DNA of 64,000 nt from Candidatus Marinacidobacterales bacterium (GTDB lineage Bacteria > Acidobacteriota > Vicinamibacteria > Marinacidobacterales > DATDRI01): contig OZ245365.1 in assembly GCA_965226495.1 (NCBI GenBank), positions 6,016,001 to 6,080,000 on the forward strand, written 5' to 3'. This document shows positions 1 through 64,000 of the stretch, one piece after another. Made by a program: the position numbers and the translations under genes. Under the pieces are notes generated by a model. That model was given only the letters and a program-made list of their open reading frames with translations. It was not told the origin of the DNA and made no database searches. Each line of letters begins with the position of its first letter. Positions within the stretch are counted from its first letter, which is position 1.

Positions 1-451
1 CCGCCACAAGTGCTGCGGCCGTCCGCACGTGGTTCCAGGCCGTCCACCCGGCGACGTAGCCAGCCCAGAGACGGCCTCCCTCGGCGCTCGCCGGCTCAAC
101 TGCCGCCAGGGCGTCATTCCTCGGCACGTTGAACACGATCGTCACTAGAATCGTTCCGAAAAGATAGAGCAGGCTGCCCACGAGCAGGAAAACGGCGCCG
201 GGTCTGTGCCAGCCGAGCAGAGAGGAGATGACCAGGATGACGCAACCGACAGCCGTCCCAAAAAAGGCCGTCATGAACATCGGATTGATTACCGTAACGT
301 TGATGGACTGCATGGCGGCAATGCCTTGGGCGGGCGGGAGTCGGTCGAGCGCCTTCATCACGAAGGTCGAGAAGGCGAAGAAAATACCCGCCACTAGCCC
401 GGCGCCAACGGCCGAGATGAGTGTTAGGACGGGAGTGAATCCGTCGGTCAT
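1..451 (-). CDS. DUF1772 / anthrone oxygenase family membrane protein (runs off window start)
   Basis: Manual translation from ATG at 451: MTDGFTPVLTLISAVGAGLVAGIFFAFSTFVMKAL...AMQSINV...NVPRNDAL...WTAWNHVRT. The ATG overlaps the stop of the upstream NmrA gene (ATGA). Confidence 0.8.
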   Translation of the reverse strand, partial: MTDGFTPVLTLISAVGAGLVAGIFFAFSTFVMKALDRLPPAQGIAAMQSINVTVINPMFMTAFFGTAVGCVILVISSLLGWHRPGAVFLLVGSLLYLFGTILVTIVFNVPRNDALAAVEPASAEGGRLWAGYVAGWTAWNHVRTAAALVA

Positions 452-1332
452 CTCGGGCCCTGCTCCGCTCCCATATCCCAGATGCCAGTGGTAGCGGCCT
501 CCCGCGCGTACTCCGCGAATCGTCTCGGATCTCGTTCCGTCACCTGCTTGATTTCGTTTGTAATACGGCTCGCCCGATCCTCTCGAAAGTAGCGCTCCAG
601 GTCCAGCATCCGATCCGCGAGCTCCTCAGGCATGCCCTCCGCCAGCATACCGCCCTTTAAATCCGACGGAGAGAGGCTGACGTGATTGATCGGCCGCCCA
701 AGCACGTTCGACAGCTCGGTCGCATACTCGTCATAGGTGAGCGCCTCGGACCCGGTCAACGTGTATGCCTTTCCCTTGTGGTTAGGCTCAGTCAACGCCT
801 TCACAGCCACAGCCGCGATGTCACGCACGTCCACATGGCTGATCCTTGCCTGGCCGCTCGCGCTGTAAAATACCGACTCAGCCCTGATCGAGTTGGCCAT
901 GAACGTTGCGGCGTTCTGCATGAAGCTATTCGGGCGGAGAAACGTCCATGCCAAGCCGCTCAACTCGATCGCAGTCTCGACCGGCCGATGGACCTTTGCT
1001 AGGCTGTACTCCTCCTCGGCGGCTCCCATGACGGACTGCTTCACGATGTCGTGTACATCCACCGCCTTCGCCGCCTCAACGGCGTTCAGCTCGAGCTCCG
1101 TCTGGTTTAAGGCGTTGGGCCCAAGGAGAAACACCTTGTCACATCCCTGAAACGCAGCACGAAGGGTCTCGGGACGATTGTAGTCGACGACGACAGCTTC
1201 AATCCCTCTCGCACGTGCGGCTTCGGCCTTTTTGTTGGAGAAGTAGGCCGCGCGAAACGGCGCCTTTGCTGATTCAAGCTGTCGGATAACTTCACTACTG
1301 ACAGTCCCACTCGCTCCGGTGATGCAAATCAT
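448..1332 (-). CDS. NmrA/SDR-like NAD(P)H-binding oxidoreductase (cassette gene)
   Basis: MICITGASGTVS Rossmann start, LRPNSFMQN and DVRDIA motifs. RBS AAGGAGG lies upstream of ATG 1332. The longer ORF-track start falls inside the attC. Confidence 0.85.
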   Translation of the reverse strand: MICITGASGTVSSEVIRQLESAKAPFRAAYFSNKKAEAARARGIEAVVVDYNRPETLRAAFQGCDKVFLLGPNALNQTELELNAVEAAKAVDVHDIVKQSVMGAAEEEYSLAKVHRPVETAIELSGLAWTFLRPNSFMQNAATFMANSIRAESVFYSASGQARISHVDVRDIAAVAVKALTEPNHKGKAYTLTGSEALTYDEYATELSNVLGRPINHVSLSPSDLKGGMLAEGMPEELADRMLDLERYFREDRASRITNEIKQVTERDPRRFAEYAREAATTGIWDMGAEQGPR

Positions 1333-1382
1333 ATGTCCTTGCCTCCTTTCAAGACGATAGATAGCGACTGTTGCAAGTAGCC

Positions 1383-1502
1383 GCCTAACAGCAGCGATGA
1401 GTGGCGGCACGGCTAAAGCCTAGCCGAAGCGACCACACACCGACAAATTGTCTTATGCGTTCACGAAGCCTCTGTGCCGTCGGCTCGATCGCTTAGTTAG
1501 AC
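1383..1502 (-). repeat. attC site (120 bp)
   Basis: Plus strand GCCTAAC...GTTAGAC with inverted arms GCGATGAGTGGCGGCAC / GTGCCGTCGGCTCGATCGC. Confidence 0.9.
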
Positions 1503-1509
1503 CGATATC

Positions 1510-1779
1510 TCACTTTGAGACCTTCTTGCCGTATCGAGCGAGTTCTTCCCGAACAACACTACGCAGAGTTGACTTTAAGTTTTCCTCCTGCCCGTCGACA
1601 TATTCTCGAAGGGCCGCGTTAATTAGTGTCTGGTAGTTCCCGCCGCCGGCTTCATGGACTCGGTCTCGAAACCACTGGAGAAGGTTGTCGTCAATTCGAA
1701 TCGTGATCCGAGTCTTGCCTGGAGGCGTTTTAATAACTGCTCCCCTCTTACCTCGACTGAAGTCGTATTCTTTCTTCAT
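1510..1779 (-). CDS. brnA: BrnA-family antitoxin
   Basis: EYDFSRGKRG...KTRITIRID...WFR...NYQTLINAALREY; directly downstream of a BrnT-like gene. Confidence 0.85.
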   Translation of the reverse strand: MKKEYDFSRGKRGAVIKTPPGKTRITIRIDDNLLQWFRDRVHEAGGGNYQTLINAALREYVDGQEENLKSTLRSVVREELARYGKKVSK

Positions 1780-2047
1780 CTCTCACCTTCGTAACGACTA
1801 CGTTCCGACCGTGTCGCCAGCCCCGCCGAGATCAATCTCACGATCTCCTCCGCCACGTGTAAACGACAACGAGGCATCGCCCGACGGCGTCCATGCCAAG
1901 AGTCACGTAACGTTTTTCTTCATCGACAGAGTCGTCCATGACTGTGACGGCAAGATCATCAAACAGAACCGTCGCGGCGTCGGCAAAGTTCACACCGTGC
2001 TTCTCGAGGTTGGACTCAGCTTTGCGGCTGTCCCACTCGAGCTCCAC
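1776..2047 (-). pseudogene. brnT: BrnT-family toxin, frameshifted
   Basis: MELEWDSRKAESNLEKHGVNFADA...EKRY...VVVYTWR stops early at 1838. The expected C-terminus EEIVRLISAGLATRSERSRYEGER* continues in another frame to 1776, overlapping the brnA ATG. Confidence 0.8.
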
Positions 2048-2053
2048 TATCTA

Positions 2054-2082
2054 AGTATATGCACACCCGTACATACAGGCAA
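2054..2082 (-). promoter_or_regulatory. Putative sigma70 promoter of the brnTA cassette
   Basis: Minus strand TTGCCT-N17-TATACT just upstream of the toxin start. Confidence 0.5.
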
Positions 2083-2116
2083 ATGAGGTTTCGGCGTGCG
2101 GAGCGGCACCAATTCG

Positions 2117-2239
2117 GTCTAACAGTAGCGATGAGCGGCCGCACGGCGGTGACGTTGCCGAAGCCCGCCGACGCTGCCGACCCAGCGCCTCATTGCTTCA
2201 CGAAGTCTCGGTGCCGTCCGCTCGATCGCTTAGTTAGCC
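2117..2239 (-). repeat. attC site (123 bp)
   Basis: GTCTAAC...GTTAGCC with arms closely related to the attC at 1383-1502. Confidence 0.9.
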
Positions 2240-2241
2240 GG

Positions 2242-2424
2242 CGCGAATTCATAAAGTAAGTGCAACACAGCTCCCGGATGAGGTGACCTGGAATGTGCCA
2301 CGATTCCTCAAACGACCAAGAATGGGGACTCGCTAATGACTTATTACCAGATCACCTCGGAAGAACGCTACACCATCGCGGCGCTGCGACGGGAGGGATT
2401 TTGCTCGGCCGAGATCGCGCGGCG
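2242..2424 (+). mobile_element. IS30-family left-end fragment (183 bp)
   Basis: Matches 4599-4781 apart from one mismatch I found (2314 G vs 4671 A). Includes the left IR and the first ~29 transposase codons. Confidence 0.9.
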
Positions 2425-2432
2425 AGCCCGAC

Positions 2433-2932
2433 GTCTAACTGGAGCCAAACCAGGGATAAAACCTAAACGATGCCTTCCTTCGAACTGTGCCTTTCGAGCA
2501 CCCAGTCGCATCGTGGTGACACGCCCCGGCAGCCCCTTCGCGTGATTGGCGTCTCGCTTGCTCCCCGACCAACAACTTGCGCTCGCGGGCTCGTCTTCTC
2601 CCGCTGCTCTGCCCCTCACCCGATCCCGTTTCTAACGAACCCGAGCTCGCTCAGGTCGTACCCTTTGATTGGGACGGTACGAGGGTACCCATGGGTTTCT
2701 AGTGCCGCAGGACGCTCCATGTTCCTGCACCGTCGTGCGCGAGGCTTCATCGCTTCACGCTCCGACGGCTGAGCCTCTATAGGTGTTTGGTACGGAGCTT
2801 CGGCTCACGTACCCGCTCCTCGAAACGAAGTCAGAGCAAATCCATCGAGCCTTCGACTTCCTTACAGGCACGCGCCCGTGCCTTCGGCAGAGATCTACCC
2901 CTTGACACGCGGGGGCCTGATAGGTGTTAGGC
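2433..2932. other. ORF-less structured segment bounded by attC core boxes; possible IS1111-type right-end ncRNA remnant
   Basis: Starts with GTCTAAC and ends with GTTAGGC. Several plus-strand hairpins, including GAGC-TTCG-GCTC and GGCACG-CGCC-CGTGCC. TTGACA at 2902-2907. No credible ORF. Confidence 0.45.
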
Positions 2933-2933
2933 T

Positions 2934-3428
2934 TCACTTGAATGACCTATATACGGTCTCAAAGAGGCGAGCGGTTAAGTTAATCGCATTTCGGTTCATT
3001 ACAATACGATCACCGTGGAATTCCATGTGACAAGGATAAACATTACCTTTATCGTCATGAATCTTGCCATCTTTGAGATCTTGGCAGTATTGTTGAATAT
3101 TGGCGATATCCGTGGCGTTCGTGGAGTCTAAGTCTTTTGGGATTGAGTCTTTGTGAACAAATGCGTTTCGTACAATCCAATGTAGAACTAAGTCTCTCTT
3201 TGCGGCGTTACTGTTCATGGACGACCACCATTTTCGGCCAAGCTTTCCTTCAGCGTACGCATAACAACCAACCAACATTGTTCCTGCAATAACATTCCAT
3301 GCTTCTGGATCATTACTCAGCCACTGACTTCGATTAGCTGTATCTTCTGACCATCGCTCGACCCCATGATCAAGGGCTTCTTCTAGCCCTCTAGCCATCC
3401 AGAAAATTGATTTCGGTATTTTTTGCAT
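2934..3428 (-). CDS. Hypothetical cassette protein, AT-rich
   Basis: ATG lies just inside a GTTAGGC box, and the stop is followed at once by GCCTAAC. Visibly lower GC than the flanks. No family recognised. Confidence 0.7.
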   Translation of the reverse strand: MQKIPKSIFWMARGLEEALDHGVERWSEDTANRSQWLSNDPEAWNVIAGTMLVGCYAYAEGKLGRKWWSSMNSNAAKRDLVLHWIVRNAFVHKDSIPKDLDSTNATDIANIQQYCQDLKDGKIHDDKGNVYPCHMEFHGDRIVMNRNAINLTARLFETVYRSFK

Positions 3429-3433
3429 AAGAA

Positions 3434-3451
3434 GCCTAACAGTTATTAGGC
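3434..3451 (-). other. Internal attI-like simple site
   Basis: GCCTAACAGTTATTAGGC shares the 14-mer CTAACAGTTATTAG with the array-terminal site at 7120-7133. No attC hairpin present. Confidence 0.6.
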
Positions 3452-3482
3452 AGCAATGACTTGCCGCGGCCACGATAAGCGT

Positions 3483-3893
3483 CTATGACGCGCGTCGAAG
3501 TCTTCGGATGCTCCATAGACCTACCAAAACGCCCAGCGCTTGCGATACGGCAACAAACAGAGCACTGGCTCGAAACAATCCCTGGGCATCCCCGGGCGGC
3601 AAATGCTCCACATGATCGGGCGAAACCGCAACGTAGTGATAATAGACGCCGAAGACAAGTGCCGCCGCCATCGACCCAATCAGGATGACCGCGCCTAGCC
3701 GAGCATGAGCGGTCCAAAGAAGCATCGCGGCTGCAAGGGGACTCAGCCCGATGACAAGCAGGATGAACGTCTCCTGCCACTTCGACATTTCGACACCTAG
3801 TTCCGAATGAGCCGCCCCGTGCGTTGCGTTGACTAGAACGTGCACGACGACGACCACGGTTCCAGCCCAAGCTACGGCGCGTCCCTTGCTCAT
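3483..3893 (-). CDS. Hypothetical 4-TM membrane protein with several His residues (cassette gene)
   Basis: Four hydrophobic segments; HGAAH, YYHY and PDHVEH motifs; starts 10 bp inside the attC R' box. Confidence 0.7.
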   Translation of the reverse strand: MSKGRAVAWAGTVVVVVHVLVNATHGAAHSELGVEMSKWQETFILLVIGLSPLAAAMLLWTAHARLGAVILIGSMAAALVFGVYYHYVAVSPDHVEHLPPGDAQGLFRASALFVAVSQALGVLVGLWSIRRLRRAS

Positions 3894-3902
3894 TCTTCGA
3901 CT

Positions 3903-3998
3903 GCCTAACAGGGTGTTCAGCGGCAAGCGGCGCGTCTTACAACACCCTTTTGCCTCTCCCGGTTCGCGCCGATTGTCCGCTGCAACACCGCGTTAGGC
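3903..3998 (-). repeat. attC site (96 bp)
   Basis: Minus strand GCCTAAC GCGGTGTTGCAGCGGAC...GCCGCTGAACACCCT GTTAGGC. The extra base in the L'' arm sets the array orientation to minus. Confidence 0.92.
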
Positions 3999-4043
3999 GC
4001 CACCTCGCGGGGGACAACCCGACGAAATACAAAAGCTTGGACA

Positions 4044-4445
4044 CTAGGCTGAGGGGACGACGGACCATATATCCTTCGCGAGTTTCCAAGAGCCGTCATC
4101 CTGTCGTCGAAACATGTGGATCCCGTGCCCGCTTATCTCCATCGGACCGCCACCTTCCTTCGGCGCCATCGTCAGCTCGTAGGTGTATCTCTGGAATGCC
4201 CAATCACCCGACACCACAATCTCCTCGTCTTTGAACGGCTTAAGGCTAGCGACCCCCTCATCCGTGAACCCGCGAAGGAATTGATGGGCGTCGGCACCTT
4301 TGACAGGCTTTTCACCTGGCGGAATCATTTCCAGGTCATCTGTCACCAACGCAAGCAGACCGTCAGCATCTCCTCCATTCACTGACTCCCTCCAACGCTG
4401 GAGGACAGTCTGGACATCATGAATATCGGTATCTTGATTGCCCAT
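4044..4445 (-). CDS. NTF2-like / DUF4440 (YybH-type) protein (cassette gene)
   Basis: W...GDADGLLALVTDD...V.G...VSGDWAF...RRQDDGSWKLAKDIWS; RBS AAGGAG upstream. Confidence 0.85.
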   Translation of the reverse strand: MGNQDTDIHDVQTVLQRWRESVNGGDADGLLALVTDDLEMIPPGEKPVKGADAHQFLRGFTDEGVASLKPFKDEEIVVSGDWAFQRYTYELTMAPKEGGGPMEISGHGIHMFRRQDDGSWKLAKDIWSVVPSA

Positions 4446-4480
4446 GACCGACTCCTTTCACGGAAATTTGAGTCCTGTGC

Positions 4481-4596
4481 GTCTAACGTTGAGTTGAGCG
4501 GCGGCACTGCAATGACGTCGCCGAAGGCGCCAGCGTTCACGATAACTCATACTTTACCGAAAGCTCTGTGCCGTCCGCTCCAACTCATTGTTAGCT
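4481..4596 (-). repeat. attC site (116 bp)
   Basis: GTCTAAC GTTGAGTTGAGCGGCGGCAC...GTGCCGTCCGCTCCAACTCATT GTTAGCT. Confidence 0.92.
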
Positions 4597-4598
4597 GG

Positions 4599-5676
4599 CG
4601 CGAATTCATAAAGTAAGTGCAACACAGCTCCCGGATGAGGTGACCTGGAATGTGCCACGATTCCTCAAACAACCAAGAATGGGGACTCGCTAATGACTTA
4701 TTACCAGATCACCTCGGAAGAACGCTACACCATCGCGGCGCTGCGACGGGAGGGATTTTGCTCGGCCGAGATCGCGCGGCGCCTGGGGCGCCACCGGAGC
4801 ACCATCTCGAGAGAGGTCAGGAGGAACAGCTCACCTAGTGATGGATGCTACCGGCCGAGCAAGGCCATCGAGAGAACGAACGGACGACGCTCGCGGTCTC
4901 GCCGGAACCAGTACTTCACAAAGGCCGACTTTGCCCTGGTGGAGAAGAAGCTTAAGGCCGACTGGAGCCCAGAGCAGATCTCCGGCCACCTGCGCCTTCA
5001 CGGCGAGCTCTCGATCAGCCACGAGACGATCTACACCCACGTTTGGCGGGACAAGGAGGCCGGAGGACATCTATACCGCCACCTTCGATGCTCGCCCAAA
5101 CTTAGACGCAAGCGCCACAACAGCTACGACAGCCGAGGCCGCCTGGCCGGGAAGCGTCACATCTCCGAGCGGCCGTCTTGTATCGACAAGCGCCGTGCCG
5201 TTGGCCACTGGGAGATTGACACCGTGGTAGGAAAAGACGCGCCGGACTGCGTCACCACGCTCGTGGAACGAAAGACGGGCTATGCGCTGATCGGCAAACT
5301 GTCCGACCGCAGCATGTTCGGCACTAGCCAGCGAACGAAGATGTTGCTCCGGCGGGTGCCGGATCAGGTCAAGACCATCACCGCGGACAATGGCACGGAG
5401 TTCCACGACTACGAATCCGTCGAGGAAGCGACCGGCGTCAAGTTCTACTTTGCAACTCCCTATCACTCATGGGAGAGAGGCAGCAACGAGAACTTCAATG
5501 GATTGCTACGACAATACCTGCCGAAGCGCACCAGCCAAGCAGCGCTCACGCAACGCCACTGCGATGGTATCGCAAAGAAGCTCAACACACGGCCCCGCAA
5601 GAGGCTCGGTTACCGCACACCGGAGGAACGTTTCCATGGGAACTAACGAATGGTGCGCTTCAAACTTGAAGTCACA
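4599..5676 (+). mobile_element. IS30-family insertion sequence, 1078 bp
   Basis: Imperfect IRs CGCGAATTCATAAAGTAAGTGCAAC and (reverse complement) TGTGACTTCAAGTTTGAAGCGCACC. TGG direct repeats at 4596-4598 and 5677-5679. Confidence 0.88.
4693..5646 (+). CDS. IS30-family DDE transposase
   Basis: N-terminal HTH (IARRLGRHRSTISRE), WSPEQI, GHWEIDTV, TADNGTEF, WERGSNENFNGLLRQYLPK, RPRKRLGY. Confidence 0.96.
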   Translation: MTYYQITSEERYTIAALRREGFCSAEIARRLGRHRSTISREVRRNSSPSDGCYRPSKAIERTNGRRSRSRRNQYFTKADFALVEKKLKADWSPEQISGHLRLHGELSISHETIYTHVWRDKEAGGHLYRHLRCSPKLRRKRHNSYDSRGRLAGKRHISERPSCIDKRRAVGHWEIDTVVGKDAPDCVTTLVERKTGYALIGKLSDRSMFGTSQRTKMLLRRVPDQVKTITADNGTEFHDYESVEEATGVKFYFATPYHSWERGSNENFNGLLRQYLPKRTSQAALTQRHCDGIAKKLNTRPRKRLGYRTPEERFHGN

Positions 5677-5830
5677 TGGCGCGTATCCTTACTGCTTCCA
5701 TGAACGTGGCCGCGCGAACCAGACGCGCTATGAGAACAAGTACTTGCGTCACGCCGGGGCTGGCGCCCATAACTCCGTCGGGCCGCAGCGCCCGCAACCA
5801 GAGTGAGCTGCTGGTCTTCTACCATAGGAA

Positions 5831-7039
5831 TCAATTCCCATGCAGCGCGCGATAGGGCACGTCCCCGGCAGATTGCGCGACTTCCAGGCCCAACTCGTGC
5901 GCTCGTGCAGCCGCAGTGAGCAGTGATTCTGTGGTGACTGCAAACGGCTCATTAGCTACAAAAGGAAGCATCATAGCTGTTTTCATCACGTCGCCTAGTT
6001 GCGCCTCGTTGGACAACGACAGCGATATCTGCCCAAGGTGGGCAGGCAAGCCAACTTTGGCAAAAAATCCCGCCACCTTTCGGGCCTCATCAAAGCTTTT
6101 CTCTAGAACGAGTTGGGTTAGCAACCCAATCGCCACCATCTCGCCGTGCATGTAGTTGCGATGCACCTCAGGAACCACTGTTAAACCCTGAGCGATCGAA
6201 TGAGCGACCGCCAGCCCGCCACTCTCAAACCCCATGCCGCTTAAGAGCGTATTCGCCTCGACAATGTTCTCGAGCGCGTCATTGACTTCAGAGCGCTTCA
6301 CAGCTTCCACCGCCGATAGGCCGTACTCAAACAAGGTGTCGGCGCACAGCTCGCCAATAGCGCTCGTGGCCAAGGTGGGGCGCGCTCCTAACACTGATCT
6401 TGCCCGAGGATTATCGAAACAAGTCCGCGCCTCATACCACGTTGCCATCGCGTCTCCTATCCCTGCCACCAGAAAGCGCACAGGAGCCTCTGCCACGATT
6501 CGGGTATCGATAGCGACAAGGGCAGGGCTACGGGGGGAGAACTCAACATCGCTAAAGACTCCCTCTGCCGTGTACATCACGGATAACGCAGAGCAAGGCG
6601 CATCAGTTGACGCTAAAGTCGGAACGCTCACCATCGGCATCGCCAATCGCTGGGCGACACATTTGCCCGCATCAAGGCATTTGCCTCCGCCTACCGCGAC
6701 TACGCTGTCCACAGGTGTTGCCATGGCCTGGAGAACCTCGACTACCCGATCAACTTCTTCGGTTGAGCATTCCCCATGAAAAGTCACGACCTCGGATTCG
6801 ATCTTGGCGCTGTTCAAGCTGTTTAGCAGCCTCGCGCCATCTCTTTGCTGGCCTGCTTTATCGATGAGAATCGCGACGCGTTCACTTGGAACGATCGATA
6901 GATACCGGCCGAGATGATCTAAAACACCATCCCCTTGGACATACCTCTGAGGAGCAATAAGAACACGGGGAACGCTGGCGGCTTCTCCTTCTTCGGTGGA
7001 AAACACCGCGTGCGGAATGTAGGGGATCGGGGCTGACAT
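5831..7039 (-). CDS. gldA: Glycerol dehydrogenase (Fe/Zn-type alcohol dehydrogenase family); first cassette
   Basis: PQRYVQG, GGGKCLD, PTLASTDAPCSALSV, GIGDAMATWYEA, GFESGGLAVAHSI, HGEMVA. Confidence 0.9.
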   Translation of the reverse strand: MSAPIPYIPHAVFSTEEGEAASVPRVLIAPQRYVQGDGVLDHLGRYLSIVPSERVAILIDKAGQQRDGARLLNSLNSAKIESEVVTFHGECSTEEVDRVVEVLQAMATPVDSVVAVGGGKCLDAGKCVAQRLAMPMVSVPTLASTDAPCSALSVMYTAEGVFSDVEFSPRSPALVAIDTRIVAEAPVRFLVAGIGDAMATWYEARTCFDNPRARSVLGARPTLATSAIGELCADTLFEYGLSAVEAVKRSEVNDALENIVEANTLLSGMGFESGGLAVAHSIAQGLTVVPEVHRNYMHGEMVAIGLLTQLVLEKSFDEARKVAGFFAKVGLPAHLGQISLSLSNEAQLGDVMKTAMMLPFVANEPFAVTTESLLTAAARAHELGLEVAQSAGDVPYRALHGN

Positions 7040-7117
7040 GGCATCTCCTTGTAGATTCGGTCTGTGAGTTCAGGGACCTCACGGTGCTTTCGATACGGGC
7101 CACTCACGTTATTGCCC

Positions 7118-7148
7118 AGCTAACAGTTATTAGAAGGTTCCGTCTAAC
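7118..7148 (-). other. Putative attI site
   Basis: Minus strand GTTAGAC GGAACC TTCTAA TAACT GTTAGCT: an R box with a degenerate L box and an upstream direct-repeat box, at the start of the cassette array. Confidence 0.65.
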
Positions 7149-7154
7149 ACTTGC

Positions 7155-7183
7155 CTTATAGCACGCGTACCGAGCCGGTGCGA
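7155..7183 (-). promoter_or_regulatory. Putative Pc cassette promoter
   Basis: Minus strand TCGCAC-N17-TATAAG with an extended -10 TG, pointing into attI. Confidence 0.45.
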
Positions 7184-7428
7184 CCTTCTAATCAGGTCGT
7201 TTGATGGTTTTCAGGTTTCTGCAGGCGGCCTGTTTGCAACATGTTAGGTACTGTGGAGCGAGTGGCGGTCGGAGTTGTTATTGGGGAGAGGGTGGCTTGA
7301 TAAGAAAATAATGGCTTGGGCCGCTAGTTCTATCTGTGGCGATCAGTGAGGGTCACTGCAATCGTACTGCCTCTTTAGCGAGGTGAAACGCGCGGTCAGA
7401 ACCAGTCTTTCGAACGGACCTAAAATCC

Positions 7429-7971
7429 CTAGCGCGGCTTGACGAACTTGGCCAGGACCAATCCTGCTATCGTCCAGGTCGTCACGGTGTAAACGGCTTG
7501 GTGGATCTTCCACTCCCACGGGATGTACCACCAGACCACGTCGCCGATGTCGATCATCACCGCCGCCGCTAATCCCACCAGGGCGGTGAACTTAACGCGA
7601 TCCCAGTAGGAGGGAAGAGCTACCCGCTGAAGGATCAGAGCGATCAGACTCACGACAGCCAGATACAGCCCAAAACCCCGGATCATGATGCCGCCGTCGT
7701 GCGCAGGTCTGCCTTCCCTGGCGGTCAAATGGATGAACGCCACCGGACCGGCGGCGTGCAACTTCTCCCAAGTCTCTTCGTCGTTATAGGTTCCCGGCAA
7801 ATAGTAGGTTCCGGATTCGGGGAAGTGTTCGAGCAAAGCTTTACCGGCGGCGACGTCGTCTTTGGTTTGCTTCCAAGAACTGGCAGGCAGCGGGTTCAGT
7901 CCCCAGTAGAGAAAGCCCCAGAAGAAAATTGCCATGGCGGCCAGGACAATTCCGATACCTAAGTTCTTCAT
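7429..7971 (-). CDS. Hypothetical 4-TM membrane protein
   Basis: Hydrophobic segments around a PESGTYYLP loop; ATGA overlap with the upstream phosphatase gene. Confidence 0.75.
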   Translation of the reverse strand: MKNLGIGIVLAAMAIFFWGFLYWGLNPLPASSWKQTKDDVAAGKALLEHFPESGTYYLPGTYNDEETWEKLHAAGPVAFIHLTAREGRPAHDGGIMIRGFGLYLAVVSLIALILQRVALPSYWDRVKFTALVGLAAAVMIDIGDVVWWYIPWEWKIHQAVYTVTTWTIAGLVLAKFVKPR

Positions 7972-9899
7972 GATCCCTCCGTTCCACTACACATCTCGAT
8001 GAGCTTGTCCCGCCGCGTCAGAACGGCATCGATCTGGGCGGCGGCAAGGTAATCCCCCAAATTGGATTGGAGCTCGTCCCGATCGAGAGATCTCAAACCA
8101 TGCTCCAGCGAACCACCGACCGCGTCGCACGGGTTGAGCAAAGCTTGGGCGTCGATTTCTGTCGATAACGAGAACGCACGTTCATGATCCACCAACGCGA
8201 CATGGCTTTTCGCCGCATCGAACAGTTTGTCGTTGTCCTGGCGATCGTAGTTTCCGATGAGCGCGTCGAATACGAGTGCCTCCTTGACCTGGTTTCTTAA
8301 TTCGGCCTCGTCGACTCCGAACTCCATCGCGACGGCCTCGATGATCTCGTCGCGGCTCGCACCTTCCAGATTTCCCGATTCCTTAATGGACGTGAGATCG
8401 GAGGCCCTCTCGAGTAAGACGCGGAGACAGCCTTCTTTCCCAGTCTCAGCGTGTTTTCTCGGAATGGCGACCGGCACCAAGTCGAGCTCGAGCCTCTGGT
8501 CTAGCCAATAGGCCGCTATTTCGTGTTGATACCTGGCGGGATTGGACCGCTCCTTAGTCGCCGGCCCCTCTTCGACATCTTTGAAGACGGCCCGCATCTT
8601 CAAATCGTTGCCCTTCATCTCACAGAGCTCGGCGTGCTGTTCGCCCCTCGTGATCTTTCGACTCTCGGTTACTTCGGCCTCCTCGAGGAACTTCTCAATC
8701 TGCTCGTTCGGAAGGTGCTCGTACGCCCGGGCCCAGCCTTCTCCCTGGGGAGGTTCTACCACCGGAGCCATGTAGCCGTTCGTTGCGGGATCATACGCCT
8801 GCACCTTCTGAGCTTCGAAGACGACTGCGCGGGGCTGGCGACCATAGCCCATGCCGACGTCGCCGCGGATCAGACGTCCGTTGAAACGAGACGAGACGAA
8901 CCCGGTACGGGTGACGGTATGGCCGACCATCATCGCGCGCGCGTCAAGCAGCTCGAGCACTTTGTCGACGCGCAGTCGCTCGGCGCGTTCATTCTCCAGG
9001 GAATTACCGCGGTACCAGGTCGGACCGTTCGGCGAGAAGGCAATTGCTTCGGTTTGCTCGAGAAGCTCCTTGGCGGCTCGAACCACGTCGTCCGGGATCC
9101 TCGTGCGTCCTTCTTCGGAGGCTTGGACGATTGCTTTGGCCGTTCCCAGATACTTTGAATAAGTCGGCACACCCGCCACGTATTCGTGAATCACATCGCT
9201 GAGCTCCACCACCGCGCGGATGCTCTTGTGAAAGCGCTCATTGATCTCTTGGAGGCCCAAGGCGGCGACCTCGGGTGTGAGACCGCCGTGGAGAAAAACG
9301 ATACCGTTTATCTTCACCACCGCGGGTTGCTCGAGGAGCCACGAGCCATACTCACCTTTAGGCCCGAAGGCTTTTTCCCTGGCAAAGTAGCCGGGTGGGT
9401 AGCGTTCATCGAAGGACGCCTTCAGTTGTGCGTTACTAACCCCCTTTTTCTTGTGTGATTCCTCGAACCTGCTCCAGGCTTTCCGCCGATCCTTGGACTT
9501 CTCTTCATCGGCAAAATCGGAATGGCTCGCCGGCGCCACAAAACGGAAATCCCGGACCAAGTTCATGACGTCGTGATTACCAAGAAGCGCATGCACCTGT
9601 CCGCCCGCGGACTCCGATTCCCTCTGCAGTCGACGGAGCAGGTCGAGCAACGCTCGGTCGTCCGGCCCGCGGTCCGTCAAATCCCCACAAAGGACGACGT
9701 GCGTGTCCCCGCCGGTCCAGCGAAGTCTGTCGTCCACGATGTCGGTACTCTGCAGAATAGCGATCAGCTTGTTGACGTATCCGTGGACATCGCCCATGGC
9801 GACGACACGAGGAATGCCATCCCATTCCCAACTTGCAGTTTGTTCCGCCGCCGCGAAGCTTACAGAAATAGAAAAGATGAGAAGAGTACGGGTCAGCAT
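7968..9899 (-). CDS. Exported metallophosphoesterase (Shewanella-like PPP) fused to a C-terminal atypical kinase-like domain
   Basis: Signal peptide; GDVHG, GDLTDRG, GNHD, HGG and GHT motifs; C-terminal EIAAYWLD...VP, FDALIGNYDR and LVDHERAF. Confidence 0.85.
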   Translation of the reverse strand: MLTRTLLIFSISVSFAAAEQTASWEWDGIPRVVAMGDVHGYVNKLIAILQSTDIVDDRLRWTGGDTHVVLCGDLTDRGPDDRALLDLLRRLQRESESAGGQVHALLGNHDVMNLVRDFRFVAPASHSDFADEEKSKDRRKAWSRFEESHKKKGVSNAQLKASFDERYPPGYFAREKAFGPKGEYGSWLLEQPAVVKINGIVFLHGGLTPEVAALGLQEINERFHKSIRAVVELSDVIHEYVAGVPTYSKYLGTAKAIVQASEEGRTRIPDDVVRAAKELLEQTEAIAFSPNGPTWYRGNSLENERAERLRVDKVLELLDARAMMVGHTVTRTGFVSSRFNGRLIRGDVGMGYGRQPRAVVFEAQKVQAYDPATNGYMAPVVEPPQGEGWARAYEHLPNEQIEKFLEEAEVTESRKITRGEQHAELCEMKGNDLKMRAVFKDVEEGPATKERSNPARYQHEIAAYWLDQRLELDLVPVAIPRKHAETGKEGCLRVLLERASDLTSIKESGNLEGASRDEIIEAVAMEFGVDEAELRNQVKEALVFDALIGNYDRQDNDKLFDAAKSHVALVDHERAFSLSTEIDAQALLNPCDAVGGSLEHGLRSLDRDELQSNLGDYLAAAQIDAVLTRRDKLIEMCSGTEGS

Positions 9900-10036
9900 G
9901 GCAGCCCTCCCATGCCGCGGATGTTAGTCGGGGGCCTGCCGGAAGTCAAAAAAACAGGGGGCCAAATCTTGCGAAGGCACATCCGCGGGTTGGGAGCCCG
10001 GCGCGCCCGCACAAGATCTGACCCCCGGGGTGAGGT

Positions 10037-10456
10037 CTAGATCTTGAGCATTTGTTTGAGCGCCGGTCCGGCCACGGCGAAGCCAACTCCCACCTCGATG
10101 ACGAAGACCGCGACCCAGATGACCAGTGCCTGCATCCACTCCGTCCCAAAAACCATCTTGTAGACGAGGATGGGGACCAGCGCGAACGCGAAGCCGATGG
10201 TGAAGATCGGACTCATTCCCGGGGCGAGCCCCAGGAACACGAGGGATCCCCAGCCGGCCATGTTCTTGAAGATCGTCGCTAGAAACGCCTTTCCGAAGGT
10301 CGCATCATTGACGCTGGCGGCCTTGGCGACGACTTTGGTGACGATCACGCTGATCACGAACGTGACCGCTACTACAATGAGGAGACTCGAAACGATCGAG
10401 CTGGGCTTAGGGCTGTCTCCCGCTTGAGCTAACGCGTAAAGGATGGTGCTTAGCAT
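10037..10456 (-). CDS. Hypothetical membrane protein
   Basis: Four hydrophobic helices; RBS AAGGAG. Confidence 0.7.
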   Translation of the reverse strand: MLSTILYALAQAGDSPKPSSIVSSLLIVVAVTFVISVIVTKVVAKAASVNDATFGKAFLATIFKNMAGWGSLVFLGLAPGMSPIFTIGFAFALVPILVYKMVFGTEWMQALVIWVAVFVIEVGVGFAVAGPALKQMLKI

Positions 10457-10620
10457 GTGGACACTCCTTTCACAATCCGAAATGACACGTTCCGAAATAG
10501 TGCGTGACCACCGAAACCGGCGGAGCGTCCGTTGATGCTAGTTGCGAGAGTCTGAAAGGGAACTAATTGAAAACAGTATAGCGGATATCTGGATATGAGT
10601 CTAATCCGAGGCGTTTGCCT

Positions 10621-12195
10621 TTAGAAAGCTCGGCGGCCCTGCTTCGCCGTGACTGGCTTCTGATCGGCGAGGTCTTTTAGGGCCTGGATGGGCCGGCGGT
10701 CCGGCGTCATCATCTTGATCGACTGGCGAAGATATTGCTCCGCCTCGCCCACCTTCCCGAGATCGACGTAGATCTTGCCGGTGTAGTAGACCGCCAGTCC
10801 ACAGTTGGGATCGAGGCGTAGGGCCTCACCGAGCTCCTCGAGAGACTTCTTCGCTGCGAAGTCCGGCTCGCGGAGATAGCGGCAGTAGGCTAGCTCGGCC
10901 CGGTATAGCCCGTTTTGTGGATCGCAATCATAGGCGAACTCGAGCTGTTCGAGGGCCTCCTTGTGGTTGCCAGCCAGCATCAAGGCTTGACCCTTTTTGA
11001 ACTGCACGTCAGAGTCCAGGAGGTCGGTTTGTATGGCGAACTGGTCGCGGCCACTTGCTTGTTTGCCCTGTTGTTCGGCGATGAGGTTCTGCCGACTGGC
11101 GGCCAGAGAGTTCCGCCGTTCCGGGTCGGTGAGCTCGCCGAACGCACGACCTCCGGCGATAAAGAGGTCCTGGGCCTTCTCGACTAGGGTGTCGAGTCCA
11201 GCAGCCTGAAATCTCCAGGGCGCGAATCTCCGCGAGAAGTCCAGGTACGCAAGCTCGGTGGCCCGTGGCGTCGCATCGGTCGGAATGTCCAGCAAGTCGA
11301 ACGGGTCTTGTTTGCGATAGCGAAGATATTTCTCCATCAACGCATTGCCGAGCTCGTCGGGGCTGGCCGCCTCGACATTCGGGAGCGGGGTAACACGAGC
11401 AACTCTCTGCGTCGAGCTGCTTGAGACGGGCGCCTTGGCAGCGTCTTTGGGTAACCAATCCTCGGGAATGATGGTGCCGACAACCGCGAGTGCGTAGAGA
11501 AGCCTGGCGACGCGTTCCCGCGGAACCTTGGCTTCCACGACCAGTTCTTCCATGCGCTTGCCGTCTCGCAGCAGGTCGGTCACTTTCCGCTGCTCACCGG
11601 TGAGGCGGATTTCTTCGAGGGGGCAGTGCGGAGCGGGGTGAAAAACGAGTTTGCTATCTGCAAGATCCCGCGCGGCCTCCTCGATCTCTTCCGCAGACGC
11701 GAGCTTGGAGATCCCGGTGACGACGAGTTGGGCCGTTTTGACTTTGAGCGATGACTCCACTTGCCCGAGCTCGGGGAGCACCTGAAAGCTCCCGTTCCTC
11801 CAGGTGAATCCGTCGAGGAGTTTCTTGGCCAAGTGTTGCTGCAATGTCTTGAAAAGCTCGGAAGCCGTGATCAAGCCTTCGGAGATCAGGACCTCGCCCA
11901 TTAGCTGGTCCCGGGTGATGCTCTTGCTGAAGCAGAGCTGACATTGGTCCTGGGTGATATCTCCGCGGGCGACCATGAACTGACCGAGAGTGTCCTGGAG
12001 AAGATTGGACCGGCAATCGACCGGAACACCGTCTTCTATGGAAATCCTCTTTCGCAGCTGCTTGCGCTCGATCTCCAAAACGACCGAGAGGCGCTGCACC
12101 GCCAGCGCGTGCAGCAAGACCGGATAGGGAGTCTTGGCTAGATCTCCGCTCTTCATATGGGAGATCACTTCGAGCTGGTCGGGCTTAGGAATCAT
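10621..12195 (-). CDS. DUF4388-like + degenerate J-domain + TPR protein
   Basis: N-terminal GDL...G.L...GE.LI.EG...F.W.NG.F; DPFDLLDI...AY...RRFAP in place of the HPD motif; C-terminal TPR-like helices. Confidence 0.7.
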   Translation of the reverse strand: MIPKPDQLEVISHMKSGDLAKTPYPVLLHALAVQRLSVVLEIERKQLRKRISIEDGVPVDCRSNLLQDTLGQFMVARGDITQDQCQLCFSKSITRDQLMGEVLISEGLITASELFKTLQQHLAKKLLDGFTWRNGSFQVLPELGQVESSLKVKTAQLVVTGISKLASAEEIEEAARDLADSKLVFHPAPHCPLEEIRLTGEQRKVTDLLRDGKRMEELVVEAKVPRERVARLLYALAVVGTIIPEDWLPKDAAKAPVSSSSTQRVARVTPLPNVEAASPDELGNALMEKYLRYRKQDPFDLLDIPTDATPRATELAYLDFSRRFAPWRFQAAGLDTLVEKAQDLFIAGGRAFGELTDPERRNSLAASRQNLIAEQQGKQASGRDQFAIQTDLLDSDVQFKKGQALMLAGNHKEALEQLEFAYDCDPQNGLYRAELAYCRYLREPDFAAKKSLEELGEALRLDPNCGLAVYYTGKIYVDLGKVGEAEQYLRQSIKMMTPDRRPIQALKDLADQKPVTAKQGRRAF

Positions 12196-12299
12196 GACTG
12201 GCCCCTCGCCACCGATCGGGAGCTATGACACTAGATTTTATAGAGATGATAAAAGTGTAGCAGAAGTCGGGGCAGGGCTCCAGGGAGGAGTCGTCCCGC

Positions 12300-12731
12300 T
12301 CAGCTAGGGCTGTTGATCACGGTCACCTGGTCGTTGAGTGTCCAGAAATCGTAGAGGACTCCCAGGCCCAACAGCCCGCCGGTCAAAAAATAGAGTATGC
12401 CGGAGATCCACTTCCCCATGTACATGCGATGGATCCCGAAAAGTCCCAGGAAGGTGAGGAGGATCCACGTCACGCTGTAATCGATGGGCCCCGCCTGGTA
12501 TCTGAGATCTGCCTCTCGATCCATGGAAGGAATGAGAAAGAGATCGATGAGCCAGCCAATGCCAAGGAGCCCAAGGGTAAAAAACCAGATCGTTCCCGTG
12601 ACCGGTCGGCCGTAATAGAATCGATGAGCGCCCAGGAAACCGAAGATCCATAGGATGTAACCGATGGATTTGAGATGTGTGTCTTCCTTACTAGCCACTG
12701 GGAGCCCCTCCTTCGAATGGGAAGATATCAT
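12300..12731 (-). CDS. TM2-domain (NINE) protein
   Basis: Two copies of the F.G.HR.Y.G...G..W/Y..T.GLLG.G...D motif. Confidence 0.88.
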   Translation of the reverse strand: MISSHSKEGLPVASKEDTHLKSIGYILWIFGFLGAHRFYYGRPVTGTIWFFTLGLLGIGWLIDLFLIPSMDREADLRYQAGPIDYSVTWILLTFLGLFGIHRMYMGKWISGILYFLTGGLLGLGVLYDFWTLNDQVTVINSPS

Positions 12732-12748
12732 GGAAGCTCAACGCTCTC

Positions 12749-15232
12749 TTACTCGTAACGAAGGGCTATCATCGGGTCCACCCGGGATGCTCGCCAAGCG
12801 GGGACTGCATTGGCCACCAGCGCGGCGACCAAGAGAATGCAGGCGCCGGCTGCTAGCGTCAAGAAATCCACCGCGGGTATGCCGAATAGAATTCCCGCCA
12901 GGGCTTGGTTGACCAACATCGATGCGACGAGCCCGATCGCCACGCCCAGCCCAGCGAGGATCATGCCTCGTTTCAAGACCAACACCATGACGCGGTGCGT
13001 TTCCGCACCTAGAGCCATGCGAATCCCGACCTCGTGGGTCCTTTGGCTGACCCAGTAGGCAATGAGGCCATAGAGACCGATGGCGGCGAGCAGCACCGCC
13101 AGCAAGCTGAAACCACCGAGGAGCCGGGATCCCATGCGGACCGGATAGAGACTGACCGCGAGTTGATCGTTGAAGCTCACCGCATCCATGATCGTCAACT
13201 CCGGATTCATCTGGAGGAGTTCCCGCCGCACGGTTTCCACCGTGGCGGTAGCGTCGCCCCGGCTGCGGATGAGGAGGCTCCCGTAGGCGTTGTAGTTCTG
13301 AGCACGTGCGAAGTGGAGGTAGGGCCGCGGGTTTTCGCCGATCGTCCGGATCTTGTGATTCGAAGCCACCGCCACGATCTCCAAGGGGGGACTATCGGGG
13401 TCTCTACGAATGCGCTTTCCGATGGCGCTTTCCTCCGGCCAAAGCGTACGCGCCAGTTTTTCGTTGACGATCACCACGCCGGGTGAGTCTTCGGTATCAC
13501 TCTCCAGGAAGGGACGCCCTTCGAGGAGGGGGATTCCCATGGTGCGGAAATAGTCTACCCCCACGAAGGTGACGTCGACGACGAAGGGCTTTTCCTCGTT
13601 CGAGGTTAGCTCATTACCGTCGACGTGGATGTCAGACAAATTGATGTTCATGTCGAATGGGAAGCGTGCAGCGATGGAGGCCGATTCCACCTCCTGCAGT
13701 GCCCGCACGCGCTCAAGGGTCTGTCGATAGAAATTCTTGCCTTGCTCTTCCTCGTAGCCGTTCATGTCCAAGTTCAGGGTGAGGACGCCGAGCGGATCAG
13801 GCGAGAAGCCAATCTCCGCGGCGCGCGAGGCGATAAGGCTCCGCACCAGGAGCCCCGCGCCGATCAAGAGAACGAGCGACAAGGTCACTTGCCCCACCAC
13901 GAGCAGATCACCGAGATGGAAGCGTCCCGCTGCCTTCTGATCCGTAGACGCTTCCTTAAGGGCCGACACGAGATCCGCCCGCGAGGCCTGTAAGGCCGGC
14001 GCTAAGCCGAAGAGCAGGCCAGTCAGAATCGATAGTCCCATAGCGAACACAAGCACCTGGACATCCAGCCCAAGATCGAGCGCGATCGGCAGTGCGAAGT
14101 CGGGTCGATAATTACGGAGAAGAGAGTTAGCCCAAATCGCGAGAAGAAGTCCGAGCCCACCTCCCACTCCCGAGAGAATGAGGGACTCCGCCAGGAGCTG
14201 GCGGATCAATCGAGCGCGCGAGGCGCCGACGGCGAGCCGCACCGCAATCTCCCGTCGCCTCGTGGTGGCCCGGGCGAGCAGCATGTTCGCCACATTGGCG
14301 CAGGCGATCAGCAAGACGATGCCGACGACGCTCAGAAGCAGCAGCGCGATGGGAGTCAGCGGCTTGTCCAGCATGGGATGAAAGCGCACGCTCTCCGCAG
14401 GAAGAAGGGTCACACCCCGCCTCTCGTTCGACTCGATGTATTCGCTCTCAAGCCTCGCAGTGATCGTTGCCATCTCGGCCTTGGCTTGCTCGAGTGTCAC
14501 GCCCGGCGCCAGCCGCCCTTTGACGAACATCCAGCGGCGTCCGCGCTGGTCGAGCCGGCTATCTCCGGTAGTGTTGCCCTGGACGTCTTGGATTCCCATC
14601 GGCTCGACTTCCTGCGCCATCATCGTCGGAACCCAAAGCTCGGGGGAAAATCCCGGAAACGAGCCGGGGTAGCTGGGTGGAAGAACACCGACCACCGTGT
14701 ACTGGACTCCATTCAGCTTGAGCGTTTGACCGAGCGCGTCCGAATCGCCGCCGAACTGCCTCTGCCAGAATCCGTGCCCGAGCACGACCACCGGGTGGCT
14801 TCCCGGCGTCCGGTCTTCCTCGGGGAGAAACGTTCTTCCAAGCAAAGCATCGACACCCAAGACGTCGAAATAGTTGCCGGTGACGATTTCTCCGACCATG
14901 AACTCCGACTTCCCCTCCTGGCTGAGGCTAACTGCCATCAAGGAGTAGCCCAGGATTCCGGAGAACGACTTCGCCTGTGCTTGGAAATCCAGGTAGTCGG
15001 GGTAGGAAGTTGAGGAATAGTCGAGCCCCTCAGGGTCGCGCGAGTAGATCTCAACGAGCTCGTCGGGGTTCGTAACCGGTGCTGGTCGGAGCAGCACCGA
15101 GTTGACGATGCTGAAGATGGTCGTATTGAGGCCGATACCAAGAGCCAAAGAGAGCACCGCCACCGCAGAGAAGCCTGGGTAGGCAAGCAACATGCGTAAG
15201 CCGTATTTGAGATCTTTGAATAGGTTTCCCAT
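12749..15232 (-). CDS. ADOP-family duplicated MacB/FtsX ABC permease
   Basis: DLKYGLRML..PGFS..A...LALGIG.NT, LLIACANVANMLLARA..RRREIAVRLAVGA, EVGIRMALGA, DPMIALRYE. Confidence 0.92.
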   Translation of the reverse strand: MGNLFKDLKYGLRMLLAYPGFSAVAVLSLALGIGLNTTIFSIVNSVLLRPAPVTNPDELVEIYSRDPEGLDYSSTSYPDYLDFQAQAKSFSGILGYSLMAVSLSQEGKSEFMVGEIVTGNYFDVLGVDALLGRTFLPEEDRTPGSHPVVVLGHGFWQRQFGGDSDALGQTLKLNGVQYTVVGVLPPSYPGSFPGFSPELWVPTMMAQEVEPMGIQDVQGNTTGDSRLDQRGRRWMFVKGRLAPGVTLEQAKAEMATITARLESEYIESNERRGVTLLPAESVRFHPMLDKPLTPIALLLLSVVGIVLLIACANVANMLLARATTRRREIAVRLAVGASRARLIRQLLAESLILSGVGGGLGLLLAIWANSLLRNYRPDFALPIALDLGLDVQVLVFAMGLSILTGLLFGLAPALQASRADLVSALKEASTDQKAAGRFHLGDLLVVGQVTLSLVLLIGAGLLVRSLIASRAAEIGFSPDPLGVLTLNLDMNGYEEEQGKNFYRQTLERVRALQEVESASIAARFPFDMNINLSDIHVDGNELTSNEEKPFVVDVTFVGVDYFRTMGIPLLEGRPFLESDTEDSPGVVIVNEKLARTLWPEESAIGKRIRRDPDSPPLEIVAVASNHKIRTIGENPRPYLHFARAQNYNAYGSLLIRSRGDATATVETVRRELLQMNPELTIMDAVSFNDQLAVSLYPVRMGSRLLGGFSLLAVLLAAIGLYGLIAYWVSQRTHEVGIRMALGAETHRVMVLVLKRGMILAGLGVAIGLVASMLVNQALAGILFGIPAVDFLTLAAGACILLVAALVANAVPAWRASRVDPMIALRYE

Positions 15233-15289
15233 AACATTATTAATAACGCACGAGCCCACCGGAAAGCTCCGGCTAGTTAGGGAGGTTGC

Positions 15290-15931
15290 TTAGAATCGAA
15301 ACCCGACTCCGAACGAGACCTCCACGTTGTGAACGGTCTCGTCGAAGGTAATTCCTGCGATTTCTGCGATCTGTCCGAGAAGACCGAAGTCATCCTGCGT
15401 AAAAGTCGTCATGTGATCTCGGATGTCTAGTCGCAGCGTGGCTCTTTTGATGTTGGCTTTGATGCCGGCGCCGAAGTTGAAGCCGAATTTGTTGACCGTC
15501 ACTAGGTCCACATTGACCAGGGCGGCTGGTCCGATGTCCCCTTGGAAGTCGAAGCTTTGAAGGCCCACGCCACCGGTCACGAAGGGAGAGACGGCGGTGG
15601 GTAATATGATGAGGAGGAGATTGGCGTCAAGGTAGGTTACTCGCGTGTCCACAGTGAAGACATCGTCTTCGACGGTGCCGGTCAACCCGCTCGGTGCGTA
15701 CGCAAAGCTTCCTTCCACTGCCAACGGGTGCCCATACCAGCCACCCCGAACCCCGTACACGACGCCATTCTTGAACGAGCTCGTTATGTTACCTGCCTCT
15801 AGCTGGTTGAGGTCCCCTCCGAGAAGTCCTCCGATGAAGCCGGAAATTTCACCGTCGCCGGCGAAGGTAGGTGTGGCTGCGAGCAGGGCTAGCAGTACGA
15901 GGGAAGTGCGTAACGTTTTCCACTGGGTCAT
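15290..15931 (-). CDS. Outer-membrane beta-barrel protein
   Basis: Signal peptide, alternating beta-strands, C-terminal GVGFRF. Confidence 0.8.
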   Translation of the reverse strand: MTQWKTLRTSLVLLALLAATPTFAGDGEISGFIGGLLGGDLNQLEAGNITSSFKNGVVYGVRGGWYGHPLAVEGSFAYAPSGLTGTVEDDVFTVDTRVTYLDANLLLIILPTAVSPFVTGGVGLQSFDFQGDIGPAALVNVDLVTVNKFGFNFGAGIKANIKRATLRLDIRDHMTTFTQDDFGLLGQIAEIAGITFDETVHNVEVSFGVGFRF

Positions 15932-15967
15932 CCGGTCTCCTCTGAGATAGTTTCCTCTTCCTTTAAA

Positions 15968-16000
15968 CCCTCTCCCCTTGGGAGAGGTTAGGGTGAGGGT
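15968..16000. repeat. REP-like palindrome, possibly a terminator
   Basis: CCCTCTCCC-CTT-GGGAGAGG-TTAGGGTGAGGG; a related inverted copy lies at 34087-34121. Confidence 0.7.
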
Positions 16001-16024
16001 TTTTTAAGATAGTCTCTTCACCCT

Positions 16025-16867
16025 TCAATACACTTCGGGGACGAATGTTTGCTCGGTGATCGGTGGCCGAACGTAACCGACGTTCTCTTGCCGGTCCGGC
16101 AACTTGATCTTGGGGTCCTTGAGCTCATCGTAGGGAACCTGACTTAACAAGTGAGCGACCACGTTGAGTCGCGCCCGCTTCTTATCGTCCGCTCGTACGA
16201 CGAACCAGGGCGCTTGTTTGATATCGGTGTGGTTGAACATCTCGTCCTTGGCCATCGAGTACTCGACCCACTTTTCGCGTGATTTCAGGTCCATCTCGCT
16301 GATCTTCCAGCGGCGAACGGGGTCCTTGATGCGTTGTTTGAACCGACGCTCCTGTTCTTCATCACTCACCGAGAACCAGTACTTGATGATCTGAATGCCC
16401 GAGCGAACTAACGCGCGTTCGAATTCCGGAACCGACCGGAGAAACTCTCGATACTCCTCTTCGGTACAAAACTCCATGACCAGCTCGACGCCGGCGCGGT
16501 TGTACCAGCTCCGGTCGAACAAAACCATTTCGCCGTCGGCGGGGAGGTGAGCCACGTAACGCTGGAAGTACCATTGCGTCTTCTCGCGCTCGGTAGGTGT
16601 CCCTAGAGCCACCACACGACATATTCGCGGATTGAGACTCTGCGTGATGCGTCGGATGGTGCCACCCTTGCCGGCTGCATCGCGCCCCTCGAAGATCACC
16701 ACGACCTTGAGGCCCTTGTCCTTGATCCACTTCTGAAGCTTGACTAGCTCGACTTGGAAACCGGCGAGGGTCTTCTCATAGGCTTTGTTCTTGAGCTTGT
16801 GGTGCTTCGGTTGGCTGATGTCCGGGTTGTCGAGTTGTAGTTTCTTACTTCCCTTGCTCTTTGCCAT
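16025..16867 (-). CDS. ppk2: Polyphosphate kinase 2
   Basis: FEGRDAAGKGG, QWYFQRY, FDRSWYNRAGVE, WKISEMD. Confidence 0.95.
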   Translation of the reverse strand: MAKSKGSKKLQLDNPDISQPKHHKLKNKAYEKTLAGFQVELVKLQKWIKDKGLKVVVIFEGRDAAGKGGTIRRITQSLNPRICRVVALGTPTEREKTQWYFQRYVAHLPADGEMVLFDRSWYNRAGVELVMEFCTEEEYREFLRSVPEFERALVRSGIQIIKYWFSVSDEEQERRFKQRIKDPVRRWKISEMDLKSREKWVEYSMAKDEMFNHTDIKQAPWFVVRADDKKRARLNVVAHLLSQVPYDELKDPKIKLPDRQENVGYVRPPITEQTFVPEVY

Positions 16868-16874
16868 GGTGAGC

Positions 16875-17510
16875 TCACTGAGAGTTGTCCGGCCCGCGCA
16901 CGCACCACGCGATGCCTTTCATAGTACTGGCGGTGGAGAATGGAAACCCGTTGCAACCGGTCCCTGTACCGCACTGCATCACGATTTCTCTGACGCTCGA
17001 TTCGTGCGGCGCCAGAAATCGACTGCTCGACCAAAATCCATCGCCCCCCCGAGTGTCGTGGCCCTTATCCGACTTGAACGGGTGGCCGGATGGTAGCCGA
17101 GGTTCTCGACCGGTCCTCCCGCCGACTTCCAATAGGCTGCTGAATTCTCCCGCAGTGGGAAGACGCCACCCCATGCGCTTTCCGGATGTGGCGTTCCAGC
17201 AATATGTCAGCGCCTCTTGCCAAGTGAAGCCATCGTTGCTCATAAGGATGTAGCGCTGCCATACTAACCCGGTCTCCCGGTCGAGGACTCCACTGCCGTT
17301 GAACACGAGCTCGAAACGCTGGCTCCCGGGGAGGCGCTGGTTCCAGGAATGTAGCGGGTAGACTTTGGTGTCGTTGGGATCGGGCTCCGCCGCGGTAAGA
17401 TCTTTCCTGACCGATTGGGATCGTGGCTGTTGTGTTTCCGCGCGTGCGCCCAGCTGGGTCGCCATCACGACCACCAGTCCCACGAATAAACTTGCCACTC
17501 TGGTTTTCAT
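16875..17510 (-). CDS. Exported DUF1566 (Lcl C-terminal-like) protein
   Basis: VLDRETGLVWQ, TWQEA..YC, GWRLPT..E, FWSSS, AWCVRG. Confidence 0.85.
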   Translation of the reverse strand: MKTRVASLFVGLVVVMATQLGARAETQQPRSQSVRKDLTAAEPDPNDTKVYPLHSWNQRLPGSQRFELVFNGSGVLDRETGLVWQRYILMSNDGFTWQEALTYCWNATSGKRMGWRLPTAGEFSSLLEVGGRTGREPRLPSGHPFKSDKGHDTRGGDGFWSSSRFLAPHESSVREIVMQCGTGTGCNGFPFSTASTMKGIAWCVRGPDNSQ

Positions 17511-17531
17511 CGCAACCCTCCTCAGTGGGCC

Positions 17532-17954
17532 TCAATGCGCGTGACCGCCCTCCGCGGGATGATCATGCGTGATGTTCCACTTCACGTCTTTGACTGTAAA
17601 ACCATCCACCATTCCGTTGCCATTGTGCCAGCCGAGGCCGCACTCTGGGCAGACTTCCTTCTTGGCCTCCACGTTCGGGAAGCATGCGCATTGTCCTTCG
17701 TGGAGGGCACACCAATTGCAGCTCGGAAACGTGCAACAGCTGTACTTTCCGGTGTTGGCTAGCTCGGACTTGGTGTCGTCTAGCGCCGCATTGATTTTCT
17801 CTATTTGCTCGGCAGGTGAGAGCTTCACCGGTTCCTCTTGCTTGGGAGACTCCGCCTGCTGAGCCTGCTGAGCCTGCTGAGCCTGTTGGGCGGGTTGGCA
17901 CGAGACGAGTCCGAAAAGAAGAGCGATCGTCCCAAACACATGAACTGTTTTCAT
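17532..17954 (-). CDS. Cys/His-rich lipoprotein
   Basis: Lipobox LVSC, QQA repeats, CC..C..C......C.C...C..C cluster, tail HDHPAEGGHAH. Confidence 0.7.
   Translation of the reverse strand: MKTVHVFGTIALLFGLVSCQPAQQAQQAQQAQQAESPKQEEPVKLSPAEQIEKINAALDDTKSELANTGKYSCCTFPSCNWCALHEGQCACFPNVEAKKEVCPECGLGWHNGNGMVDGFTVKDVKWNITHDHPAEGGHAH
17854..17889. repeat. 9-bp in-frame tandem repeat (GCCTGCTGA x3 plus a degenerate copy)
   Basis: Directly visible; encodes QQAQQAQQAQQA. Confidence 0.85.
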
Positions 17955-18067
17955 CACTGGGCCCTGCTCCTTTCTTGGATGCTTCTGCGGGAAGAAAATA
18001 GCGCGGTGCCCGCTCAAAAGTCAAAGAGCGGATTGCTTTTCGGCTTTTACCACACTATTCTTTTCCC

Positions 18068-18859
18068 ATGATGAAACGGGGCCTTCCCATCCTGTTGCCC
18101 CTACTGGGCATGATGGCGGTCACTCAACTCGCTCAGGCTGGCCAAAAGTCATCTAAGACCTGGCTCGATAGTCCCCGAGATTACGAGAAGATCCTGAGGA
18201 GCGGTGAGATCGTGTCCATGAAGGATCTCGGTAGCGGGCGCAACAATCCCAAAAAGGTGACGCTGAAGGACGAGGACCTCACGGTCGATGCGGTCTGGAA
18301 ACCGATCCGGCGCGGCCGCCAAGAGTGGGGCTGGGAGAGCTATCAGGCGGAAGTCGCCGCCTATAAGCTCGACCGTCTTCTCGCGCTAGGAATGGTACCC
18401 CCGACGGTCGTTCGAGAAATCGGCGGCCAAATGGGCTCCCTTCAACTCTGGGTGACGGGGTGCAAACTGTACGAGGAGATGCACGAAGAAGTTCCCGAAT
18501 CAGCGGAGTGGGATAAGGAGCTCTCCCGCATGAAGCTCTTCGATAGCCTCATCAGCAACGGCCACCGCAGCTCGCGGGACTTCATGGTGGACGGACAGTG
18601 GAACATCGTTCTCATCGATCACTCCCAGGCGTTCATGAGCACGCAGGAACTTGACAAAGATCGGGACAAGTTGCCGACGCGATTCGATCGCGACCTCGTC
18701 GAAAAGATGAAAGCGATCGAATCGATGAGCCTCGAAATCCGCATGGATCGCTTGCTGTTGCGGCAACAGGTCGACGCCATCGCAATGCGGCGCGATGCCT
18801 TGGTCGAGTACGTGGAGAAAGCGATCGCCGAAAACGGCGAGGCTGCGGTTTTTCAGTAA
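18068..18859 (+). CDS. Exported atypical kinase-like protein (FAM20/PI4K-like motifs)
   Basis: Signal peptide; AVWKP, EVAAYKLDRLL...VPPTV.R, GSLQLW, FDSLISNGHR, LIDHSQAF. Confidence 0.75.
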   Translation: MMKRGLPILLPLLGMMAVTQLAQAGQKSSKTWLDSPRDYEKILRSGEIVSMKDLGSGRNNPKKVTLKDEDLTVDAVWKPIRRGRQEWGWESYQAEVAAYKLDRLLALGMVPPTVVREIGGQMGSLQLWVTGCKLYEEMHEEVPESAEWDKELSRMKLFDSLISNGHRSSRDFMVDGQWNIVLIDHSQAFMSTQELDKDRDKLPTRFDRDLVEKMKAIESMSLEIRMDRLLLRQQVDAIAMRRDALVEYVEKAIAENGEAAVFQ

Positions 18860-19072
18860 GTCTACGCGGTCTAGAACTGCCCAATGACGTCATCCGGCTC
18901 ACTCGACCCGGGGGCTTGCGACGCATCTTCCAAATTCCTCGAAAGCTAGAAGTGCTTCCGGAACAAACAGATTAGTGAGAACAGATCGACCTGAGCGGAT
19001 ACGAAACCGCATCGATCGATCGTGCTACAATAGAAAGGGTTCCACGGACAACTTAATTATTTCTCTTGAAGC

Positions 19073-22000
19073 ATGAGCTCTCCCACTCTAGCTCGGATTC
19101 TCGCGATTAGTGTCGCCGCCGTCCTGCTAATCTTGTCCGGCGCCGTCGCCGCTCAGAGCCCCCTCGACCTGCTCTCCGTCACGCCCGCCGGTGAGGACGT
19201 CCCGCCCGGCCGACAGATCGTTTTCCAGTTCGACCGCCCGGTGGTGCCGATCGGCAGAATGGATCGGGACCCCAGTGAAGTTCCCATAACCATCGAGCCT
19301 TCGCTTGAATGCGAATGGCGATGGATTAGTACGTCGGCCCTCGCCTGCCAACTCGGGGAGGACGACGCCCTGGTGCCGGCAACGAGGTACGTACTAAACG
19401 TTGCACCGACGCTTACCGCTCAAGATGGAAGCCGGCTCCTAGCCGACGAGACCCACGAGTTCACGACCCAACGTCCCGCGGTGCAGTATGCGAACTTTCG
19501 CACCTGGCACAGTCCCGGCACACCGGAGATCTTCCTGAACCTCAACCAGCCGGTGGAAGTGGCGTCGCTCGGACAACATTTGTTCCTGGAGCTTCCCGGA
19601 GGCGAACGAGTCGATCTTGCCATCTCACCCACAGACGTCAAGAACCAGGCCGACATCTACTGGATCGCGGAACCGGTGCGCGAGCTTCCTCTTAACACGC
19701 GGGTTCTTTTGAAGGTCGAGCCGGGTCTCGAATCCAAGCTCGGACCCGAGCCGAGCGTAGAGACGAAGACGGTCGTCGAGTTCTTCACCTTCCCCGAGCA
19801 TCGCTTCTTGGGTGTTCGGTGCCGGGACAACAAGAATGAAGAGATCCGTGTTCCACCGGATGCCTGGATCCGCACCACCCGTGCCTGCAATCCGCTTGAC
19901 AGCGTCGTTCTCTTGTTCTCGTCGCCCGTCATCAAGGAAGTACTGCGCGACCATCTACTAGTGGAGCCCGATCTCGCGGGAGGCCGGGACGATTTCGACC
20001 CGTGGGACAACATCTATAGTTACTCACGGCTCAACCGCCCTCGCCGTCGGGATCAGGAGTACCGGATGCGGCTTCCCGGCACCCTGAAGGCGCGGGCCGA
20101 GTACAGCGTGAAAGCCGCGGCCGATGCGCTGAAGGACGAGTTCGGAAGGTCGCTGGCGGCCGATATCGACATTAAGTTCTCGACCGACGATCGCCCACCC
20201 CGTTTCGTTCTGACACACCCAGTCTCCGTGCTCGAGACGCAGGTCGAGACTCATGTTCCCCTCACCGTCACAAACCTGGAGCAGGTTCGTGCCCGTTATC
20301 GGGGCGTGACGCCGTCCGGTTCGGTGCAAGAGACAGAGAGTATGGCTCTCCCGGAAGTGCTGAACGTCGCCTACCGAATCCCGCTTAACGTGCGGGAGTG
20401 GCTCAGCGGCGGGTCCGGGGCCGTGTTGGGGAACATCGAGTCGACTCCAGCCACGAGCAATAAGCGTCCTTGGTTTTTCTCCACGGTCAGTCCTTTTCAG
20501 GTCCATTCGAAGGTCGGTCACCGCAACACCGCCGTCTGGGTGACGGATCTCGAAAGCGGTCTCCCCGTCGAGGGCGCACGCGTGACTATCTATTCCGGAG
20601 TCGTGAGCGAGCTGAGCGCGGACCACAAGATGCTGAGCGAGAGCACGACCGATGCCACGGGGCTAGCACTTCTCGACGGAGCCGCGGAGATCGATCCCAA
20701 GCTCGAGCTCTTCCATCGGGGCTCTGTCGTGAGGTGGGGAGATGGCCCGTCCCTGGATCCTCTGCTTTTCGTGCGCGTCGACAAGGACGGTGAGATGGCG
20801 CTCACCCCGCTCAGCGGAGACTTCATGGCTCGCGCCGAGGGGCCGAACAACTCTTGGATTCCGACCGATTACCGCCGTCGCTACGGGCACATCGCTACCT
20901 GGGGAACCACGGCACAAGGTGTTTATCGAGTGGGAGATACGGTCGAGTTCAAGATCTACGTTCGCGATCAAAGCAACAAGAAGTTCGTTCCCGCTCCCTC
21001 CAAGGGCTACACGCTTCGCGTCTACGATCCGATGGACAAGCTGGTTCACGAGGTCGAAGACCTCGAGCTCAATCGGTTCGGAAGCTATGCGGGAGATTTC
21101 GCAGTTCCCGATACCGGCGGCGTCGGATGGTACGGCTTCCGTCTCACCGCCGATTTTATCGACAACACCACCTGGTACCCGATGCGCGTCCTCATCGCCG
21201 ATTTCACGCCGGCGCCCTTTAGGGTGACGACCGACATCAACGGTGAGCTCTTCCACCCCGGTGACGAGGTGGCCGTGGCCACCAGCGCCAAGCTCCATGC
21301 CGGTGGTCCCTACGCAGACGCCCAGAGCCGCCGGACGGTCTCGTTGCAGTCGACTCCTTTGAGGCCCAGCGACCCCAAGGCCGCGAACTTTTTCTTCGAC
21401 ACCGGCCGTTCTCGGAACGAGAAACTCTACGAGAGCGAGGCTAGCGTCGACTCTCAAGGAGAGTACGGCGAGACCGTGACGCTTCCGACATCGGATATCG
21501 TTTATGGCCGGCTTCGTTTCGAAAGCTCAGTCCGTGACGACCGTGGGAAGTATGTCAGTGGACGCGCACCAGCGACCTACGCCGGGCGGGATCGTTACGT
21601 CGGCATCCGTCAGGGGAACTGGATTCTCGAGGCCGGCGGGTCGTTTGAGGTTTTGGCAATCGTGGTCGACGAGACAGGCCACGTGAGGCCGGGGACCGAT
21701 GTCACCCTACGCGTCGAGTATCTGGAGGTCAAAGCTTCACGGGTAAAGGGTGCTGGTAACGCTTATCTCACCCAGTACATTCAGAATTGGGTGGAAGTCA
21801 CGCGCTGCGAAAAAGAGTCCGCAGAAGATCCAATTTCGTGTCCGGTGACGCCACAAAAGTCGGGTCGATATCGTTTCAACGCTGAGGTCTCGGATACGCT
21901 GGGGCGGCCGCATTCCAGCTCGCTGACACGCTGGAGCATCGGCAAGGGACAGGTCCTCTGGGAAACCCCGCCCGGCCACCACCTTCCTATCGAGCCGGAA

Positions 22001-24817
22001 AAAGAGGAGTATCGCGTCGGCGACACGGCGCGTTTTCTCATCCGTAACCCGTTTCCCGGAGGGCGCGCGCTCTTTACCATCGAGCGCATCGGTGTCCAGC
22101 GAAGCTGGACGAAGATTCTCGAGAACAGCAGCGAGCTCATCGAGTTCGAGGTAACACCCGACCATCTACCGGGGTTTTACTTTTCGGCGGTCGTGACGTC
22201 GAAACGCGTCGAAGCACCGTTGGGAGACAACCAAGTAGACCTCGGCAAGCCGGCCTTCCGTATGGGTTATGTCCGCGTTCCGGTCCGCGATCCCTACAAA
22301 GAGATAGAGGTCGATGTCTCGCCGAAAAGGGACAACTACCGTCCTCGTGAGACAGTGCAGGTGGACCTGGTGGCGCGTCCGCGTCATGCGGTGATGACCG
22401 ACGATGGCCCTCCCGCGGTGGAACTGGCGATCGCCGTTTTGGACGAAGCGGTCTTTGACCTGATTCAGGGAGGAGAACGCTACTTCGATCCCTACCAGGG
22501 TTTCTACGAGCTCGAACAGCTCGACGTCCAGAACTACAACCTCCTCACGCGTCTCATCGGTATTCAGAAGTTCGAAAAGAAGGGCGCCAATCCGGGTGGC
22601 GGCGGCGCGTCGGGTCTCGACATGCGGTCGATATTCAAGTTCGTAGCGTACTGGAACCCGTCCGTCCCGACCGACAGCGATGGCCGTGCCAGCATCGAGT
22701 TCCAGGCACCAGACAATCTGACTGGCTGGCGGGTGCTGGCGATCGCCGTGACCAAGAACGACCTGATGGGGCTGGGGGATGGCACGTTTGTCGTCAATCA
22801 GCCCACTGAGCTCCGGCCGGCTCTCCCCAATCAGGTTACCGAGGGCGATCATTTCGATGCTCGTTTCACAGTCATGAACCGCACCGAGCTCAAGCGCACG
22901 TTGGTCATCGAAGCGAAAGTCGAGGGCCCGGCCGAGTCCCCCGGTCTCGAAGGCTTCCGCATCGAGGCCGAGCCCTTCAAGCGCTACCCCATCGTCTTCC
23001 CGGTTCGCACTACTAATGATGGGGAGGTCTTCTTCACCATCCGAGCGGGTGACATCGAAGACGGAGACGCGCTTCGTCACGGGCTCGAAGTCAGAAAACG
23101 CACCGCGCTGGAGGCTGCGGCCAACTACGGCACGACGATCGACGACGAAGTCACCGAGTCGATTCTGTTTCCGGAAGGGATACGGACGGACGTGGGCCGG
23201 GTGAGCGTGGTCGTCAGTCCCTCGGTCATCGGCGGCGTGGAAGGTGCGTTCCGGTACATGCGGGATTATCCGTACGCTTGTTGGGAGCAGAAACTGACCA
23301 AGGGCGTCATGGCGTCCCACTTCGCACATCTCCGTAGTTATCTCCCCGACGAGGTGGAATGGGAGGGACACGAGAAGCTGCCCGATATCACGCTCGGCCT
23401 AGCCGCAAGCTATCAGGCTCCGAACGGTGGCATGGTCTACTACCGTCCCGAAGACCAGTACGTGAGTCCCTACTTGAGCGCTTATACCGCTCTCGCCTTC
23501 AATTGGCTCCGCGCTCGTGGCCACACCATCCCCGCCGGGGTCGAGGAAAAGCTCCACGGTTATCTCCTCAATCTGTTGCGGACGGATGTCTTTCCGGACT
23601 TTTTTACCAAGGGGATGGCGTCGAGTGTCCGCGCGGTGGCTCTGGCCGCCTTGGCGCCCGCTGGCAAGATCGACCTTTCCGATATCGAACGCTACCGCCG
23701 CCATGTCGCGGAGATGGATCTCTTCGGCAAGGCCCACTATCTGCTCGCCTCGGTCGAGCTCGGAGCGGTTGCCGAACTACAAGCCGAAGTCAGAGACGAC
23801 ATCCTCGCGCATTCCAATCAATCGGGTGGAAAGTTCACGTTCAGTGAGAGTATTGATGTCGATTTCCAACGGATTCTGTATTCGCCGGTGAAGAGCAACT
23901 GCACCATTCTGACGTCGCTGGTCGCGCACCAGGGCGGTGCACCGAGCGGAACCGGACTCGGAGATGTTCCTTTCAAGCTCACCCGCTCCATCACCCAAGA
24001 GCGCAAGAGACGCGATCGATGGGAGAACACGCAGGACAACATGTTCTGCATGAACGCCCTCATTGACTACAGCGGTGCCTACGAAAAAGACGAACCGGCG
24101 ATGACGATCCGTACGTACTTCGATGACGAAGAGCTTCCGTCGGTCGAGTTCACGGACCTCCGCGATCCGGCTGGCGAAGTGGAGCGTCCGATTCAGCCCG
24201 GCGATGCGGGTCGCGGTGCCACGGTGCGGATCGAAAGGGAAGGGACGGGCCGGCTCTACTATGCGACGCGGCTTTTCTACTCACCCATCGAGCTCAAGAA
24301 AGATTCCATCAACTCTGGAATGGTCGTGAAACGAGAATACAGCGTCGAGCGTGATGGCGAATGGGTGCTTCTCGAAGATCCCATTCGCATCCGGACCGGA
24401 GACCTGGTTCGGGTGGATCTCTATATCTCGCTTCCCGCGCCACGGAACTTTGTCGTGGTGGAAGACCCCGTACCGGGCGGGTTGGAGCCGGTGAATCGCG
24501 ACCTCGCAACCGCATCGGAGGGCGACGCCGAAAAAGGAGAGTTCAAGCGCAGGGCCAGCTCCTATTGGTTCACCTATAGCGATTGGCGCGAGTACGGGTA
24601 TTCCCGTTGGAGCTTCTATCATCAGGAGCTCCTTCACCACGCGGCCCGTTTCTACTCCGAATACCTGCCCGCCGGAAACTACCATCTCTCTTACATCGCG
24701 CAGGCCATCGCGCCCGGCGAGTTTCACATCGGGCCGGTCCATTCCGAAGAAATGTACGACCCCGATGTCTTTGGGCAGGGCATTCCCTCTCAGCTCATCG
24801 TCGAGGAGGCACAGTGA
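19073..24817 (+). CDS. Bacterial alpha-2-macroglobulin
   Basis: 1914 aa; YRVGDTV, YRPRETV, PDNLTGWR, thioester motif YPYACWEQ, DPVPGGLEPVN, EEMYDP. Confidence 0.93.
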   Translation: MSSPTLARILAISVAAVLLILSGAVAAQSPLDLLSVTPAGEDVPPGRQIVFQFDRPVVPIGRMDRDPSEVPITIEPSLECEWRWISTSALACQLGEDDALVPATRYVLNVAPTLTAQDGSRLLADETHEFTTQRPAVQYANFRTWHSPGTPEIFLNLNQPVEVASLGQHLFLELPGGERVDLAISPTDVKNQADIYWIAEPVRELPLNTRVLLKVEPGLESKLGPEPSVETKTVVEFFTFPEHRFLGVRCRDNKNEEIRVPPDAWIRTTRACNPLDSVVLLFSSPVIKEVLRDHLLVEPDLAGGRDDFDPWDNIYSYSRLNRPRRRDQEYRMRLPGTLKARAEYSVKAAADALKDEFGRSLAADIDIKFSTDDRPPRFVLTHPVSVLETQVETHVPLTVTNLEQVRARYRGVTPSGSVQETESMALPEVLNVAYRIPLNVREWLSGGSGAVLGNIESTPATSNKRPWFFSTVSPFQVHSKVGHRNTAVWVTDLESGLPVEGARVTIYSGVVSELSADHKMLSESTTDATGLALLDGAAEIDPKLELFHRGSVVRWGDGPSLDPLLFVRVDKDGEMALTPLSGDFMARAEGPNNSWIPTDYRRRYGHIATWGTTAQGVYRVGDTVEFKIYVRDQSNKKFVPAPSKGYTLRVYDPMDKLVHEVEDLELNRFGSYAGDFAVPDTGGVGWYGFRLTADFIDNTTWYPMRVLIADFTPAPFRVTTDINGELFHPGDEVAVATSAKLHAGGPYADAQSRRTVSLQSTPLRPSDPKAANFFFDTGRSRNEKLYESEASVDSQGEYGETVTLPTSDIVYGRLRFESSVRDDRGKYVSGRAPATYAGRDRYVGIRQGNWILEAGGSFEVLAIVVDETGHVRPGTDVTLRVEYLEVKASRVKGAGNAYLTQYIQNWVEVTRCEKESAEDPISCPVTPQKSGRYRFNAEVSDTLGRPHSSSLTRWSIGKGQVLWETPPGHHLPIEPEKEEYRVGDTARFLIRNPFPGGRALFTIERIGVQRSWTKILENSSELIEFEVTPDHLPGFYFSAVVTSKRVEAPLGDNQVDLGKPAFRMGYVRVPVRDPYKEIEVDVSPKRDNYRPRETVQVDLVARPRHAVMTDDGPPAVELAIAVLDEAVFDLIQGGERYFDPYQGFYELEQLDVQNYNLLTRLIGIQKFEKKGANPGGGGASGLDMRSIFKFVAYWNPSVPTDSDGRASIEFQAPDNLTGWRVLAIAVTKNDLMGLGDGTFVVNQPTELRPALPNQVTEGDHFDARFTVMNRTELKRTLVIEAKVEGPAESPGLEGFRIEAEPFKRYPIVFPVRTTNDGEVFFTIRAGDIEDGDALRHGLEVRKRTALEAAANYGTTIDDEVTESILFPEGIRTDVGRVSVVVSPSVIGGVEGAFRYMRDYPYACWEQKLTKGVMASHFAHLRSYLPDEVEWEGHEKLPDITLGLAASYQAPNGGMVYYRPEDQYVSPYLSAYTALAFNWLRARGHTIPAGVEEKLHGYLLNLLRTDVFPDFFTKGMASSVRAVALAALAPAGKIDLSDIERYRRHVAEMDLFGKAHYLLASVELGAVAELQAEVRDDILAHSNQSGGKFTFSESIDVDFQRILYSPVKSNCTILTSLVAHQGGAPSGTGLGDVPFKLTRSITQERKRRDRWENTQDNMFCMNALIDYSGAYEKDEPAMTIRTYFDDEELPSVEFTDLRDPAGEVERPIQPGDAGRGATVRIEREGTGRLYYATRLFYSPIELKKDSINSGMVVKREYSVERDGEWVLLEDPIRIRTGDLVRVDLYISLPAPRNFVVVEDPVPGGLEPVNRDLATASEGDAEKGEFKRRASSYWFTYSDWREYGYSRWSFYHQELLHHAARFYSEYLPAGNYHLSYIAQAIAPGEFHIGPVHSEEMYDPDVFGQGIPSQLIVEEAQ

Positions 24818-27018
24818 GAAGGAACGCCTTTCTCGTGACCGCCGGGGTCATGACGCTCGTCGTTTTAGGAAAGACCTGGTTAGATCTGAGGCCCTTGCCG
24901 GAGTCGCTTCCGCCTTCGGAGTTCGGTGTCGGCCAACCGCGGATCACCGATCGCAACGGCTTAGCGCTTTCCGTCAGCTATCAGGCGGACTGGAATCTCC
25001 ACGAGGTCGTTCCTCTGCACGAGACGCCGGAGCTACTACAGCAGGCCTTCGTGCATGCCGAAGACAAGCGCTTCTTCGAGCACGGCGGCGTCGACTGGCT
25101 AGCACGGGCTCATGCAGTGGTTCAGAACCTGCGAGCACTTAGAGCAGTCCGTGGAGCGAGCACCATTACCGAGCAAGTGGTTCGCATTCTTCACCCGCGT
25201 CCCCGCACACTTTGGTCGCGCTGGCTCGAAGGCAACGAAGCGGCCCGGCTCGAAGATCGTTTCGGCAAGGCGCAGATCCTCGAGCTTTACCTCAACCAGG
25301 TCCCCTATGCGAGAAACCGTCGAGGTGTAGCTCAGGCGGCGCGATACTACTTCAAACGCGATCTCGACACCTTGACCGACAAGGAGATGCTGGCGCTCGC
25401 CGTGCTGCCGCGCAGCCCCTCGCGACTGGATCTCGCAAAAGGGGTCGAAGCGATCGAGCGGCCGTTGCTTCGGCTCGCCGAGCGGCTTCTGGAACGTGGC
25501 GTCATCACCGCCGAACGGCTCGATGGCATCGAGCATCCGTCGCTCGCGGTCGTCGAGGTCTCGTCGCCTATTGATGATGCCGCCGCACACTTTGTGCGCT
25601 TCGTGCGCGATCGATCGCTCGGCGCGACCGGCCATCGCATTCAGACGACGCTCGATGGGTCTCTGCAACGGCGCGTACAGCAGCTTCTCGATGGTCAAGT
25701 GGCCAGCCTTGGATCCCGACGTGTGGCCGACGGAGCGGCCTTGATTGTCGATCACCGGAGAAACGAGGTGCTGGCGTGGGTCAATGCCGGAGGCTTTACC
25801 GATCGAGAAGGTGGACACATCGACAAGGTGACGATGCCTCGCCAGCCAGGCTCTGCGCTCAAGCCATTCGTCTACGCACTCGCATTGGAAAAAGGTTGGA
25901 CGGCGGCAACTCTCCTTGATGACTCGCCCCTGGTCGAGTCGGTGGGGAACGGTGTCCACAATTTTAGAAACTACAGCCGACAGTACTATGGTCCCATTCG
26001 CTTACGCGGTGCGCTAGGCAACTCCTTGAACGTGCCCGCGGTCCTCGCCATTCAGTTCACCGGACGCTCGGAGCTCCTGGAGCGCCTGCGGCTTCTAGGC
26101 TTCGACAGCCTCACCCAACACCCCGACTTCTACGGAGATGGTCTGGCGCTGGGGAACGGGGAAGTCATGCTCTTCGAGATGGTCCAGGCGTATGCCACCC
26201 TTGCACGAGGCGGGGAGTTCCGGCCTCTGGAGTGGCGGCTGGACGCGGTCGAGCTCGGCGAATCGCGCCGCCGTGTGTTCGGTCGCGAGGTGTCATCCGT
26301 CGTAACCGACATCTTGTCGGACCCCGATGCCCGCCGACTCGAGTTCGGAGCCGGCTCGATCTTGAATCTGCCGGTCCAGACCGCGGTCAAGACCGGAACC
26401 TCCAACGACTACCGCGATGCGTGGGCGCTCGGCTTCTCCGACCGCTACACGGTGGGTGTTTGGATGGGGAATGTCGATCAAAGGCCCATGCACGAGGTCA
26501 CTGGCTCCTCGGGTCCGGCCCTCGTCCTGCGCGCGGTCTTCGCCGAGCTACGCCGGCACAAAGAATCGAAGCCTCTTTATCTCAGCCGCAAGCTCGTCTC
26601 TCGACAGATATGCACCAAGACCGGAAAGCTGGCGACGAGTCAGTGTCCTATAGCGCCCGAATGGTTCCGCCCGGAGAGAGCTCCTAAGAAGACGTGCACC
26701 GCCCACACCGATCACCAGCGTCATGCGAGTGCCGCGCCGGCGACCGACTCGCCGGTCATGTCGGTCAGGCTCGAAAGCCCGACGCCCGGACTTCACATCG
26801 CTCTCGATCCGCGGATTCCCGATGAGCTGGAGCGGTTCGCGTTTCGGATCTCGGCCGTCGAAGCCGAACGCGTGGAGTGGATTCTCGATGAGGAAGTCAT
26901 CGGAACGACCCCCACGTTCCTGTGGCATCCAGCCCGCGGTCGCCACACCGCGCAGGCTCGCGTTTGGATCGCGGGCCGGTCGGTCGAAACGGATCGCGTT
27001 TCCTTCGTCGTGAAGTAA
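24814..27018 (+). CDS. pbpC: Penicillin-binding protein 1C
   Basis: EDKRFFEHGGVD, GASTITEQ, PGSALKP, SLN, KTGT. GTG start overlaps the a2M stop, the known a2M-pbpC pairing. Confidence 0.92.
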   Translation: MRRNAFLVTAGVMTLVVLGKTWLDLRPLPESLPPSEFGVGQPRITDRNGLALSVSYQADWNLHEVVPLHETPELLQQAFVHAEDKRFFEHGGVDWLARAHAVVQNLRALRAVRGASTITEQVVRILHPRPRTLWSRWLEGNEAARLEDRFGKAQILELYLNQVPYARNRRGVAQAARYYFKRDLDTLTDKEMLALAVLPRSPSRLDLAKGVEAIERPLLRLAERLLERGVITAERLDGIEHPSLAVVEVSSPIDDAAAHFVRFVRDRSLGATGHRIQTTLDGSLQRRVQQLLDGQVASLGSRRVADGAALIVDHRRNEVLAWVNAGGFTDREGGHIDKVTMPRQPGSALKPFVYALALEKGWTAATLLDDSPLVESVGNGVHNFRNYSRQYYGPIRLRGALGNSLNVPAVLAIQFTGRSELLERLRLLGFDSLTQHPDFYGDGLALGNGEVMLFEMVQAYATLARGGEFRPLEWRLDAVELGESRRRVFGREVSSVVTDILSDPDARRLEFGAGSILNLPVQTAVKTGTSNDYRDAWALGFSDRYTVGVWMGNVDQRPMHEVTGSSGPALVLRAVFAELRRHKESKPLYLSRKLVSRQICTKTGKLATSQCPIAPEWFRPERAPKKTCTAHTDHQRHASAAPATDSPVMSVRLESPTPGLHIALDPRIPDELERFAFRISAVEAERVEWILDEEVIGTTPTFLWHPARGRHTAQARVWIAGRSVETDRVSFVVK

Positions 27019-27022
27019 CCCC

Positions 27023-29677
27023 TCAAAAATTCTCGAGCAACCAAACGTTACTGTCGAAGATCATGGCCATGAAAGCCAAATGGCGCCCGTCCGGGGATGC
27101 GAAGACCCATGCGTCCCACTCGTTGGGCTCGTCACGCAGAACCTCGACGTTACCCTCGAAATCGATCCACAGGAGCGAGCCCTGAGCCCACGTGGGCCCT
27201 CTGGGGGAGAAGCCGTTGATGAACAGCCCCCCTCCGTCTACTGCCCACGAAACCGCATCGATCCATGTCCACCCATCGACGACGATCTCACTGCTCTCCC
27301 CGCCATCCAATGGCACGATCTGAACGCGGTCGTTGGAGGTAACGACCGCAACGTGTGAGCCGTCCGGCGAAAGATCCCAGTTTGCGTAAAAAGACGGGTC
27401 GTAGACGGCTCGCGCCAGCTCCTTACCCTTTCCTCTAAAGGGGTCCAGGGCGCTGAAGGTGATCTGGCCATCGTTTTCCTCACTCACGACGCAGGCTCCA
27501 CCCGAGGTGTGGATACAGCGAAACTGCCGCCTGGCCGTGGCTTGATCCAAGACGATCTCCGGCGGACCCCCTGAAGCGGGGACTCGCTGTAAGCTGCCGC
27601 CAGACCGATAGAGGATCATCGAGCCGTCTGGACTGAACTGTGCGCCCCCTTCGTTCTCGGGTCCTTGAACGACGACCTGGGCTATCGTTGCATCAACCGA
27701 TTGTTGGTAAACGTCCAGGTTGCCGGCACGATCGGACGAAAAAAGAACACTCCGGCTGTCTGACGCCCAACCAGTCGGAGAATCCGAGCGCTCATCGAGT
27801 GTCAACCGCTTTGTCGTGCCCAAGGTTTTTCCGTCTTCGGTAAGCTCGGCGATGTAGACGTCAACTTGGTTTCGCTGCCGCAAAAAAGATAGGCGTTTCC
27901 CGTCGGCTGTAACCCGAAGATCGCGAAAGTTGACCCCCACGAGGTTGGTGATGCGAGTAGGTGTACCGACTGCTCGACCTTGGCCCTTATCGATTTTGAA
28001 TTTCCAAAGGTTCGAGTAGCCATGGTTCGGAGGCGGCTCACGGACAGCACAGATGAGTTGGTCATCGGGTGTCCATACGAAAGGGAGAACACCGCGCCAG
28101 AATTGCCACAGCCTTGCATCGGACGAGACCATCGTCGTTTTTTCGCCTTCGAGCTCATAGCTTTCGATGTACGACTCGAAGCCTTCGACCCTGAGCGCTC
28201 CGTAGAGTACCCGCTGACCGTCGGGGGTCCATGCCGCCTGCCAGAAGTTCCGATCTTTTCCTGAGGCGATGATCTTGGCATTCGAGCCGTTGGCATCCAT
28301 GAGCCAGACTTCGTGAGACGGTGGGGGGGAGGCGTTCAAGTATACGATTCGAGAGCCATCCGGAGAGACGGAGCCCCTCCACCCGTTGTCCCGAAGCTTT
28401 CGCGGCGCGCCTCCCAAGATGGAAATCGCGTACAAACTGACTTGTTCACCAGACTCCGACGGACCGGTGGCCAAAAGCTTTGTCCCATCGGGAAACCAAG
28501 AGACTTCCCAAAAGTGTCGGCCCTCAGTTTCCGGCAAGAGCCGTGTCTCTCCGGTTTCCAGAACCCGCACCCAGATCCCGGTCGAGTCGGTATACGCGAC
28601 GTAGGTGCCATCGGCTGAAATCGCCGCTCCGCTCACCATGTCCTCGACGGGATTTGCGGTGAGCTGCTGCAGACTCGCGTCGATTGTCGGCGCAGTGTGG
28701 CTGAATACGATCCACCCTATTCCCAATCCGATGAGTACGGCGAGAAGCAGCGCCATCACCAGGCCAGAACGTGGAAGCGACCGGGGAGACGCGCCCGCCG
28801 GTGCGGCACTCTCAGGCGATGCGCTCAGTGCGTCTTCGATCTCGATCCGCGCGTCCGCAATATCGTGCTGCCGCCGCTCCGGATCCTTCCGGAGACACCG
28901 ACGGAGCAGGCTGCGGACCGCAGACGGTGTCTCCTCCGGCAACGCCTGCCAGTCCGGATCCTGTTTGAGGATCGAGACGATCGTGTCCGACACGGTCTCG
29001 CCTGAAAACGCCACCCGCGCGGTCAGCGCTTCGTAGAGCACGCACCCAAACGCCCAGATATCGGTTCTCTTGTCGACCGGTTTGCCGCGAGCCTGCTCCG
29101 GGCTCATGTAAGGCGCTGTTCCCAAGATGACACCGGTTTCTGTACCCTCTCGAGTGAGGGTCGGGGACTGGCTGAGATCCACCGAGGTGGGCTCTCCGGC
29201 CATCGCTTTCCCCAGACCAAAGTCGAGGACTTTGACCTTTCCCTCGGGAGTGACTTTGATGTTGGCCGGCTTGAGATCACGGTGGACAATGCCCTTCTCG
29301 TGCGCAGCTTCGAGCCCAGCCGCGATCTGAGTGAAGAAGGGGAGTGCTTCGTCGAGAGGGATCGAACCCCGTCGCAGCCGGTCGGCCAGCGTCTCCCCGG
29401 GAACGAGCTCCATCGCGAGAAACGGGACGCCGTCCTCTTTTTCCAGTCCATAGAGGGTGGCGACGTTAGTGTGATTCAGCGACGCGAGAAGCCGGGCTTC
29501 CCGCTCGAAACGTGCGAGCTTCTCTTCATTATTAGAGAAGGCTTCCGGGAGGACCTTGATGGCGACTTCGCGGCCGAGCTTGGAGTCCCGCGCGCGGTAG
29601 ACTTCCCCCATGCCCCCCGAGCCAAGGGGTGAGAGTATTTCGTAGACACCTAACTTCGAGCCGGAAGTGAGGGGCAC
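27023..29677 (-). CDS. Ser/Thr protein kinase with TM helix and TolB/PD40 beta-propeller
   Basis: GSGGMGEVY, VAIK, HRDLKPAN, DFG, YMSPEQ; repeated SPDG motifs. Confidence 0.93.
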   Translation of the reverse strand: MPLTSGSKLGVYEILSPLGSGGMGEVYRARDSKLGREVAIKVLPEAFSNNEEKLARFEREARLLASLNHTNVATLYGLEKEDGVPFLAMELVPGETLADRLRRGSIPLDEALPFFTQIAAGLEAAHEKGIVHRDLKPANIKVTPEGKVKVLDFGLGKAMAGEPTSVDLSQSPTLTREGTETGVILGTAPYMSPEQARGKPVDKRTDIWAFGCVLYEALTARVAFSGETVSDTIVSILKQDPDWQALPEETPSAVRSLLRRCLRKDPERRQHDIADARIEIEDALSASPESAAPAGASPRSLPRSGLVMALLLAVLIGLGIGWIVFSHTAPTIDASLQQLTANPVEDMVSGAAISADGTYVAYTDSTGIWVRVLETGETRLLPETEGRHFWEVSWFPDGTKLLATGPSESGEQVSLYAISILGGAPRKLRDNGWRGSVSPDGSRIVYLNASPPPSHEVWLMDANGSNAKIIASGKDRNFWQAAWTPDGQRVLYGALRVEGFESYIESYELEGEKTTMVSSDARLWQFWRGVLPFVWTPDDQLICAVREPPPNHGYSNLWKFKIDKGQGRAVGTPTRITNLVGVNFRDLRVTADGKRLSFLRQRNQVDVYIAELTEDGKTLGTTKRLTLDERSDSPTGWASDSRSVLFSSDRAGNLDVYQQSVDATIAQVVVQGPENEGGAQFSPDGSMILYRSGGSLQRVPASGGPPEIVLDQATARRQFRCIHTSGGACVVSEENDGQITFSALDPFRGKGKELARAVYDPSFYANWDLSPDGSHVAVVTSNDRVQIVPLDGGESSEIVVDGWTWIDAVSWAVDGGGLFINGFSPRGPTWAQGSLLWIDFEGNVEVLRDEPNEWDAWVFASPDGRHLAFMAMIFDSNVWLLENF

Positions 29678-29775
29678 GGACAGAAAATAGTCCTGCACGG
29701 CCCGAAAAGTCAAAAGGGAGTGTTCGGTCGAGCAGGACGCCCTTCACGGCTCGGGTGATGCGGGAGGTCGCCCGG

Positions 29776-30972
29776 CTACGAGGAGTCGGCGCGGCCAGTC
29801 CGGCTCCGCCGAGAAGCATCGATCTTCTCCTGGATGAACGCGACACCAAAGACCCTCTCTGCGCTCAAAAGATTGTGCGGACGACATTGAAGGCTGAGAA
29901 ATCTCTCGTCGTGGCTGTGATGCAAAGCAAAGGGCCGCTGGTGTTCAATCTCGAGTCCCGTCCGCGAGCGACATCGGGTTCCGTCCAAAGCTCTGAATTC
30001 ACATTGGTGGCCAGCCCTCTCGTGGACGCGCTCACGAACCTCTGAAGGGATGTAGCGGGACTTCGCTTTCTCAACTTCCTCTCTCGCGAAAATCTCGTCC
30101 AGACGAGATTTTGCCCTAGGAGTCTCGCCGCTCCGCTTCGCCTCCCTCTCGAGTCGTCGTGCACGCTTTCTCTTCAGGTCCTTCTTGTCGAGCGCGGTGT
30201 CCAGGGCCTCCTCCATGATCTCGGCCATGTGTTGCAGAGGGTCCTCGACTCCGAGGACTTCCGCCAGACGCTCGAACTTGTCCTTGAACTTTCGGTTTGC
30301 CGCAAAGCGGAAGTTGTAGATCTCTGGCCTTGCCGGCTCGAGGATGCTCGGCGACGTCCGGAAAGCTAAGCCCCCGGCCCAGGCCTCCTGGAGCGGCGGC
30401 GTCTTGTCGGGTGACGTGGTTTGCACCCTCGGTGGTGAGCTCAAAGCGAATCGGTCCCTCTGTGGCCGAGAAGGCGTTCGGCGAATCGAAGGCGGGAAGA
30501 CGGGCTTGGGCCGGAGCGCGACGAGGTATTCCTCAGCCTCGCGCTTGGTCATTCCGGCGCAATCGGAAAGAAGCGTTTCGACGTTACTCTTTGCGAGAAC
30601 GGGAGCGAGAAGACCCGCCACGGTGAGACTCATCCGGTTCTCGGCGAGCGCCACGAGTATCTGAGGGAAACGTCGCGATACGTTGGCCACTTGAATCCGC
30701 AAGGCGACCGAGCCTTCGCTCAGATGCAAGCGCCTCGTGCAGTACTGGAAGAGATTCTTGTACCCACACTCGAGATAGCCCTTTCTTCTCGACATCTCCG
30801 CGATGTGAGCGATGACCAGCGCTACGTTTCGTTTCTCGGCGCGGACCAGCTTCTCAGTTGAGCGGTCGAGCTCGTCGGTGGATAGACCTTCGAGCGTTTC
30901 TAAGTACGTCTTAACTTTTTCGATCATGACCATTGCCCCCTCTTTCGACTCTTGATTCTCGAAGTATAGCAA
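29776..30972 (-). CDS. DUF222-like protein with a C-terminal HNH-type nuclease domain
   Basis: LSTDEL...E......HIAEM..R......GY..LF.YC...L..SEG; SRYIPSEVRERV.ER...QC...C......EH..P...CRPHN. Confidence 0.8.
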   Translation of the reverse strand: MLYFENQESKEGAMVMIEKVKTYLETLEGLSTDELDRSTEKLVRAEKRNVALVIAHIAEMSRRKGYLECGYKNLFQYCTRRLHLSEGSVALRIQVANVSRRFPQILVALAENRMSLTVAGLLAPVLAKSNVETLLSDCAGMTKREAEEYLVALRPKPVFPPSIRRTPSRPQRDRFALSSPPRVQTTSPDKTPPLQEAWAGGLAFRTSPSILEPARPEIYNFRFAANRKFKDKFERLAEVLGVEDPLQHMAEIMEEALDTALDKKDLKRKRARRLEREAKRSGETPRAKSRLDEIFAREEVEKAKSRYIPSEVRERVHERAGHQCEFRALDGTRCRSRTGLEIEHQRPFALHHSHDERFLSLQCRPHNLLSAERVFGVAFIQEKIDASRRSRTGRADSS

Positions 30973-31237
30973 CGAGTTTTTTCTGGACCGGAGCGATCGT
31001 CAGAGGGGAGCAAACGGACTGGAATGAAGAAAGTGCTCAAATCTTGAGGAAAGGATACGAGAGAGCGTCTGTGCGCTTCAGGAAGGTATTTATGCTAATG
31101 ACCCATCGTTTTTCGAAATGGTCTCACGAAACTTGTCAAGTGTTCTTTCGATCTTTTTTTTCGCTGCGTCTCATCACCACTTTGCTCGCGTCAAGTGAGA
31201 AGACGTTTCCGCGGAAACGTCTTTGGGTACTTCGGTA

Positions 31238-31404
31238 ACAGAAGGTCGCCGCCGCGAGGTGCGCGGAGAGCTTTTGGACACCGGTGTCCCGCTGGAACGC
31301 CCGCTTGCCCGTCGCCATCTCGTAAAGGATGGCGCCCAACCTCCCGCGCCGAGCGGGGAGACGATTTCGTAGGAGCCCAGCTTCGTGCCCGGCGTAGGCG
31401 ACAC
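31238..31404 (-). pseudogene. Ser/Thr kinase remnant with a large internal deletion
   Basis: MSPTPGTKLGSYEIVSPLGAGG joined out of frame to GAILYEMATGKRAFQRDT...LSA. Confidence 0.8.
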
Positions 31405-31412
31405 GAGGAGCC

Positions 31413-34082
31413 CTACTCGGTGGGAACGCGAGCCTTTAGCTCCTCGAACCAGTTCAGGACCACGTGGAGTGTGGAAGGGTCGTCGTCACGCTGGACGGGT
31501 TTCATCATCACGAACTGTTTCCCGTCGCGAGTCACATCGTAGTAGACGAGCTCTTGAACGCTGAACGGGGCTTTTCGATAGTCTCCCTCGAACAGCGCGG
31601 TCGCTCTGCCCAGAGTGAGTGCGGATCCGGTGGTCTCGATGGGCACCGCCATCATCTTGTTGGCGTGACGGTAGAAGATCTCTCCGCCTTTGGGCGACCA
31701 CATGGGGTGGGATCCACCGTCGGACGAGATCTGCCATTTTCCTCCCGGACCAGGAAAGGCTCTGACATAAACCTCTTCTCGACCGGACTCGTTCGAGATG
31801 TACGCCAACCACCGACCATCGGGCGAGAAGATCGGTTGATATTCATTGAACGGCGTGGATAGGAAGAGCTTCTCTTCCCCGTCTTCCACTGAATAGACGC
31901 CGATGTCGAGACCGGTTTCTGGATTTACCTGTTGGAAAGCAAGAAGCTTACCGTCTGAGGACCAGGAAGTCGCGGTGGTGGGGTGCTCGCTCTGGGTTAG
32001 TTGCACCGGCTGGCCACTTCCGTCGGAAGGCACCGAGAAGATATTCCACCCACTCTCGCGATCCGAAGAAAAGGTCACCTGCTTTCCGTCGGGTGTCCAA
32101 ATGGGAATGCTGTCGTTCCCTTGCTCGAACGAGAGCCGGGTCATCGTTTCCCGAGCGATCTCCAAGACCCAAATGTCGATGCTTTGAGCATCTACCGCGG
32201 TGAGGGCGAGTCGTTTACCGTCGGGCGATAGCCGAGGTTCCACGACGGTCTTAGATTCTTCCAGCAGTGGACGAGACACTCCCTGCCGGTCCACCATCAT
32301 CAATGTAACTTCGGGCGCCAAGGCGGCGGCCCCTCCCTCCCCGTAAACCAGCGCGCCATCGTGGGAGATCCCGAACTGGTTTGGCTGCACTTCTTCGACC
32401 ATGGGAACCGGTGCTCCGGTCACCTCGAGCCGATCCAGGTCGAAGGGCACGGCGAGCAGCTGACTCCCTTGTGAGTAGACGAGGTGACCGGTGGGAGCAT
32501 ACCGGCCACCGCCGGCCCCTTCGATGAGAGTGTGTATCTCACCGGTCTCCCGGTCGAGCGCCGCGACGTTCGCGGAGGCATTAGTAATGACCGTGAACAC
32601 CACCGCCTTGCCTCCCGGCACTACGTCCGGATGGCGGTGGGATGTCTCACCCTTCTCCTTGTCGAGCTCGGTTAGGGGTTCCGGCGTACCGCCCCCGGTC
32701 GGGATCATCGATAGACCCAGCCCCTCCGCCGTCGTCGTTCCGAAAACGATGACGGCGTCCTCGCCCCAACTGCCCCCTCGCAGGGTCGGACAGTCGCACA
32801 GCGTGACCGGCAGTCCACCGCTGATCGATACTCTCTGCAGCTTGCCGTCCGCCCAGAACCCGACCCACTGCCCATCCGAGGAAAAGAAAGGCTGAATCGC
32901 GTTCTCCGTGCCCTGAATCCGTGTCGGCGCAACCTGATCCATCCGGCGGAGATAGAGGTGTTGACCATCCTGACCGAACGAGACGTACGCGATGTGGGAG
33001 CTATCGGGAGAGAGAGCGATGCGAGTGGGAATCCATCGTTCGTTGATTGGGAAATCAATTTCAAAACGCGTGACGGGCCTAGGTGCGGGTGGCGTGCTGA
33101 AGAGAGCCCAGCCTAGGATGGCGGCCGCGGTAATACCCACAACGAAGCTCACCGCGCTCCAGAGGATCCGCTCGCGGCCGAGACCACGAGCCGCTCCGAC
33201 CGCTGCTTGCGGGCCGGCCTCGGCGATCCATTCGAGCTCGCGCGCCACGTCACCGGCGCTCTGCCAGCGTTGGTCGGGATCTTTCGCCAAACATCTGCGG
33301 ATCACATGTTCTAGCGCGACCGGGGAAAGTGGGGTCACTGCAGAAACAGGTTCCGGATTCGCCGACATGATGGCCGAGATCAAACTCGCTTGGCTCTTGC
33401 CCTCGAACGCTTTCTTGCCGGTCACCATTTCGTAGATGACGGCCCCGAGCGCAAAGATGTCGGTTCGAGCGTCGATCTCTCCGCCTTCCAGTTGCTCGGG
33501 AGCCATGTACTGGAAGGTTCCGAGGATCGTTCCCGCCGCGGTCAACGATCTATGCTCGGTGGGCAAGGCGGAAAGCGTCGACAGCTCCGGAGTCGGTGCG
33601 GTGGAGCCCGCGAGCTTGGCCAAGCCGAAGTCCAGAAGCTTCGCCCCGGTCTTGCTGAGCATGATATTGCCGGGCTTCAAATCGCGGTGCACTACGCCGG
33701 CGCGGTGCGCCTTTTCCAGGGCGTCGGCGATCTCGGTCGCGTAAGTCAGCGCTTCATCGAAAGGAAGGGCCCCCTTCTTCAAACGATCGGCTAGGGACTC
33801 GCCTTCGATGTGCTCCATGACCAGGAAGTCGGTCTTGCCTTCTCGGCCAATGTCGTGGAGCGTGCAGATATGAGGGTGATTGAGACTCGAGACCGCGCGG
33901 GCTTCGCGCTCGAACCGTTCTCGCAGCTCGGAACTGCCGGAGAGATGCGACGAAAGCACCTTGATCGCAACGCTGCGATCGAGTCGCGTGTCCTTGGCCT
34001 TATAGACCTCGCCCATCCCCCCCGCTCCGAGGGGGGACAAAATCTCGTAAGGTCCGAGCCGATCTCCAGCGCTAAGAGCCAT
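31413..34082 (-). CDS. Ser/Thr protein kinase with TM helix and TolB/PD40 beta-propeller
   Basis: GAGGMGEVY, HRDLKPGN, DFGLAK, YMAPEQ; C-terminal VVLNWFEELK. Confidence 0.95.
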   Translation of the reverse strand: MALSAGDRLGPYEILSPLGAGGMGEVYKAKDTRLDRSVAIKVLSSHLSGSSELRERFEREARAVSSLNHPHICTLHDIGREGKTDFLVMEHIEGESLADRLKKGALPFDEALTYATEIADALEKAHRAGVVHRDLKPGNIMLSKTGAKLLDFGLAKLAGSTAPTPELSTLSALPTEHRSLTAAGTILGTFQYMAPEQLEGGEIDARTDIFALGAVIYEMVTGKKAFEGKSQASLISAIMSANPEPVSAVTPLSPVALEHVIRRCLAKDPDQRWQSAGDVARELEWIAEAGPQAAVGAARGLGRERILWSAVSFVVGITAAAILGWALFSTPPAPRPVTRFEIDFPINERWIPTRIALSPDSSHIAYVSFGQDGQHLYLRRMDQVAPTRIQGTENAIQPFFSSDGQWVGFWADGKLQRVSISGGLPVTLCDCPTLRGGSWGEDAVIVFGTTTAEGLGLSMIPTGGGTPEPLTELDKEKGETSHRHPDVVPGGKAVVFTVITNASANVAALDRETGEIHTLIEGAGGGRYAPTGHLVYSQGSQLLAVPFDLDRLEVTGAPVPMVEEVQPNQFGISHDGALVYGEGGAAALAPEVTLMMVDRQGVSRPLLEESKTVVEPRLSPDGKRLALTAVDAQSIDIWVLEIARETMTRLSFEQGNDSIPIWTPDGKQVTFSSDRESGWNIFSVPSDGSGQPVQLTQSEHPTTATSWSSDGKLLAFQQVNPETGLDIGVYSVEDGEEKLFLSTPFNEYQPIFSPDGRWLAYISNESGREEVYVRAFPGPGGKWQISSDGGSHPMWSPKGGEIFYRHANKMMAVPIETTGSALTLGRATALFEGDYRKAPFSVQELVYYDVTRDGKQFVMMKPVQRDDDPSTLHVVLNWFEELKARVPTE

Positions 34083-34086
34083 GGCC

Positions 34087-34121
34087 CCTCACCCAATCCC
34101 TCTCCCCAAAGGGGAGAGGGA
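34087..34121. repeat. REP-like palindrome
   Basis: CCCTCACCCAATCCCTCTCCCC-AAA-GGGGAGAGGGA; same family as 15968-16000. Confidence 0.7.
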
Positions 34122-34248
34122 TAGATCGAGTGACGAGGCGAGTGCACACGAGAGCCTCGTCAAACCAAGAATAGTCGTACCAGGATCAAGGGCCATAAGC
34201 AGCAAAACGATAGCGCTTTACCCGTTGAAAAGTCAACGAGAGGGACGG

Positions 34249-36099
34249 TTAGAAACCCATGGCGGATGTCTCGCGTCGCACATCACCGGCGGCGACGAGA
34301 ACTCCGGTCACGGGATCCCGATAGGTGACCGTCGGGGCGCAAGCCAGCCAGTTCCACCGGCCCCACGACTGCACGTCGTGTCCGCGGCTTCGCAATACCT
34401 CGGCGGTGTAGTCGGGGATTCGACTCTCCAGCTTGATAACCCCTGGATTCTCGTTCTTGTCGGTCCCGGTCGCAGGAAAGTTGTAGCTACCGAAGCGAGG
34501 TTGATCGAGGGCTTGTTCCGGTGACATGTCCCAGACCACGACGTTCAAGAACACTTGTAAGAGAGACTGCACCTGCTGATCCCCGCCGGGAGTGGAAAGT
34601 CCCATGAACGGCTTCCCATCCTTCATTATTAGTAAGGGAGAGTTGGTGTTGCGGGGCCGTTTTCTCGGTGCCACGACGTTTGCGAGCTCGGGGTCGAGAT
34701 CGAATTGGCCCATGCGGTTGCTGAGGCCAAAGCCCCAGCCGGGGACCATCGGCGTCATCATGTGGCCGTCGCTCTCGGTCATGGAGAAGACGTTCCCCTC
34801 GCCATCCATCACGTTCAAGGAAGAGGTGTCGAGAACCAGCGTCGATTCACCGGCTACTCCCGCGAAGCTCCGTGCCAAGTCGGTCGCCTGGCCCTCCATC
34901 GATTCGGGATCGCCCCATGGGGGCATGTCCTTGAAAGCCTTTCCCATGTCGATGAGCTTTGCCCTCTCCCGCCCGTAGGCCTTCGAGTAGAGGGCGGTGG
35001 GTGTGTCGTTGAAGTCAGGGTCCCCCACGTACTTGTAGCTATCGGCCATCGCCAGGTTGATGACTTGAGAAAGGACGTGAATGTAGTCGGCGGTGTTGTA
35101 ACCGAGAGACTCGAGGTCGAAGGCCTCTAGCATGTTCAGCATCAAGATGAGCCGCGGCCCTTGAGACCAGCCGTCACAAGCGTACACGTCGTAGCCCATG
35201 AACGTCGTGTGGAGGGGAGCCATCCACTTGCCTTCGTATCCGGCGAGATCCTGGTAAGTCAAAATGCCGTCGTTCTCCGTGTAAAACTTCGCTGCGGCGC
35301 GCGCCGCGTCACCTTTATAGAAAGCATCTCTCGCCGCACGAATCCCGGTCGACCGATCTCCTCCTCGGGCGAGCACTTTCTTTTCGGCCTCGATCATCAA
35401 TCTCATGACGCGGCCGAGGTCGCGGTTCACCATCAGATCGCCTAAACGCTCGTTGCCGACGCCACGCGGAAACCAAAACTTCACGTTGTAAGGGTATTTG
35501 CGGAGATCTTCTCCCATCCACGTGAGCATCCATTTCTGCATCTTGTAGAGGTGGTACCCCTCCTCGGCGATCGTGAGCGCGGGCTCGACCGCCTCGGTAA
35601 AGCTGATGGTCCCAAACCGGTCGAGTGCCGCGAGCCAGACATCGACGTCGGCGGGAATGAGTGCGGTATTGAAATTGTTTTTCCCGACCTCCTGGAAATA
35701 CTCGAGCGTTGCCTTCGCCGGGGCGGTGCCGGCTCCCACCCTGGTGATCACAGCGTTTTCGGAGGCGCTATAGAGAACGAGAGGGGCGACTCCGTTCCAG
35801 CCGGCGAAGCCCATTTTGGTGACCTTGAGGGCCATCGCCGCGGTCACCCCGGCATCGAAGGCGTTCCCGCCCGATCGAAGTGCTTCGATACCGGCCAGTG
35901 TCGCCAGGTAGTGTCCAGTTGCCAAGACACCGTTGCTCCCCATGACCCGAGGTCGCATCGACTCGAAGTTATTTCCATCGTAGACGTGTCCATAGCTCTC
36001 GAACGGTGACACGTGATCCATGATCGTTCGGTCGTTCGATTGAGAAGCGAGGATCGATGCGACTCCAAGGAAGACAAAGACCGGTAAAATTCGTTTCAT
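34249..36099 (-). CDS. ggt: Gamma-glutamyltransferase family protein
   Basis: GGNAFDA, nucleophile-like DTSSLNVMDGEGN, PRKRP, TPGGDQQ, DVRR; signal peptide. Confidence 0.88.
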   Translation of the reverse strand: MKRILPVFVFLGVASILASQSNDRTIMDHVSPFESYGHVYDGNNFESMRPRVMGSNGVLATGHYLATLAGIEALRSGGNAFDAGVTAAMALKVTKMGFAGWNGVAPLVLYSASENAVITRVGAGTAPAKATLEYFQEVGKNNFNTALIPADVDVWLAALDRFGTISFTEAVEPALTIAEEGYHLYKMQKWMLTWMGEDLRKYPYNVKFWFPRGVGNERLGDLMVNRDLGRVMRLMIEAEKKVLARGGDRSTGIRAARDAFYKGDAARAAAKFYTENDGILTYQDLAGYEGKWMAPLHTTFMGYDVYACDGWSQGPRLILMLNMLEAFDLESLGYNTADYIHVLSQVINLAMADSYKYVGDPDFNDTPTALYSKAYGRERAKLIDMGKAFKDMPPWGDPESMEGQATDLARSFAGVAGESTLVLDTSSLNVMDGEGNVFSMTESDGHMMTPMVPGWGFGLSNRMGQFDLDPELANVVAPRKRPRNTNSPLLIMKDGKPFMGLSTPGGDQQVQSLLQVFLNVVVWDMSPEQALDQPRFGSYNFPATGTDKNENPGVIKLESRIPDYTAEVLRSRGHDVQSWGRWNWLACAPTVTYRDPVTGVLVAAGDVRRETSAMGF

Positions 36100-36109
36100 G
36101 TGTTTCTCC

Positions 36110-37984
36110 TTAGGAACCCAGGCGGAACTTCTGACGGAACCGCATCTGTACGCGAACCTTGGCACCGTCTTTTTCCGCGGGCTCGTATCGCCATTCGGTG
36201 ATGGCATCGAGCACGGCCTTGTCCAGAACCGGGCTCGCAGATTCGACGATGCGGATGTCGATGGGGATGCCCTCCTCGGTCACAATAAACTCGGCCACGA
36301 CGCGGCCCTGCTGTCTCATCTTGCGCGCCATCGGTGGATACGATGGAGGACTACCGGAGATTCTCTTCGGCGCCTTGTCGTCCGGCCCGAGCGTAACGAG
36401 CCCGGTTGGGGTCGGGGGTGGCTCGGCGTCGGGGGCTTCTTTCTCCGGGGCCGTCACCGATTCCTTGCGCGGTGGTTTAGCCGCCGCGACCTTGGGTGCC
36501 GGTGCCGTGTGACGCCGCCGCAATCTTGCCTCGACGTTCAGGCTCTCTCCTGCTCCCGCGGAGACGATGGAGCGCCAAGGATCGTAACCACTTCTTTCCA
36601 CGAGAATTTCGTGTTGGCCCGGCTTGAGCGTCCATTCTTCGATGGGCGCGTTACCGATCACTTCACCGTCGATCGAGACTTGTGCTCCTTCTGGTTGGGA
36701 TTCGAGGAAGAGCGCTACGTCGGCCGGCGACATCGCGAATACGAGGTTCTCTTCGCCGGGGATGGTGATGATCGATTCAACGGGAAGGAACCCTTCCATG
36801 GCGATCCGCACATCGTGTTCACCCGCTTCGAGCTCCGGAAGTTTCAAGGGCGCCGTGCCGGCGAGACTGCCTCCTACCCAAACCTCCGCTCCCAACGGGT
36901 AGGTCTCGATCCGAGGCGCGTAGGAGCCGGAAAAGAGAAACGTCATGACCGCCCAACCGATTGCGAGGGCGCCTATCATGGCGACGGCTCCTATCGTCCG
37001 TTTCCGCCGGTCTCGCGGTCCCTGACGCCTGCGGGTGGTGCTCGATGTCGATTCCGCCCCGCATGCTTCGCCCAGATTGTCGAGAGCCAGTGTCTCCTCG
37101 ACTTGGCTCACGTCAGGAGCCACCGGCGTCTTCTTGGCCTCGGCCGGTGTCGAGACAATCGGAATCTGGAACTGGTCGAACTGCTTCAGATTAAGAGCGG
37201 ACACAAATTCCGGGAAACTCGTGAATCGTTCTGACGGCTTCTTCGCCAGCGCGCAACGGAAGATATCCTCGTACTCGCGAGGGAGCTCGGCTTTCAGCTC
37301 GTGCGGTGGGATCGGGGGAGCATGAACGACCTTATAGAGAACGGTCGTAATGCTGTCACCGGGAAATGGCTTCTTCCCGGTCAGCATCTCGTACGTAACG
37401 ACCGATAGCGAGTACAAATCCACCTGCGCGTTAGCCTTCCCGTGCTCGATCTGCTCTGGAGCCATGTATGACGGCGAACCGAGGAATTGCCCCACCGACG
37501 TCATCACCGTGGACTCCAAATGAACGAGGCCGAAGTCCATGATCGTTGGGCTTCCGTCCTCGAGAATCATGATGTTCGCCGGTTTGACGTCTCGGTGGAA
37601 GATCCCAAGCTCGTGCGCGTACTGGAGAGCGTCGGCGATGGGTGAAACCACCTCCATGGTCTCGTCCAGGGACAGGGAGCCGCGCTCGGCAAGGAGTGCC
37701 AAGAGGCTTTTGCCCTCTAGATACTCCATCACGAAGAAGTTCTCACCGACGTCGAAGATGGTCACGATGTTGGGATGGGAGAGCTGGCCGACTGCGCGTG
37801 ACTCGCGCTGGAAACGTTTTTGGTACTCGCCGGTTTCGTCTTGTGCGAGGACGTCGGCCTTGATGGCTTTGACCGCGACGACCCTGCCAACGAGCGGGTC
37901 ACGCGCCTTGTAGACGGTGCCCATAGCTCCCTGGCCTATTTCACCGAGGATCTCGTAGCGACCGAACGTCTTCTTCTTGGGCAT
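36110..37984 (-). CDS. Ser/Thr kinase - TM - PEGA x2 - Pro-rich linker - TonB C-terminal fusion
   Basis: GQGAMGTVY, HRDVKPAN, DFG; P.GA.V..G...G.AP (PEGA); PSYPPMARK...QGRV...WRYEPA.KDG..V.V (TonB_C). Confidence 0.9.
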   Translation of the reverse strand: MPKKKTFGRYEILGEIGQGAMGTVYKARDPLVGRVVAVKAIKADVLAQDETGEYQKRFQRESRAVGQLSHPNIVTIFDVGENFFVMEYLEGKSLLALLAERGSLSLDETMEVVSPIADALQYAHELGIFHRDVKPANIMILEDGSPTIMDFGLVHLESTVMTSVGQFLGSPSYMAPEQIEHGKANAQVDLYSLSVVTYEMLTGKKPFPGDSITTVLYKVVHAPPIPPHELKAELPREYEDIFRCALAKKPSERFTSFPEFVSALNLKQFDQFQIPIVSTPAEAKKTPVAPDVSQVEETLALDNLGEACGAESTSSTTRRRQGPRDRRKRTIGAVAMIGALAIGWAVMTFLFSGSYAPRIETYPLGAEVWVGGSLAGTAPLKLPELEAGEHDVRIAMEGFLPVESIITIPGEENLVFAMSPADVALFLESQPEGAQVSIDGEVIGNAPIEEWTLKPGQHEILVERSGYDPWRSIVSAGAGESLNVEARLRRRHTAPAPKVAAAKPPRKESVTAPEKEAPDAEPPPTPTGLVTLGPDDKAPKRISGSPPSYPPMARKMRQQGRVVAEFIVTEEGIPIDIRIVESASPVLDKAVLDAITEWRYEPAEKDGAKVRVQMRFRQKFRLGS

Positions 37985-38118
37985 GGCGAGATTGTTGTTG
38001 CGGTGAGTGAAAGGTGGTTGGTGGCCCTAGGCTCACCCCCGGCACGCCGAAAAGAATACACCCAGCGCCCCCGGCCTTGCAAGCCCACCGTGATATCTTC
38101 GGGCCGGGAGAGTGGAAA

Positions 38119-39606
38119 ATGAAGAACTTCCTAGCTTTTCTCGTGCTAGCGAGCGTCTTAGCCATCGGTCCAGGCGGCGCCCAGGAATTGCACGATCTTC
38201 AAGGGCCTCCGTATCGACCGACGAAGCCCATCGCCATCGTGGGAGGGCTGCTCATCGATGGTAACGGCGGGGCGCCGCAGCATGACCAGGCTATTCTCAT
38301 CGTCGGCGAGCGCATTGATTGGATCGGCCCCATGGAGGAGATCCAGTTCCCGAAGGGGGCCGAAGTCATCGATGCAAAAGGCATGACCATCATGCCCGGT
38401 CTCATCAACGGGAACGCCTATATCCAACTGCGGGCCATTTACCCTGCCCCGGCCGCCGATCTCACCCTCGAGGAGTTCCAGGCTCGTTGGGAGGAGACCT
38501 GGTCCACTTGGAAAAAGCGCGCCTTCACCTGGCTGATGCGAGGAGTGACCGGTATCCGGAACACCAGCGGCCCCTTAAGTAAGGTGCGGGCGTGGAAGCA
38601 CGCCATCGAGAGGGGAGAGGTCGCCGGGCCTCGCGTCTACTTGGGCGGGACTCTTATTTTCAGCGAGCCTCACTTCAAGTTCTGGACGCGGAACACGCCG
38701 GACCCCGCCGCGGTCGAGTGGATGCGAAACGATTTCGCCTTCACCGTCATTAGTGACGTGGACAAGGATACCGACGCCCTCGTGGCAGAGGACATCGATT
38801 ATTGGAAGTTCTATTTCTCCAACGAGACCTGGGACGGCAAGAACGACTTCTCGGACGAAGAAGTGAAGGCCATCATCGACAAAGCGCACAAGAATGGGAT
38901 TCGCATCGACGCCCACTGTGGGGTTCACATGCGCCGGGCCGTCGAGCTGGGGGTCGACACCGTGCAGCATCCCTTTTCGAGCCGGGGGCTCGTCGAAGGG
39001 GACATCATCGACAATTTTGCAAGTAAAGGTGTCTTCGCATCGACTTGTCTCGCCCACGGCCTGATCCAATCAGAGTTCGCCGCCGACCCGCATCAGTTGA
39101 ACGAGACTCTGTACTCCACGTCCCTCACCGATGACGAGTATCGAACTCTGGTCCGCTACCGAGATCGGATGATCTGGAACAGGAATCATCCCGACGAGCC
39201 GGCGCTACTCATCGGCGACCCACAGCCGTTTGCGAATCGGGGCCGGCGCACGTTTCGTCAACAGCAGGAAGGCATGCAGATGGCGAAGGAGAACATGCGG
39301 CGGTTCATCAAGGCAGGAGTCAAGTTCTTCATGGCTACCGACACCGGCGCTTTCTTGAACTTCCAGCAGCAAAACCCCGACGTTCTCGAGATGCGATCGA
39401 TGGTCGAGCTTGGCATGACACCGATGCAGGCGATACTTTCGGCAACTCGCAACGGTGCCGAAGCGCTGGGCGTACTCGATGAAGTGGGAACGGTGGAGGT
39501 GGGCAAGCTCGCGGATGTGATCGTGGTGCCCGGCAACCCGCTTCTCGACATGAACGTGATGAAGCGGGTCTACGTGACGATTAAGGGCGGAGTTCGGTAT
39601 AAGTAA
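38119..39606 (+). CDS. Exported amidohydrolase-fold protein lacking the canonical HxH metal motif
   Basis: IDAKGMTIMPGLINGNAY, DAH, ATDTG, GMTPMQAI..AT.NGA, GTVEVGKLADVI. Confidence 0.8.
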   Translation: MKNFLAFLVLASVLAIGPGGAQELHDLQGPPYRPTKPIAIVGGLLIDGNGGAPQHDQAILIVGERIDWIGPMEEIQFPKGAEVIDAKGMTIMPGLINGNAYIQLRAIYPAPAADLTLEEFQARWEETWSTWKKRAFTWLMRGVTGIRNTSGPLSKVRAWKHAIERGEVAGPRVYLGGTLIFSEPHFKFWTRNTPDPAAVEWMRNDFAFTVISDVDKDTDALVAEDIDYWKFYFSNETWDGKNDFSDEEVKAIIDKAHKNGIRIDAHCGVHMRRAVELGVDTVQHPFSSRGLVEGDIIDNFASKGVFASTCLAHGLIQSEFAADPHQLNETLYSTSLTDDEYRTLVRYRDRMIWNRNHPDEPALLIGDPQPFANRGRRTFRQQQEGMQMAKENMRRFIKAGVKFFMATDTGAFLNFQQQNPDVLEMRSMVELGMTPMQAILSATRNGAEALGVLDEVGTVEVGKLADVIVVPGNPLLDMNVMKRVYVTIKGGVRYK

Positions 39607-39608
39607 TG

Positions 39609-39872
39609 CTACACCAGGCCGCGATAGACGTCTTTCCGGTGACGAATGCGAAGCACGAAGACGACGAGCCTCTCTTTTTCGATGGAGTAAACGATCCGAT
39701 ACTCGCCGACGCGAAACCGGTACAGGCCTTTGTAGGGCCCGGACAGTGGCTTGCCCTGGAACGGAGCCACAGCGAGGATGTTCTCCGCGACGTCGAGTGC
39801 TCGGGCCCGGAGCGATTTAGGTAATGACTTCAGATCCTTGGCGACGCTCTTCGCATACTCGACTCTAAACAC
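39609..39872 (-). CDS. relE: RelE/ParE family toxin
   Basis: KDLKSL...GKPLSG...LYRFRVGEYRIVY......V.VLRIRHRKDVYR. Confidence 0.9.
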   Translation of the reverse strand: MFRVEYAKSVAKDLKSLPKSLRARALDVAENILAVAPFQGKPLSGPYKGLYRFRVGEYRIVYSIEKERLVVFVLRIRHRKDVYRGLV

Positions 39873-40077
39873 CGAGCTTCTTTCTCATCTCGGAAGGACT
39901 CAATCGCTCCTCGTGAAGTCTCTCCTTCGCGATTTGAAAGTCTTCCAGCTCTTCGAGATACGCTTCGATGGCTTTCGAGACGAGCCAGGATCGATTTCGC
40001 TCCGTCTCCTTTGCCAGCGCGTCCAGCCGCTCCAATAGGTCCTCGCTCACGGTGGCGCTGATGTTCTTCTTGCTCAT
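39865..40077 (-). CDS. Ribbon-helix-helix antitoxin
   Basis: ISATVSEDLLERLDALAKETERNRSWLV..AIEAYL; overlaps relE. Confidence 0.85.
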   Translation of the reverse strand: MSKKNISATVSEDLLERLDALAKETERNRSWLVSKAIEAYLEELEDFQIAKERLHEERLSPSEMRKKLGV

Positions 40078-40109
40078 CTTTCCATCCGGCTATTACCGAC
40101 TAACATGAG

Positions 40110-40124
40110 TATTATAACATAATA
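40110..40124 (-). promoter_or_regulatory. TA operator overlapping an extended -10
   Basis: TATTAT-AAC-ATAATA inverted repeat; the minus strand reads TGTTATAAT. Confidence 0.6.
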
Positions 40125-40167
40125 GGGGGGAAGATTGAAGACACAGCAAGCCGTCTTTCCTCTCCCT

Positions 40168-41845
40168 CTATGTCCCTGTTGTCGCGCGGCGCCCTCGACC
40201 GGGGCGCCGGTCAGCGAGTCTGCGGCCGGCATAGGCTGCGACTTCGGCGAGCTGTTCCAACGGCTGCTCCAGTCGGGGATCCTGAAAGCTGCGAAGCACG
40301 ACTTCCTTCGCGAAGAGGAGTGCTAGATAGCGGAGCTTGAGAGCCGGGCGCTCGGCGATGGCTTGATAGTCTCGATGTCCGCTGTTGACCTCCCAGCGGC
40401 CCTCGAAAAAGCGAGAGCGCCACGGGGGCACCGGGATGATCGACCAGCTCGGGCTCGGGAATCCCCTCGTCGGACGGCCTTCCCGACAACTCCTCCACAA
40501 CCTCGACGGCTACGATCACACCTGCCTCGCGGCCGCCCGCACGTGCTCGCACCGAAAGGCGCCCTTCACCCGGCTCGTCGTCGGCGGTCAAGACCACCTG
40601 TTCGGCGGCAGGTCGACGTCAGTGAGCGTGCCGACGGGACCGGAGAGCTCCCAGAAAAACTCCACGCCGGTTGGAATCACACGGTCTTCGGCGTCCGTGC
40701 CCTGAGCCCGCACGCGTTTCGTCGCACGACACTCGATCAGAACGCGGGACGGGATGACGCGAACGGCTGCCAGGGGACCGGGAGGGAAGAGCTCGGCGAC
40801 CGGCGTCGAGCTCTCGCCGGTCGATGGCTCGTGAGCGGCCAATCCAGGCGGTGCCTCCGTTCCTGCTTGGTCCGCCTTTTCGTCGCCCCCCGTGCCAGCG
40901 CCACCTTCTTCATCTTGTTCCGAGCGAACGGGAAGCATGGAGTAGCGAGGGCGCTGGCGGTAGAAGACCTTCCGCAACCAAAGTGCCGGTCGTGTATAGG
41001 GCGACTCCTCGCGGCTCTGGGCTATTTCTTTCCTCTACGGTGAGATAGATCTCCAAACGGATGGGAGGGTAACCGTCTACCGGCAGCGGTCCGAGTCCTG
41101 CCAGACGTTCGCCGAGGAAGCGAGGCGGTTCGACGGTGATAGACTTTCGGGCGCGACTGCGCGCCATCCGGTCGTCCACGACTAGATCAACGTCTCGTGC
41201 CAGTAGCTGCCCGCGTAGCTCGGAGGCTAGGTAGTCCGACGCCCGCCGAGCAACCAAGCTGCTCATCGCCTCTCGGTGAAGCCCCACCACCACCACTTCC
41301 GTCGAGCGCTCCTCGAAAGTCAATTTGCCCCTCAGCGGCTCAATAACGTACTCGGGCCGGTCCCGGTACAGGATCAAGCGATGGGGTTTGTGACCGCCGA
41401 AGTAACTGCGTATCTCGAGCATCTCACCCAAGCTCCAAAAACCTAGAAGTCCGATGCCATACTGCCCCTGGGTCATGAGCTCGAGTCGTTGCTGCGGAGA
41501 CAGGGATTGCTTTCGACTGTGGCCGATGTGGGTGGCGATGTACCGCAGGGCATCGGGACGGTCCATCTCGGGAATGACGCCCTCCCCGTCGTCGAGAATC
41601 TTGAGACAAGGCACGCCCTTCTCGCGCAGGCGCGTGACACGAATCGAGCGAGCCCCGGCGTCCAGGCTATTCTGGACGAGCTCGGCGAGCGCCTTTCTGG
41701 GATCGGGTTGGCTGAGCGCTAGCCAGCGGATGAGCTCAAAGGGGTCGTGGACTCGGACGCGCCCCTTCTCGACGTCTCGTCCAGTTTTGGCGCGACGTCT
41801 GCAACGTCGGCGTGGTGATTTCGGAAGGTCTTCGGAAGAGAGCAA
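40168..41845 (-). pseudogene. GHKL (HATPase_c, MORC/HtpG-like) ATP-binding protein, fragmented
   Basis: ELVQNSLDA, DDGEG, GHSRK, GQYGIG. Coding-like sequence continues through three frame changes near 40975, 40595 and 40420. Confidence 0.7.
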
Positions 41846-41863
41846 ATATCGTCTTAATATCGG

Positions 41864-42080
41864 TAGCCAGCGATTACTAGCTCCGGGCGATCCCTGGACG
41901 ACTCATCGTGGCGCGGCGCGCATCTTTTTCGACTGCCGTCGGAAGGGGATAACCGTACGAAGCTCTATCGATTGCCTTATCGCACAGCTGGCGCTCGAGC
42001 ATGACGCTACGCTGCTTCACGATGATGACGACTTCGAGCGGATCCGAAAGGTGAGGCGGTTGACGACGCAACGGAATTAG
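41864..42080 (+). pseudogene. PIN/VapC toxin C-terminal remnant
   Basis: AARIFFDCRRKGITVRSSIDCLIAQLALEHDATLLHDDDDFERI, with no N-terminal half and no antitoxin. Confidence 0.8.
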
Positions 42081-42094
42081 TCGCACATTCACTA

Positions 42095-43627
42095 TCAGAT
42101 TGGCGGCGGCTGCCACCCTCCCAACTCTTTCTCCAAGAACTGGGCGCTGGCCAGCACGGTATCCTCCCGCCAGGGACGACCCACAATCTGGATTCCGATG
42201 GGCAAGCCCTCTGGCGAAGTCCCGCCGCGAACGACCGCGGCGGGCCAACCCGTGACGTTGAACACCGAGGTATAAGTATCCGGCACGAAACCGTCGACTG
42301 AGAGGGACTTCACCACCATTTCATCCAATGCACCCTGAGCGAAGGCGGGAAACGGAGCGACCGGGCAGACGATCAGGTCGTAGTGCTCCATGAATCGCAA
42401 CATCTCGCCTCGAAACTTCTGGCGTGCGATGAGCTTTTCGTTGGCATCGCGAAGCGATAATTTGGAGTTCCGCGCGCCGTCGTAAATTCGTTGGATCGGA
42501 TTCGAGAGTTGTTTGGTGCCCGCTTTCCCGATGGAGCGGGCGAGCGACGCGCCCCCGTCCGAGTACCCGCTCAGGTCACGCAATCGGTCGAGCGCCTCTG
42601 GTCGACGCTCTTCGACTTTCACGCCCATCTCCGAGAGTGCTTCGACGGCGCGCGTGACCGTGGCTTTCGTCTCCGGCGTTGGGGGAAAAGAGGACAGCAC
42701 ACCATCTTCCGTGTAATAAGCCGCGCGCAATTGTCGTAGATCGATGGCCGCCGGGTCGCGAAGGGGCATGGGGACCACGTCGGGATCGTGCCCATCCGCA
42801 CCCGAAATGATGGGTAACGCGAGGATCAAGTCCTCGACGTATCTGGCAATGGGTCCAATGGTGGTTGCGTGGGAGGCCAGCCCAGCATCGAACGAGATAA
42901 AGTGTCCGGTTCGGGGTACCCGACCGTTAGTGGGTTTCAGTCCGGCAACGCCGCAGAAATGAGACGGCCATCGAATGCTACCGCCGGTGTCGCTTCCTAA
43001 ATCTAGCGGTGAACCGGCAGCGGCCACGATCGCTGCGGCGCCCCCACTACTTCCACCCGGGCTACGAGAAAGGTCGTACGGATTGCTGGTCTGACCGTAC
43101 ACCAGGTTGTCGGTATCACCCCAGTGAGTAAACTCGGGAGTGTTGGTCTTCCCCAACAAAATGGCTCCGGCGTCCCTCATGCGCGCCACTACTGTGGCGT
43201 CGGACGGCGGGATATAGTTCCTTCTTCCCAAAGTGCCGGCCGTACTGATCACCCCCGCGGTGTCTAGCGAATCCTTCAACGTCATCGGCACGCCATGCAG
43301 CGGGCCCCTTATCGCTCCACGCGCTAAATCGGCGTCAGCTTGTCGTGCTTCCTCCAGAGCGCGGTCAGACACGAGCTGTACCACCGCGTTCAGTTTAGCG
43401 TTGACCTCTTCAATGCGATCCAGGTACGCCCGGACGACCTCGATCGAAGAGACTCGTTTCGCCCGGATCGCCTTGGCCAACGACGAGGCGGAGGAATGGA
43501 TTAAGGGGTCACGAAGGGAAACGGGAGACCAGGCCGGGGCCAGAGGTAAGGCGGCGGCACTTCCGAGAAGAGAGAGCATCTCTCGCCGGGAGAGAGTGTT
43601 TTCTTCAAACAAGTCTATATTCCCCAA
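42095..43627 (-). CDS. Amidase (amidase-signature family) with a Tat-like signal
   Basis: SRREML, HGVPMTLKD, GKTNTPE, GGSSGG, GSDTGGSIR. Confidence 0.92.
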   Translation of the reverse strand: MGNIDLFEENTLSRREMLSLLGSAAALPLAPAWSPVSLRDPLIHSSASSLAKAIRAKRVSSIEVVRAYLDRIEEVNAKLNAVVQLVSDRALEEARQADADLARGAIRGPLHGVPMTLKDSLDTAGVISTAGTLGRRNYIPPSDATVVARMRDAGAILLGKTNTPEFTHWGDTDNLVYGQTSNPYDLSRSPGGSSGGAAAIVAAAGSPLDLGSDTGGSIRWPSHFCGVAGLKPTNGRVPRTGHFISFDAGLASHATTIGPIARYVEDLILALPIISGADGHDPDVVPMPLRDPAAIDLRQLRAAYYTEDGVLSSFPPTPETKATVTRAVEALSEMGVKVEERRPEALDRLRDLSGYSDGGASLARSIGKAGTKQLSNPIQRIYDGARNSKLSLRDANEKLIARQKFRGEMLRFMEHYDLIVCPVAPFPAFAQGALDEMVVKSLSVDGFVPDTYTSVFNVTGWPAAVVRGGTSPEGLPIGIQIVGRPWREDTVLASAQFLEKELGGWQPPPI

Positions 43628-44349
43628 GCCCCGCTCACCTGAACGTTCGCCCCATTGATGTAGCGCGCGTCGTCGGATAGAAGGTAGCGTACCAAACCCA
43701 CTATATCTTGAGTGTCACCGATGTATCCAGCCGGAATCTTCTTGGCCATGGACTCGAGCTCCTCGGGCGGCGCACTGCCGGAGTCGATGAATCCGGGTGA
43801 GATAGCGTTGACGGTAATGCCGTGCGGCGCGAGCAGGCGCGCCAACGACCGAGTGAAGATGAGCACGCCGACTTTCGAGATGTAGTGCGCGGTCAAGTGG
43901 GGCTGCGCCAAGAGTCGGTCGGCGTTGGCCATGCTGAAACTGATGATCCGTCCCCACTTGCGCTCTTTCATGCCCGGGGCGACAGCGCGACCAAGATAAA
44001 ACAGGGGGTGCAGGTTGTTATCGAACATCGAGTGCCAGTCGTCGATGCTCACTTCCAATAGATTCTTTCGCTGATACGGGCCCGCACCGTTGATGAGCGC
44101 GTCGATGCGACCCCATTTTTGCTCAACCTGGCGCACGATGCCTTCGGCGGCAGCAGGATCGGACACATCGCACTGCTCCGCTAGCCCACGGCCTCCGTTC
44201 TCTTCGATTTGCGCCTTGGTCTCGTCCGCTTCCTTTGCACTGGTCCTGTAGCAAATCGCGACCGACCACCCTTGCGTTGCCAGGTCCAAGGCGACTGCTC
44301 TTGCGATGCCGCGCGCCCCACCCGTGATCAATGCGACTCGCTCGCTCAT
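43615..44349 (-). CDS. Short-chain dehydrogenase/reductase
   Basis: TGGARGIA, YISK, NAISPG. Confidence 0.9.
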   Translation of the reverse strand: MSERVALITGGARGIARAVALDLATQGWSVAICYRTSAKEADETKAQIEENGGRGLAEQCDVSDPAAAEGIVRQVEQKWGRIDALINGAGPYQRKNLLEVSIDDWHSMFDNNLHPLFYLGRAVAPGMKERKWGRIISFSMANADRLLAQPHLTAHYISKVGVLIFTRSLARLLAPHGITVNAISPGFIDSGSAPPEELESMAKKIPAGYIGDTQDIVGLVRYLLSDDARYINGANVQVSGAWGI

Positions 44350-44404
44350 GGCCGAAGTTTAACACCGCGACGTCGCCTTGCGCGCGGTGGGGTGAGGCGT
44401 CACA

Positions 44405-47400
44405 ATGTGCCCTCCTGTGGGCGAAAAGCGGCGGTTCTCCAAGGTCATGGCGGCCAATCGCGGGGAGATCGCCATTCGAATCTTCCGCGCGTGTACGGAG
44501 CTGGGGATCAGAACGCTCGCCATTTACGCTCACGCCGACCAGCTCTCCATCCATCGCTACAAAGCGGACGAGGCATTTCCCGTCGGCTCGCCCGACGAGC
44601 CAGTGGGAGCGTACCTGGATCAGGAGGCCATTCTCGATATTGCGCTCGCCCATGAGGTGGACGCGATCCATCCTGGATATGGTTTCTTGGCGGAGAATGC
44701 AGAGTTCGCCCGCCGATGTGCCGATGCCGGCGTCGTTTTCATTGGACCGCGGCCGGAAGTCCTCGAGGCTTTCGGTAGCAAGACGTCGGCACGCCAACTC
44801 GCGGTGGAGGCGGGAGTCCCGGTGGTGCCGGGAACCGAAGAGCCCATCACCTCGACCGAGCAGGTTCGCGGCTTTGCTTCTGAACACGGCTACCCCATCC
44901 TCATCAAGGCTTCTTTCGGTGGCGGTGGCCGTGGCATGCGCATCGTACGCTCGGACGAAGAGGTGGATCAGGGTTTCGAGCAGGCGCGCAGCGAGGCGAA
45001 GGCCGCGTTCGGTCGCGAGGACGTGTACTGCGAGAAGCTTCTCGAGCAGGTGAAACATATCGAGATACAGCTCCTGGCCGACGAGCACGGCCAGTGCATC
45101 CACTTGTTCGAACGCGATTGTTCTGTCCAGCGCCGCCACCAGAAAGTCGTCGAGTTCGCGCCCGCGATTTCCATTGGCGACCAGGTGCGCTCGGAGCTCT
45201 ACCAGGCGGCGCTTCGCATCGCCACCACCGCGGGCTACAACAATGCGGGCACGGTCGAATTCCTGGTCGACGACCAAGGCTACTACTTCATCGAGGTCAA
45301 TCCACGGATCCAGGTCGAGCACACCGTGACCGAGTGCATCACCGGGCGCGACCTCGTTCAAGCGCAGATCCGAGTCGCCGAAGGCTTTCGACTACGAGAC
45401 CCCGAGATCGGGATCTCGAGTCAGGCTGCCATCACGAAGAACGGCTGCGCGGTGCAATGCCGGATCACCGCGGAGGATCCGCAGGCGGAGTTTGCGCCGA
45501 GTACCGGGAAGATCCGCGCCTATCGTGCCGCGGAAGGTTTTGGTATTCGGCTAGATGACGGGACCGCCGGAGCGGGCACCGTCATTTCGAGCTACTACGA
45601 CAGCCTCATCGTCAAGGTGACCGCCACCGCTCTCGACTTCAAAGGCGCGCGTGCCAAGTTGCTGCGTTCTCTTCGCGAATTTCGGATTCGAGGCGTCAAG
45701 ACCAACATGCGGTTCTTGGAAAACGTGATCTCTCACGCTCGATTCGTAACTGGAGACATCGACACCCGTTTCATCGATGAAACACCGGAGCTCTTCGAGT
45801 TCCCACCGGGGCGTGACCGGGGCACGAAGCTCCTGAGAGCACTCGCGGACGCGGTCGTGAATGGACCGCCAGGGGGGAAGGGTCCGTTGAAACGACCGAC
45901 ACCTCTCTTGCTCCCGCAGGTGCCGGCGCTCGGACGCGACCCGTTGCGGAAGGAGCCCGAGGACGGAGAGGCAATGGCTGTCTTTCGAGACAAGGGTCCG
46001 GAAGGATTGGCGAGCTGGCTCCGCGAAGAATCGCGCCTCTGGATCACCGACACCACGTTTCGAGACGCGCACCAGTCGCTCCTATCGACACGAGTTCGCA
46101 CCGCAGATATGGAAGCCATCGCGCCGGTTACCGCCCGCATCGCGAGCAATCTCTTCAGCGTCGAGATGTGGGGAGGGGCGACCTTCGATGTCGCCTATCG
46201 TTTCCTGAACGAAGACCCTTGGGAGCGGCTGAGCCGTTTGCGAGCGGCGATGCCCAACATTCTCTTCCAAATGCTGCTCCGGGGCGCGAACGCCGTCGGT
46301 TACACGAATTATCCCGATAACGTTATCCGACGCTTCGTTGGCTGTGCCGCCGAGGCGGGGATCGATATTTTCCGCATCTTCGATGCCCTCAACTGGGTCC
46401 CGAACATGACGCTCGCCATCGAAGAGGTCGCGAAAGCGGGCAAGGTAGCCGAAGCCGCTATCTGTTACACCGGTGACATCTCCGACCCGAGTCGAAAGAA
46501 ATACGATCTTGACTACTACGTCGGCCTCGCCAAGGAGCTTACCAAGCGCGGGGCACACATTCTCGCCATCAAAGACATGGCGGGACTCCTCAAACCCGCG
46601 GCGGCGCGCCAGCTCATCCCCGCCCTTCGCGAGGAGACCGGGCTACCCGTCCATCTCCACACCCACGATACGAGTGGCAACGGTGTCGCGACCTATCTCA
46701 TGGCGAGCGAAGCCGGTGTCGATGCCATCGATTGCGCCCTCGCGAGCATGTCGGGACTCACCAGCCAGCCGTCCTTGAACGCCGTTTGCGCTGCCCTCGC
46801 CACCAATGAGAGGCGGCCGACTCTCGATCTGGAAGCGATGAATCGACTCGACCTCTATTGGGAACGGGTCCGTAACCTCTACGAAAGCTTCGAGTCTGGC
46901 CTGAAAGCTAGCACCGCCGAGGTCTACGAGCACGAGATTCCAGGTGGCCAGTACTCGAACTTGCTTCGACGCGCCGACCAGCTCGGTTTGGGGGAGCGTT
47001 GGGGGGAGCTCAAAGAGAAGTACCGGGAAGTCAATCTCCTCCTCGGCGACATTATTAAGGTAACGCCGACGTCCAAGGTCGTGGCCGACTTCGCGATGTT
47101 TCTGGTTCAGAACGAGCTGACCGCCGAAGAAGCCATATCCCAGGCCAGCCGCTTGGATTTTCCTCAATCCGTGGTGGACTTCCTCGCTGGGGGCCTTGGC
47201 CAGCCCTATGGCGGGTTCCCGGAACGCGTGCAGAAAGCGATCTTGAAGGGGCGCCCGGCCATCACGGATCGCGTCGGCGAGCACTTGGAGCCCCACGATT
47301 TCGATGCCGCGAAGACGCGACTACAAGAGCGGCTGGGGCGTGAGCCTAGCGAGAAAGCGCTATTGAGCGATGCGCTCTACCCGGACGTGTTCGAAGACTA

Positions 47401-47884
47401 CCTCAAGCACAACGACAGGTTTGGCGATCCGTCCATTCTTCCGACTCCGGCGTTCCTTTACGGGCTGCAAGTGGGTGAAGAGGTCAGCGTGGACATCGAG
47501 CGGGGGAAGACCTTGATCGTCAAGCTCGTTGCGATCGGAGGCTCGACCGCCGACGGGCGCCGCATGGTGTACTTCGAGCTCAACGGTCAGCCCCGTGAAG
47601 TCGTTGTACGCGACTTGAGCGTTGCGATCTCCGAAGAGGTCGCGCTGATGGCCGATCCCTCGGATCCGCTCGACGTCGGTGCCAGCATGACTGGTAAGGT
47701 GCTTCGGATTCTTTGCAAGGTAGGCGATGCGGTCGAGCGCGGTGATGGTTTGCTGGTCCTCGAAGCCATGAAGATGGAAACGTCGGTCACCGCCCCCACC
47801 GGGGGCATCGTCGAACGCATCGATGTGGAGATCGGTGAGGATACGAAAGCCGGTCAGAGGGTAGCCCGGCTGCGCGACATTTAG
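44405..47884 (+). CDS. pyc: Pyruvate carboxylase
   Basis: ANRGEIA, RDCSVQRRHQK, RDAHQSL, HLHTHDT, biotin motif EAMKM. Confidence 0.97.
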   Translation: MCPPVGEKRRFSKVMAANRGEIAIRIFRACTELGIRTLAIYAHADQLSIHRYKADEAFPVGSPDEPVGAYLDQEAILDIALAHEVDAIHPGYGFLAENAEFARRCADAGVVFIGPRPEVLEAFGSKTSARQLAVEAGVPVVPGTEEPITSTEQVRGFASEHGYPILIKASFGGGGRGMRIVRSDEEVDQGFEQARSEAKAAFGREDVYCEKLLEQVKHIEIQLLADEHGQCIHLFERDCSVQRRHQKVVEFAPAISIGDQVRSELYQAALRIATTAGYNNAGTVEFLVDDQGYYFIEVNPRIQVEHTVTECITGRDLVQAQIRVAEGFRLRDPEIGISSQAAITKNGCAVQCRITAEDPQAEFAPSTGKIRAYRAAEGFGIRLDDGTAGAGTVISSYYDSLIVKVTATALDFKGARAKLLRSLREFRIRGVKTNMRFLENVISHARFVTGDIDTRFIDETPELFEFPPGRDRGTKLLRALADAVVNGPPGGKGPLKRPTPLLLPQVPALGRDPLRKEPEDGEAMAVFRDKGPEGLASWLREESRLWITDTTFRDAHQSLLSTRVRTADMEAIAPVTARIASNLFSVEMWGGATFDVAYRFLNEDPWERLSRLRAAMPNILFQMLLRGANAVGYTNYPDNVIRRFVGCAAEAGIDIFRIFDALNWVPNMTLAIEEVAKAGKVAEAAICYTGDISDPSRKKYDLDYYVGLAKELTKRGAHILAIKDMAGLLKPAAARQLIPALREETGLPVHLHTHDTSGNGVATYLMASEAGVDAIDCALASMSGLTSQPSLNAVCAALATNERRPTLDLEAMNRLDLYWERVRNLYESFESGLKASTAEVYEHEIPGGQYSNLLRRADQLGLGERWGELKEKYREVNLLLGDIIKVTPTSKVVADFAMFLVQNELTAEEAISQASRLDFPQSVVDFLAGGLGQPYGGFPERVQKAILKGRPAITDRVGEHLEPHDFDAAKTRLQERLGREPSEKALLSDALYPDVFEDYLKHNDRFGDPSILPTPAFLYGLQVGEEVSVDIERGKTLIVKLVAIGGSTADGRRMVYFELNGQPREVVVRDLSVAISEEVALMADPSDPLDVGASMTGKVLRILCKVGDAVERGDGLLVLEAMKMETSVTAPTGGIVERIDVEIGEDTKAGQRVARLRDI

Positions 47885-47914
47885 TGTGCCTCAATGCGCG
47901 CTCACTCCTCCATG

Positions 47915-48212
47915 AGTGACGCGGGGCCCCACCCCCACGCCTCATGCTTCGCCGGCAGGCGACTCCGCATGGGCTCATGGCTGCGTTCGCGCGTTTCGCG
48001 CCTCGCTCGTCGGGCACGGCCGTGGGGCCCCACCCCCTCGGCTCGTCCCTTCGCCGACAAGCGGCTGCGGGACGGCTGACGGCTCCGCTCGGCTTCCCGT
48101 TGTCGGCCCACTCGGGCCGGGCTCGCTTCTTTATCACTGCGGCGGGGCCCCACCCCCACCGCCATCCCTTCGCCGGCGCGCGGCTTCGGGACAGCTGATG
48201 GCTCCTCGCGCA
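47915..48212. repeat. Three imperfect ~100-120-bp tandem units between convergent genes
   Basis: GGGGCCCCACCCCC at 47923, 48024 and 48144, each followed by CTTCGCCG..GCG.CT.CG...GCT.A.GGCT. Confidence 0.75.
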
Positions 48213-48246
48213 GGGTGCCGCGAATCTCTTGAGCACCCTGCCAAGA

Positions 48247-49668
48247 CTATCTTCTGTAGTCGAGCGGCGGTTTCCGATCGCCTACCAACGGCTCGTACTT
48301 GAAATCGGGCCCCTGAGCTTCTCGAAGCTCCTCCTTGGCCTTGTCCACGATCGCCGGATCTTCAAAGAGATCGACTGCGGTCATCGCTAACGTCTTCGCC
48401 GCGACGGCCATCCCTTTGAGGCCGATGCTCGTACCGCCCGAGGCGACGGCCTGCCAGCTGTGGGACGGTGTCCCCGGTACCCATGTCGCGGCATAGAACT
48501 GCGCATACGGTACGACCCAGCTGACGTCCGCGACGTCTGAAGAGCCGGACACCATCGACGGCTTCCAGGGCAGAACTTCTGCCTGGGAGCCGATGGGTTT
48601 GGGCTTGGCAAGAGTCGTCTGGACCTTTTCGGCGAAGGCAGCTTCTTCCTTCGTATAGATCACTCCCGCAAAGGCGCGCAGGTTCTTGTCGAGGAGTCGG
48701 TGTACGGTTTCGTTCGGGTTCACCGCGTAGATGCCATGGATGATCTCGTATTCCATTCTCGTTCCCGTACCAAGGGCAGCTCCTTCGGCAGCCTTGTGAA
48801 CTCTTTCCCAAATCCCCCGCAAAGCTTCTACATCTGGGTGACGTGTGTAGTAATAGACCTCGGCGAAATCGGGCACCACATTGGGAGCCTCGCCTCCGCG
48901 AGTGATGATGTAGTGAATGCGGGCCGTCGAGTCGACGTGCTCCCGCATCAGATTGACCATGTAGTTCAGGGACTCGACGGCATCGAGGGCCGACCGCCCT
49001 TGTTCGGGAGCGCCCGCGGCGTGCGCCGAGCGGCCATGGAATCGGAACTTGGTGGAGATGTTGGCGAGCGAGGTGACCGGGCTCGCGTCGTTGCGATCGC
49101 CGGCGTGCCAGGCGATGGACACGTCGACGTCTTCGAAGAGTCTTTCTCGAACCATGTAGACCTTGCCGGCTCCACCTTCTTCCGCCGGTGTGCCGTAGAG
49201 GCGGATGGTTCCGCTAGTGCCAGACTTCTCTAGCCACTCTTTAACTGCGATAGCCGCCGCGGTCGAAGCGGTACCGAATAGATGATGTCCACACGCGTGC
49301 CCCGCCGTGCCCCCGGCTTCCTTCCGCTCGGTCGTCACTTGCTGCGATAGACCAGGCAAGGCGTCGTACTCGGCCAGGATCGCGATCACCGGTTTGCCTT
49401 CACCCCAGCTCGCGATAAAGGCGGTCGGCATGCCGGCGACGCCCGCCTGCACATCGAAGCCGGCCGCCTGCAGCTTGGATTGGAGAAGCGCGGAAGATAG
49501 ATCCTCTTGGTAGCCGACTTCTGCGAACCCCCAAATATCCATTGCGACTTTCGAGAAGTCTTCCTGGCGTTGGTCGAGGAAGCGGATGACTTGATCCTTG
49601 GCGTCCTCGGCCCCGGCGGTTCCGGAGAGGACGATCGTCAAGACGGTAACTATTGTTCTGGTTGTCAT
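48247..49668 (-). CDS. M20 amidohydrolase (AbgB-like)
   Basis: AEYDALPGLSQ, GHACGHHLFG, GTPAEEGG, HAAGAPEQGRSALDA, PSHSWQ. Confidence 0.9.
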   Translation of the reverse strand: MTTRTIVTVLTIVLSGTAGAEDAKDQVIRFLDQRQEDFSKVAMDIWGFAEVGYQEDLSSALLQSKLQAAGFDVQAGVAGMPTAFIASWGEGKPVIAILAEYDALPGLSQQVTTERKEAGGTAGHACGHHLFGTASTAAAIAVKEWLEKSGTSGTIRLYGTPAEEGGAGKVYMVRERLFEDVDVSIAWHAGDRNDASPVTSLANISTKFRFHGRSAHAAGAPEQGRSALDAVESLNYMVNLMREHVDSTARIHYIITRGGEAPNVVPDFAEVYYYTRHPDVEALRGIWERVHKAAEGAALGTGTRMEYEIIHGIYAVNPNETVHRLLDKNLRAFAGVIYTKEEAAFAEKVQTTLAKPKPIGSQAEVLPWKPSMVSGSSDVADVSWVVPYAQFYAATWVPGTPSHSWQAVASGGTSIGLKGMAVAAKTLAMTAVDLFEDPAIVDKAKEELREAQGPDFKYEPLVGDRKPPLDYRR

Positions 49669-50996
49669 TTCTGTCTCCTAGAATAAACGTGCCAGAGAAG
49701 CCCGACGCTGAGTAGAGCGAGTCCCGATAGCCACACCGACCGGTCCACCCAAAAAGCAAGAAAGAGGCAGGAGACAAGACCGCCCCAAGCGAATGCTCGC
49801 GGGTAGAGGCGCTCACTGGGTGGAAGTGCCAGCGCGGCGACATTCGTGATCGCGTAATACACCAGAACCGTGAAGGCGCTGAAAGACCAAGTCGTTTTGA
49901 CATCCCCGATGGTGACGAGACCGGTGATGATGAGACCGACCACAGCCACCGCGACGTAGGGCGTCGTTCGAGACTCGTTCAGGGTGGCGACCGCTTGCGG
50001 CAGGTCTCCCCGACGTCCCATTGCAAGGAGAACGCGTGAGAGGCCGAGAATGAGATTGAGAAGCACGCCGAGCATGGCGGTCATGGCGCCGATGGCGACG
50101 AGGAGAGGTACGCCCGGCACTCGGAAACTTTCGGCAACGATCTCGAGGGGTGCCGCTTCGCCGATCGTCGCGTTGGCGAGCGCCTCGGGACCCTGGGCAC
50201 CCACGGCAACGATCCCGACCGCCATATAGAGCGATGCCGACAACACGAGTGTCATGACGATGGCACGAGGGATGGTGCGACGGGGGTCGCGCACTTCCTC
50301 TCCGAGCGTCGCGATGCGTCCATATCCGGTGAAGGCTACGAACATCAGAGCGGAAGCCTCGAGAAACCCCGGCCACCCACCCGAAGTGGTTTGAGGAAAA
50401 AATGGCAGGAGATTCGCAGTTCCGATTCGCAGCAGATGGACGATCCCGACGAGCACGAAGAGACCGAGCGCAAACCACGTCAGCGAGACAATGAGAATGT
50501 TCGTCCAGTTCGCGCGCCGGATTCCCGTGAAAACGATCGCAGTCAAGACGAGCGTCGTCACTGCCGCGACGAGAACGAGCGACCCGCCGGCCTCCGCCCC
50601 GAGTGCGTGAAGAAGATAGCCCGAAAAACCGAGGGCCGCGGTCGCGGCAGATGCCGACTTGGCGCAAAGAAACATCCACCCCGCGGAAAATCCGAGCCAA
50701 GGCTTGAGGAAGTGATAACCGTACTCGTACGTACCGCCACTGACCGGATGGCTGGCCGCCAACTGAGCACTCGAAAGGGCGTTGCAGGTTGCGACCATAG
50801 CGGCCAAAGGGATCGCGAGAATGACGGAGGCGCCGCTCACACCGGCGGCAATGCCGATACTGACGAAGACTCCGGTGCCCACGATGGAGCCGAGCCCCAT
50901 CATCACCGCCGAAACGACCCCGAGCTCTCGAGGTAGCTGTCCGGACTTCGTGTCTGCCATCTCGGCTGCCATCTCGTCTGGCCGATACTTCAACAA
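49665..50996 (-). CDS. APC-family amino acid permease
   Basis: GLGSIVGTGVF, GGTYEY, FVAFTGY, EEVRDPRRTIPRAI. Confidence 0.9.
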   Translation of the reverse strand: MLKYRPDEMAAEMADTKSGQLPRELGVVSAVMMGLGSIVGTGVFVSIGIAAGVSGASVILAIPLAAMVATCNALSSAQLAASHPVSGGTYEYGYHFLKPWLGFSAGWMFLCAKSASAATAALGFSGYLLHALGAEAGGSLVLVAAVTTLVLTAIVFTGIRRANWTNILIVSLTWFALGLFVLVGIVHLLRIGTANLLPFFPQTTSGGWPGFLEASALMFVAFTGYGRIATLGEEVRDPRRTIPRAIVMTLVLSASLYMAVGIVAVGAQGPEALANATIGEAAPLEIVAESFRVPGVPLLVAIGAMTAMLGVLLNLILGLSRVLLAMGRRGDLPQAVATLNESRTTPYVAVAVVGLIITGLVTIGDVKTTWSFSAFTVLVYYAITNVAALALPPSERLYPRAFAWGGLVSCLFLAFWVDRSVWLSGLALLSVGLLWHVYSRRQK

Positions 50997-51059
50997 ACGT
51001 TTTGCATCCGCAAGTGCTTCGCTTGAGAAATAGAAGGATGAATGGTAGACGAGGGGGCC

Positions 51060-53027
51060 ATGAGCGCCAAACCAGGCCTGCCGCCCGAAGCGTACGAAGA
51101 AATTCCGGGCGATCAGTATCCGCCATACGTTCCCCCGAGCCAGTCACCACCCGAGTTCACGTTCCGATCGTTGGTTCTCGGTGCTCTCTTCGGAATTCTC
51201 TTCGGTGCCGCGAATACGTACCTGGGACTTCGGGTCGGACTTACCATCTCGACGTCGATCCCAGTGGCGGTGATGACGGTGCTCGCGTTCGCCGTGCTTC
51301 CAAAGAGGGCCGACGGGCAGACGAGCATCCTCGAAGCCAATATGAGCCAGACCATCGGCTCCGCGTCGTCCTCTCTAGCTTCGGGGCTCATCTTTACCAT
51401 TCCGGCGCTTTTCTTATGGGGGATCGTGCCGAGTCTTCCCAAGATGACGGTGATCGCCCTCGCCGGTGGTCTTCTGGGCGTGCTCTTCATGGTGCCGTTG
51501 CGCCGGTACCTGATACGTGGCGAGCACGGCAAGCTCCCGTACCCTGAAGGAACCGCTTGCGGAGAGGTGTTGGTGGCGAGCGAGATCGGTGGTGCGAAGG
51601 CGAGAGAAGTATTTCTCGGTCTCGGCGTGGGCGCTGTCTATCGTCTACTGCAGGGGGCCTTGAAACTGTGGCACGGGGAGCTTTCGGTGAGGCTGCCGTT
51701 TCTCCCGAAGGCCGAAGTCGCCCTCGAAACATCTCCTGCGCTTCTCGGCGTCGGTTACATTCTCGGCCCGCGTATCGCCAACGTGATGGTGGGAGGGTCG
51801 TTGCTCTCTTGGGTCATCTTGATACCAGCGATCGCCTGGGTCGGAAACGATTGGACAACGCCTCTCTACCCCGAGTCGGAAGCACTCGTACGCGACATGT
51901 CGCCGTCAACGCTTTGGACTCGTTACATTCGTTACATTGGCGCGGGGGCGGTGGCTATGGGTGGCATCATTACTTTGGTACGCGCCGTACCCACGATGGT
52001 GTCGGCTTTCAAACTGGGTTTCGAACAACTTCGCCGGCGCGTATCGCCGACGACCGCCGATGATACGGAACGTACGGACCGCGACTTACCGATGAAGTGG
52101 GTCATTCTCGGAGTCACGATTGTGGTTCTCTTTATGGCGCTAGTTCCGCACGTTCTCGGGTTTCTCGAGAGTGCAGGATTGCGGCTCGTCGCCGCAGCGT
52201 TGGTGGCGGTCTTTGCGTTCTTCTTCGTAACGGTCTCGTCACGGATCGTCGGTTTGGTCGGCGTGACCAGCAACCCGACTTCCGGAATGACCATTGCGAC
52301 GCTTCTCGGAACGAGCGGACTCTTTCTCGCTTTCGGGTGGACCGATTTGCAAGGCCAGGCGGCGGCCCTCACCGTAGGTGCTGTAGTTGCGATCGCCGCT
52401 TCGATCGCCGGCGACACCAGCCAAGATCTCAAAACGGGATTTCTGCTGGGTGCCACACCCGCTCGCCAGCAAAAAGGCGAGCTCATTGGCGTTCTCACTT
52501 CGGCTTTTTTTGTGGCACTCACTTTGACGGTGCTGTCCGAAGCCTATGGTTTTGGCACGCGTGAGCTTCCCGCGCCCCAAGCCAACATGATGATGATCGT
52601 CATCGAGGGTGTCTTGGGTCAAGATCTTCCCTGGCTCTTGGTGGGCATCGGTGCTGTCATTTCCATTTTGGCTGAGCTCGCCGGCCTCCCGTCACTCGCG
52701 TTTGCCGTGGGTATCTACTTGCCGCTGGCTACCATGTCGCCGGTGTTCGTGGGCGGGCTCCTTCGTTGGATGTCGGAGAAAAGAGCGCGTGATGAGGACG
52801 ATCGGCGGGAGCGAAGAGAACGCGGCATCTTGTTCGGCTCCGGCCTAGTAGGCGGCGAGGGGTTGTTGGGCGTGGGCATTGCAGCCTACGCCGTCTTGAC
52901 TACTAGCGCACCAGCCGGCATCGGAGGCGATTGGGCCGGAGCACTCGCTCCGTGGGTGCCCATCCTGCCGTTTGGCTTCCTGGTGTGGATGCTTTGGCGA
53001 GCCGCCCAAGCTCGTTCGAGCCAATAA
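51060..53027 (+). CDS. OPT-family oligopeptide transporter
   Basis: ANTYLGLRVGLT, LPYPEGTAC, SNPTSG, QDLKTG, APQA, GIYLP. Confidence 0.92.
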   Translation: MSAKPGLPPEAYEEIPGDQYPPYVPPSQSPPEFTFRSLVLGALFGILFGAANTYLGLRVGLTISTSIPVAVMTVLAFAVLPKRADGQTSILEANMSQTIGSASSSLASGLIFTIPALFLWGIVPSLPKMTVIALAGGLLGVLFMVPLRRYLIRGEHGKLPYPEGTACGEVLVASEIGGAKAREVFLGLGVGAVYRLLQGALKLWHGELSVRLPFLPKAEVALETSPALLGVGYILGPRIANVMVGGSLLSWVILIPAIAWVGNDWTTPLYPESEALVRDMSPSTLWTRYIRYIGAGAVAMGGIITLVRAVPTMVSAFKLGFEQLRRRVSPTTADDTERTDRDLPMKWVILGVTIVVLFMALVPHVLGFLESAGLRLVAAALVAVFAFFFVTVSSRIVGLVGVTSNPTSGMTIATLLGTSGLFLAFGWTDLQGQAAALTVGAVVAIAASIAGDTSQDLKTGFLLGATPARQQKGELIGVLTSAFFVALTLTVLSEAYGFGTRELPAPQANMMMIVIEGVLGQDLPWLLVGIGAVISILAELAGLPSLAFAVGIYLPLATMSPVFVGGLLRWMSEKRARDEDDRRERRERGILFGSGLVGGEGLLGVGIAAYAVLTTSAPAGIGGDWAGALAPWVPILPFGFLVWMLWRAAQARSSQ

Positions 53028-53084
53028 GGAGGGGGATAGGGGTTGCCGAATAAAGTGGCTACAATGGCTACCTAGGAGATAGAG

Positions 53085-53366
53085 ATGAGCACGGTCGGGA
53101 TTAGAGAGCTGAAGAACCGTCTGACCGAATACCTTCGCCGAACGAAGAAGGGTGAAGAAGTCATCGTCACAGAGCGGGGGAAACCGATTGCGGTCATCCA
53201 ACCGATAGAGTCTGTCCAACAACTCCAAAGTCTGGAAGCGAAGTTAGCGAAGCTGGCAGCATTGGGGATCGTTACGCTTCCTGTCAGGAAGCCACGGAAG
53301 AAAATCCGCCTCGTGACCGCTTCGGGAACACCTGTGTCCGAAACAATTCTTACCGAGCGACGATGA
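53085..53366 (+). CDS. Phd/YefM antitoxin
   Basis: VGIRELKNRLTEYLRR...GEEVIVTERGKPIA; TGGCTAC direct repeat upstream. Confidence 0.88.
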   Translation: MSTVGIRELKNRLTEYLRRTKKGEEVIVTERGKPIAVIQPIESVQQLQSLEAKLAKLAALGIVTLPVRKPRKKIRLVTASGTPVSETILTERR

Positions 53367-53380
53367 TCTACCTCGATTAG
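53363..53380 (+). pseudogene. VapC toxin stub (MIYLD*)
   Basis: ATG ATC TAC CTC GAT TAG overlapping the antitoxin stop; matches the usual PIN N-terminus. Confidence 0.6.
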
Positions 53381-53383
53381 CGT

Positions 53384-54478
53384 ATGAAAATAAGGAGCGT
53401 CAAAGCCATTGGACTCGAATGCCCTATCGAGGGCTGGTTTCTCCCTACCCGGACCTATGTGCTGGTCGAGATCACGACCGACGAAGGCATCACCGGCATC
53501 GGTCAGTGCGGGACAGTGGGCCATCCCGAGATCGCGAGAATCATCGACAAGCGGATGGCGCCGCTTCTGGTCGGCGAAGACCCGTTCGACCGGCCTCGCA
53601 TCTGGGCCAAGCTCTGGGACGATCCGAGAGTCGTTCTTTCCTGGGGGCACAAAGGTGCCGAAGCCTACGCGCTGAGCGGTATCGATATCGCGCTCTGGGA
53701 TATCGAAGGGAAAGCCTGTGGCCAGCCGATCCATAAACTGCTCGGCGCTTCCCGCAGCAAGATCCGCGCCTACTCGAGTCACGGCGACCCGGACAAAGTC
53801 GAAGAGTACAAGAGCCGGGGGTTCACCGCCTACAAGTTCGGAGAATGGCATGGCGAGCCCGGCGACTTGAAGCAGATCGATCGCATGGTTGCGAAGCTGA
53901 GGCGGGCCATCGGAGACGAGGCTGCCCTCTTGTTCGACGGTTTCCAACGATACGATCTAGCCAAGGCGGTAAAAGTCGCCAGAGTGTTGGAAGAGTACGA
54001 TGCGTTCTTCTTCGAAGAGCCCGTCCTGTCATACGACTTCGACAGTATGGCGGCGCTCGCAAGTCGGACCACCGTTCCTCTCGCGGCCGGTGAGCATCAG
54101 TTTACGGTTCGCGAGGCTTCCGATCTGATCCTCAAGGCGGGGATTCAGTACGTCCAACCCGAGATCACAAACTGCGGCGGCATCACCGAAGCGATGAAGA
54201 TCGCCGCCGTTGCTGAGTCGCGTGGTGTGAAGCTCTGTCCCCACTGCGGGGACAGCCCGGTGGATGTGGCGTCGATGCTGCAGGTTGTGGGTGCCGCCCC
54301 CAACGCCATCTTCGGCGAATGGCAGGCGGCCCTCGATTACCCCATGCGATGGGAGCTTCTCAAGGAACCCATCAAAGTAACCGCGGATGGTTTCATCGAG
54401 ATACCCACCGGGCCAGGGTTGGGCATCGAGCTCGATCCGAAAGCCGTCGAGAAATACCGCTGGGATTACTGGGCGTAA
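53384..54478 (+). CDS. Mandelate racemase/muconate lactonizing enzyme family protein
   Basis: SGIDIALWDI.GK...PI.KLLG, FEEP, AGE, QPE...GGITE, PH, P.GPGLG. Confidence 0.92.
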   Translation: MKIRSVKAIGLECPIEGWFLPTRTYVLVEITTDEGITGIGQCGTVGHPEIARIIDKRMAPLLVGEDPFDRPRIWAKLWDDPRVVLSWGHKGAEAYALSGIDIALWDIEGKACGQPIHKLLGASRSKIRAYSSHGDPDKVEEYKSRGFTAYKFGEWHGEPGDLKQIDRMVAKLRRAIGDEAALLFDGFQRYDLAKAVKVARVLEEYDAFFFEEPVLSYDFDSMAALASRTTVPLAAGEHQFTVREASDLILKAGIQYVQPEITNCGGITEAMKIAAVAESRGVKLCPHCGDSPVDVASMLQVVGAAPNAIFGEWQAALDYPMRWELLKEPIKVTADGFIEIPTGPGLGIELDPKAVEKYRWDYWA

Positions 54479-54534
54479 TCAGTTCGTCGGAACGAGCTGC
54501 TTTATCTTCGAACCAGCTGAGAGATAGCAACTTG

Positions 54535-56372
54535 GGACGTGAGAAAAATTCGGATTGCGGGGAGATGGGGATGGTTGGTCCACAGTTCTGACGATCACGG
54601 CGATCGGGCCGGCATCCCGCGGATTCACGCCGTTATCGGCGCTGGAGTTTCGATGATGCCTTCTGACACGCTGAAACTCGCCCGGCTGCGTGTGCACAAT
54701 CGCCGGTCGGGTGGCGCTCACGCCGGCACGGGCTCCGATACCAAGTTCGGCCTCCATCGGAGGCGAATCCACTGCTGGATATCGTAGGTGAGGGCGGCCC
54801 AGAGAGATTCGGTGCGCACTTTGGCGATTCCGCGCACGCTAAACTGCCGCAGGCCGAACTTGGCTTTGATCCAAAGATTCGGAAACTCGGCCACCTGCGA
54901 GCGTGTCTTATAGATGGCCTTGGCTTCGTCGGTCTGCATCTTCTGCCGGAATGCGGCTATCTCCGGCAAGGGTTCGAGCCTTTCGATCGACCGACCGCTC
55001 GACGCGCGAGGACAGCAGAACTCCTTGACCGAGCACGTGTCGCAATCTTTCGCCGAGGCCTTGTATCGATAGCGCATCATGCCATCGCGTTCGAACTTTG
55101 CGTCGTAGCGTAAACGCTTGCCCTGCGGGCATACGTACGTGTTGCTCGCCTCATCGTGCACAAAGCTCGATGCTTCGAAAGCCGAAATAATGCCGTAGCG
55201 CTGATAGGACTTGCGCCGATTGGCCTCTGCCGACTTGCCCCGGGGCTCAGGGCCGACGAGGTCGATGCCGCGCTTCGCCATCTCCACGATGTTGTGGCTA
55301 CTGATGTAGCCCCCATCTACGACCACCTGATCGGGCGTGCGCTGCAGCGTCTGTTCGATCCGTTCCATCGCCGGCGTCAGCTGCTGATAATCGCTGCCGG
55401 CCTGCGTGGCATCGATGTCGACAATCAAGCCGTGCGCGGCATCCGTTAAGATCTGGACGTTGTAGCTGGGCGCGGAACCGCCCTCGGCTTGCTTCATCAC
55501 CCGCGCGTCGGGGTCGGTCGTGCTCACGCGCTCCATGCGGCTTTTCGCCGCTTTCAGCTTGTCGAATTCCTTCAACGCTGATTCTAGCCGCTGGCGTCTC
55601 TCACGCTTGGCGCGTTGCTGCGCTGCCTGCATCTGCCGGCTCGATTCCTCCTCCGTCTGTGCCTCGAGGGCCTCGACCGCCTCACGCGCCTGCTCCAGAT
55701 ACGCCTCGACTCGAGGCTTACGGCGAAATCTATTCGACGATGCGTTCGCGCGCACCTTCGTCCCATCCTGCATGACCCGCTCGAGTGGGATCAATCCTTC
55801 CGCACTCAGCAGCCCTAACGTTTGCACAAACAACTCGTGCAAGGCGTCCGCATGCGCGACCCGAAAGTCCGACAGCGTGTGCGCACTGATGCCTTCCATC
55901 CCCGTCAGCCATTGATACCCCGGCTCATGCTCGCACAGTCGCTCAATCGCGCGGGCCGAACTCTCTCCCCGGCTGTAGCTGTAGACCCAAAGGCTCACCA
56001 GAAGCTGCGGGTCAAACGCAGGCCGGCCTGCGGCACCGGCGACCGAGCGGACCTGCTCCCTATAGCGACTAAGATCCAGCTGCCCCACGAACTCCCAGAT
56101 CGCACGCGCTGGGTGATCCCTGGGGATCAACCGCTCCACGTCGACCGTCCGCAGCAGCATCTGCGTGCGATCGACCACCTTCAACCGAGCCTCTCCCGCC
56201 CGCTCGCACTCATCGCCGTCACCACCATCGCCAGGCACGGGCAAGCCCGGCAACGACGCTTGCTTATCGCCCACGCTTACCCCACTTCCTCCTACGATTC
56301 GTCACGTATCCCATGACCGCAATCTTGCAACATAGCTGCAACGTGAGTAAAGCCCAATTTTTTCTCACGTCC
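54535..56372 (-). mobile_element. IS1182-family insertion sequence
   Basis: Terminal IRs GGACGTGAGAAAAATTCGG and (reverse complement) GGACGTGAGAAAAAATTGGG. No clear target duplication seen. Confidence 0.8.
54718..56274 (-). CDS. IS1182-family transposase
   Basis: GRPAFDP, SSARAIE, TLSDFR, DGTKVRANAS, TDPDARVMK, YNVQ, DGGY, CPQG, YKTRSQVAE. Confidence 0.93.
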   Translation of the reverse strand: MGDKQASLPGLPVPGDGGDGDECERAGEARLKVVDRTQMLLRTVDVERLIPRDHPARAIWEFVGQLDLSRYREQVRSVAGAAGRPAFDPQLLVSLWVYSYSRGESSARAIERLCEHEPGYQWLTGMEGISAHTLSDFRVAHADALHELFVQTLGLLSAEGLIPLERVMQDGTKVRANASSNRFRRKPRVEAYLEQAREAVEALEAQTEEESSRQMQAAQQRAKRERRQRLESALKEFDKLKAAKSRMERVSTTDPDARVMKQAEGGSAPSYNVQILTDAAHGLIVDIDATQAGSDYQQLTPAMERIEQTLQRTPDQVVVDGGYISSHNIVEMAKRGIDLVGPEPRGKSAEANRRKSYQRYGIISAFEASSFVHDEASNTYVCPQGKRLRYDAKFERDGMMRYRYKASAKDCDTCSVKEFCCPRASSGRSIERLEPLPEIAAFRQKMQTDEAKAIYKTRSQVAEFPNLWIKAKFGLRQFSVRGIAKVRTESLWAALTYDIQQWIRLRWRPNLVSEPVPA

Positions 56373-56414
56373 TCGGTCCGGAACGAGTAACGAAAAGTAA
56401 CAACTGTGCCGCGG

Positions 56415-57245
56415 CTATTTCCTTGCACGCGGGTTGAGCGCGTCGTTGAGCCCATCCCCCATAAGATTGATCGCCAGCACCGTCATCAATACTGCGAGCC
56501 CTGGAAAAGCCGCGATCCACCAGCCGCTCCGCAGATAAGCCTGAGCATTCCGAAGCATGTAACCCCAGCTCATGACGTTGGGATCTCCCAACCCTACGAA
56601 GCTCAGTGAGGCCTCGGCGAGTATCGCGTAGCCCACTTGCAGCGCCGCCACCGCCACCACCGGCGGTATGGCGTTGGGTAGTATTTCCTTGAACGCCAGG
56701 CGAAGATTCCCGGCCCCGCCGAGACGGGCAGCATCGACAAACTCCATCTCCTTCCACTTGAAGAACTCGGCGCGGAGTAGTCGCGCGATGGACGGCCAGG
56801 CGAGAAGTCCTATCACGAGGACCAGGTTCCGGATCTCGGCGCCGACGAAGGCCACCACCAGCACGGCTAGGAAAAAAGGGGGGATGGTCATGAAGATATC
56901 TGTGACTCTCATGATGAAACCGTCCACCCGGCCTCCGTAGAATCCTGCGATCGCACCGAGGAAGATGCCAATCGCCGCCGAGGTCAGGGCGGCGAATAGT
57001 CCGACCGCGATCGACGTCCGGGCTCCGTAGAGAATCCCGCTCATCACGTCCCGCCCCATGTTGTCGGTGCCCATGAGGTGCGCACCTTCGGGTGCGAGAA
57101 AGGGCTCGCCGCCGAGCTCGAACGGCTCGAACGGTGCCAGCACCGGCGCCAGAAGGGCGGCAACGATCAGCAGGAAGCCAATCGACAAGCCCGCCACCGC
57201 GGGGCGATTCGATCTGAACTCGCGCCAAGGCGATGTCTCGCTCAT
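56415..57245 (-). CDS. Peptide/nickel ABC permease (DppC-like)
   Basis: HLMGTDNMGRD, EFVDAAR..GA, ILPN, EASLSFVGLG, GDGLNDALNP. Confidence 0.9.
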   Translation of the reverse strand: MSETSPWREFRSNRPAVAGLSIGFLLIVAALLAPVLAPFEPFELGGEPFLAPEGAHLMGTDNMGRDVMSGILYGARTSIAVGLFAALTSAAIGIFLGAIAGFYGGRVDGFIMRVTDIFMTIPPFFLAVLVVAFVGAEIRNLVLVIGLLAWPSIARLLRAEFFKWKEMEFVDAARLGGAGNLRLAFKEILPNAIPPVVAVAALQVGYAILAEASLSFVGLGDPNVMSWGYMLRNAQAYLRSGWWIAAFPGLAVLMTVLAINLMGDGLNDALNPRARK

Positions 57246-58216
57246 GGTGGTGTGATCCTCGGGTCCAGCCGGAAGTAGAGCAGGTCGGTGACGAGGTTGG
57301 TGATGATGACGGTCAGCGAGACGACGAGGAAGATCCCGCTGAGAAGCGCGTAGTCCCGCGACAGAACCGCATCCAACATCAAGCTTCCGATTCCCGGCCA
57401 GGCAAAGACGATCTCGATGAGAGCCGAGGCTGCGAACATGAAACCGATCTGGTGGCCGAAGAGCGTGACGATCGGGATGAGAGCGTTGCGGAGCCCGTGC
57501 CGTATCAGGAGCGCTCCCTCGGCGACCCCCTTGGATCGCGCCGCGGTGATGAAATCCAGGGAGAGCACGTCGATCATGCTGGACCGGGTGAGCCTCGAAA
57601 AAAGGGCCATCTGGTGGAAGCCCAGGGTGAGAGCGGGAAGCAGGAGATGGCTCAGCAGATCCCAAAGGTAGGCGAACCCCGTCGAGTCGGACCCGATGGT
57701 GGTCATACCCGACAGGGGAATCCCGCTTCCGGAAAAGACCAGGATTAGGATCATCCCGGTCCAAAACATGGGCTGCGAGTAGCCCACCAGCGAGATAACC
57801 GAGATCGCATTGTCCAAGGAGGAACGCGCCTTCTTGGCCGCAATGACCCCCAGCGTGATCCCGACAAAGGCGGCGAGAAAGAGCGCAGTGAACGTCAGCA
57901 GCAGCGTATTGGGCAGCCGGTCCAGAATGACGGCTAGGACCGGTTCCTGAAAGAACGTCGAAAACCCGAGATCGCCGACCAGGAGCTTTTTGATATAGAT
58001 GATGTACTGGGTGGCGAGCGGCTGGTCGAGACCGAACTCGGTCCGTATCTCTTGGTAGTACTCCTCGGTGATCGAGGTCCCCCCGATGAAGTAGACCGGA
58101 TCGCCAGGCGCGAGGCGGCAAAGGAGAAAAACCAGCGTCAAGACGACGAGGGTGACCGGAATGATCTGCAGCAGTCGCGCGGCCACGTAGCGGCCGAGTT
58201 TCGATCGAACCGGCAA
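57242..58216 (-). CDS. Peptide/nickel ABC permease (DppB-like)
   Basis: PGDP, GLDQP, GDLG.S, ARSKG, HGLRNALIP, E.VFAWPG.G, RDY, LDPRI. Confidence 0.9.
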   Translation of the reverse strand: MPVRSKLGRYVAARLLQIIPVTLVVLTLVFLLCRLAPGDPVYFIGGTSITEEYYQEIRTEFGLDQPLATQYIIYIKKLLVGDLGFSTFFQEPVLAVILDRLPNTLLLTFTALFLAAFVGITLGVIAAKKARSSLDNAISVISLVGYSQPMFWTGMILILVFSGSGIPLSGMTTIGSDSTGFAYLWDLLSHLLLPALTLGFHQMALFSRLTRSSMIDVLSLDFITAARSKGVAEGALLIRHGLRNALIPIVTLFGHQIGFMFAASALIEIVFAWPGIGSLMLDAVLSRDYALLSGIFLVVSLTVIITNLVTDLLYFRLDPRITPP

Positions 58217-58250
58217 GGCCCGAGCATCTTACCAAAATTTATGGAATGCT

Positions 58251-59852
58251 ATGGAATCCATGGTTACGCGAATAACGCTTCTCGCTTTCGTCGCGGTGCT
58301 GGTGCCGTCTGGGATGTCGGCCCAGACAGTAGAAGCCGCGCCGGGGCGCGGTGGTGTGCTCAACATCGCTCTCAGCAGCCCCATTCAGTCTCTGACCGCC
58401 GCCACGACGCACCATCCGGATCTGATCGCCGCCGGTCCCATGTACGACGCGCTTCTGACGTACGACCGAAACCTCGAGCCCAAGCCTTGGCTCGCCAAAT
58501 CCTGGACGGTCTCGGAAGACGGGCGCACGTACACCTTTGAGCTGGAGCGAAACGTGACTTGGCACGACGGAGAGGCTTTTACCTCGGCCGATGTGAAGTT
58601 CACCATCGACGAGATCCTTCGCAAGTACCATCCTTCCGGAGCGGTCTTGTGGGCGAACGTCGACGCCATCGAGACTCCGGATCCGAATACCGTCGTCTTC
58701 CAGCTCGCTCGGCCGTCGGCGGTTTTCCTCAAGATCCTCGGACCCTACCACGCCAAGATCATGCCGAAACACATCTACGAGGGTAAGAGTTTCCTGAGGA
58801 ATCCCGCTAACCGTCGACCGGTCGGAACCGGCCCCTTCAAGTTCCGTGAACATCGCCGCGGGAGCTACCTCATCGTCGAGAAGAATCCCGACTACTGGAA
58901 GAAGGGTCTACCTTACTTAGACCGCATCGTTAGCAAGGTGGTTCCCAACGCCGCCGCCCGGATCGCGGCCCTCGAAAACGGTGAAGTCGATCTCATACCC
59001 ATCTACATGCCAGTCCACGAGATCCCGCGCGTCGAGAAGAACCCGAAGTTTGCGGTGACCGCGGGAGGTTATGAGGGAGGCGCCGGGGTCTGCATGCTGA
59101 AGCTCAATTTGCGACGAAAGCCTCTGAGCGACCTCAAGGTCCGCCAGGCTTTGAGCTATGCCCTCGACAAGGACTTGATTCACAAGCTTGCCGGTTACGG
59201 CTACGGACGTCGAACCGACGGATTCTTGCCTCGGGGCGTTGGCGATTGGTACAACGATAGCCAGGCGACCTACGAGCACGACATTGAAAAAGCCAACCAG
59301 CTTCTAGACGAAGCCGGTTCTCCGAGAGGCGCCGGGGGCATGCGCTTCAAGCTCCAGACCGAGCTCCCCGCCGGCCACCTCACCCACATACGAAATTGCG
59401 AGGTCGCGAAAGAGCAGCTCAAGAAGGTCGGCATCGACATGGTACTCAACCTGCGCGACGTCGGGAGTCATCTCGACATCGTTTACAGCAAATGGGATTT
59501 CGACATCGCGGTGGCCGGGCATGGAATTCAGTTTGATCCCGCCCTCGGAGGTGCGCGCTACCTGACCACCGAGCAGGCGGCAAAGGTCCCGTTCACCAAT
59601 GGCGGGGGTTACAGCAACCCACGTGTCGACGAGCTCTTTGCCCAGGTCAGAATTGAGACCGATACGGACACCCGCCGAGAGATGTTCTACGAGATCCAGA
59701 GGATTCTCGCGCAGGATATTCCGGTGATTTGGCTCTACGACTTTCCGAACCCTACGGCGTACAACCGCGATCTCCTCGGCATACCAATGGGCCCTTCGAG
59801 CTGGGGCGAGAATTACGCCACCGTGGGATGGAGAGCGGGCTCGCGGAAGTAG
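58251..59852 (+). CDS. Family 5 ABC substrate-binding protein
   Basis: LAKSW.VSEDG.TYTF.L...V.WHDG..FTSADVKFT, PVGTGPF, NPDYW.KG.PYLD. Confidence 0.92.
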   Translation: MESMVTRITLLAFVAVLVPSGMSAQTVEAAPGRGGVLNIALSSPIQSLTAATTHHPDLIAAGPMYDALLTYDRNLEPKPWLAKSWTVSEDGRTYTFELERNVTWHDGEAFTSADVKFTIDEILRKYHPSGAVLWANVDAIETPDPNTVVFQLARPSAVFLKILGPYHAKIMPKHIYEGKSFLRNPANRRPVGTGPFKFREHRRGSYLIVEKNPDYWKKGLPYLDRIVSKVVPNAAARIAALENGEVDLIPIYMPVHEIPRVEKNPKFAVTAGGYEGGAGVCMLKLNLRRKPLSDLKVRQALSYALDKDLIHKLAGYGYGRRTDGFLPRGVGDWYNDSQATYEHDIEKANQLLDEAGSPRGAGGMRFKLQTELPAGHLTHIRNCEVAKEQLKKVGIDMVLNLRDVGSHLDIVYSKWDFDIAVAGHGIQFDPALGGARYLTTEQAAKVPFTNGGGYSNPRVDELFAQVRIETDTDTRREMFYEIQRILAQDIPVIWLYDFPNPTAYNRDLLGIPMGPSSWGENYATVGWRAGSRK

Positions 59853-59865
59853 CGCGTTGGGCTAG

Positions 59866-60570
59866 TTACTGGAGTGGGGCGCGGATCGCCTTGATGGCGA
59901 GCTTAGCGTCCCCTGCCATGTCGCCGGCCCACTGATCTTCCGCCTTCTTCTCGAGAGCGGGGATGAATACCGAACCCTTCGCTCCCTCCTCACGCATCCC
60001 GTTAATGACTGCCATTTCCAAAGAGTAGAGGACGAACCGGATCGCGTTTTCCTCGGTCGCCGCGAATGCCGCGGCCTGGATCTCTTCGCGCGTGGCGTTT
60101 TCGAATCCGCCGAAGACGAAATCCTTGATCGCAAACTTGTCGTAGTCTGTTAGTACGGTTTGCCCCGACACGAGATTCTTCACTTCGAGGTTGGCGTGTA
60201 CGATACCGGGATCGTAATCCCCGTCGCTCGTTTCTCGCGTTATTTCTCTCTCGAAGGTCAAATCGATCTCGACAACCGGTTTAGCCCCCTCTTTGACCGG
60301 GGAGAGGTAGTCCAGATAGGCCTCCCACAAGTTGGAGCCGTTGATGAACTGGGCGATTTCTTCTCGGTGCTCATACGGCGCGGCGAGTTTGCAACGCGGG
60401 TCGAGCTTCTTACTTGTGCAAGAAAGGGTTGGGAGAAGCCCAACCGTGAAGACCGTTAGAAGGCAGAGAAGCCGTGCTCGGTTAGGCTCGATCGGGCCGA
60501 TCGGGGTGGACATCGGCGACCTCCTTGATTGCCGTCGAGCGGAAATAGCTCGGCGGACCGCCAAACGCAT
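59866..60570 (-). CDS. Hypothetical lipoprotein-like protein
   Basis: Hydrophobic segment ending TLSC; true start probably downstream (MSTPIG). No family recognised. Confidence 0.6.
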   Translation of the reverse strand: MRLAVRRAISARRQSRRSPMSTPIGPIEPNRARLLCLLTVFTVGLLPTLSCTSKKLDPRCKLAAPYEHREEIAQFINGSNLWEAYLDYLSPVKEGAKPVVEIDLTFEREITRETSDGDYDPGIVHANLEVKNLVSGQTVLTDYDKFAIKDFVFGGFENATREEIQAAAFAATEENAIRFVLYSLEMAVINGMREEGAKGSVFIPALEKKAEDQWAGDMAGDAKLAIKAIRAPLQ

Positions 60571-60675
60571 TGGTGTCAGATTGGAAATGGGGTTTCTACA
60601 AATAGTCTAACACGGCTCTGTATCGTGCTAAAGCACTAGGCAGGCCAGATGAGAATGTCTGCCTGGGGCGGTCGC

Positions 60676-62163
60676 TCAACCCAAATAGGCTAGATAGAAG
60701 CCGAGGACACCAAAAACAGTCAACGCCAGTCCCGAAATCACAAGGCCAGTCACGAGAAACGGCCCCATACGGAGGCCCTCGGGTAGGTGCAGCCGATTGC
60801 TTCCGAGCATCGCAAAACACCACATCCCGCACGTGAAGGTAGCGGAGATGATCGCAGCGGGGGTGACGACGGCGACGGGATCCAAGTTCCACCACAGAAG
60901 GGCCAATCCGACGACGCCGCAGACGACGCAGGTCCAGAGTCGGAAAACGCGCAGCGGCACGGTCTTCCACTTCGGGACCGCGACGGTGAGACACTCGTAG
61001 ACCGAACGGGAATAAAGCTCGTACCCACCGTACATCGTCCCGAAGAACGCGAAGAAGATCCCGGTCTTGTAGAGGAGTCCGAGAAGCCACTGGACGCCCG
61101 GGTGTTGGCTGTCCTTGACTAGAAACGCCTCCTGCTTCGTTATGAGTGCGCCGGCCTCGGGTACGATCTGGTTCGGATGGAGAATCGCCGCCCCCAGAGT
61201 CGCGAAAAACAGAGTGAAAATAATAATCGCGGCAAACGAAATCCCGACGTCGATCTTAGGCGCTCGCAGCCAAGAACGCCCGAGCGCCAAGTTGTCCCGA
61301 GACTCGTCGATACTACCCTGGAATCGATCGTGCGGAGCGACGGAGCGAGCCAGCAATCCCCAACCTTTCTCGCGCAAGGTGCCGAGGTAGCCGAAATAGT
61401 CCACCGTGCCACCACCGATGACGCCGAGGTAGACGATGACCTCGACCCACGGGTCCCGCGTCGCGAGTGTCGTCTTTTCTATGATCCATGGTTCGTAGTG
61501 GGGAATCGTCGGAATGAAAATGCCTTGGACCAACGCCAGAAGGTCCGGCCTGGATGCGACGACGGCGATGAACATTGAGAAGAGTAGCAATCCGACGACA
61601 AAGGTCTGAACCCTCTCCAGAAATCCATACGTTTGGTACAAAGTGAGGCCGATCGCGACGACGATGTAAAGAGTGCCCCAAATTCGCGCGAACGTATCGA
61701 ACGTCACCTTTGACTCGAATGCGGTCGCGGCGGAAATTGTCGCCGACTCCGGAGTGACGGCAATCCCGAATATCGAGTTCGTGAAATCGCCGAGCATTCT
61801 CGGTAATCCACCGCCGAGGAAGAGTGGCATGCAGATCAAAGTGAGGACGGTCATGACTGGAACGAACCAACCCCGGAGCCCCGGAAGCTGGGCCCAGCTC
61901 TCGAGGGGGTGCCTCCCGGTCAACGTGATAAACCGAGCACCGCTGTAGACCTGGACGAACTTGATGACGGCGCCTAGGACGAAGCACCACATCAGTGTGT
62001 ATCCGAAGATGGCACCGCCACGAGACGCGAAGATCGTTTCACCGTTGCCGATCGTCACCGACGCGATGATGGCGCCAGGTCCGAAAATCTTGAGTGTCCC
62101 GAGGAGGGAGCGATCACGAAGCTCGGTGGTGAGATCGGGGTACTTGGCGGGGGTGGCCGACAT
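60676..62163 (-). CDS. NRAMP-like (YcsG-type) transporter
   Basis: GPGAIIASVTIGNGE, GA.FGY.L.W, multiple TM helices. Confidence 0.8.
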   Translation of the reverse strand: MSATPAKYPDLTTELRDRSLLGTLKIFGPGAIIASVTIGNGETIFASRGGAIFGYTLMWCFVLGAVIKFVQVYSGARFITLTGRHPLESWAQLPGLRGWFVPVMTVLTLICMPLFLGGGLPRMLGDFTNSIFGIAVTPESATISAATAFESKVTFDTFARIWGTLYIVVAIGLTLYQTYGFLERVQTFVVGLLLFSMFIAVVASRPDLLALVQGIFIPTIPHYEPWIIEKTTLATRDPWVEVIVYLGVIGGGTVDYFGYLGTLREKGWGLLARSVAPHDRFQGSIDESRDNLALGRSWLRAPKIDVGISFAAIIIFTLFFATLGAAILHPNQIVPEAGALITKQEAFLVKDSQHPGVQWLLGLLYKTGIFFAFFGTMYGGYELYSRSVYECLTVAVPKWKTVPLRVFRLWTCVVCGVVGLALLWWNLDPVAVVTPAAIISATFTCGMWCFAMLGSNRLHLPEGLRMGPFLVTGLVISGLALTVFGVLGFYLAYLG

Positions 62164-62186
62164 TTGATGGGCCGCGCGATTCAGGC

Positions 62187-63440
62187 CTAGTGGAATCCGC
62201 AGGCGTTGAGCACCGTGAGCGCATAAATCTTGGTTTGCTTCACCAGCTCATCGATCTCCAAGTACTCATTCGGTTTGTGAACCCTTCCAATGGAGCCCGA
62301 TCCATACGTGACGCCAGGAATCCCGCGGGTCAGAAAGGCCTCGAGCTCTCCCGTTCCTCCGATGGAAGAAAAACGGGCGTCGATGTCGATCGATTCCGCA
62401 GCGTTCCGGATCGCGGTTACGATGGGCTCGCCTTCACTAATTTCTATTGGCTGCCTACTGCTCAAGACATTGATGCTCCCGATACGGAAGTCCGGATCGG
62501 CCTCTTTGAGACCTTCGATCATTCTCTCGAGCTCATCCATGAATCTCTGGGTTGTGTAGGGCGCCGACACTCGAATCCCTAGGCCCACTTTGCAGGCTTT
62601 CGGTATGTCTCCGAATCTCTCGGCCAGGCCTTCGATGGCGCAGACGTTCAAGCTTTCTCGCCCCTGCACCGGACCTTCCTTGAGCTCGACTCGGTCCAAG
62701 GCCTCGATGAACTGCATCGCTTTCTTGATGGCATTGAGGCCGTGTCGATTCGCTACGTGACCCACTTCGCCCACGATCTCGAACTCGATTAAAAGCCTTC
62801 CGTTGAACGACCCACAGATGTTCTCGAGCCCGGAGGCCTCACCGTTAATGACTATCTCGGGCAGCGGATAGCCCGCCTCTTCGAAGCCTTGCTCCACGAG
62901 AAAGCTCATTCCTGGCCACTTGAGATGCTCGAGGCGCCCTTCGTCGTCCACCGAGGCAACGAGCATCAAGCTGCCTTTCAACCCGATTCCTAGATCTCGG
63001 ATCGCCTTGGCCACCAAAACTTGAGCCGCCATAGCGCATTTGGCGTCACACGTGCCTCTCCCCAAGACCTTCCCTTGTTCGATTTCGGCGCCGAAGGGGT
63101 CGAACCGCCACACGTTGGGGTCTCCCACACCGACCACATCCATGTGGGTGCCTATCATGAGGACCGGTTTCTTCTCCGTCCCTTCGATGAGCGCCACTAC
63201 GTTGGGTCGCGGATACTCGAGGCCCACCCTTTCGACCTTCTCCTTCGGCGCGGAAACGAGATCGGCGCGTACCCCGAGGGCATGGAATTCTTGCTTCATC
63301 CTCTGAGAAATCGCCGCGTAGTCGCCGTGGGGGAACACGCTGGGAATACGTACGAGCTCGCAGAAGAGGCTGACCAACTCGTCTTTATGCTGGTCTACGT
63401 ATTCGACGACCCTTTTTCGTGTCGCACCGTTTCCAGGCAT
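62187..63440 (-). CDS. M20 peptidase (ArgE/DapE-like)
   Basis: HMDVV, GRGTCDAK, DDE, GEAS, HKPNE. Confidence 0.88.
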   Translation of the reverse strand: MPGNGATRKRVVEYVDQHKDELVSLFCELVRIPSVFPHGDYAAISQRMKQEFHALGVRADLVSAPKEKVERVGLEYPRPNVVALIEGTEKKPVLMIGTHMDVVGVGDPNVWRFDPFGAEIEQGKVLGRGTCDAKCAMAAQVLVAKAIRDLGIGLKGSLMLVASVDDEGRLEHLKWPGMSFLVEQGFEEAGYPLPEIVINGEASGLENICGSFNGRLLIEFEIVGEVGHVANRHGLNAIKKAMQFIEALDRVELKEGPVQGRESLNVCAIEGLAERFGDIPKACKVGLGIRVSAPYTTQRFMDELERMIEGLKEADPDFRIGSINVLSSRQPIEISEGEPIVTAIRNAAESIDIDARFSSIGGTGELEAFLTRGIPGVTYGSGSIGRVHKPNEYLEIDELVKQTKIYALTVLNACGFH

Positions 63441-63551
63441 CTTTTGAACCTCGTGGCATCTTACCAGAACGACTGCGCGACCCGGAAAGCTTGCTTCGAG
63501 TACGGCTCTAGAGTACTTTGCCTGTGATAGAAACTTCTTCCGCCCTAGTGA

Positions 63552-64000
63552 ATGATGCAATCAGTTCCTTGGCTCGCCATCCTTTCCGTCGTCGGGACCA
63601 CCGCGATAGTCGCGGGTGAGGACTGGCCCGAGTTTCGCGGGAAGGGTCGGCTGGGAGTTTGGAACGAGGACGGCATCCTCGAGAGCTTCCCAGATCAGGG
63701 GCTCGACGTGATCTGGAGGACTCCCATCGGTAGCGGCTATTCCGGCCCGGCGGTTGCCGATGGACGGGTCTTCGTGACCGACTTCCGCCGCGTCGAACGC
63801 TTTCGTGGGTTCGAGCGGATTCTCTGCCTCGACGAGCAGAGCGGCGAGATCTTGTGGGAAAGAGAGTGGGAGGCCGACTACACCGGACTTCACGAGATCT
63901 TTGCCATCGGCCCCCGCGCCACCCCTACCGTCGACGGAACCCGCGTCTACGTCTTGGGAACTATGGGCAAGCTCGTGGTCCTGGACGTGGCATCGGGTCA
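63552..64000 (+). CDS. PQQ-like beta-propeller protein (runs off window end)
   Basis: Manual translation MMQSVPWLAILSVVGTTAIVAGEDWPEFRG...WRTPIGSGYSGPAVADGRVF...GPRATPTVDG. Confidence 0.85.
   Translation, partial: MMQSVPWLAILSVVGTTAIVAGEDWPEFRGKGRLGVWNEDGILESFPDQGLDVIWRTPIGSGYSGPAVADGRVFVTDFRRVERFRGFERILCLDEQSGEILWEREWEADYTGLHEIFAIGPRATPTVDGTRVYVLGTMGKLVVLDVASG

Follow-up and report, generated by a model that had tools for sequence, protein, structure and literature searches.

In the window, by which we mean the whole stretch of 64,000 nucleotides that was analysed, a complete IS30-family insertion sequence (IS) and a left-end remnant of the same element each adjoin an attC site (Table 1). 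The limits of the element were determined by a blastn comparison of window positions 4561–5720 with the whole genome, which returned 16 matching segments; query positions 39–1116, which correspond to window positions 4599–5676, were common to the full copies. This stretch was 100% identical to three further copies in the genome, and a 3-bp duplication was observed in eight of the nine genome copies having both ends. The transposase covered positions 1–267 of the 267 of the NF033563 model with 290.7 bits (cut-off 80), and Pfam detected HTH_38 at residues 4–45 (E 1.2e-15) and rve at residues 168–259, the latter with 31.5 bits, slightly below the Pfam cut-off of 32.6. Elements of the IS30 family measure about 1–1.3 kb, have imperfect terminal inverted repeats, generate a short target duplication of 2–3 bp and transpose by a copy-out-paste-in route via an intermediate with joined ends (IR-IR). 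The match to the family model, the helix-turn-helix and DDE core in a single open reading frame (ORF), the size, the ends and the duplication all assign the element to this family. No other IS30 element was found in the genome, all 11 NF033563 matches being copies of this one.

Table 1. Positions of the attC sites, the two IS30 copies and associated features within the window.
Feature	Position	Strand	Remarks
attC without IS, BrnT/BrnA cassette	1383..1502	-	R1 98.7 bits; seed of alignment A1
attC whose R'' end GTTAGCC (+ strand, 2233-2239) lies 2 nt from the remnant	2117..2239	-	R1 94.4 bits
IS left-end remnant, 183 bp (element bases 1-183)	2242..2424	+	Left inverted repeat and first 30 transposase codons
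Unique non-coding DNA in place of the remaining IS	2425..2933	.	Only self-match in genome (blastn)
attC without IS	3903..3998	-	R1 64.9 bits
attC of the Fe-ADH cassette, R'' box GTTAGCT (+ strand, 4590-4596)	4481..4596	-	R1 97.5 bits; in alignment A1
Left TGG copy of the 3-bp target duplication	4596..4598	.	First base is the last R'' box base
Complete IS30-family insertion sequence	4599..5676	+	1078 bp; limits from copy-to-copy comparison
Left inverted repeat	4599..4625	+	15/27 ungapped positions identical to the right end
Transposase gene, intact, 317 aa	4693..5646	+	NF033563 and Pfam matches
Right inverted repeat	5650..5676	+
Right TGG copy of the 3-bp target duplication	5677..5679	.
Cassette ORF, iron-containing alcohol dehydrogenase family	5831..7039	-	Pfam Fe-ADH, E 2.1e-25

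The sequences flanking the two IS copies both have the features of an attC, namely an R'' box (RYYYAAC), an R' box (GTTRRRY), pairing arms with extra bases and a variable centre. In the site next to the remnant, arm pairing leaves the 3' arm (+ strand) with a surplus of two bases, and alignment A1 comprised 24 pairs plus two columns of the 3' arm that remain unpaired. Such extra bases mark the bottom strand of an attC. A strict arm-score scan, which found only one attC in the window, was relaxed and then replaced by covariance models: R1, built here and used for the scan of the genome, and R2, rebuilt without the two junction attC sites that had served as seeds. The strand preference of R1 was strong (107.2 vs. 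34.3 bits for the site at genome position 1735644). The two flanking sites belong to co-oriented arrays of short cassettes. At least 23 attC sites in six clusters were recognized in the genome, a lower bound given that 150 of 3358 first-look candidates were scored and one seed was missed. An integron integrase is encoded at genome positions 1724731–1725672 (TIGR02249, 463.3 bits, cut-off 265), and the attC cluster of the window itself lies without one. IS-occupied attC sites scored 94–98 bits, as high as empty ones (95–107 bits), which supports the earlier proposal that the element leaves its attC intact.

The complete IS separates the Fe-ADH cassette ORF from its attC, and its transposase is encoded on the + strand, opposite to the cassette ORFs (- strand). 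An unoccupied version of this cassette was not found among 40 relatives, where window positions 5677–6300 recurred in none, one 40-nt match at chance level aside.

The two left junctions read GTTAGCTGG/CGCGAATTCA at positions 4590–4608 and GTTAGCCGG/CGCGAATTCA at positions 2233–2251, the slash marking the element tip. A sequence-only reading of this DNA had described two IS30 copies at the same position beside two attC sites, oriented against the cassettes and with a TGG duplication on the full copy, and both the sequence and the R1 matches agreed with this description. That reading had also put the divergence of the copies at one base or more; the remnant and positions 4599–4781 in fact differ at exactly one of 183 positions (G at 2314, A at 4671), and beyond element base 183 the two loci diverge completely. 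The break point coincides with lesions of three other copies. Elsewhere, at genome positions 5746696–5747590, lies a 5'-truncated copy of the element, which may be the other half of the insertion that left the remnant. A group II intron, suspected by eye from a domain V-like stretch in 2425–2933, was rejected: neither the intron models nor any other Rfam model gave a match at the gathering score in the whole window, and nothing matched in 2200–3000 at E up to 1.

We also considered how the remnant arose. The two flanking attC sites are clearly different (123 vs. 116 nt, with different arms), and the remnant is therefore not a duplicate of the junction at 4481–4781, a possibility raised earlier. 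That the 183 bp are an assembly error is highly improbable. The element is a multi-copy repeat, and contigs from public short-read runs break at both attC–IS junctions, bridging neither 2241/2242 nor 4598/4599. However, contig pieces from three studies start 24–30 nt inside the remnant and continue through 2424/2425 into the unique DNA with no difference at that joint, with an overlap below the 31-letter bridging rule and from runs that may include the source sample. Further, the base at 2314 is the remnant's own and is absent from the full copy.

Eleven left junctions were identified in the genome. Four of them (genome positions 6020599, 6018242, 835487 and 1737892) adjoin different attC sites, each 2 nt past the R'' box; for the remaining seven, the site is not an attC. 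In a congener (G002), one of eight junctions showed the same attC geometry, within an integron array and 4 kb from intI. The geometry was identical in all five independent attC junctions of the two genomes, with the element antisense to the cassettes. Two of the five attC sites were R1 seeds; when they were left out, R2 still recovered both in their entirety, up to 2 nt from the IS (26.7 and 25.7 bits, E of about 3–5e-4). Chance is excluded by three other attC junctions with this geometry in this genome and the congener. A pattern for the long attC arm gave only one match across G002, G003 and G022, whose attC sites differ in sequence, and the covariance model was therefore used for these genomes.

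It might be argued that the element and its neighbouring attC constitute a gene cassette moved by the integrase, so that their adjacency would stem from cassette structure and not from transposition. Transposase genes are, indeed, often listed among cassette-encoded proteins, according to the portions available of two studies (PMC11089894, PMC12444791). Here, however, the element is flanked by 3-bp duplications, the left copy of which overlaps the R'' box; the attC sites next to identical or near-identical elements are clearly distinct and range from 82 to 123 nt; the element is separated from the next upstream attC by a cassette gene; and duplication-bearing copies are also located far from any attC. 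This explanation is accordingly scarcely credible.

In the lineage overall, 20 of 25 distinct left junctions lie outside attC. Copies at sites unrelated to attC had been named in the sequence-only reading as evidence that would count against attC targeting. Copies outside attC are indeed the majority, but their sites carry the attC-arm motif and are thus not unrelated to attC. The seven non-attC sites in this genome share a two-part motif, consisting of GTCYG, 11 nt, TGTTW and 5 nt before the element, which corresponds to invariant bases of the R''/L'' arm of the host attC. For the lineage, the motif counted from the element tip is G-26 T-25 C-24 Y-23 G-22 and T-10 G-9 T-8 T-7 W-6. When a weight matrix was derived exclusively from the 20 distinct flanks outside attC, each of the 23 attC arms in the genome scored positive (2.9–16.9 bits). 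The informative columns of this matrix are those that are invariant in the attC alignment, and among 12.67 million positions the arms occupied by the element take ranks from 336 to 1685. In this lineage, attC is a preferred target and not a required one. That the target resembles the ends of the element itself, as happens when IS30 targets inverted repeats, was discarded on matrix scores of -26.7 to -1.6 bits for both ends at eight offsets. Another candidate, that the attC matches are a by-product of a short motif (a view based on only three of the 11 junctions involving an attC of the long type), was dropped after application of the attC model and inspection of distant relatives.

The same data bear on whether structure, rather than sequence, is recognized. 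Capture of a folded attC (bottom-strand hairpin or cruciform), or of an integrase-bound attC, would make the motif a by-product of attC conservation. The matrix does under-predict the attC share in this genome: the 1685 equally well-scoring sites include 11 attC arms, yet four of the 11 insertions are at attC (binomial P 5.8e-7), so that something beyond the matrix must act, be it DNA structure, local hopping or the loss of harmful insertions. Likewise, the adjoining attC arms have little in common across phyla beyond the R'' box, yet attC is used at 35 of 53 loci. Against this, the 20 non-attC sites of the lineage bear intact 3-bp duplications and, in an arm-complement test, no partner arm above chance (scores of 5.0 to 9.5 vs. 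a null 95th percentile of 10), which indicates that insertion can proceed without a hairpin. In addition, IS30-family enzymes act on double-stranded hot spots, as stated in the section available of PMC9333248. Taking both sides into account, we regard structure-based capture as unlikely, though the most serious of the alternatives.

To place the element in its family, we collected 60 loci from at least six phyla, with transposases 53–75% identical, by protein similarity alone. The sequence GTT[AGT]NNN plus 2 nt precedes the element tip in 43 of 53 readable left flanks. An R1 match on the element strand ends 2–3 nt before the tip in 35 of the 53 (31 of these with E <= 0.01), in one orientation in 35/35, and no attC model match was seen next to the right tip in the tables for the 53 loci. 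A 3-bp duplication at offset 0 was present in 13 of 43 distant loci. The element tip and the TAAGTGCAAC core of the left inverted repeat are conserved clade-wide, and attC-adjoining members occur in every major subclade of a quick tree (58 rows, no outgroup). The box was absent from 10 and the model match from 18 of the 53 loci; with these 10, and with the 20 of 25 lineage junctions mentioned above, exclusive use of attC was not borne out.

The closest named relatives are the Vibrio elements ISVa6 and ISVvu6, with 54–55% amino-acid identity. Fifteen of 18 distinct left flanks of these elements match the reverse complement of the published Vibrio attC 5'-end consensus, with the tip 5 nt past ...GTTA in 14 flanks and 4 nt past it in one. 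The earlier claim that this IS30 lineage targets attC is thus upheld by the five junctions in two genomes, by 35 to 43 of the 53 distant relatives and by ISVa6/ISVvu6. Targeting is broader than originally proposed, reaching at least six phyla. To judge from these flanks, it is likely a trait of an entire clade within the IS30 family, with the present lineage also using look-alike sites.

A further alternative combines coincidence with survivorship: given a short, generic TGTT-centred preference, attC-side copies would persist because the spot is harmless, while in-gene copies would be lost. Most lineage copies are off attC and have TGTT in common, and an insertion between a cassette gene and its attC disrupts nothing, as such a scenario would have it. 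Nevertheless, it cannot explain why all 35 junctions with model support, drawn from at least six phyla, agree in one exact position and one orientation, or why a second motif block lies 15 nt upstream and corresponds to the L'' region in the attC arm, and we consider it improbable.

Taken together, the results are best explained by two independent insertions of one IS30 element, one complete and the other later truncated, which belongs to a cross-phylum clade that inserts site-specifically and in a single orientation at the attC 5' (R'') end; we assign this reading a probability of roughly 0.8. What present-day junctions show is the recurring geometry, the duplications and the distribution over the clade. 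The left end of the element lies 2 nt outside the 7-bp R'' box, the duplicated 3-bp stretch comprises the last base of the box and the 2 nt beyond it, and the transposase gene is directed against the cassettes, with the attC left whole. The DDE transposase, with its N-terminal helix-turn-helix, may capture its target by reading the attC arm with the extrahelical bases as double-stranded sequence, in this lineage the motif given above, which would explain its landing at look-alike sites unable to form a hairpin. As a matter of geometry alone, an integrase moving a cassette could carry the element along, owing to its position between the cassette gene and its attC.

The element shows a behaviour of the IS1111-attC type, in that it enters several different attC sites at one point and in one orientation. 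IS1111-attC elements, a subgroup of the IS110/IS1111 family that includes ISPa21 and ISPst6, insert near the attC 5' end and antisense to the cassettes (PMC3001079, in part), as does the IS30 element here. However, they possess a DEDD transposase and choose their target by a seekRNA (PMC11187229, in part), whereas the present element has a DDE IS30 transposase, terminal inverted repeats, a 3-bp duplication and a position 2 nt outside the R'' box. According to the same excerpt of PMC3001079, the attC-associated group IIC introns, S.ma.I2 among them, are a monophyletic subset. Group IIC-attC introns are retroelements moving through RNA; here, no Rfam intron model gave a match. With the type element, IS30 of E. 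coli, it shares the transposase family and a non-random target choice. The consulted part of PMC9333248 describes for IS30 a 2-bp duplication and the use of long, nearly palindromic hot spots or of its own inverted repeats, with strict orientation for the latter; here, in contrast, the duplication is 3 bp and the target is asymmetric, wholly on the left side and unlike the element's own ends. ISVa6 and ISVvu6 have the same attC junction geometry, in another phylum and at attC sites of 126–128 nt; an attC association is not mentioned in the available portion of the paper that named ISVa6 (PMC4572688). The sequence-only reading knew of no report of attC targeting by the IS30 family, and our full-text literature searches found none either.

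A more far-reaching interpretation is that the clade, ISVa6 and ISVvu6 included, represents a third, independently evolved attC-specific lineage that reads the marks of asymmetry also used by the integron integrase, the R'' box and the arm with extrahelical bases, possibly on folded DNA, rides inside cassettes, seeds recombination between its copies and is thereby a main cause of scattered integrase-less attC clusters. We put this forward tentatively, as a possibility with the odds against it. The dedicated attC mobile elements known from the searched literature are IS1111-attC and group IIC-attC introns, and the IS30 clade would be a third kind. If so, a kind based on an ordinary DDE transposase of the cut-and-paste type and extending from Acidobacteriota to Vibrio would mean that the boundary between cassette and attC is a repeatedly discovered safe landing place, and it would provide a tractable protein–DNA system in which to study the reading of a long, asymmetric target by such an enzyme. 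It would further account for how cassette arrays come to be broken up and rearranged, with copies in the arrays serving readily as substrates for recombination. In practical terms, the left end of the element would be a simple marker of cassette arrays in poorly known phyla, and annotation pipelines in which transposases are tallied as cassette cargo would have to treat this clade as an invader.

The span common to all full-length copies of the IS30-family element in the 6.34-Mb genome, in which window 4561-5720 gave 16 matching segments by blastn, was exactly window 4599-5676, and the element is therefore 1078 bp long. The window itself occupies genome positions 6016001-6080000. Its sole ORF encodes a 317-aa transposase with HTH_38 and rve core domains, which scored 290.7 bits against the NCBI IS30 family model (cut-off 80). 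The element's ends form imperfect inverted repeats, identical at 15 of 27 ungapped positions, and the TGG duplication proposed in the sequence-only reading was found at 4596-4598 and 5677-5679. The two copies described there are real. The same ten bases start both: on the + strand, GTTAGCCGG is followed by CGCGAATTCA at 2233-2251, and GTTAGCTGG by CGCGAATTCA again at 4590-4608. The remnant at 2242-2424 comprises the element's first 183 bases only, and the difference of at least one base noted earlier amounts to a single position (2314 G vs. 4671 A). Neither a second occurrence in the genome nor an Rfam family match was found for the 509 bp that follow it.

We also searched for the junctions in public sequencing data. 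Between 91 and 93% of the sampled words of window 1900-3100 were present in six runs from three studies, the source sample possibly being among them. One such run from each study, three in all, was compared with the window, together with a fourth run of lower share. Run contigs start 24-30 nt inside the remnant and continue via 2424/2425 into unique DNA, and 28-30 nt of the full copy continue across 5676/5677, both overlaps being just below the 31-letter bridging rule. No contig in the runs compared bridged the attC-IS junctions, because both sides are repeats.

The attC sites were located with R1, a covariance model built from an alignment (A1) of twelve candidate sites from this genome and a congener, which have in common the R boxes, three pairing blocks and, on one of the arms, two bases without a partner. 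The genome scan returned 27 rows, consisting of 22 distinct sites (E ≤1.4e-5), one opposite-strand repeat and four weak matches; a 23rd site, a seed lost to the scan pre-filter, was recovered with filters off. As 150 of 3358 first-look candidates were scored, the genome holds at least 23 sites. An integron integrase is encoded at genome 1724731-1725672 (TIGR02249, 463.3 bits; cut-off 265), and the attC cluster of the window has no integrase of its own. The cassette ORFs of the window are encoded on the - strand and, read in that direction, each precedes its attC; the two extra bases of the attC are carried by the 3' arm on the + strand in A1. Such extra bases mark the R''/L'' side of the bottom strand, and we take the + strand of the window to be the attC bottom strand by this rule. 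Thus, the element is located at the R'' end, between an Fe-ADH gene (5831-7039) and its attC, with the transposase gene antisense to the cassettes.

Several further features of the integron were recorded. The attC sites form at least six separate clusters, near 0.83, 1.68, 1.73-1.74, 3.26, 5.75 and 6.01-6.02 Mb. The integrase gene runs in the same direction as its cassettes rather than divergently, both here (genome 1724731-1745000) and in the related genome G002 (C1:720000-738500, locus L040). One cassette of the window (1510-2047) carries a BrnT/BrnA toxin-antitoxin pair (Pfam), a common type of cassette cargo. The short sequence CTAACAGTTATTAG is found at two cassette boundaries (window 3428-3450 and 7120-7140) for which the attC model gave no match; these may represent degenerate or minimal recombination sites at the array edge.

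Coordinates of attC sites, the transposase ORF, element junctions and the shared damage spot
Feature	Location	Detail
attC	window 1383-1502	R1 98.7 bits
attC	window 2117-2239	R1 94.4 bits
attC	window 3903-3998	R1 64.9 bits
attC	window 4481-4596	R1 97.5 bits
Transposase ORF	window 4693-5646	317 aa
attC-adjoining left junction	genome 6020599	in window
attC-adjoining left junction	genome 6018242	in window
attC-adjoining left junction	genome 835487	
attC-adjoining left junction	genome 1737892	
Damage spot	window 2418-2430	
Damage spot	genome 835645-835720	
Damage spot	genome 5911540-5911560	
Damage spot	genome 5747560-5747600	
Left junctions, G002		8 (same genus)
Left junctions, G003		7 (same family)
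Left junctions, G022		1 (same order)

Across the genome, the element has 11 left and 10 right junctions, and all 11 IS30-model matches are copies of it. Nine copies retain both ends, and eight of these have a perfect 3-bp duplication; four copies, including that of the window, are 100% identical, which indicates recent activity. Four of the 11 left junctions adjoin an attC, each exactly 2 nt past the 7-bp box, at sites that are plainly different (116, 123, 112 and 82 nt). The junction at 1737892 belongs to the main array, at a distance of 12 kb from intI. As this site and one from G002 had been R1 seeds, a second model (R2) was built without them; it still detected the two sites over their full length, with the match stopping 2 nt short of the element (25.7 and 26.7 bits, E ~3-5e-4). 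For the other seven left junctions, no attC model match was obtained in the genome scan, four of the seven being covered with filters off, and their flanks held no complementary partner arm above chance (scores 6.0-9.5; null 95th percentile 10).

The attC-adjoining copy at 835487-836613 has no target duplication (CGG left, GCA right), and no R' box is recognisable at the far end of its attC; the two features suggest a rearrangement at this solitary site. Four copies have a lesion at one shared internal position (element bases ~176-198, GGCGCC TGG GGCGCC), which has the appearance of a fragile or targeted site. There the window remnant breaks off, one copy carries a 49-bp scrambled insert, one shows a ~15-nt deletion in the alignment and a 5'-truncated copy starts with ~15 scrambled bases. 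The latter (genome 5746696-5747590, - strand) lies 271 kb from the remnant, inverted, inside another attC cluster and with CGG on its right flank, and the remnant (element bases 1-183) is bordered on the left by CGG; the two may be halves of one inversion-split insertion, a pairing that is not certain because the 835487 copy also has CGG on its left. In addition, a 43-bp stretch at genome 1682546-1682588 matches window 5504-5546 of the transposase gene without a difference and sits in the variable centre of an attC (1682512-1682646), far from every element copy.

The element was found at 88-97% identity in three of 40 related genomes (G002, G003 and G022). One G002 junction adjoins a 134-nt attC of the same architecture, 4 kb from the G002 integrase gene, and the remaining left junctions in the three genomes are not at attC. 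That integrase gene (C1:736836-737778) is read in two parts that overlap (model positions 1-91 and 85-315), suggesting a frameshift. Several copies in G002 and G003 (L011, L019, L028, L035 and L036) share the same flanks (...CGTCCGCTACCATGTCCTGTTTGTCAT / element / CATCGATATCGCC...) and seem to sit inside another repeated sequence, itself multiplied. With one repeated target common to three junctions, the lineage has 25 distinct left flanks. Five of them are at attC with the same geometry, as the proposed attC targeting would have it, and 20 lie elsewhere, though resembling an attC arm.

This resemblance consists of two blocks that the 20 non-attC flanks have in common, both confined to the left side: G T C Y G (positions -26 to -22) and T G T T W (positions -10 to -6), with A or C at -3. 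The strongest columns are G at -22 (16/20 flanks) and T at -10 (18/20), and the blocks correspond to invariant columns of the attC alignment, namely GTC.G around the arm's extra T and GTTA of the R'' box. A weight matrix built from the non-attC flanks alone was positive on all 23 attC arms (2.9-16.9 bits), with the occupied arms ranking 336th to 1685th of 12.67 million positions. Right flanks of the element copies showed no pattern and the matrix did not fit the element's own ends; hence, the element has a long, asymmetric target that does not resemble its inverted repeats. This motif accounts for only part of the attC share: attC arms make up only 11 of the 1685 equally good matrix sites, yet four of the 11 insertions went to attC sites (binomial P 5.8e-7). 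Possible contributors are local hopping, the loss of insertions that do harm, and an additional structural cue.

A scan for transposase relatives, with one genome per species, yielded 80 loci: 20 from the three close relatives (Candidatus Marinacidobacterales, Acidobacteriota) and 60 others, whose transposases are 53-75% identical and which belong to Gemmatimonadota, Acidobacteriota, Myxococcota, Pseudomonadota, Verrucomicrobiota and Actinomycetota. Left tips are conserved in the 60-locus set (CGCGRATTCA, five variable bases, TAAGTGCAAC), which fixes the junction positions. The left flank was readable in 53 loci and not in the other seven. GTT[AGT]NNN plus 2 nt stood directly at the tip in 43 of the 53. 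Four more loci came close: in one the tip was duplicated, in one the spacer measured 3 nt, in one the box had a single mismatch and in one the tip was deleted. An R1 match on the element's strand ended 2-3 nt before the tip in 35 of the 53: 32 from the main scan, L106 before its duplicated tip, and L080 and L122 with filters off. Among these matches, 31 had E ≤0.01 and the four weakest 0.033, 0.29, 0.64 and 3.4, one of the four being cut by a contig end. Reading the match tables against the right tips, we found no R1 match adjoining any of them. Many loci contain several co-oriented attC matches, placing the elements inside arrays.

Both ends were placeable in 43 loci, 13 of which showed a 3-bp duplication at the ends as estimated, a minimum figure because the placement of right tips was crude. 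In one genome, identical elements adjoin similar attC sites with different duplications matched on both sides (L096, CCG; L099, CGG), which speaks for separate transposition events. In the Gemmatimonadales copy at L106:1384-1409, the first 13 bases (CGCGGATTCATAA) stand in tandem at the attC junction. In a quick tree of 58 transposases, drawn with no outgroup, attC-adjacent members were present in every major subclade.

Among plasmid-borne relatives, the closest are Vibrio elements annotated as ISVa6 and ISVvu6 (54-55% identity). Eighteen distinct left flanks were read from a V. campbellii record and a V. vulnificus plasmid, taking as reference the attC 5'-end consensus printed for V. anguillarum (PMC4572688). 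Its reverse complement matched 15 of the 18 flanks, differing at 3-9 of the 25 specified bases; in these flanks the tip lay 5 nt past ...GTTA (4 nt in one). At nine loci R1, built from another phylum, gave matches of 97-129 nt, mostly 126-129 nt, that stopped 2 nt short of the tip; singly they are weak, at E 0.03 to 0.36. The same left flank also occurs without the element in other Vibrio replicons, where similarity ends no more than a few bases from the insertion point.

According to PMC3001079, IS1111-attC elements and group IIC-attC introns lie near the attC 5' end, antisense to the cassettes; the present element is like them in position and orientation, and differs in its machinery. PMC9333248 describes nearly palindromic hot spots and end-targeting for IS30, whereas the target found here is neither nearly palindromic nor the element's own ends. 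Within the excerpts returned by a full-text literature search, attC targeting by an IS30-family element was not reported, an earlier mention being possible, and recent integron papers, in the passages available, named the IS1111 group alone as attC-targeting. With 35 of 53 readable flanks in the wider set showing an R1 match at the tip, the earlier inference that this lineage targets attC is supported and extends to its relatives: the element is probably a member of an attC-targeting IS30 clade, whose acidobacterial lineage also uses look-alike sites.

What the first reader, a model, noticed from the sequence alone, without database searches (positions are those of the whole stretch)
2700..2932. 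Structured non-coding element with an IS1111-like end and an internal copy of its attC junction (orphan seek/bridge-like RNA?)
Seen in sequence: the attC expected after gene 2934-3428 breaks off just after its R'' box. On the plus strand the element ends CCCTTGACACGCGGGGGCCTGATAG-GTGTTAGGC. The junction 9-mer ATAGGTGTT (2920-2928) recurs internally at 2779-2787, beside a GAGC-UUCG-GCUC hairpin, with more hairpins following. Established: IS1111/IS110 elements carry an outward -35 at the right end and a non-coding RNA with target-matching segments, and one subgroup inserts into attC. Inference: a transposase-less remnant or non-autonomous guide RNA programmed against attC. No IS110 recombinase gene is in the window, and I found no clear left IR.
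Basis: partly seen in the sequence, partly recalled or inferred. Interest (0 to 1): 0.72.

Follow-up and report, generated by a model that had tools for sequence, protein, structure and literature searches.

The report
Orphan guide-RNA tail of a dead IS
This stretch is the leftover tail of an RNA-guided jumping gene that had inserted into an integron recombination site: it still carries an intact-looking guide-RNA gene and the element's right end, but the transposase gene is gone, so it is an ordinary relic of a known kind of element.

Summary
ATAGGTGTT occurs only at 2779-2787 and 2920-2928 in the window, and the attC of gene 2934-3428 is cut two bases after its GCCTAAC box. Window 2417-2923 is the complete 3' non-coding region plus right end of an IS1111-type insertion sequence. 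In related genomes the same ~510 bp lies directly downstream of a ~347-aa IS110-family transposase inside a ~1.65-kb element with sub-terminal inverted repeats. In the window the transposase and left end were lost: the tail is fused, across 8 bp of microhomology (2417-2424), to a truncated IS30 copy. The whole genome holds no IS110-type transposase and no second copy. The internal 9-mer is a guide. In 44 distinct guide/junction pairs it tracks the right-end/flank junction (372 of 396 identities; shuffles 343 ± 3; 0 of 10,000 reach it). It sits in a ~230-nt RNA fold supported by compensatory changes. This is a new member of a known kind (seekRNA/bridge-RNA elements that target attC) and it is dead here. 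Its insertion point differs from the ISKpn4 group. No expression was shown.

The parts
2108..2240 (.). Complete attC of the neighbouring cassette (GTCTAAC ... GTTAGCC). A copy of the IS30-family element had inserted at its end.
   Evidence: Read from the sequence. The same attC type recurs at about 1380-1500 and 4490-4600.
2242..2424 (+). Truncated IS30-family element: its left end and the first ~183 bp, including the start of its transposase gene (ATG at 2336).
   Evidence: 99% identical to bases 1-191 of the query that covers the full copy at window 4599-5676. The full copy's protein matches NF033563 IS30 transposase.
2417..2424 (.). Deletion joint: the 8 bp GCGCGGCG are shared by the IS30 interior and by the IS1111-type element just after its transposase stop codon.
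   Evidence: IS30 homology runs to 2424 and homology to the IS1111-type element starts at 2417. The full IS30 reads GATCGCGCGGCGCCTGG. Homologues read AGCAAGCG(C/G)GGC(G/A)AGCCCGACG.
2417..2923 (+). Remnant of an IS1111-type, attC-targeting insertion sequence: the whole 3' non-coding region plus the right end. The transposase gene and left end are missing.
   Evidence: 90-91% identical over its full length to three copies in genome G008 and 79% to one in G010. It aligns to bases 1143-1657 of a 1657-bp reference element, whose transposase stop codon ends at base 1132.
2432..2442 (+). Box 1 (CGTCTAACTGG): candidate guide for the top strand of the attC GTTRRRY box.
   Evidence: A box of this form is present in 31 of 46 relatives examined. 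Its 8 nt pair with the flank in 192 of 240 cells, against 175.9 ± 4.4 in shuffles; 8 of 10,000 shuffles reach the observed value. One relative (L112), with a different flank, matches 8 of 8.
2606..2837 (+). Structured RNA module (seekRNA/bridge-RNA-like), closed by helix 1 (GCTCTGC 2606-2612 with GTCAGAGC 2830-2837). Helices 2-6 lie at 2613-2617/2681-2685, 2620-2628/2670-2677, 2638-2640/2655-2657, 2695-2699/2822-2826 and 2701-2707/2770-2776.
   Evidence: RNAalifold on 46 sequences. Pair counts: 89% of cells paired against 82.4% in shuffles and 32-48% when the partners are slid; 24 pairs changed on both sides against 13.7 in shuffles; 0 of 500 shuffles reach any measure. The window copy forms 38 of the 41 consensus pairs.
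2632..2636 (+). Box 2 (CTAAC, inside the module): a second, weaker candidate top-strand guide.
   Evidence: Its AAC pairs with GTT of the flank in nearly all relatives. It reads TAC in the three relatives whose flank reads GTA. Overall 197 of 235 cells pair against 190.2 ± 3.4 in shuffles; 358 of 10,000 shuffles reach that, so the signal is weak.
2779..2787 (+). Bottom-strand guide ATAGGTGTT: same sense as the last 4 bases of the element plus the first 5 bases of the flank.
   Evidence: 44 distinct guide/junction pairs give 372 of 396 identities against 343.4 ± 3.3 in shuffles; 0 of 10,000 shuffles reach it. Matched changes occur at positions 3, 4, 5, 6 and 9. At position 4 there are 35 Watson-Crick pairs, 8 wobbles and 1 mismatch.
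2789..2813 (+). Hairpin directly 3' of the guide (GGTACG GAGC TTCG GCTC A CGTACC).
   Evidence: Read from the sequence and from single-sequence folds. Relatives have GGUGC...GCACC at the same place, read by eye and not counted.
2902..2907 (+). Outward -35 box TTGACA: half of the promoter that forms when the element circularises.
   Evidence: TTGAC is invariant in all 46 aligned relatives. It lies 16 nt before the element's end, and the left ends start T+GATACT/GATCCT, which gives a 17-nt spacer in a circle. No promoter is formed with the present flank.
2911..2919 (+). Right sub-terminal inverted repeat GGGGGCCTG. Its partner CAGGCCCCC sits in the missing left end.
   Evidence: Left ends of full copies read TGATCCTCATACAGGCCCCC.
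2924..2932 (-). What is left of the attC of cassette 2934-3428: the R'' box GCCTAAC (2932-2926) plus AC. The rest of this attC was lost with the left part of the element.
   Evidence: Read from the sequence. All 15 right-end junctions found in the order abut G-N-GTT....

Best explanation
Window 2417-2923 is the tail of an IS1111-type, RNA-guided insertion sequence. The element once inserted, in its usual orientation, two bases from the GCCTAAC/GTTAGGC box of the attC that belongs to cassette 2934-3428. The tail holds the element's whole 3' non-coding region, which encodes a ~230-nt structured guide RNA (2606-2837) preceded by a conserved box (2432-2442). It also holds the right end, with a sub-terminal inverted repeat and the -35 half of the promoter that forms when the element circularises.

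In an intact element the DEDD transposase binds this RNA. The RNA segment AUAGGUGUU would pair with the bottom strand at the junction of right end and flank. A CUAAC-containing segment would pair with the top strand of the attC GTTRRRY box. Together they direct insertion into attC sites.

Here a deletion removed the left end, the transposase gene and the rest of the attC. It ran between 8 bp of microhomology inside a neighbouring IS30 copy and the first bases after the transposase stop codon. With no IS110-type transposase anywhere in this genome, the RNA gene is an orphan with no partner, and most likely inert.

Shown here: homology to complete elements, the truncation, the absence of a transposase, covariation of guide and junction, and covariation in the fold. 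Inferred: RNA-DNA pairing, the RNA's true ends, the roles of boxes 1 and 2, and inactivity.
For: The same ~510 bp follows an IS110-family transposase gene in G003, G008 and G010. That protein carries PF01548 and PF02371 and matches NF033542 'IS110 family RNA-guided transposase' at 188.9 bits against a cut-off of 140. Full copies are ~1657 bp, with left end TGATCCTCATACAGGCCCCC and right end GGGGGCCTGATAG.

Of 80 more distant loci (56-100% transposase identity, many phyla), 68 carry the homologous module downstream of the gene. Guide and junction covary. Box 1 covaries with the flank. The fold carries compensatory changes, with G-U pairs that fit only the + strand. The window copy keeps 38 of 41 consensus pairs.

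In the own genome there is one copy only, no PF01548 hit, and no tblastn hit better than E = 7.2. The joint with the IS30 fragment is fixed. Contigs from other public runs bridge 2395-2792 and 2763-3700 without differences, so the arrangement is not an assembly artefact.

Literature (sections and passages read): the non-coding region lies downstream of tnp in the IS1111 family; seekRNAs carry matches to both strands of the target, with the top-strand match 5' of the bottom-strand match; ISKpn4, ISPst6 and ISPa25 target one end of attC (PMC11187229). Bridge RNAs were predicted in the right end of 93% of IS1111 elements (PMC11208160).
Against: No transcript of the region was seen. The one RNA-library contig that was laid covers only 2239-2345, inside the multi-copy IS30 end. 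Rfam 15 has no match. No short repeat ('core') shared by both junctions could be identified, so the simple IS621 scheme of target-core-donor does not map cleanly. The guide matches 4 element bases plus 5 flank bases, that is the integrated junction rather than an empty target. Which of box 1 or box 2 is the top-strand guide is open: box 2's signal is weak, and box 1 is missing from 15 of 46 relatives. The homologues are related to one another, so the shuffle tests overstate independence.
Confidence: 0.92

Rival explanations
1. A solo guide-RNA module that moved on its own, as reported for the ssr9 module of ISPpu9. It would be a non-autonomous but still mobile element that parasitises a transposase supplied in trans.
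For: The break lies just after the transposase stop codon, so the entire non-coding region, including box 1, is kept. Relatives hold short derivatives with both ends and the RNA module but little or no transposase gene, for example L022 with 111 bp of left end plus 312 bp of tail. The abstract of PMC12288879 reports circles of ssr9 alone.
Against: The left edge is not an element end. It is a joint inside an IS30 transposase gene across 8 bp of microhomology. There is no left inverted repeat, only one copy in the genome and no transposase to mobilise it. None of the short derivatives in relatives was found in more than one copy.
Confidence: 0.04
2. The orphan RNA has been kept for a host or integron function, for example as a decoy or guide for incoming elements, or as a regulator of the neighbouring cassette.
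For: The fold is nearly intact (38 of 41 pairs). The same arrangement is present in 19 runs that hold at least half of the sampled words, from 7 studies.
Against: Near-identical contigs in other runs may be the same organism, so they do not show selection. No transcript was seen. At about 90% identity to active-looking copies, the remnant may simply be young. No second orphan at an orthologous place was found in the two same-genus genomes: G001 has a different remnant at a different attC, and G002 has none.
Confidence: 0.03
3. The 9-mer repeat is chance or a decayed duplicated attC end, and the region is spacer or cassette debris. Alternatively, the region is a fragment of a group IIC-attC intron.
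For: Two 9-mer matches arise in 2 of 100 shuffles of the window. Group IIC introns are known to insert into attC (PMC3001079: abstract seen in the listing).
Against: The 9-mer covaries with the junction in distant homologues. Those homologues sit beside IS110-family transposases, not reverse transcriptases. No group II intron model matched the region.
Confidence: 0.01

Closest known systems
IS1111-attC group: ISKpn4, ISPst6, ISPa25 (Tetu & Holmes 2008; Post & Hall 2009; seekRNAs shown by Siddiquee et al. 2024, PMC11187229)
   Same: IS1111-type organisation in the homologues: DEDD transposase, non-coding region downstream, sub-terminal inverted repeats, a -35 at the right end, and no target duplication. 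Insertion is into the GCCTAAC (R'') end of attC, with the right end facing the box. The RNA carries matches to both strands of the target, the top-strand match lying 5' of the bottom-strand match.
   Different: Here the insertion point is 2 nt from GTTAG (T|GNGTTAG). The published targets for ISKpn4 and ISPst6 place it 6 nt away (TTGAA*CGAATTGTTAG; Table 1 of the review PMC13604230, passage seen). The non-coding region is ~515 nt with a ~230-nt fold, against published seekRNAs of 82-86 nt (long forms 148-151 nt). Relatedness of the transposases was not tested.
IS621 / ISCro4 bridge RNA system (Durrant et al. 2024, PMC11208160; PDB 8wt6, 9t56)
   Same: An RNA encoded in the element's non-coding end, with unpaired segments that read both DNA strands. 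A promoter is formed across the circle junction.
   Different: The RNA is at the right end, not the left. The transposase is only distantly alike (E = 4.7e-4 to IS621, C-terminal part only). No shared core dinucleotide or separate donor loop could be assigned here.
ISPpu9 and its solo ssr9 modules (PMC12288879, abstract only)
   Same: Copies of the RNA-coding tail exist without the transposase gene.
   Different: There the solo modules arise from their own circles and ssr9 is not needed for transposition. Here the solo copy is a deletion product fused to an IS30 fragment.

Membership tests
IS1111 family (of the IS110 superfamily) | DEDD transposase with PF01548 and PF02371 domains | tested here: not met
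   Not met in the window or its genome. Met in the complete homologues. The window therefore holds a fragment, not a member in working order.
IS1111 family (of the IS110 superfamily) | Long non-coding region downstream of the transposase gene | tested here: met
   In homologues the region that aligns with window 2417-2923 starts about 11 nt after the stop codon. 68 of 80 distant loci have the module downstream.
IS1111 family (of the IS110 superfamily) | Sub-terminal inverted repeats, with a longer terminal extension at the left end | tested here: met
   The right repeat GGGGGCCTG lies at 2911-2919, 4 nt from the end. In full copies CAGGCCCCC lies 11 nt from the left end, 7 nt more than on the right. 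The left repeat was found with at most 2 mismatches of 9 in 56 of 56 loci, but about 5 of these (L066, L086, L090, L095, L099) look like chance matches.
IS1111 family (of the IS110 superfamily) | Promoter formed across the circle junction (-35 in the right end, -10 in the left end) | tested here: inconclusive
   The sequence fits: TTGAC(A), 16 nt, end of element, then T+GATACT (GATCCT in the closest copies). No circle or transcript was observed.
IS1111-attC group (ISKpn4/ISPst6/ISPa25) | Insertion at the group's fixed position in attC (AA*CG, 6 nt before GTTAG) | tested here: not met
   Insertion is 2 nt before GTT(A/R) in the window and at 15 of 15 junctions in the order, and in the relatives. 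The published position is taken from the review table.
IS1111-attC group (ISKpn4/ISPst6/ISPa25) | Transposase closely related to those of the group | not tested
   The reference proteins were seen only in a paper's supplement and were not entered into any tool. NCBIfam gives only the generic IS110 model.
seekRNA / bridge RNA | Segments of the RNA match both strands of the target and change with it | tested here: met
   The bottom-strand guide is strongly supported. For the top-strand guide, box 1 is supported and box 2 only weakly.
seekRNA / bridge RNA | Conserved secondary structure that presents the guides in loops | tested here: met
   41 pairs in 8 helices, 24 of them with changes on both sides. 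0 of 500 shuffles reach any measure, and slid controls pair at 32-48% against 89%.
seekRNA / bridge RNA | The RNA binds the transposase and is needed for circle formation and insertion | not testable with these tools
   Needs biochemistry or transposition assays.

The most novel reading that the evidence does not exclude
The remnant belongs to a large lineage of attC-targeting IS1111-like elements that, as far as my searches show, has not been described. At least 584 relatives were found in one scan of species-representative genomes, across many phyla. The lineage is distinct from ISKpn4/ISPst6/ISPa25: it inserts 2 nt rather than 6 nt from the GTTRRRY box. It uses a much larger, six-helix RNA with two candidate top-strand guides and a bottom-strand guide that spans the element's last four bases plus the flank. 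It also leaves behind intact orphan RNA genes and short derivatives that keep both ends, which an incoming transposase could use or mobilise in trans.
Probability: 0.3. Interest if true: 0.5.

Novelty: new member of a known kind. Interest (0 to 1): 0.3.

Why it matters
For this genome, the stretch explains a broken attC and a stretch without genes in a cassette array. It shows the array was hit by two different insertion sequences and then lost DNA.

More widely, the relatives gathered here form a natural set in which guide, element end and target change together. That set is useful for working out the pairing rules of IS1111-type guide RNAs, which are less well understood than IS621. It also bears on how mobile elements exploit, and may disable, integron recombination sites in environmental bacteria. 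The remnant itself has no evident function.

Tried and rejected
- Rfam 15 on 2000-3600 at E up to 10: only two irrelevant weak matches, at 3186-3397.
- blastn of the region against PLSDB plasmids: no match.
- Single-sequence folds of both strands: z-scores of -2.3 and -2.1, which do not tell the strands apart.
- RNAalifold on 8 close copies: too little variation, with 5 compensatory pairs.
- Group II intron reading: rejected.
- Expression: one metatranscriptome run held 5% of the sampled words, and its single laid contig covers 2239-2345 only, the multi-copy IS30 end. Nothing can be said about transcription of the tail.
- Reciprocal half of the broken IS30 copy: a fragment at genome 5,746,693-5,747,590 starts near the same internal position, but its first bases and its surroundings do not fit.
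- A core repeat shared by both junctions, and a donor-binding segment that changes with the left end: none found by eye.
- Tetu & Holmes 2008 (PMC2447020) is not held. The figures and PDF supplements of Siddiquee et al. that show the ISKpn4 seekRNA fold could not be seen, so no direct comparison of folds was made.
- Earlier findings of this scan: nothing returned.
- The claim that this lineage is undescribed rests only on searches and on the generic NCBIfam name. ISfinder could not be consulted.

Full report
**What is in the sequence.**

The first 5.7 kb of the window is an integron cassette array read on the minus strand. It has small genes, among them a BrnT/BrnA toxin-antitoxin pair at 1510-2047 and a SnoaL-like gene at 4044-4445. 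The genes are separated by attC sites of one type: GYCTAAC ... GTTAGNC on the + strand, at about 1380-1500, 2108-2240 and 4490-4600.

Gene 2934-3428 is followed on its own strand by GCCTAAC (2932-2926) and AC, and then the attC stops. The + strand reads TTGACA (2902-2907), then CGCGGGGGCCTGATAG, then GTGTTAGGC. ATAGGTGTT is found only at 2779-2787 and 2920-2928. Shuffles give 0.16 matches on average, and 2 of 100 shuffles have two or more. The GAGC-TTCG-GCTC hairpin is at 2795-2806, inside a longer stem at 2789-2813.

**What the stretch is.**

The ~510 bp from 2417 to about 2928 occur once in this genome. They recur in relatives:
- 11 of 61 genomes searched, the window's own included, have a match at E ≤ 0.01.
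- 9 of 55 genomes of the order have a match at E ≤ 1e-8.

In G008 (three full-length matches, 90-91% identical), G010 (79%) and G003, the matching DNA lies directly downstream of a ~347-358-aa gene. Its product carries the DEDD_Tnp_IS110 and Transposase_20 domains. It also matches NCBIfam's 'IS110 family RNA-guided transposase' at 188.9 bits, against a cut-off of 140.

Comparing copies defines an element of ~1657 bp:
- Left end: TGATCCTCATACAGGCCCCC.
- Right end: GGGGGCCTGATAG.
- Sub-terminal inverted repeat: CAGGCCCCC / GGGGGCCTG.
- No target duplication.

The window aligns with bases 1143-1657 of that element. The transposase stop codon ends at base 1132. So the window holds the whole 3' non-coding region and the right end, but nothing of the gene or the left end.

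A downstream non-coding region, sub-terminal repeats and a left terminal extension 7 nt longer than the right one are the marks of the IS1111 family, as described by Siddiquee et al. (PMC11187229, sections read).

**How it was truncated.**

To the left of 2417 lies the first ~183 bp of an IS30-family element (2242-2424). That element has 11 copies or fragments in the genome, including the full copy at window 4599-5676. IS30 homology runs to 2424 and IS1111-type homology starts at 2417. The shared 8 bp, GCGCGGCG, occur both inside the IS30 transposase gene and just after the stop codon of the IS1111-type transposase.

The simplest history has three steps:
1. The IS1111-type element inserted into the attC of cassette 2934-3428.
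2. An IS30 copy inserted at the end of the attC at 2240.
3. A deletion between the two 8-bp repeats removed most of IS30, whatever lay between, the rest of the attC, the left end and the transposase gene.

This history is inference.

The whole genome (one contig, 6.34 Mb, 94.8% complete by marker genes) has no PF01548 hit (the same search finds the family in 6 of 14 control genomes). It has no tblastn hit to the G010 transposase better than a 35-residue match at E = 7.2. It has no second copy of the RNA module with either of two nhmmer profiles at E ≤ 10.

Contigs of other public runs bridge 2395-2792 and 2763-3700 without a difference. The arrangement is therefore real, and it is present in 19 runs of 7 studies that hold at least half of the sampled words. 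These may all be the same organism.

**The 9-mer is a guide.**

The first sign came from three plasmid-borne relatives whose transposases are 53-63% identical to the G010 protein. In each, the internal motif and the right-end junction carry the same variant:
- ATAAGTGTT in a Candidatus Manganitrophus plasmid.
- ATATGTGTT in plasmids of Vibrio campbellii and Pseudoalteromonas.

A scan of species-representative genomes then matched 608 stretches. Of these, 584 encode a relative, and the best 80 were kept. An nhmmer profile of the tail found the module downstream of the gene in 68 of those 80 loci, as 73 hits.

Of the 73 hits, 6 lacked the guide columns and 11 lacked the right end or flank. The remaining 56, plus 7 copies examined earlier, gave 44 distinct guide/junction pairs:
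- Over the nine positions, 372 of 396 cells are identical. After shuffling junctions among elements the mean is 343.4 ± 3.3, and 0 of 10,000 shuffles reach the observed value.
- Matched changes occur at position 3 (A to G, one locus), position 4 (G, A, C or T), position 5 (G to A, one locus), position 6 (T to C, one locus) and position 9 (T to A, three loci of one clade).
- At position 4 there are 35 Watson-Crick pairs, 8 wobbles and 1 mismatch. The 8 non-identical cases are all RNA G opposite a bottom-strand T, or RNA U opposite G. That is what pairing of the RNA with the bottom DNA strand predicts.
- Position 6, the second flank base, is mismatched in 13 pairs and appears to be tolerated.

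The loci are related to each other, so these figures overstate independence. However, the changes are of several kinds and lie in several clades.

**The other strand.**

Two CUAAC-containing boxes lie 5' of the 9-mer.

Box 1 (window 2432-2442, CGTCTAACTGG) sits just after the stop codon. A box of this form is present in 31 of 46 relatives examined. Its eight bases can pair with flank bases 3-10 (GTTAGRCN) in 192 of 240 cells, against 175.9 ± 4.4 after shuffling; 8 of 10,000 shuffles reach that. In L112, whose flank is GTGTATTTGA, the box reads UCAAAUAC, an 8 of 8 match.

Box 2 (2632-2636) is inside the fold and present in all aligned copies. Its AAC pairs with GTT, and it reads UAC in the three loci whose flank reads GTA. 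Overall its signal is weak: 197 of 235 cells against 190.2 ± 3.4, with 358 of 10,000 shuffles reaching the observed value.

The order, top-strand match 5' of bottom-strand match with the two overlapping on the target, is the order reported for IS1111-family seekRNAs (PMC11187229). Which box does the work is open.

**The fold.**

On an alignment of 46 sequences, RNAalifold gives a structure closed by GCUCUGC (2606-2612) pairing with GUCAGAGC (2830-2837). Five further helices lie inside it.

Counted on that alignment:
- 89.0% of cells pair, against 82.4% after shuffling and 32-48% when the partners are slid by 1-3 columns.
- 24 of 41 pairs show changes on both sides, against 13.7 in shuffles.
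- 127 cells show changes on both sides, against 40.9 in shuffles.
- 0 of 500 shuffles reach any of the measures.

Frequent G-U pairs fit only the + strand. The 9-mer lies unpaired between helix 6 and the hairpin at 2789-2813. In relatives the stem of that hairpin reads GGUGC/GCACC where the window has GGUAC/GUACC (read by eye). The window copy keeps 38 of the 41 consensus pairs, so the orphan RNA gene looks intact.

**The right end and the promoter.**

TTGAC is invariant in all 46 aligned sequences and ends 16 nt before the element's last base. Left ends begin T+GATACT in most relatives and T+GATCCT in the closest copies. A circle would therefore carry TTGACA, 17 nt, then GATACT, which is the junction promoter known for this family (PMC11187229). 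This is a fit of sequence, not an observation of circles. With the present flank no promoter is formed.

**Target.**

All 15 right-end junctions in the order abut G-N-GTT(A/R)..., and so do nearly all junctions of the wider set. Left flanks end in the variable inner part of attC, commonly ...GCTGCAGCGNNT. Insertion is thus T|GNGTTRRRY, 2 nt from the box, with the right end facing it.

The targets published for ISKpn4, ISPst6 and ISPa25 place the insertion 6 nt from GTTAG, as in TTGAA*CGAATTGTTAG (Table 1 of the review PMC13604230, passage seen). This lineage therefore hits the same end of attC at a different position. Its non-coding region is also far longer than the published seekRNAs of 82-86 nt (long forms 148-151 nt).

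I could not test how its transposase relates to those elements. Their sequences were seen only in a supplement and were not entered into any tool. The solved IS621 and ISCro4 proteins are only distantly alike (E = 4.7e-4 and 2e-3, C-terminal part only).

**What does not fit, or is not known.**

No short core shared by both junctions could be found. The guide matches the integrated junction (four element bases plus five flank bases) rather than an empty target, so the IS621 scheme does not transfer simply. Pairing with the donor flank, which Siddiquee et al. found necessary for circle formation, would explain this, but that is inference.

No transcript was seen. Rfam has no family for this RNA.

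Relatives also hold short derivatives that keep both ends and the RNA module: L022, L005, L007 and L008. They also hold right-end-only remnants: L006, L030 and L031. None was seen in more than one copy, so mobilisation in trans is not shown.

**Verdict.**

The finding is a genuine and correctly read relic of an RNA-guided, attC-targeting IS1111-type element. It is an orphan guide-RNA gene with no transposase in the genome. It is a new member of a known kind. The modest interest lies in the lineage it reveals rather than in the relic itself.

Noticed in passing
window 4599-5676 and 2242-2424; other copies elsewhere in the genome: An IS30-family element with 11 copies or fragments in the genome and 3-bp target duplications. 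In 9 of 11 left flanks GTT(A/T) lies 7-9 nt before the insertion point, and 3 of 11 copies sit right after an attC GTTAGNC box. So a second, unrelated insertion sequence also favours attC-like sequence.
   Followed up: partly
window 1-5700; own genome 1,724,731-1,725,672: The cassette array in the window has no integron integrase beside it; downstream of the IS30 copy comes an ordinary-looking 402-aa gene (5831-7039, minus strand; not scanned against any family library). The only hit above the TIGR02249 cut-off lies 4.3 Mb away, so this is an attC cluster without an integrase.
   Followed up: partly
L094 2668-3145; L015 5925-6777 (= L038): In two relatives a full element is followed in tandem by a second copy of its tail. 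In L094 the second copy starts exactly at the GTGTT of the guide. In L015 it starts at an internal GTGTT. The direct repeat formed by guide and junction seems to act as a break point for duplication.
   Followed up: partly
L022 1387-1835 (G010); L005 1024-1834 (G030); L007; L008: Short derivatives of the element that keep the left end, the right end and the RNA module but have lost most or all of the transposase gene, each sitting in an attC. Several of the break points cluster just upstream of the RNA module (reference bases 1319-1346).
   Followed up: partly
L017 5222-6622 (G003): The G003 copy is interrupted just upstream of the RNA module by an element encoding a 436-aa protein that looks like an IS256-type transposase (judged by eye; not scanned). 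Beside this copy lies a BrnT/BrnA cassette like the one at window 1510-2047.
   Followed up: no
window 2229 joined to 2775, in one contig of run X1: A single contig (depth 8, 33 nt on the shorter side) joins the attC at 2229 to the base just before the guide region, skipping 545 bp. It may come from another strain or organism. Not interpreted.
   Followed up: no
window 2336-2545: The truncated IS30 gene start now reads into the IS1111-type tail as a 69-codon chimeric frame. The IS30 promoter region could therefore drive transcription into the orphan RNA gene. Not tested.
   Followed up: no
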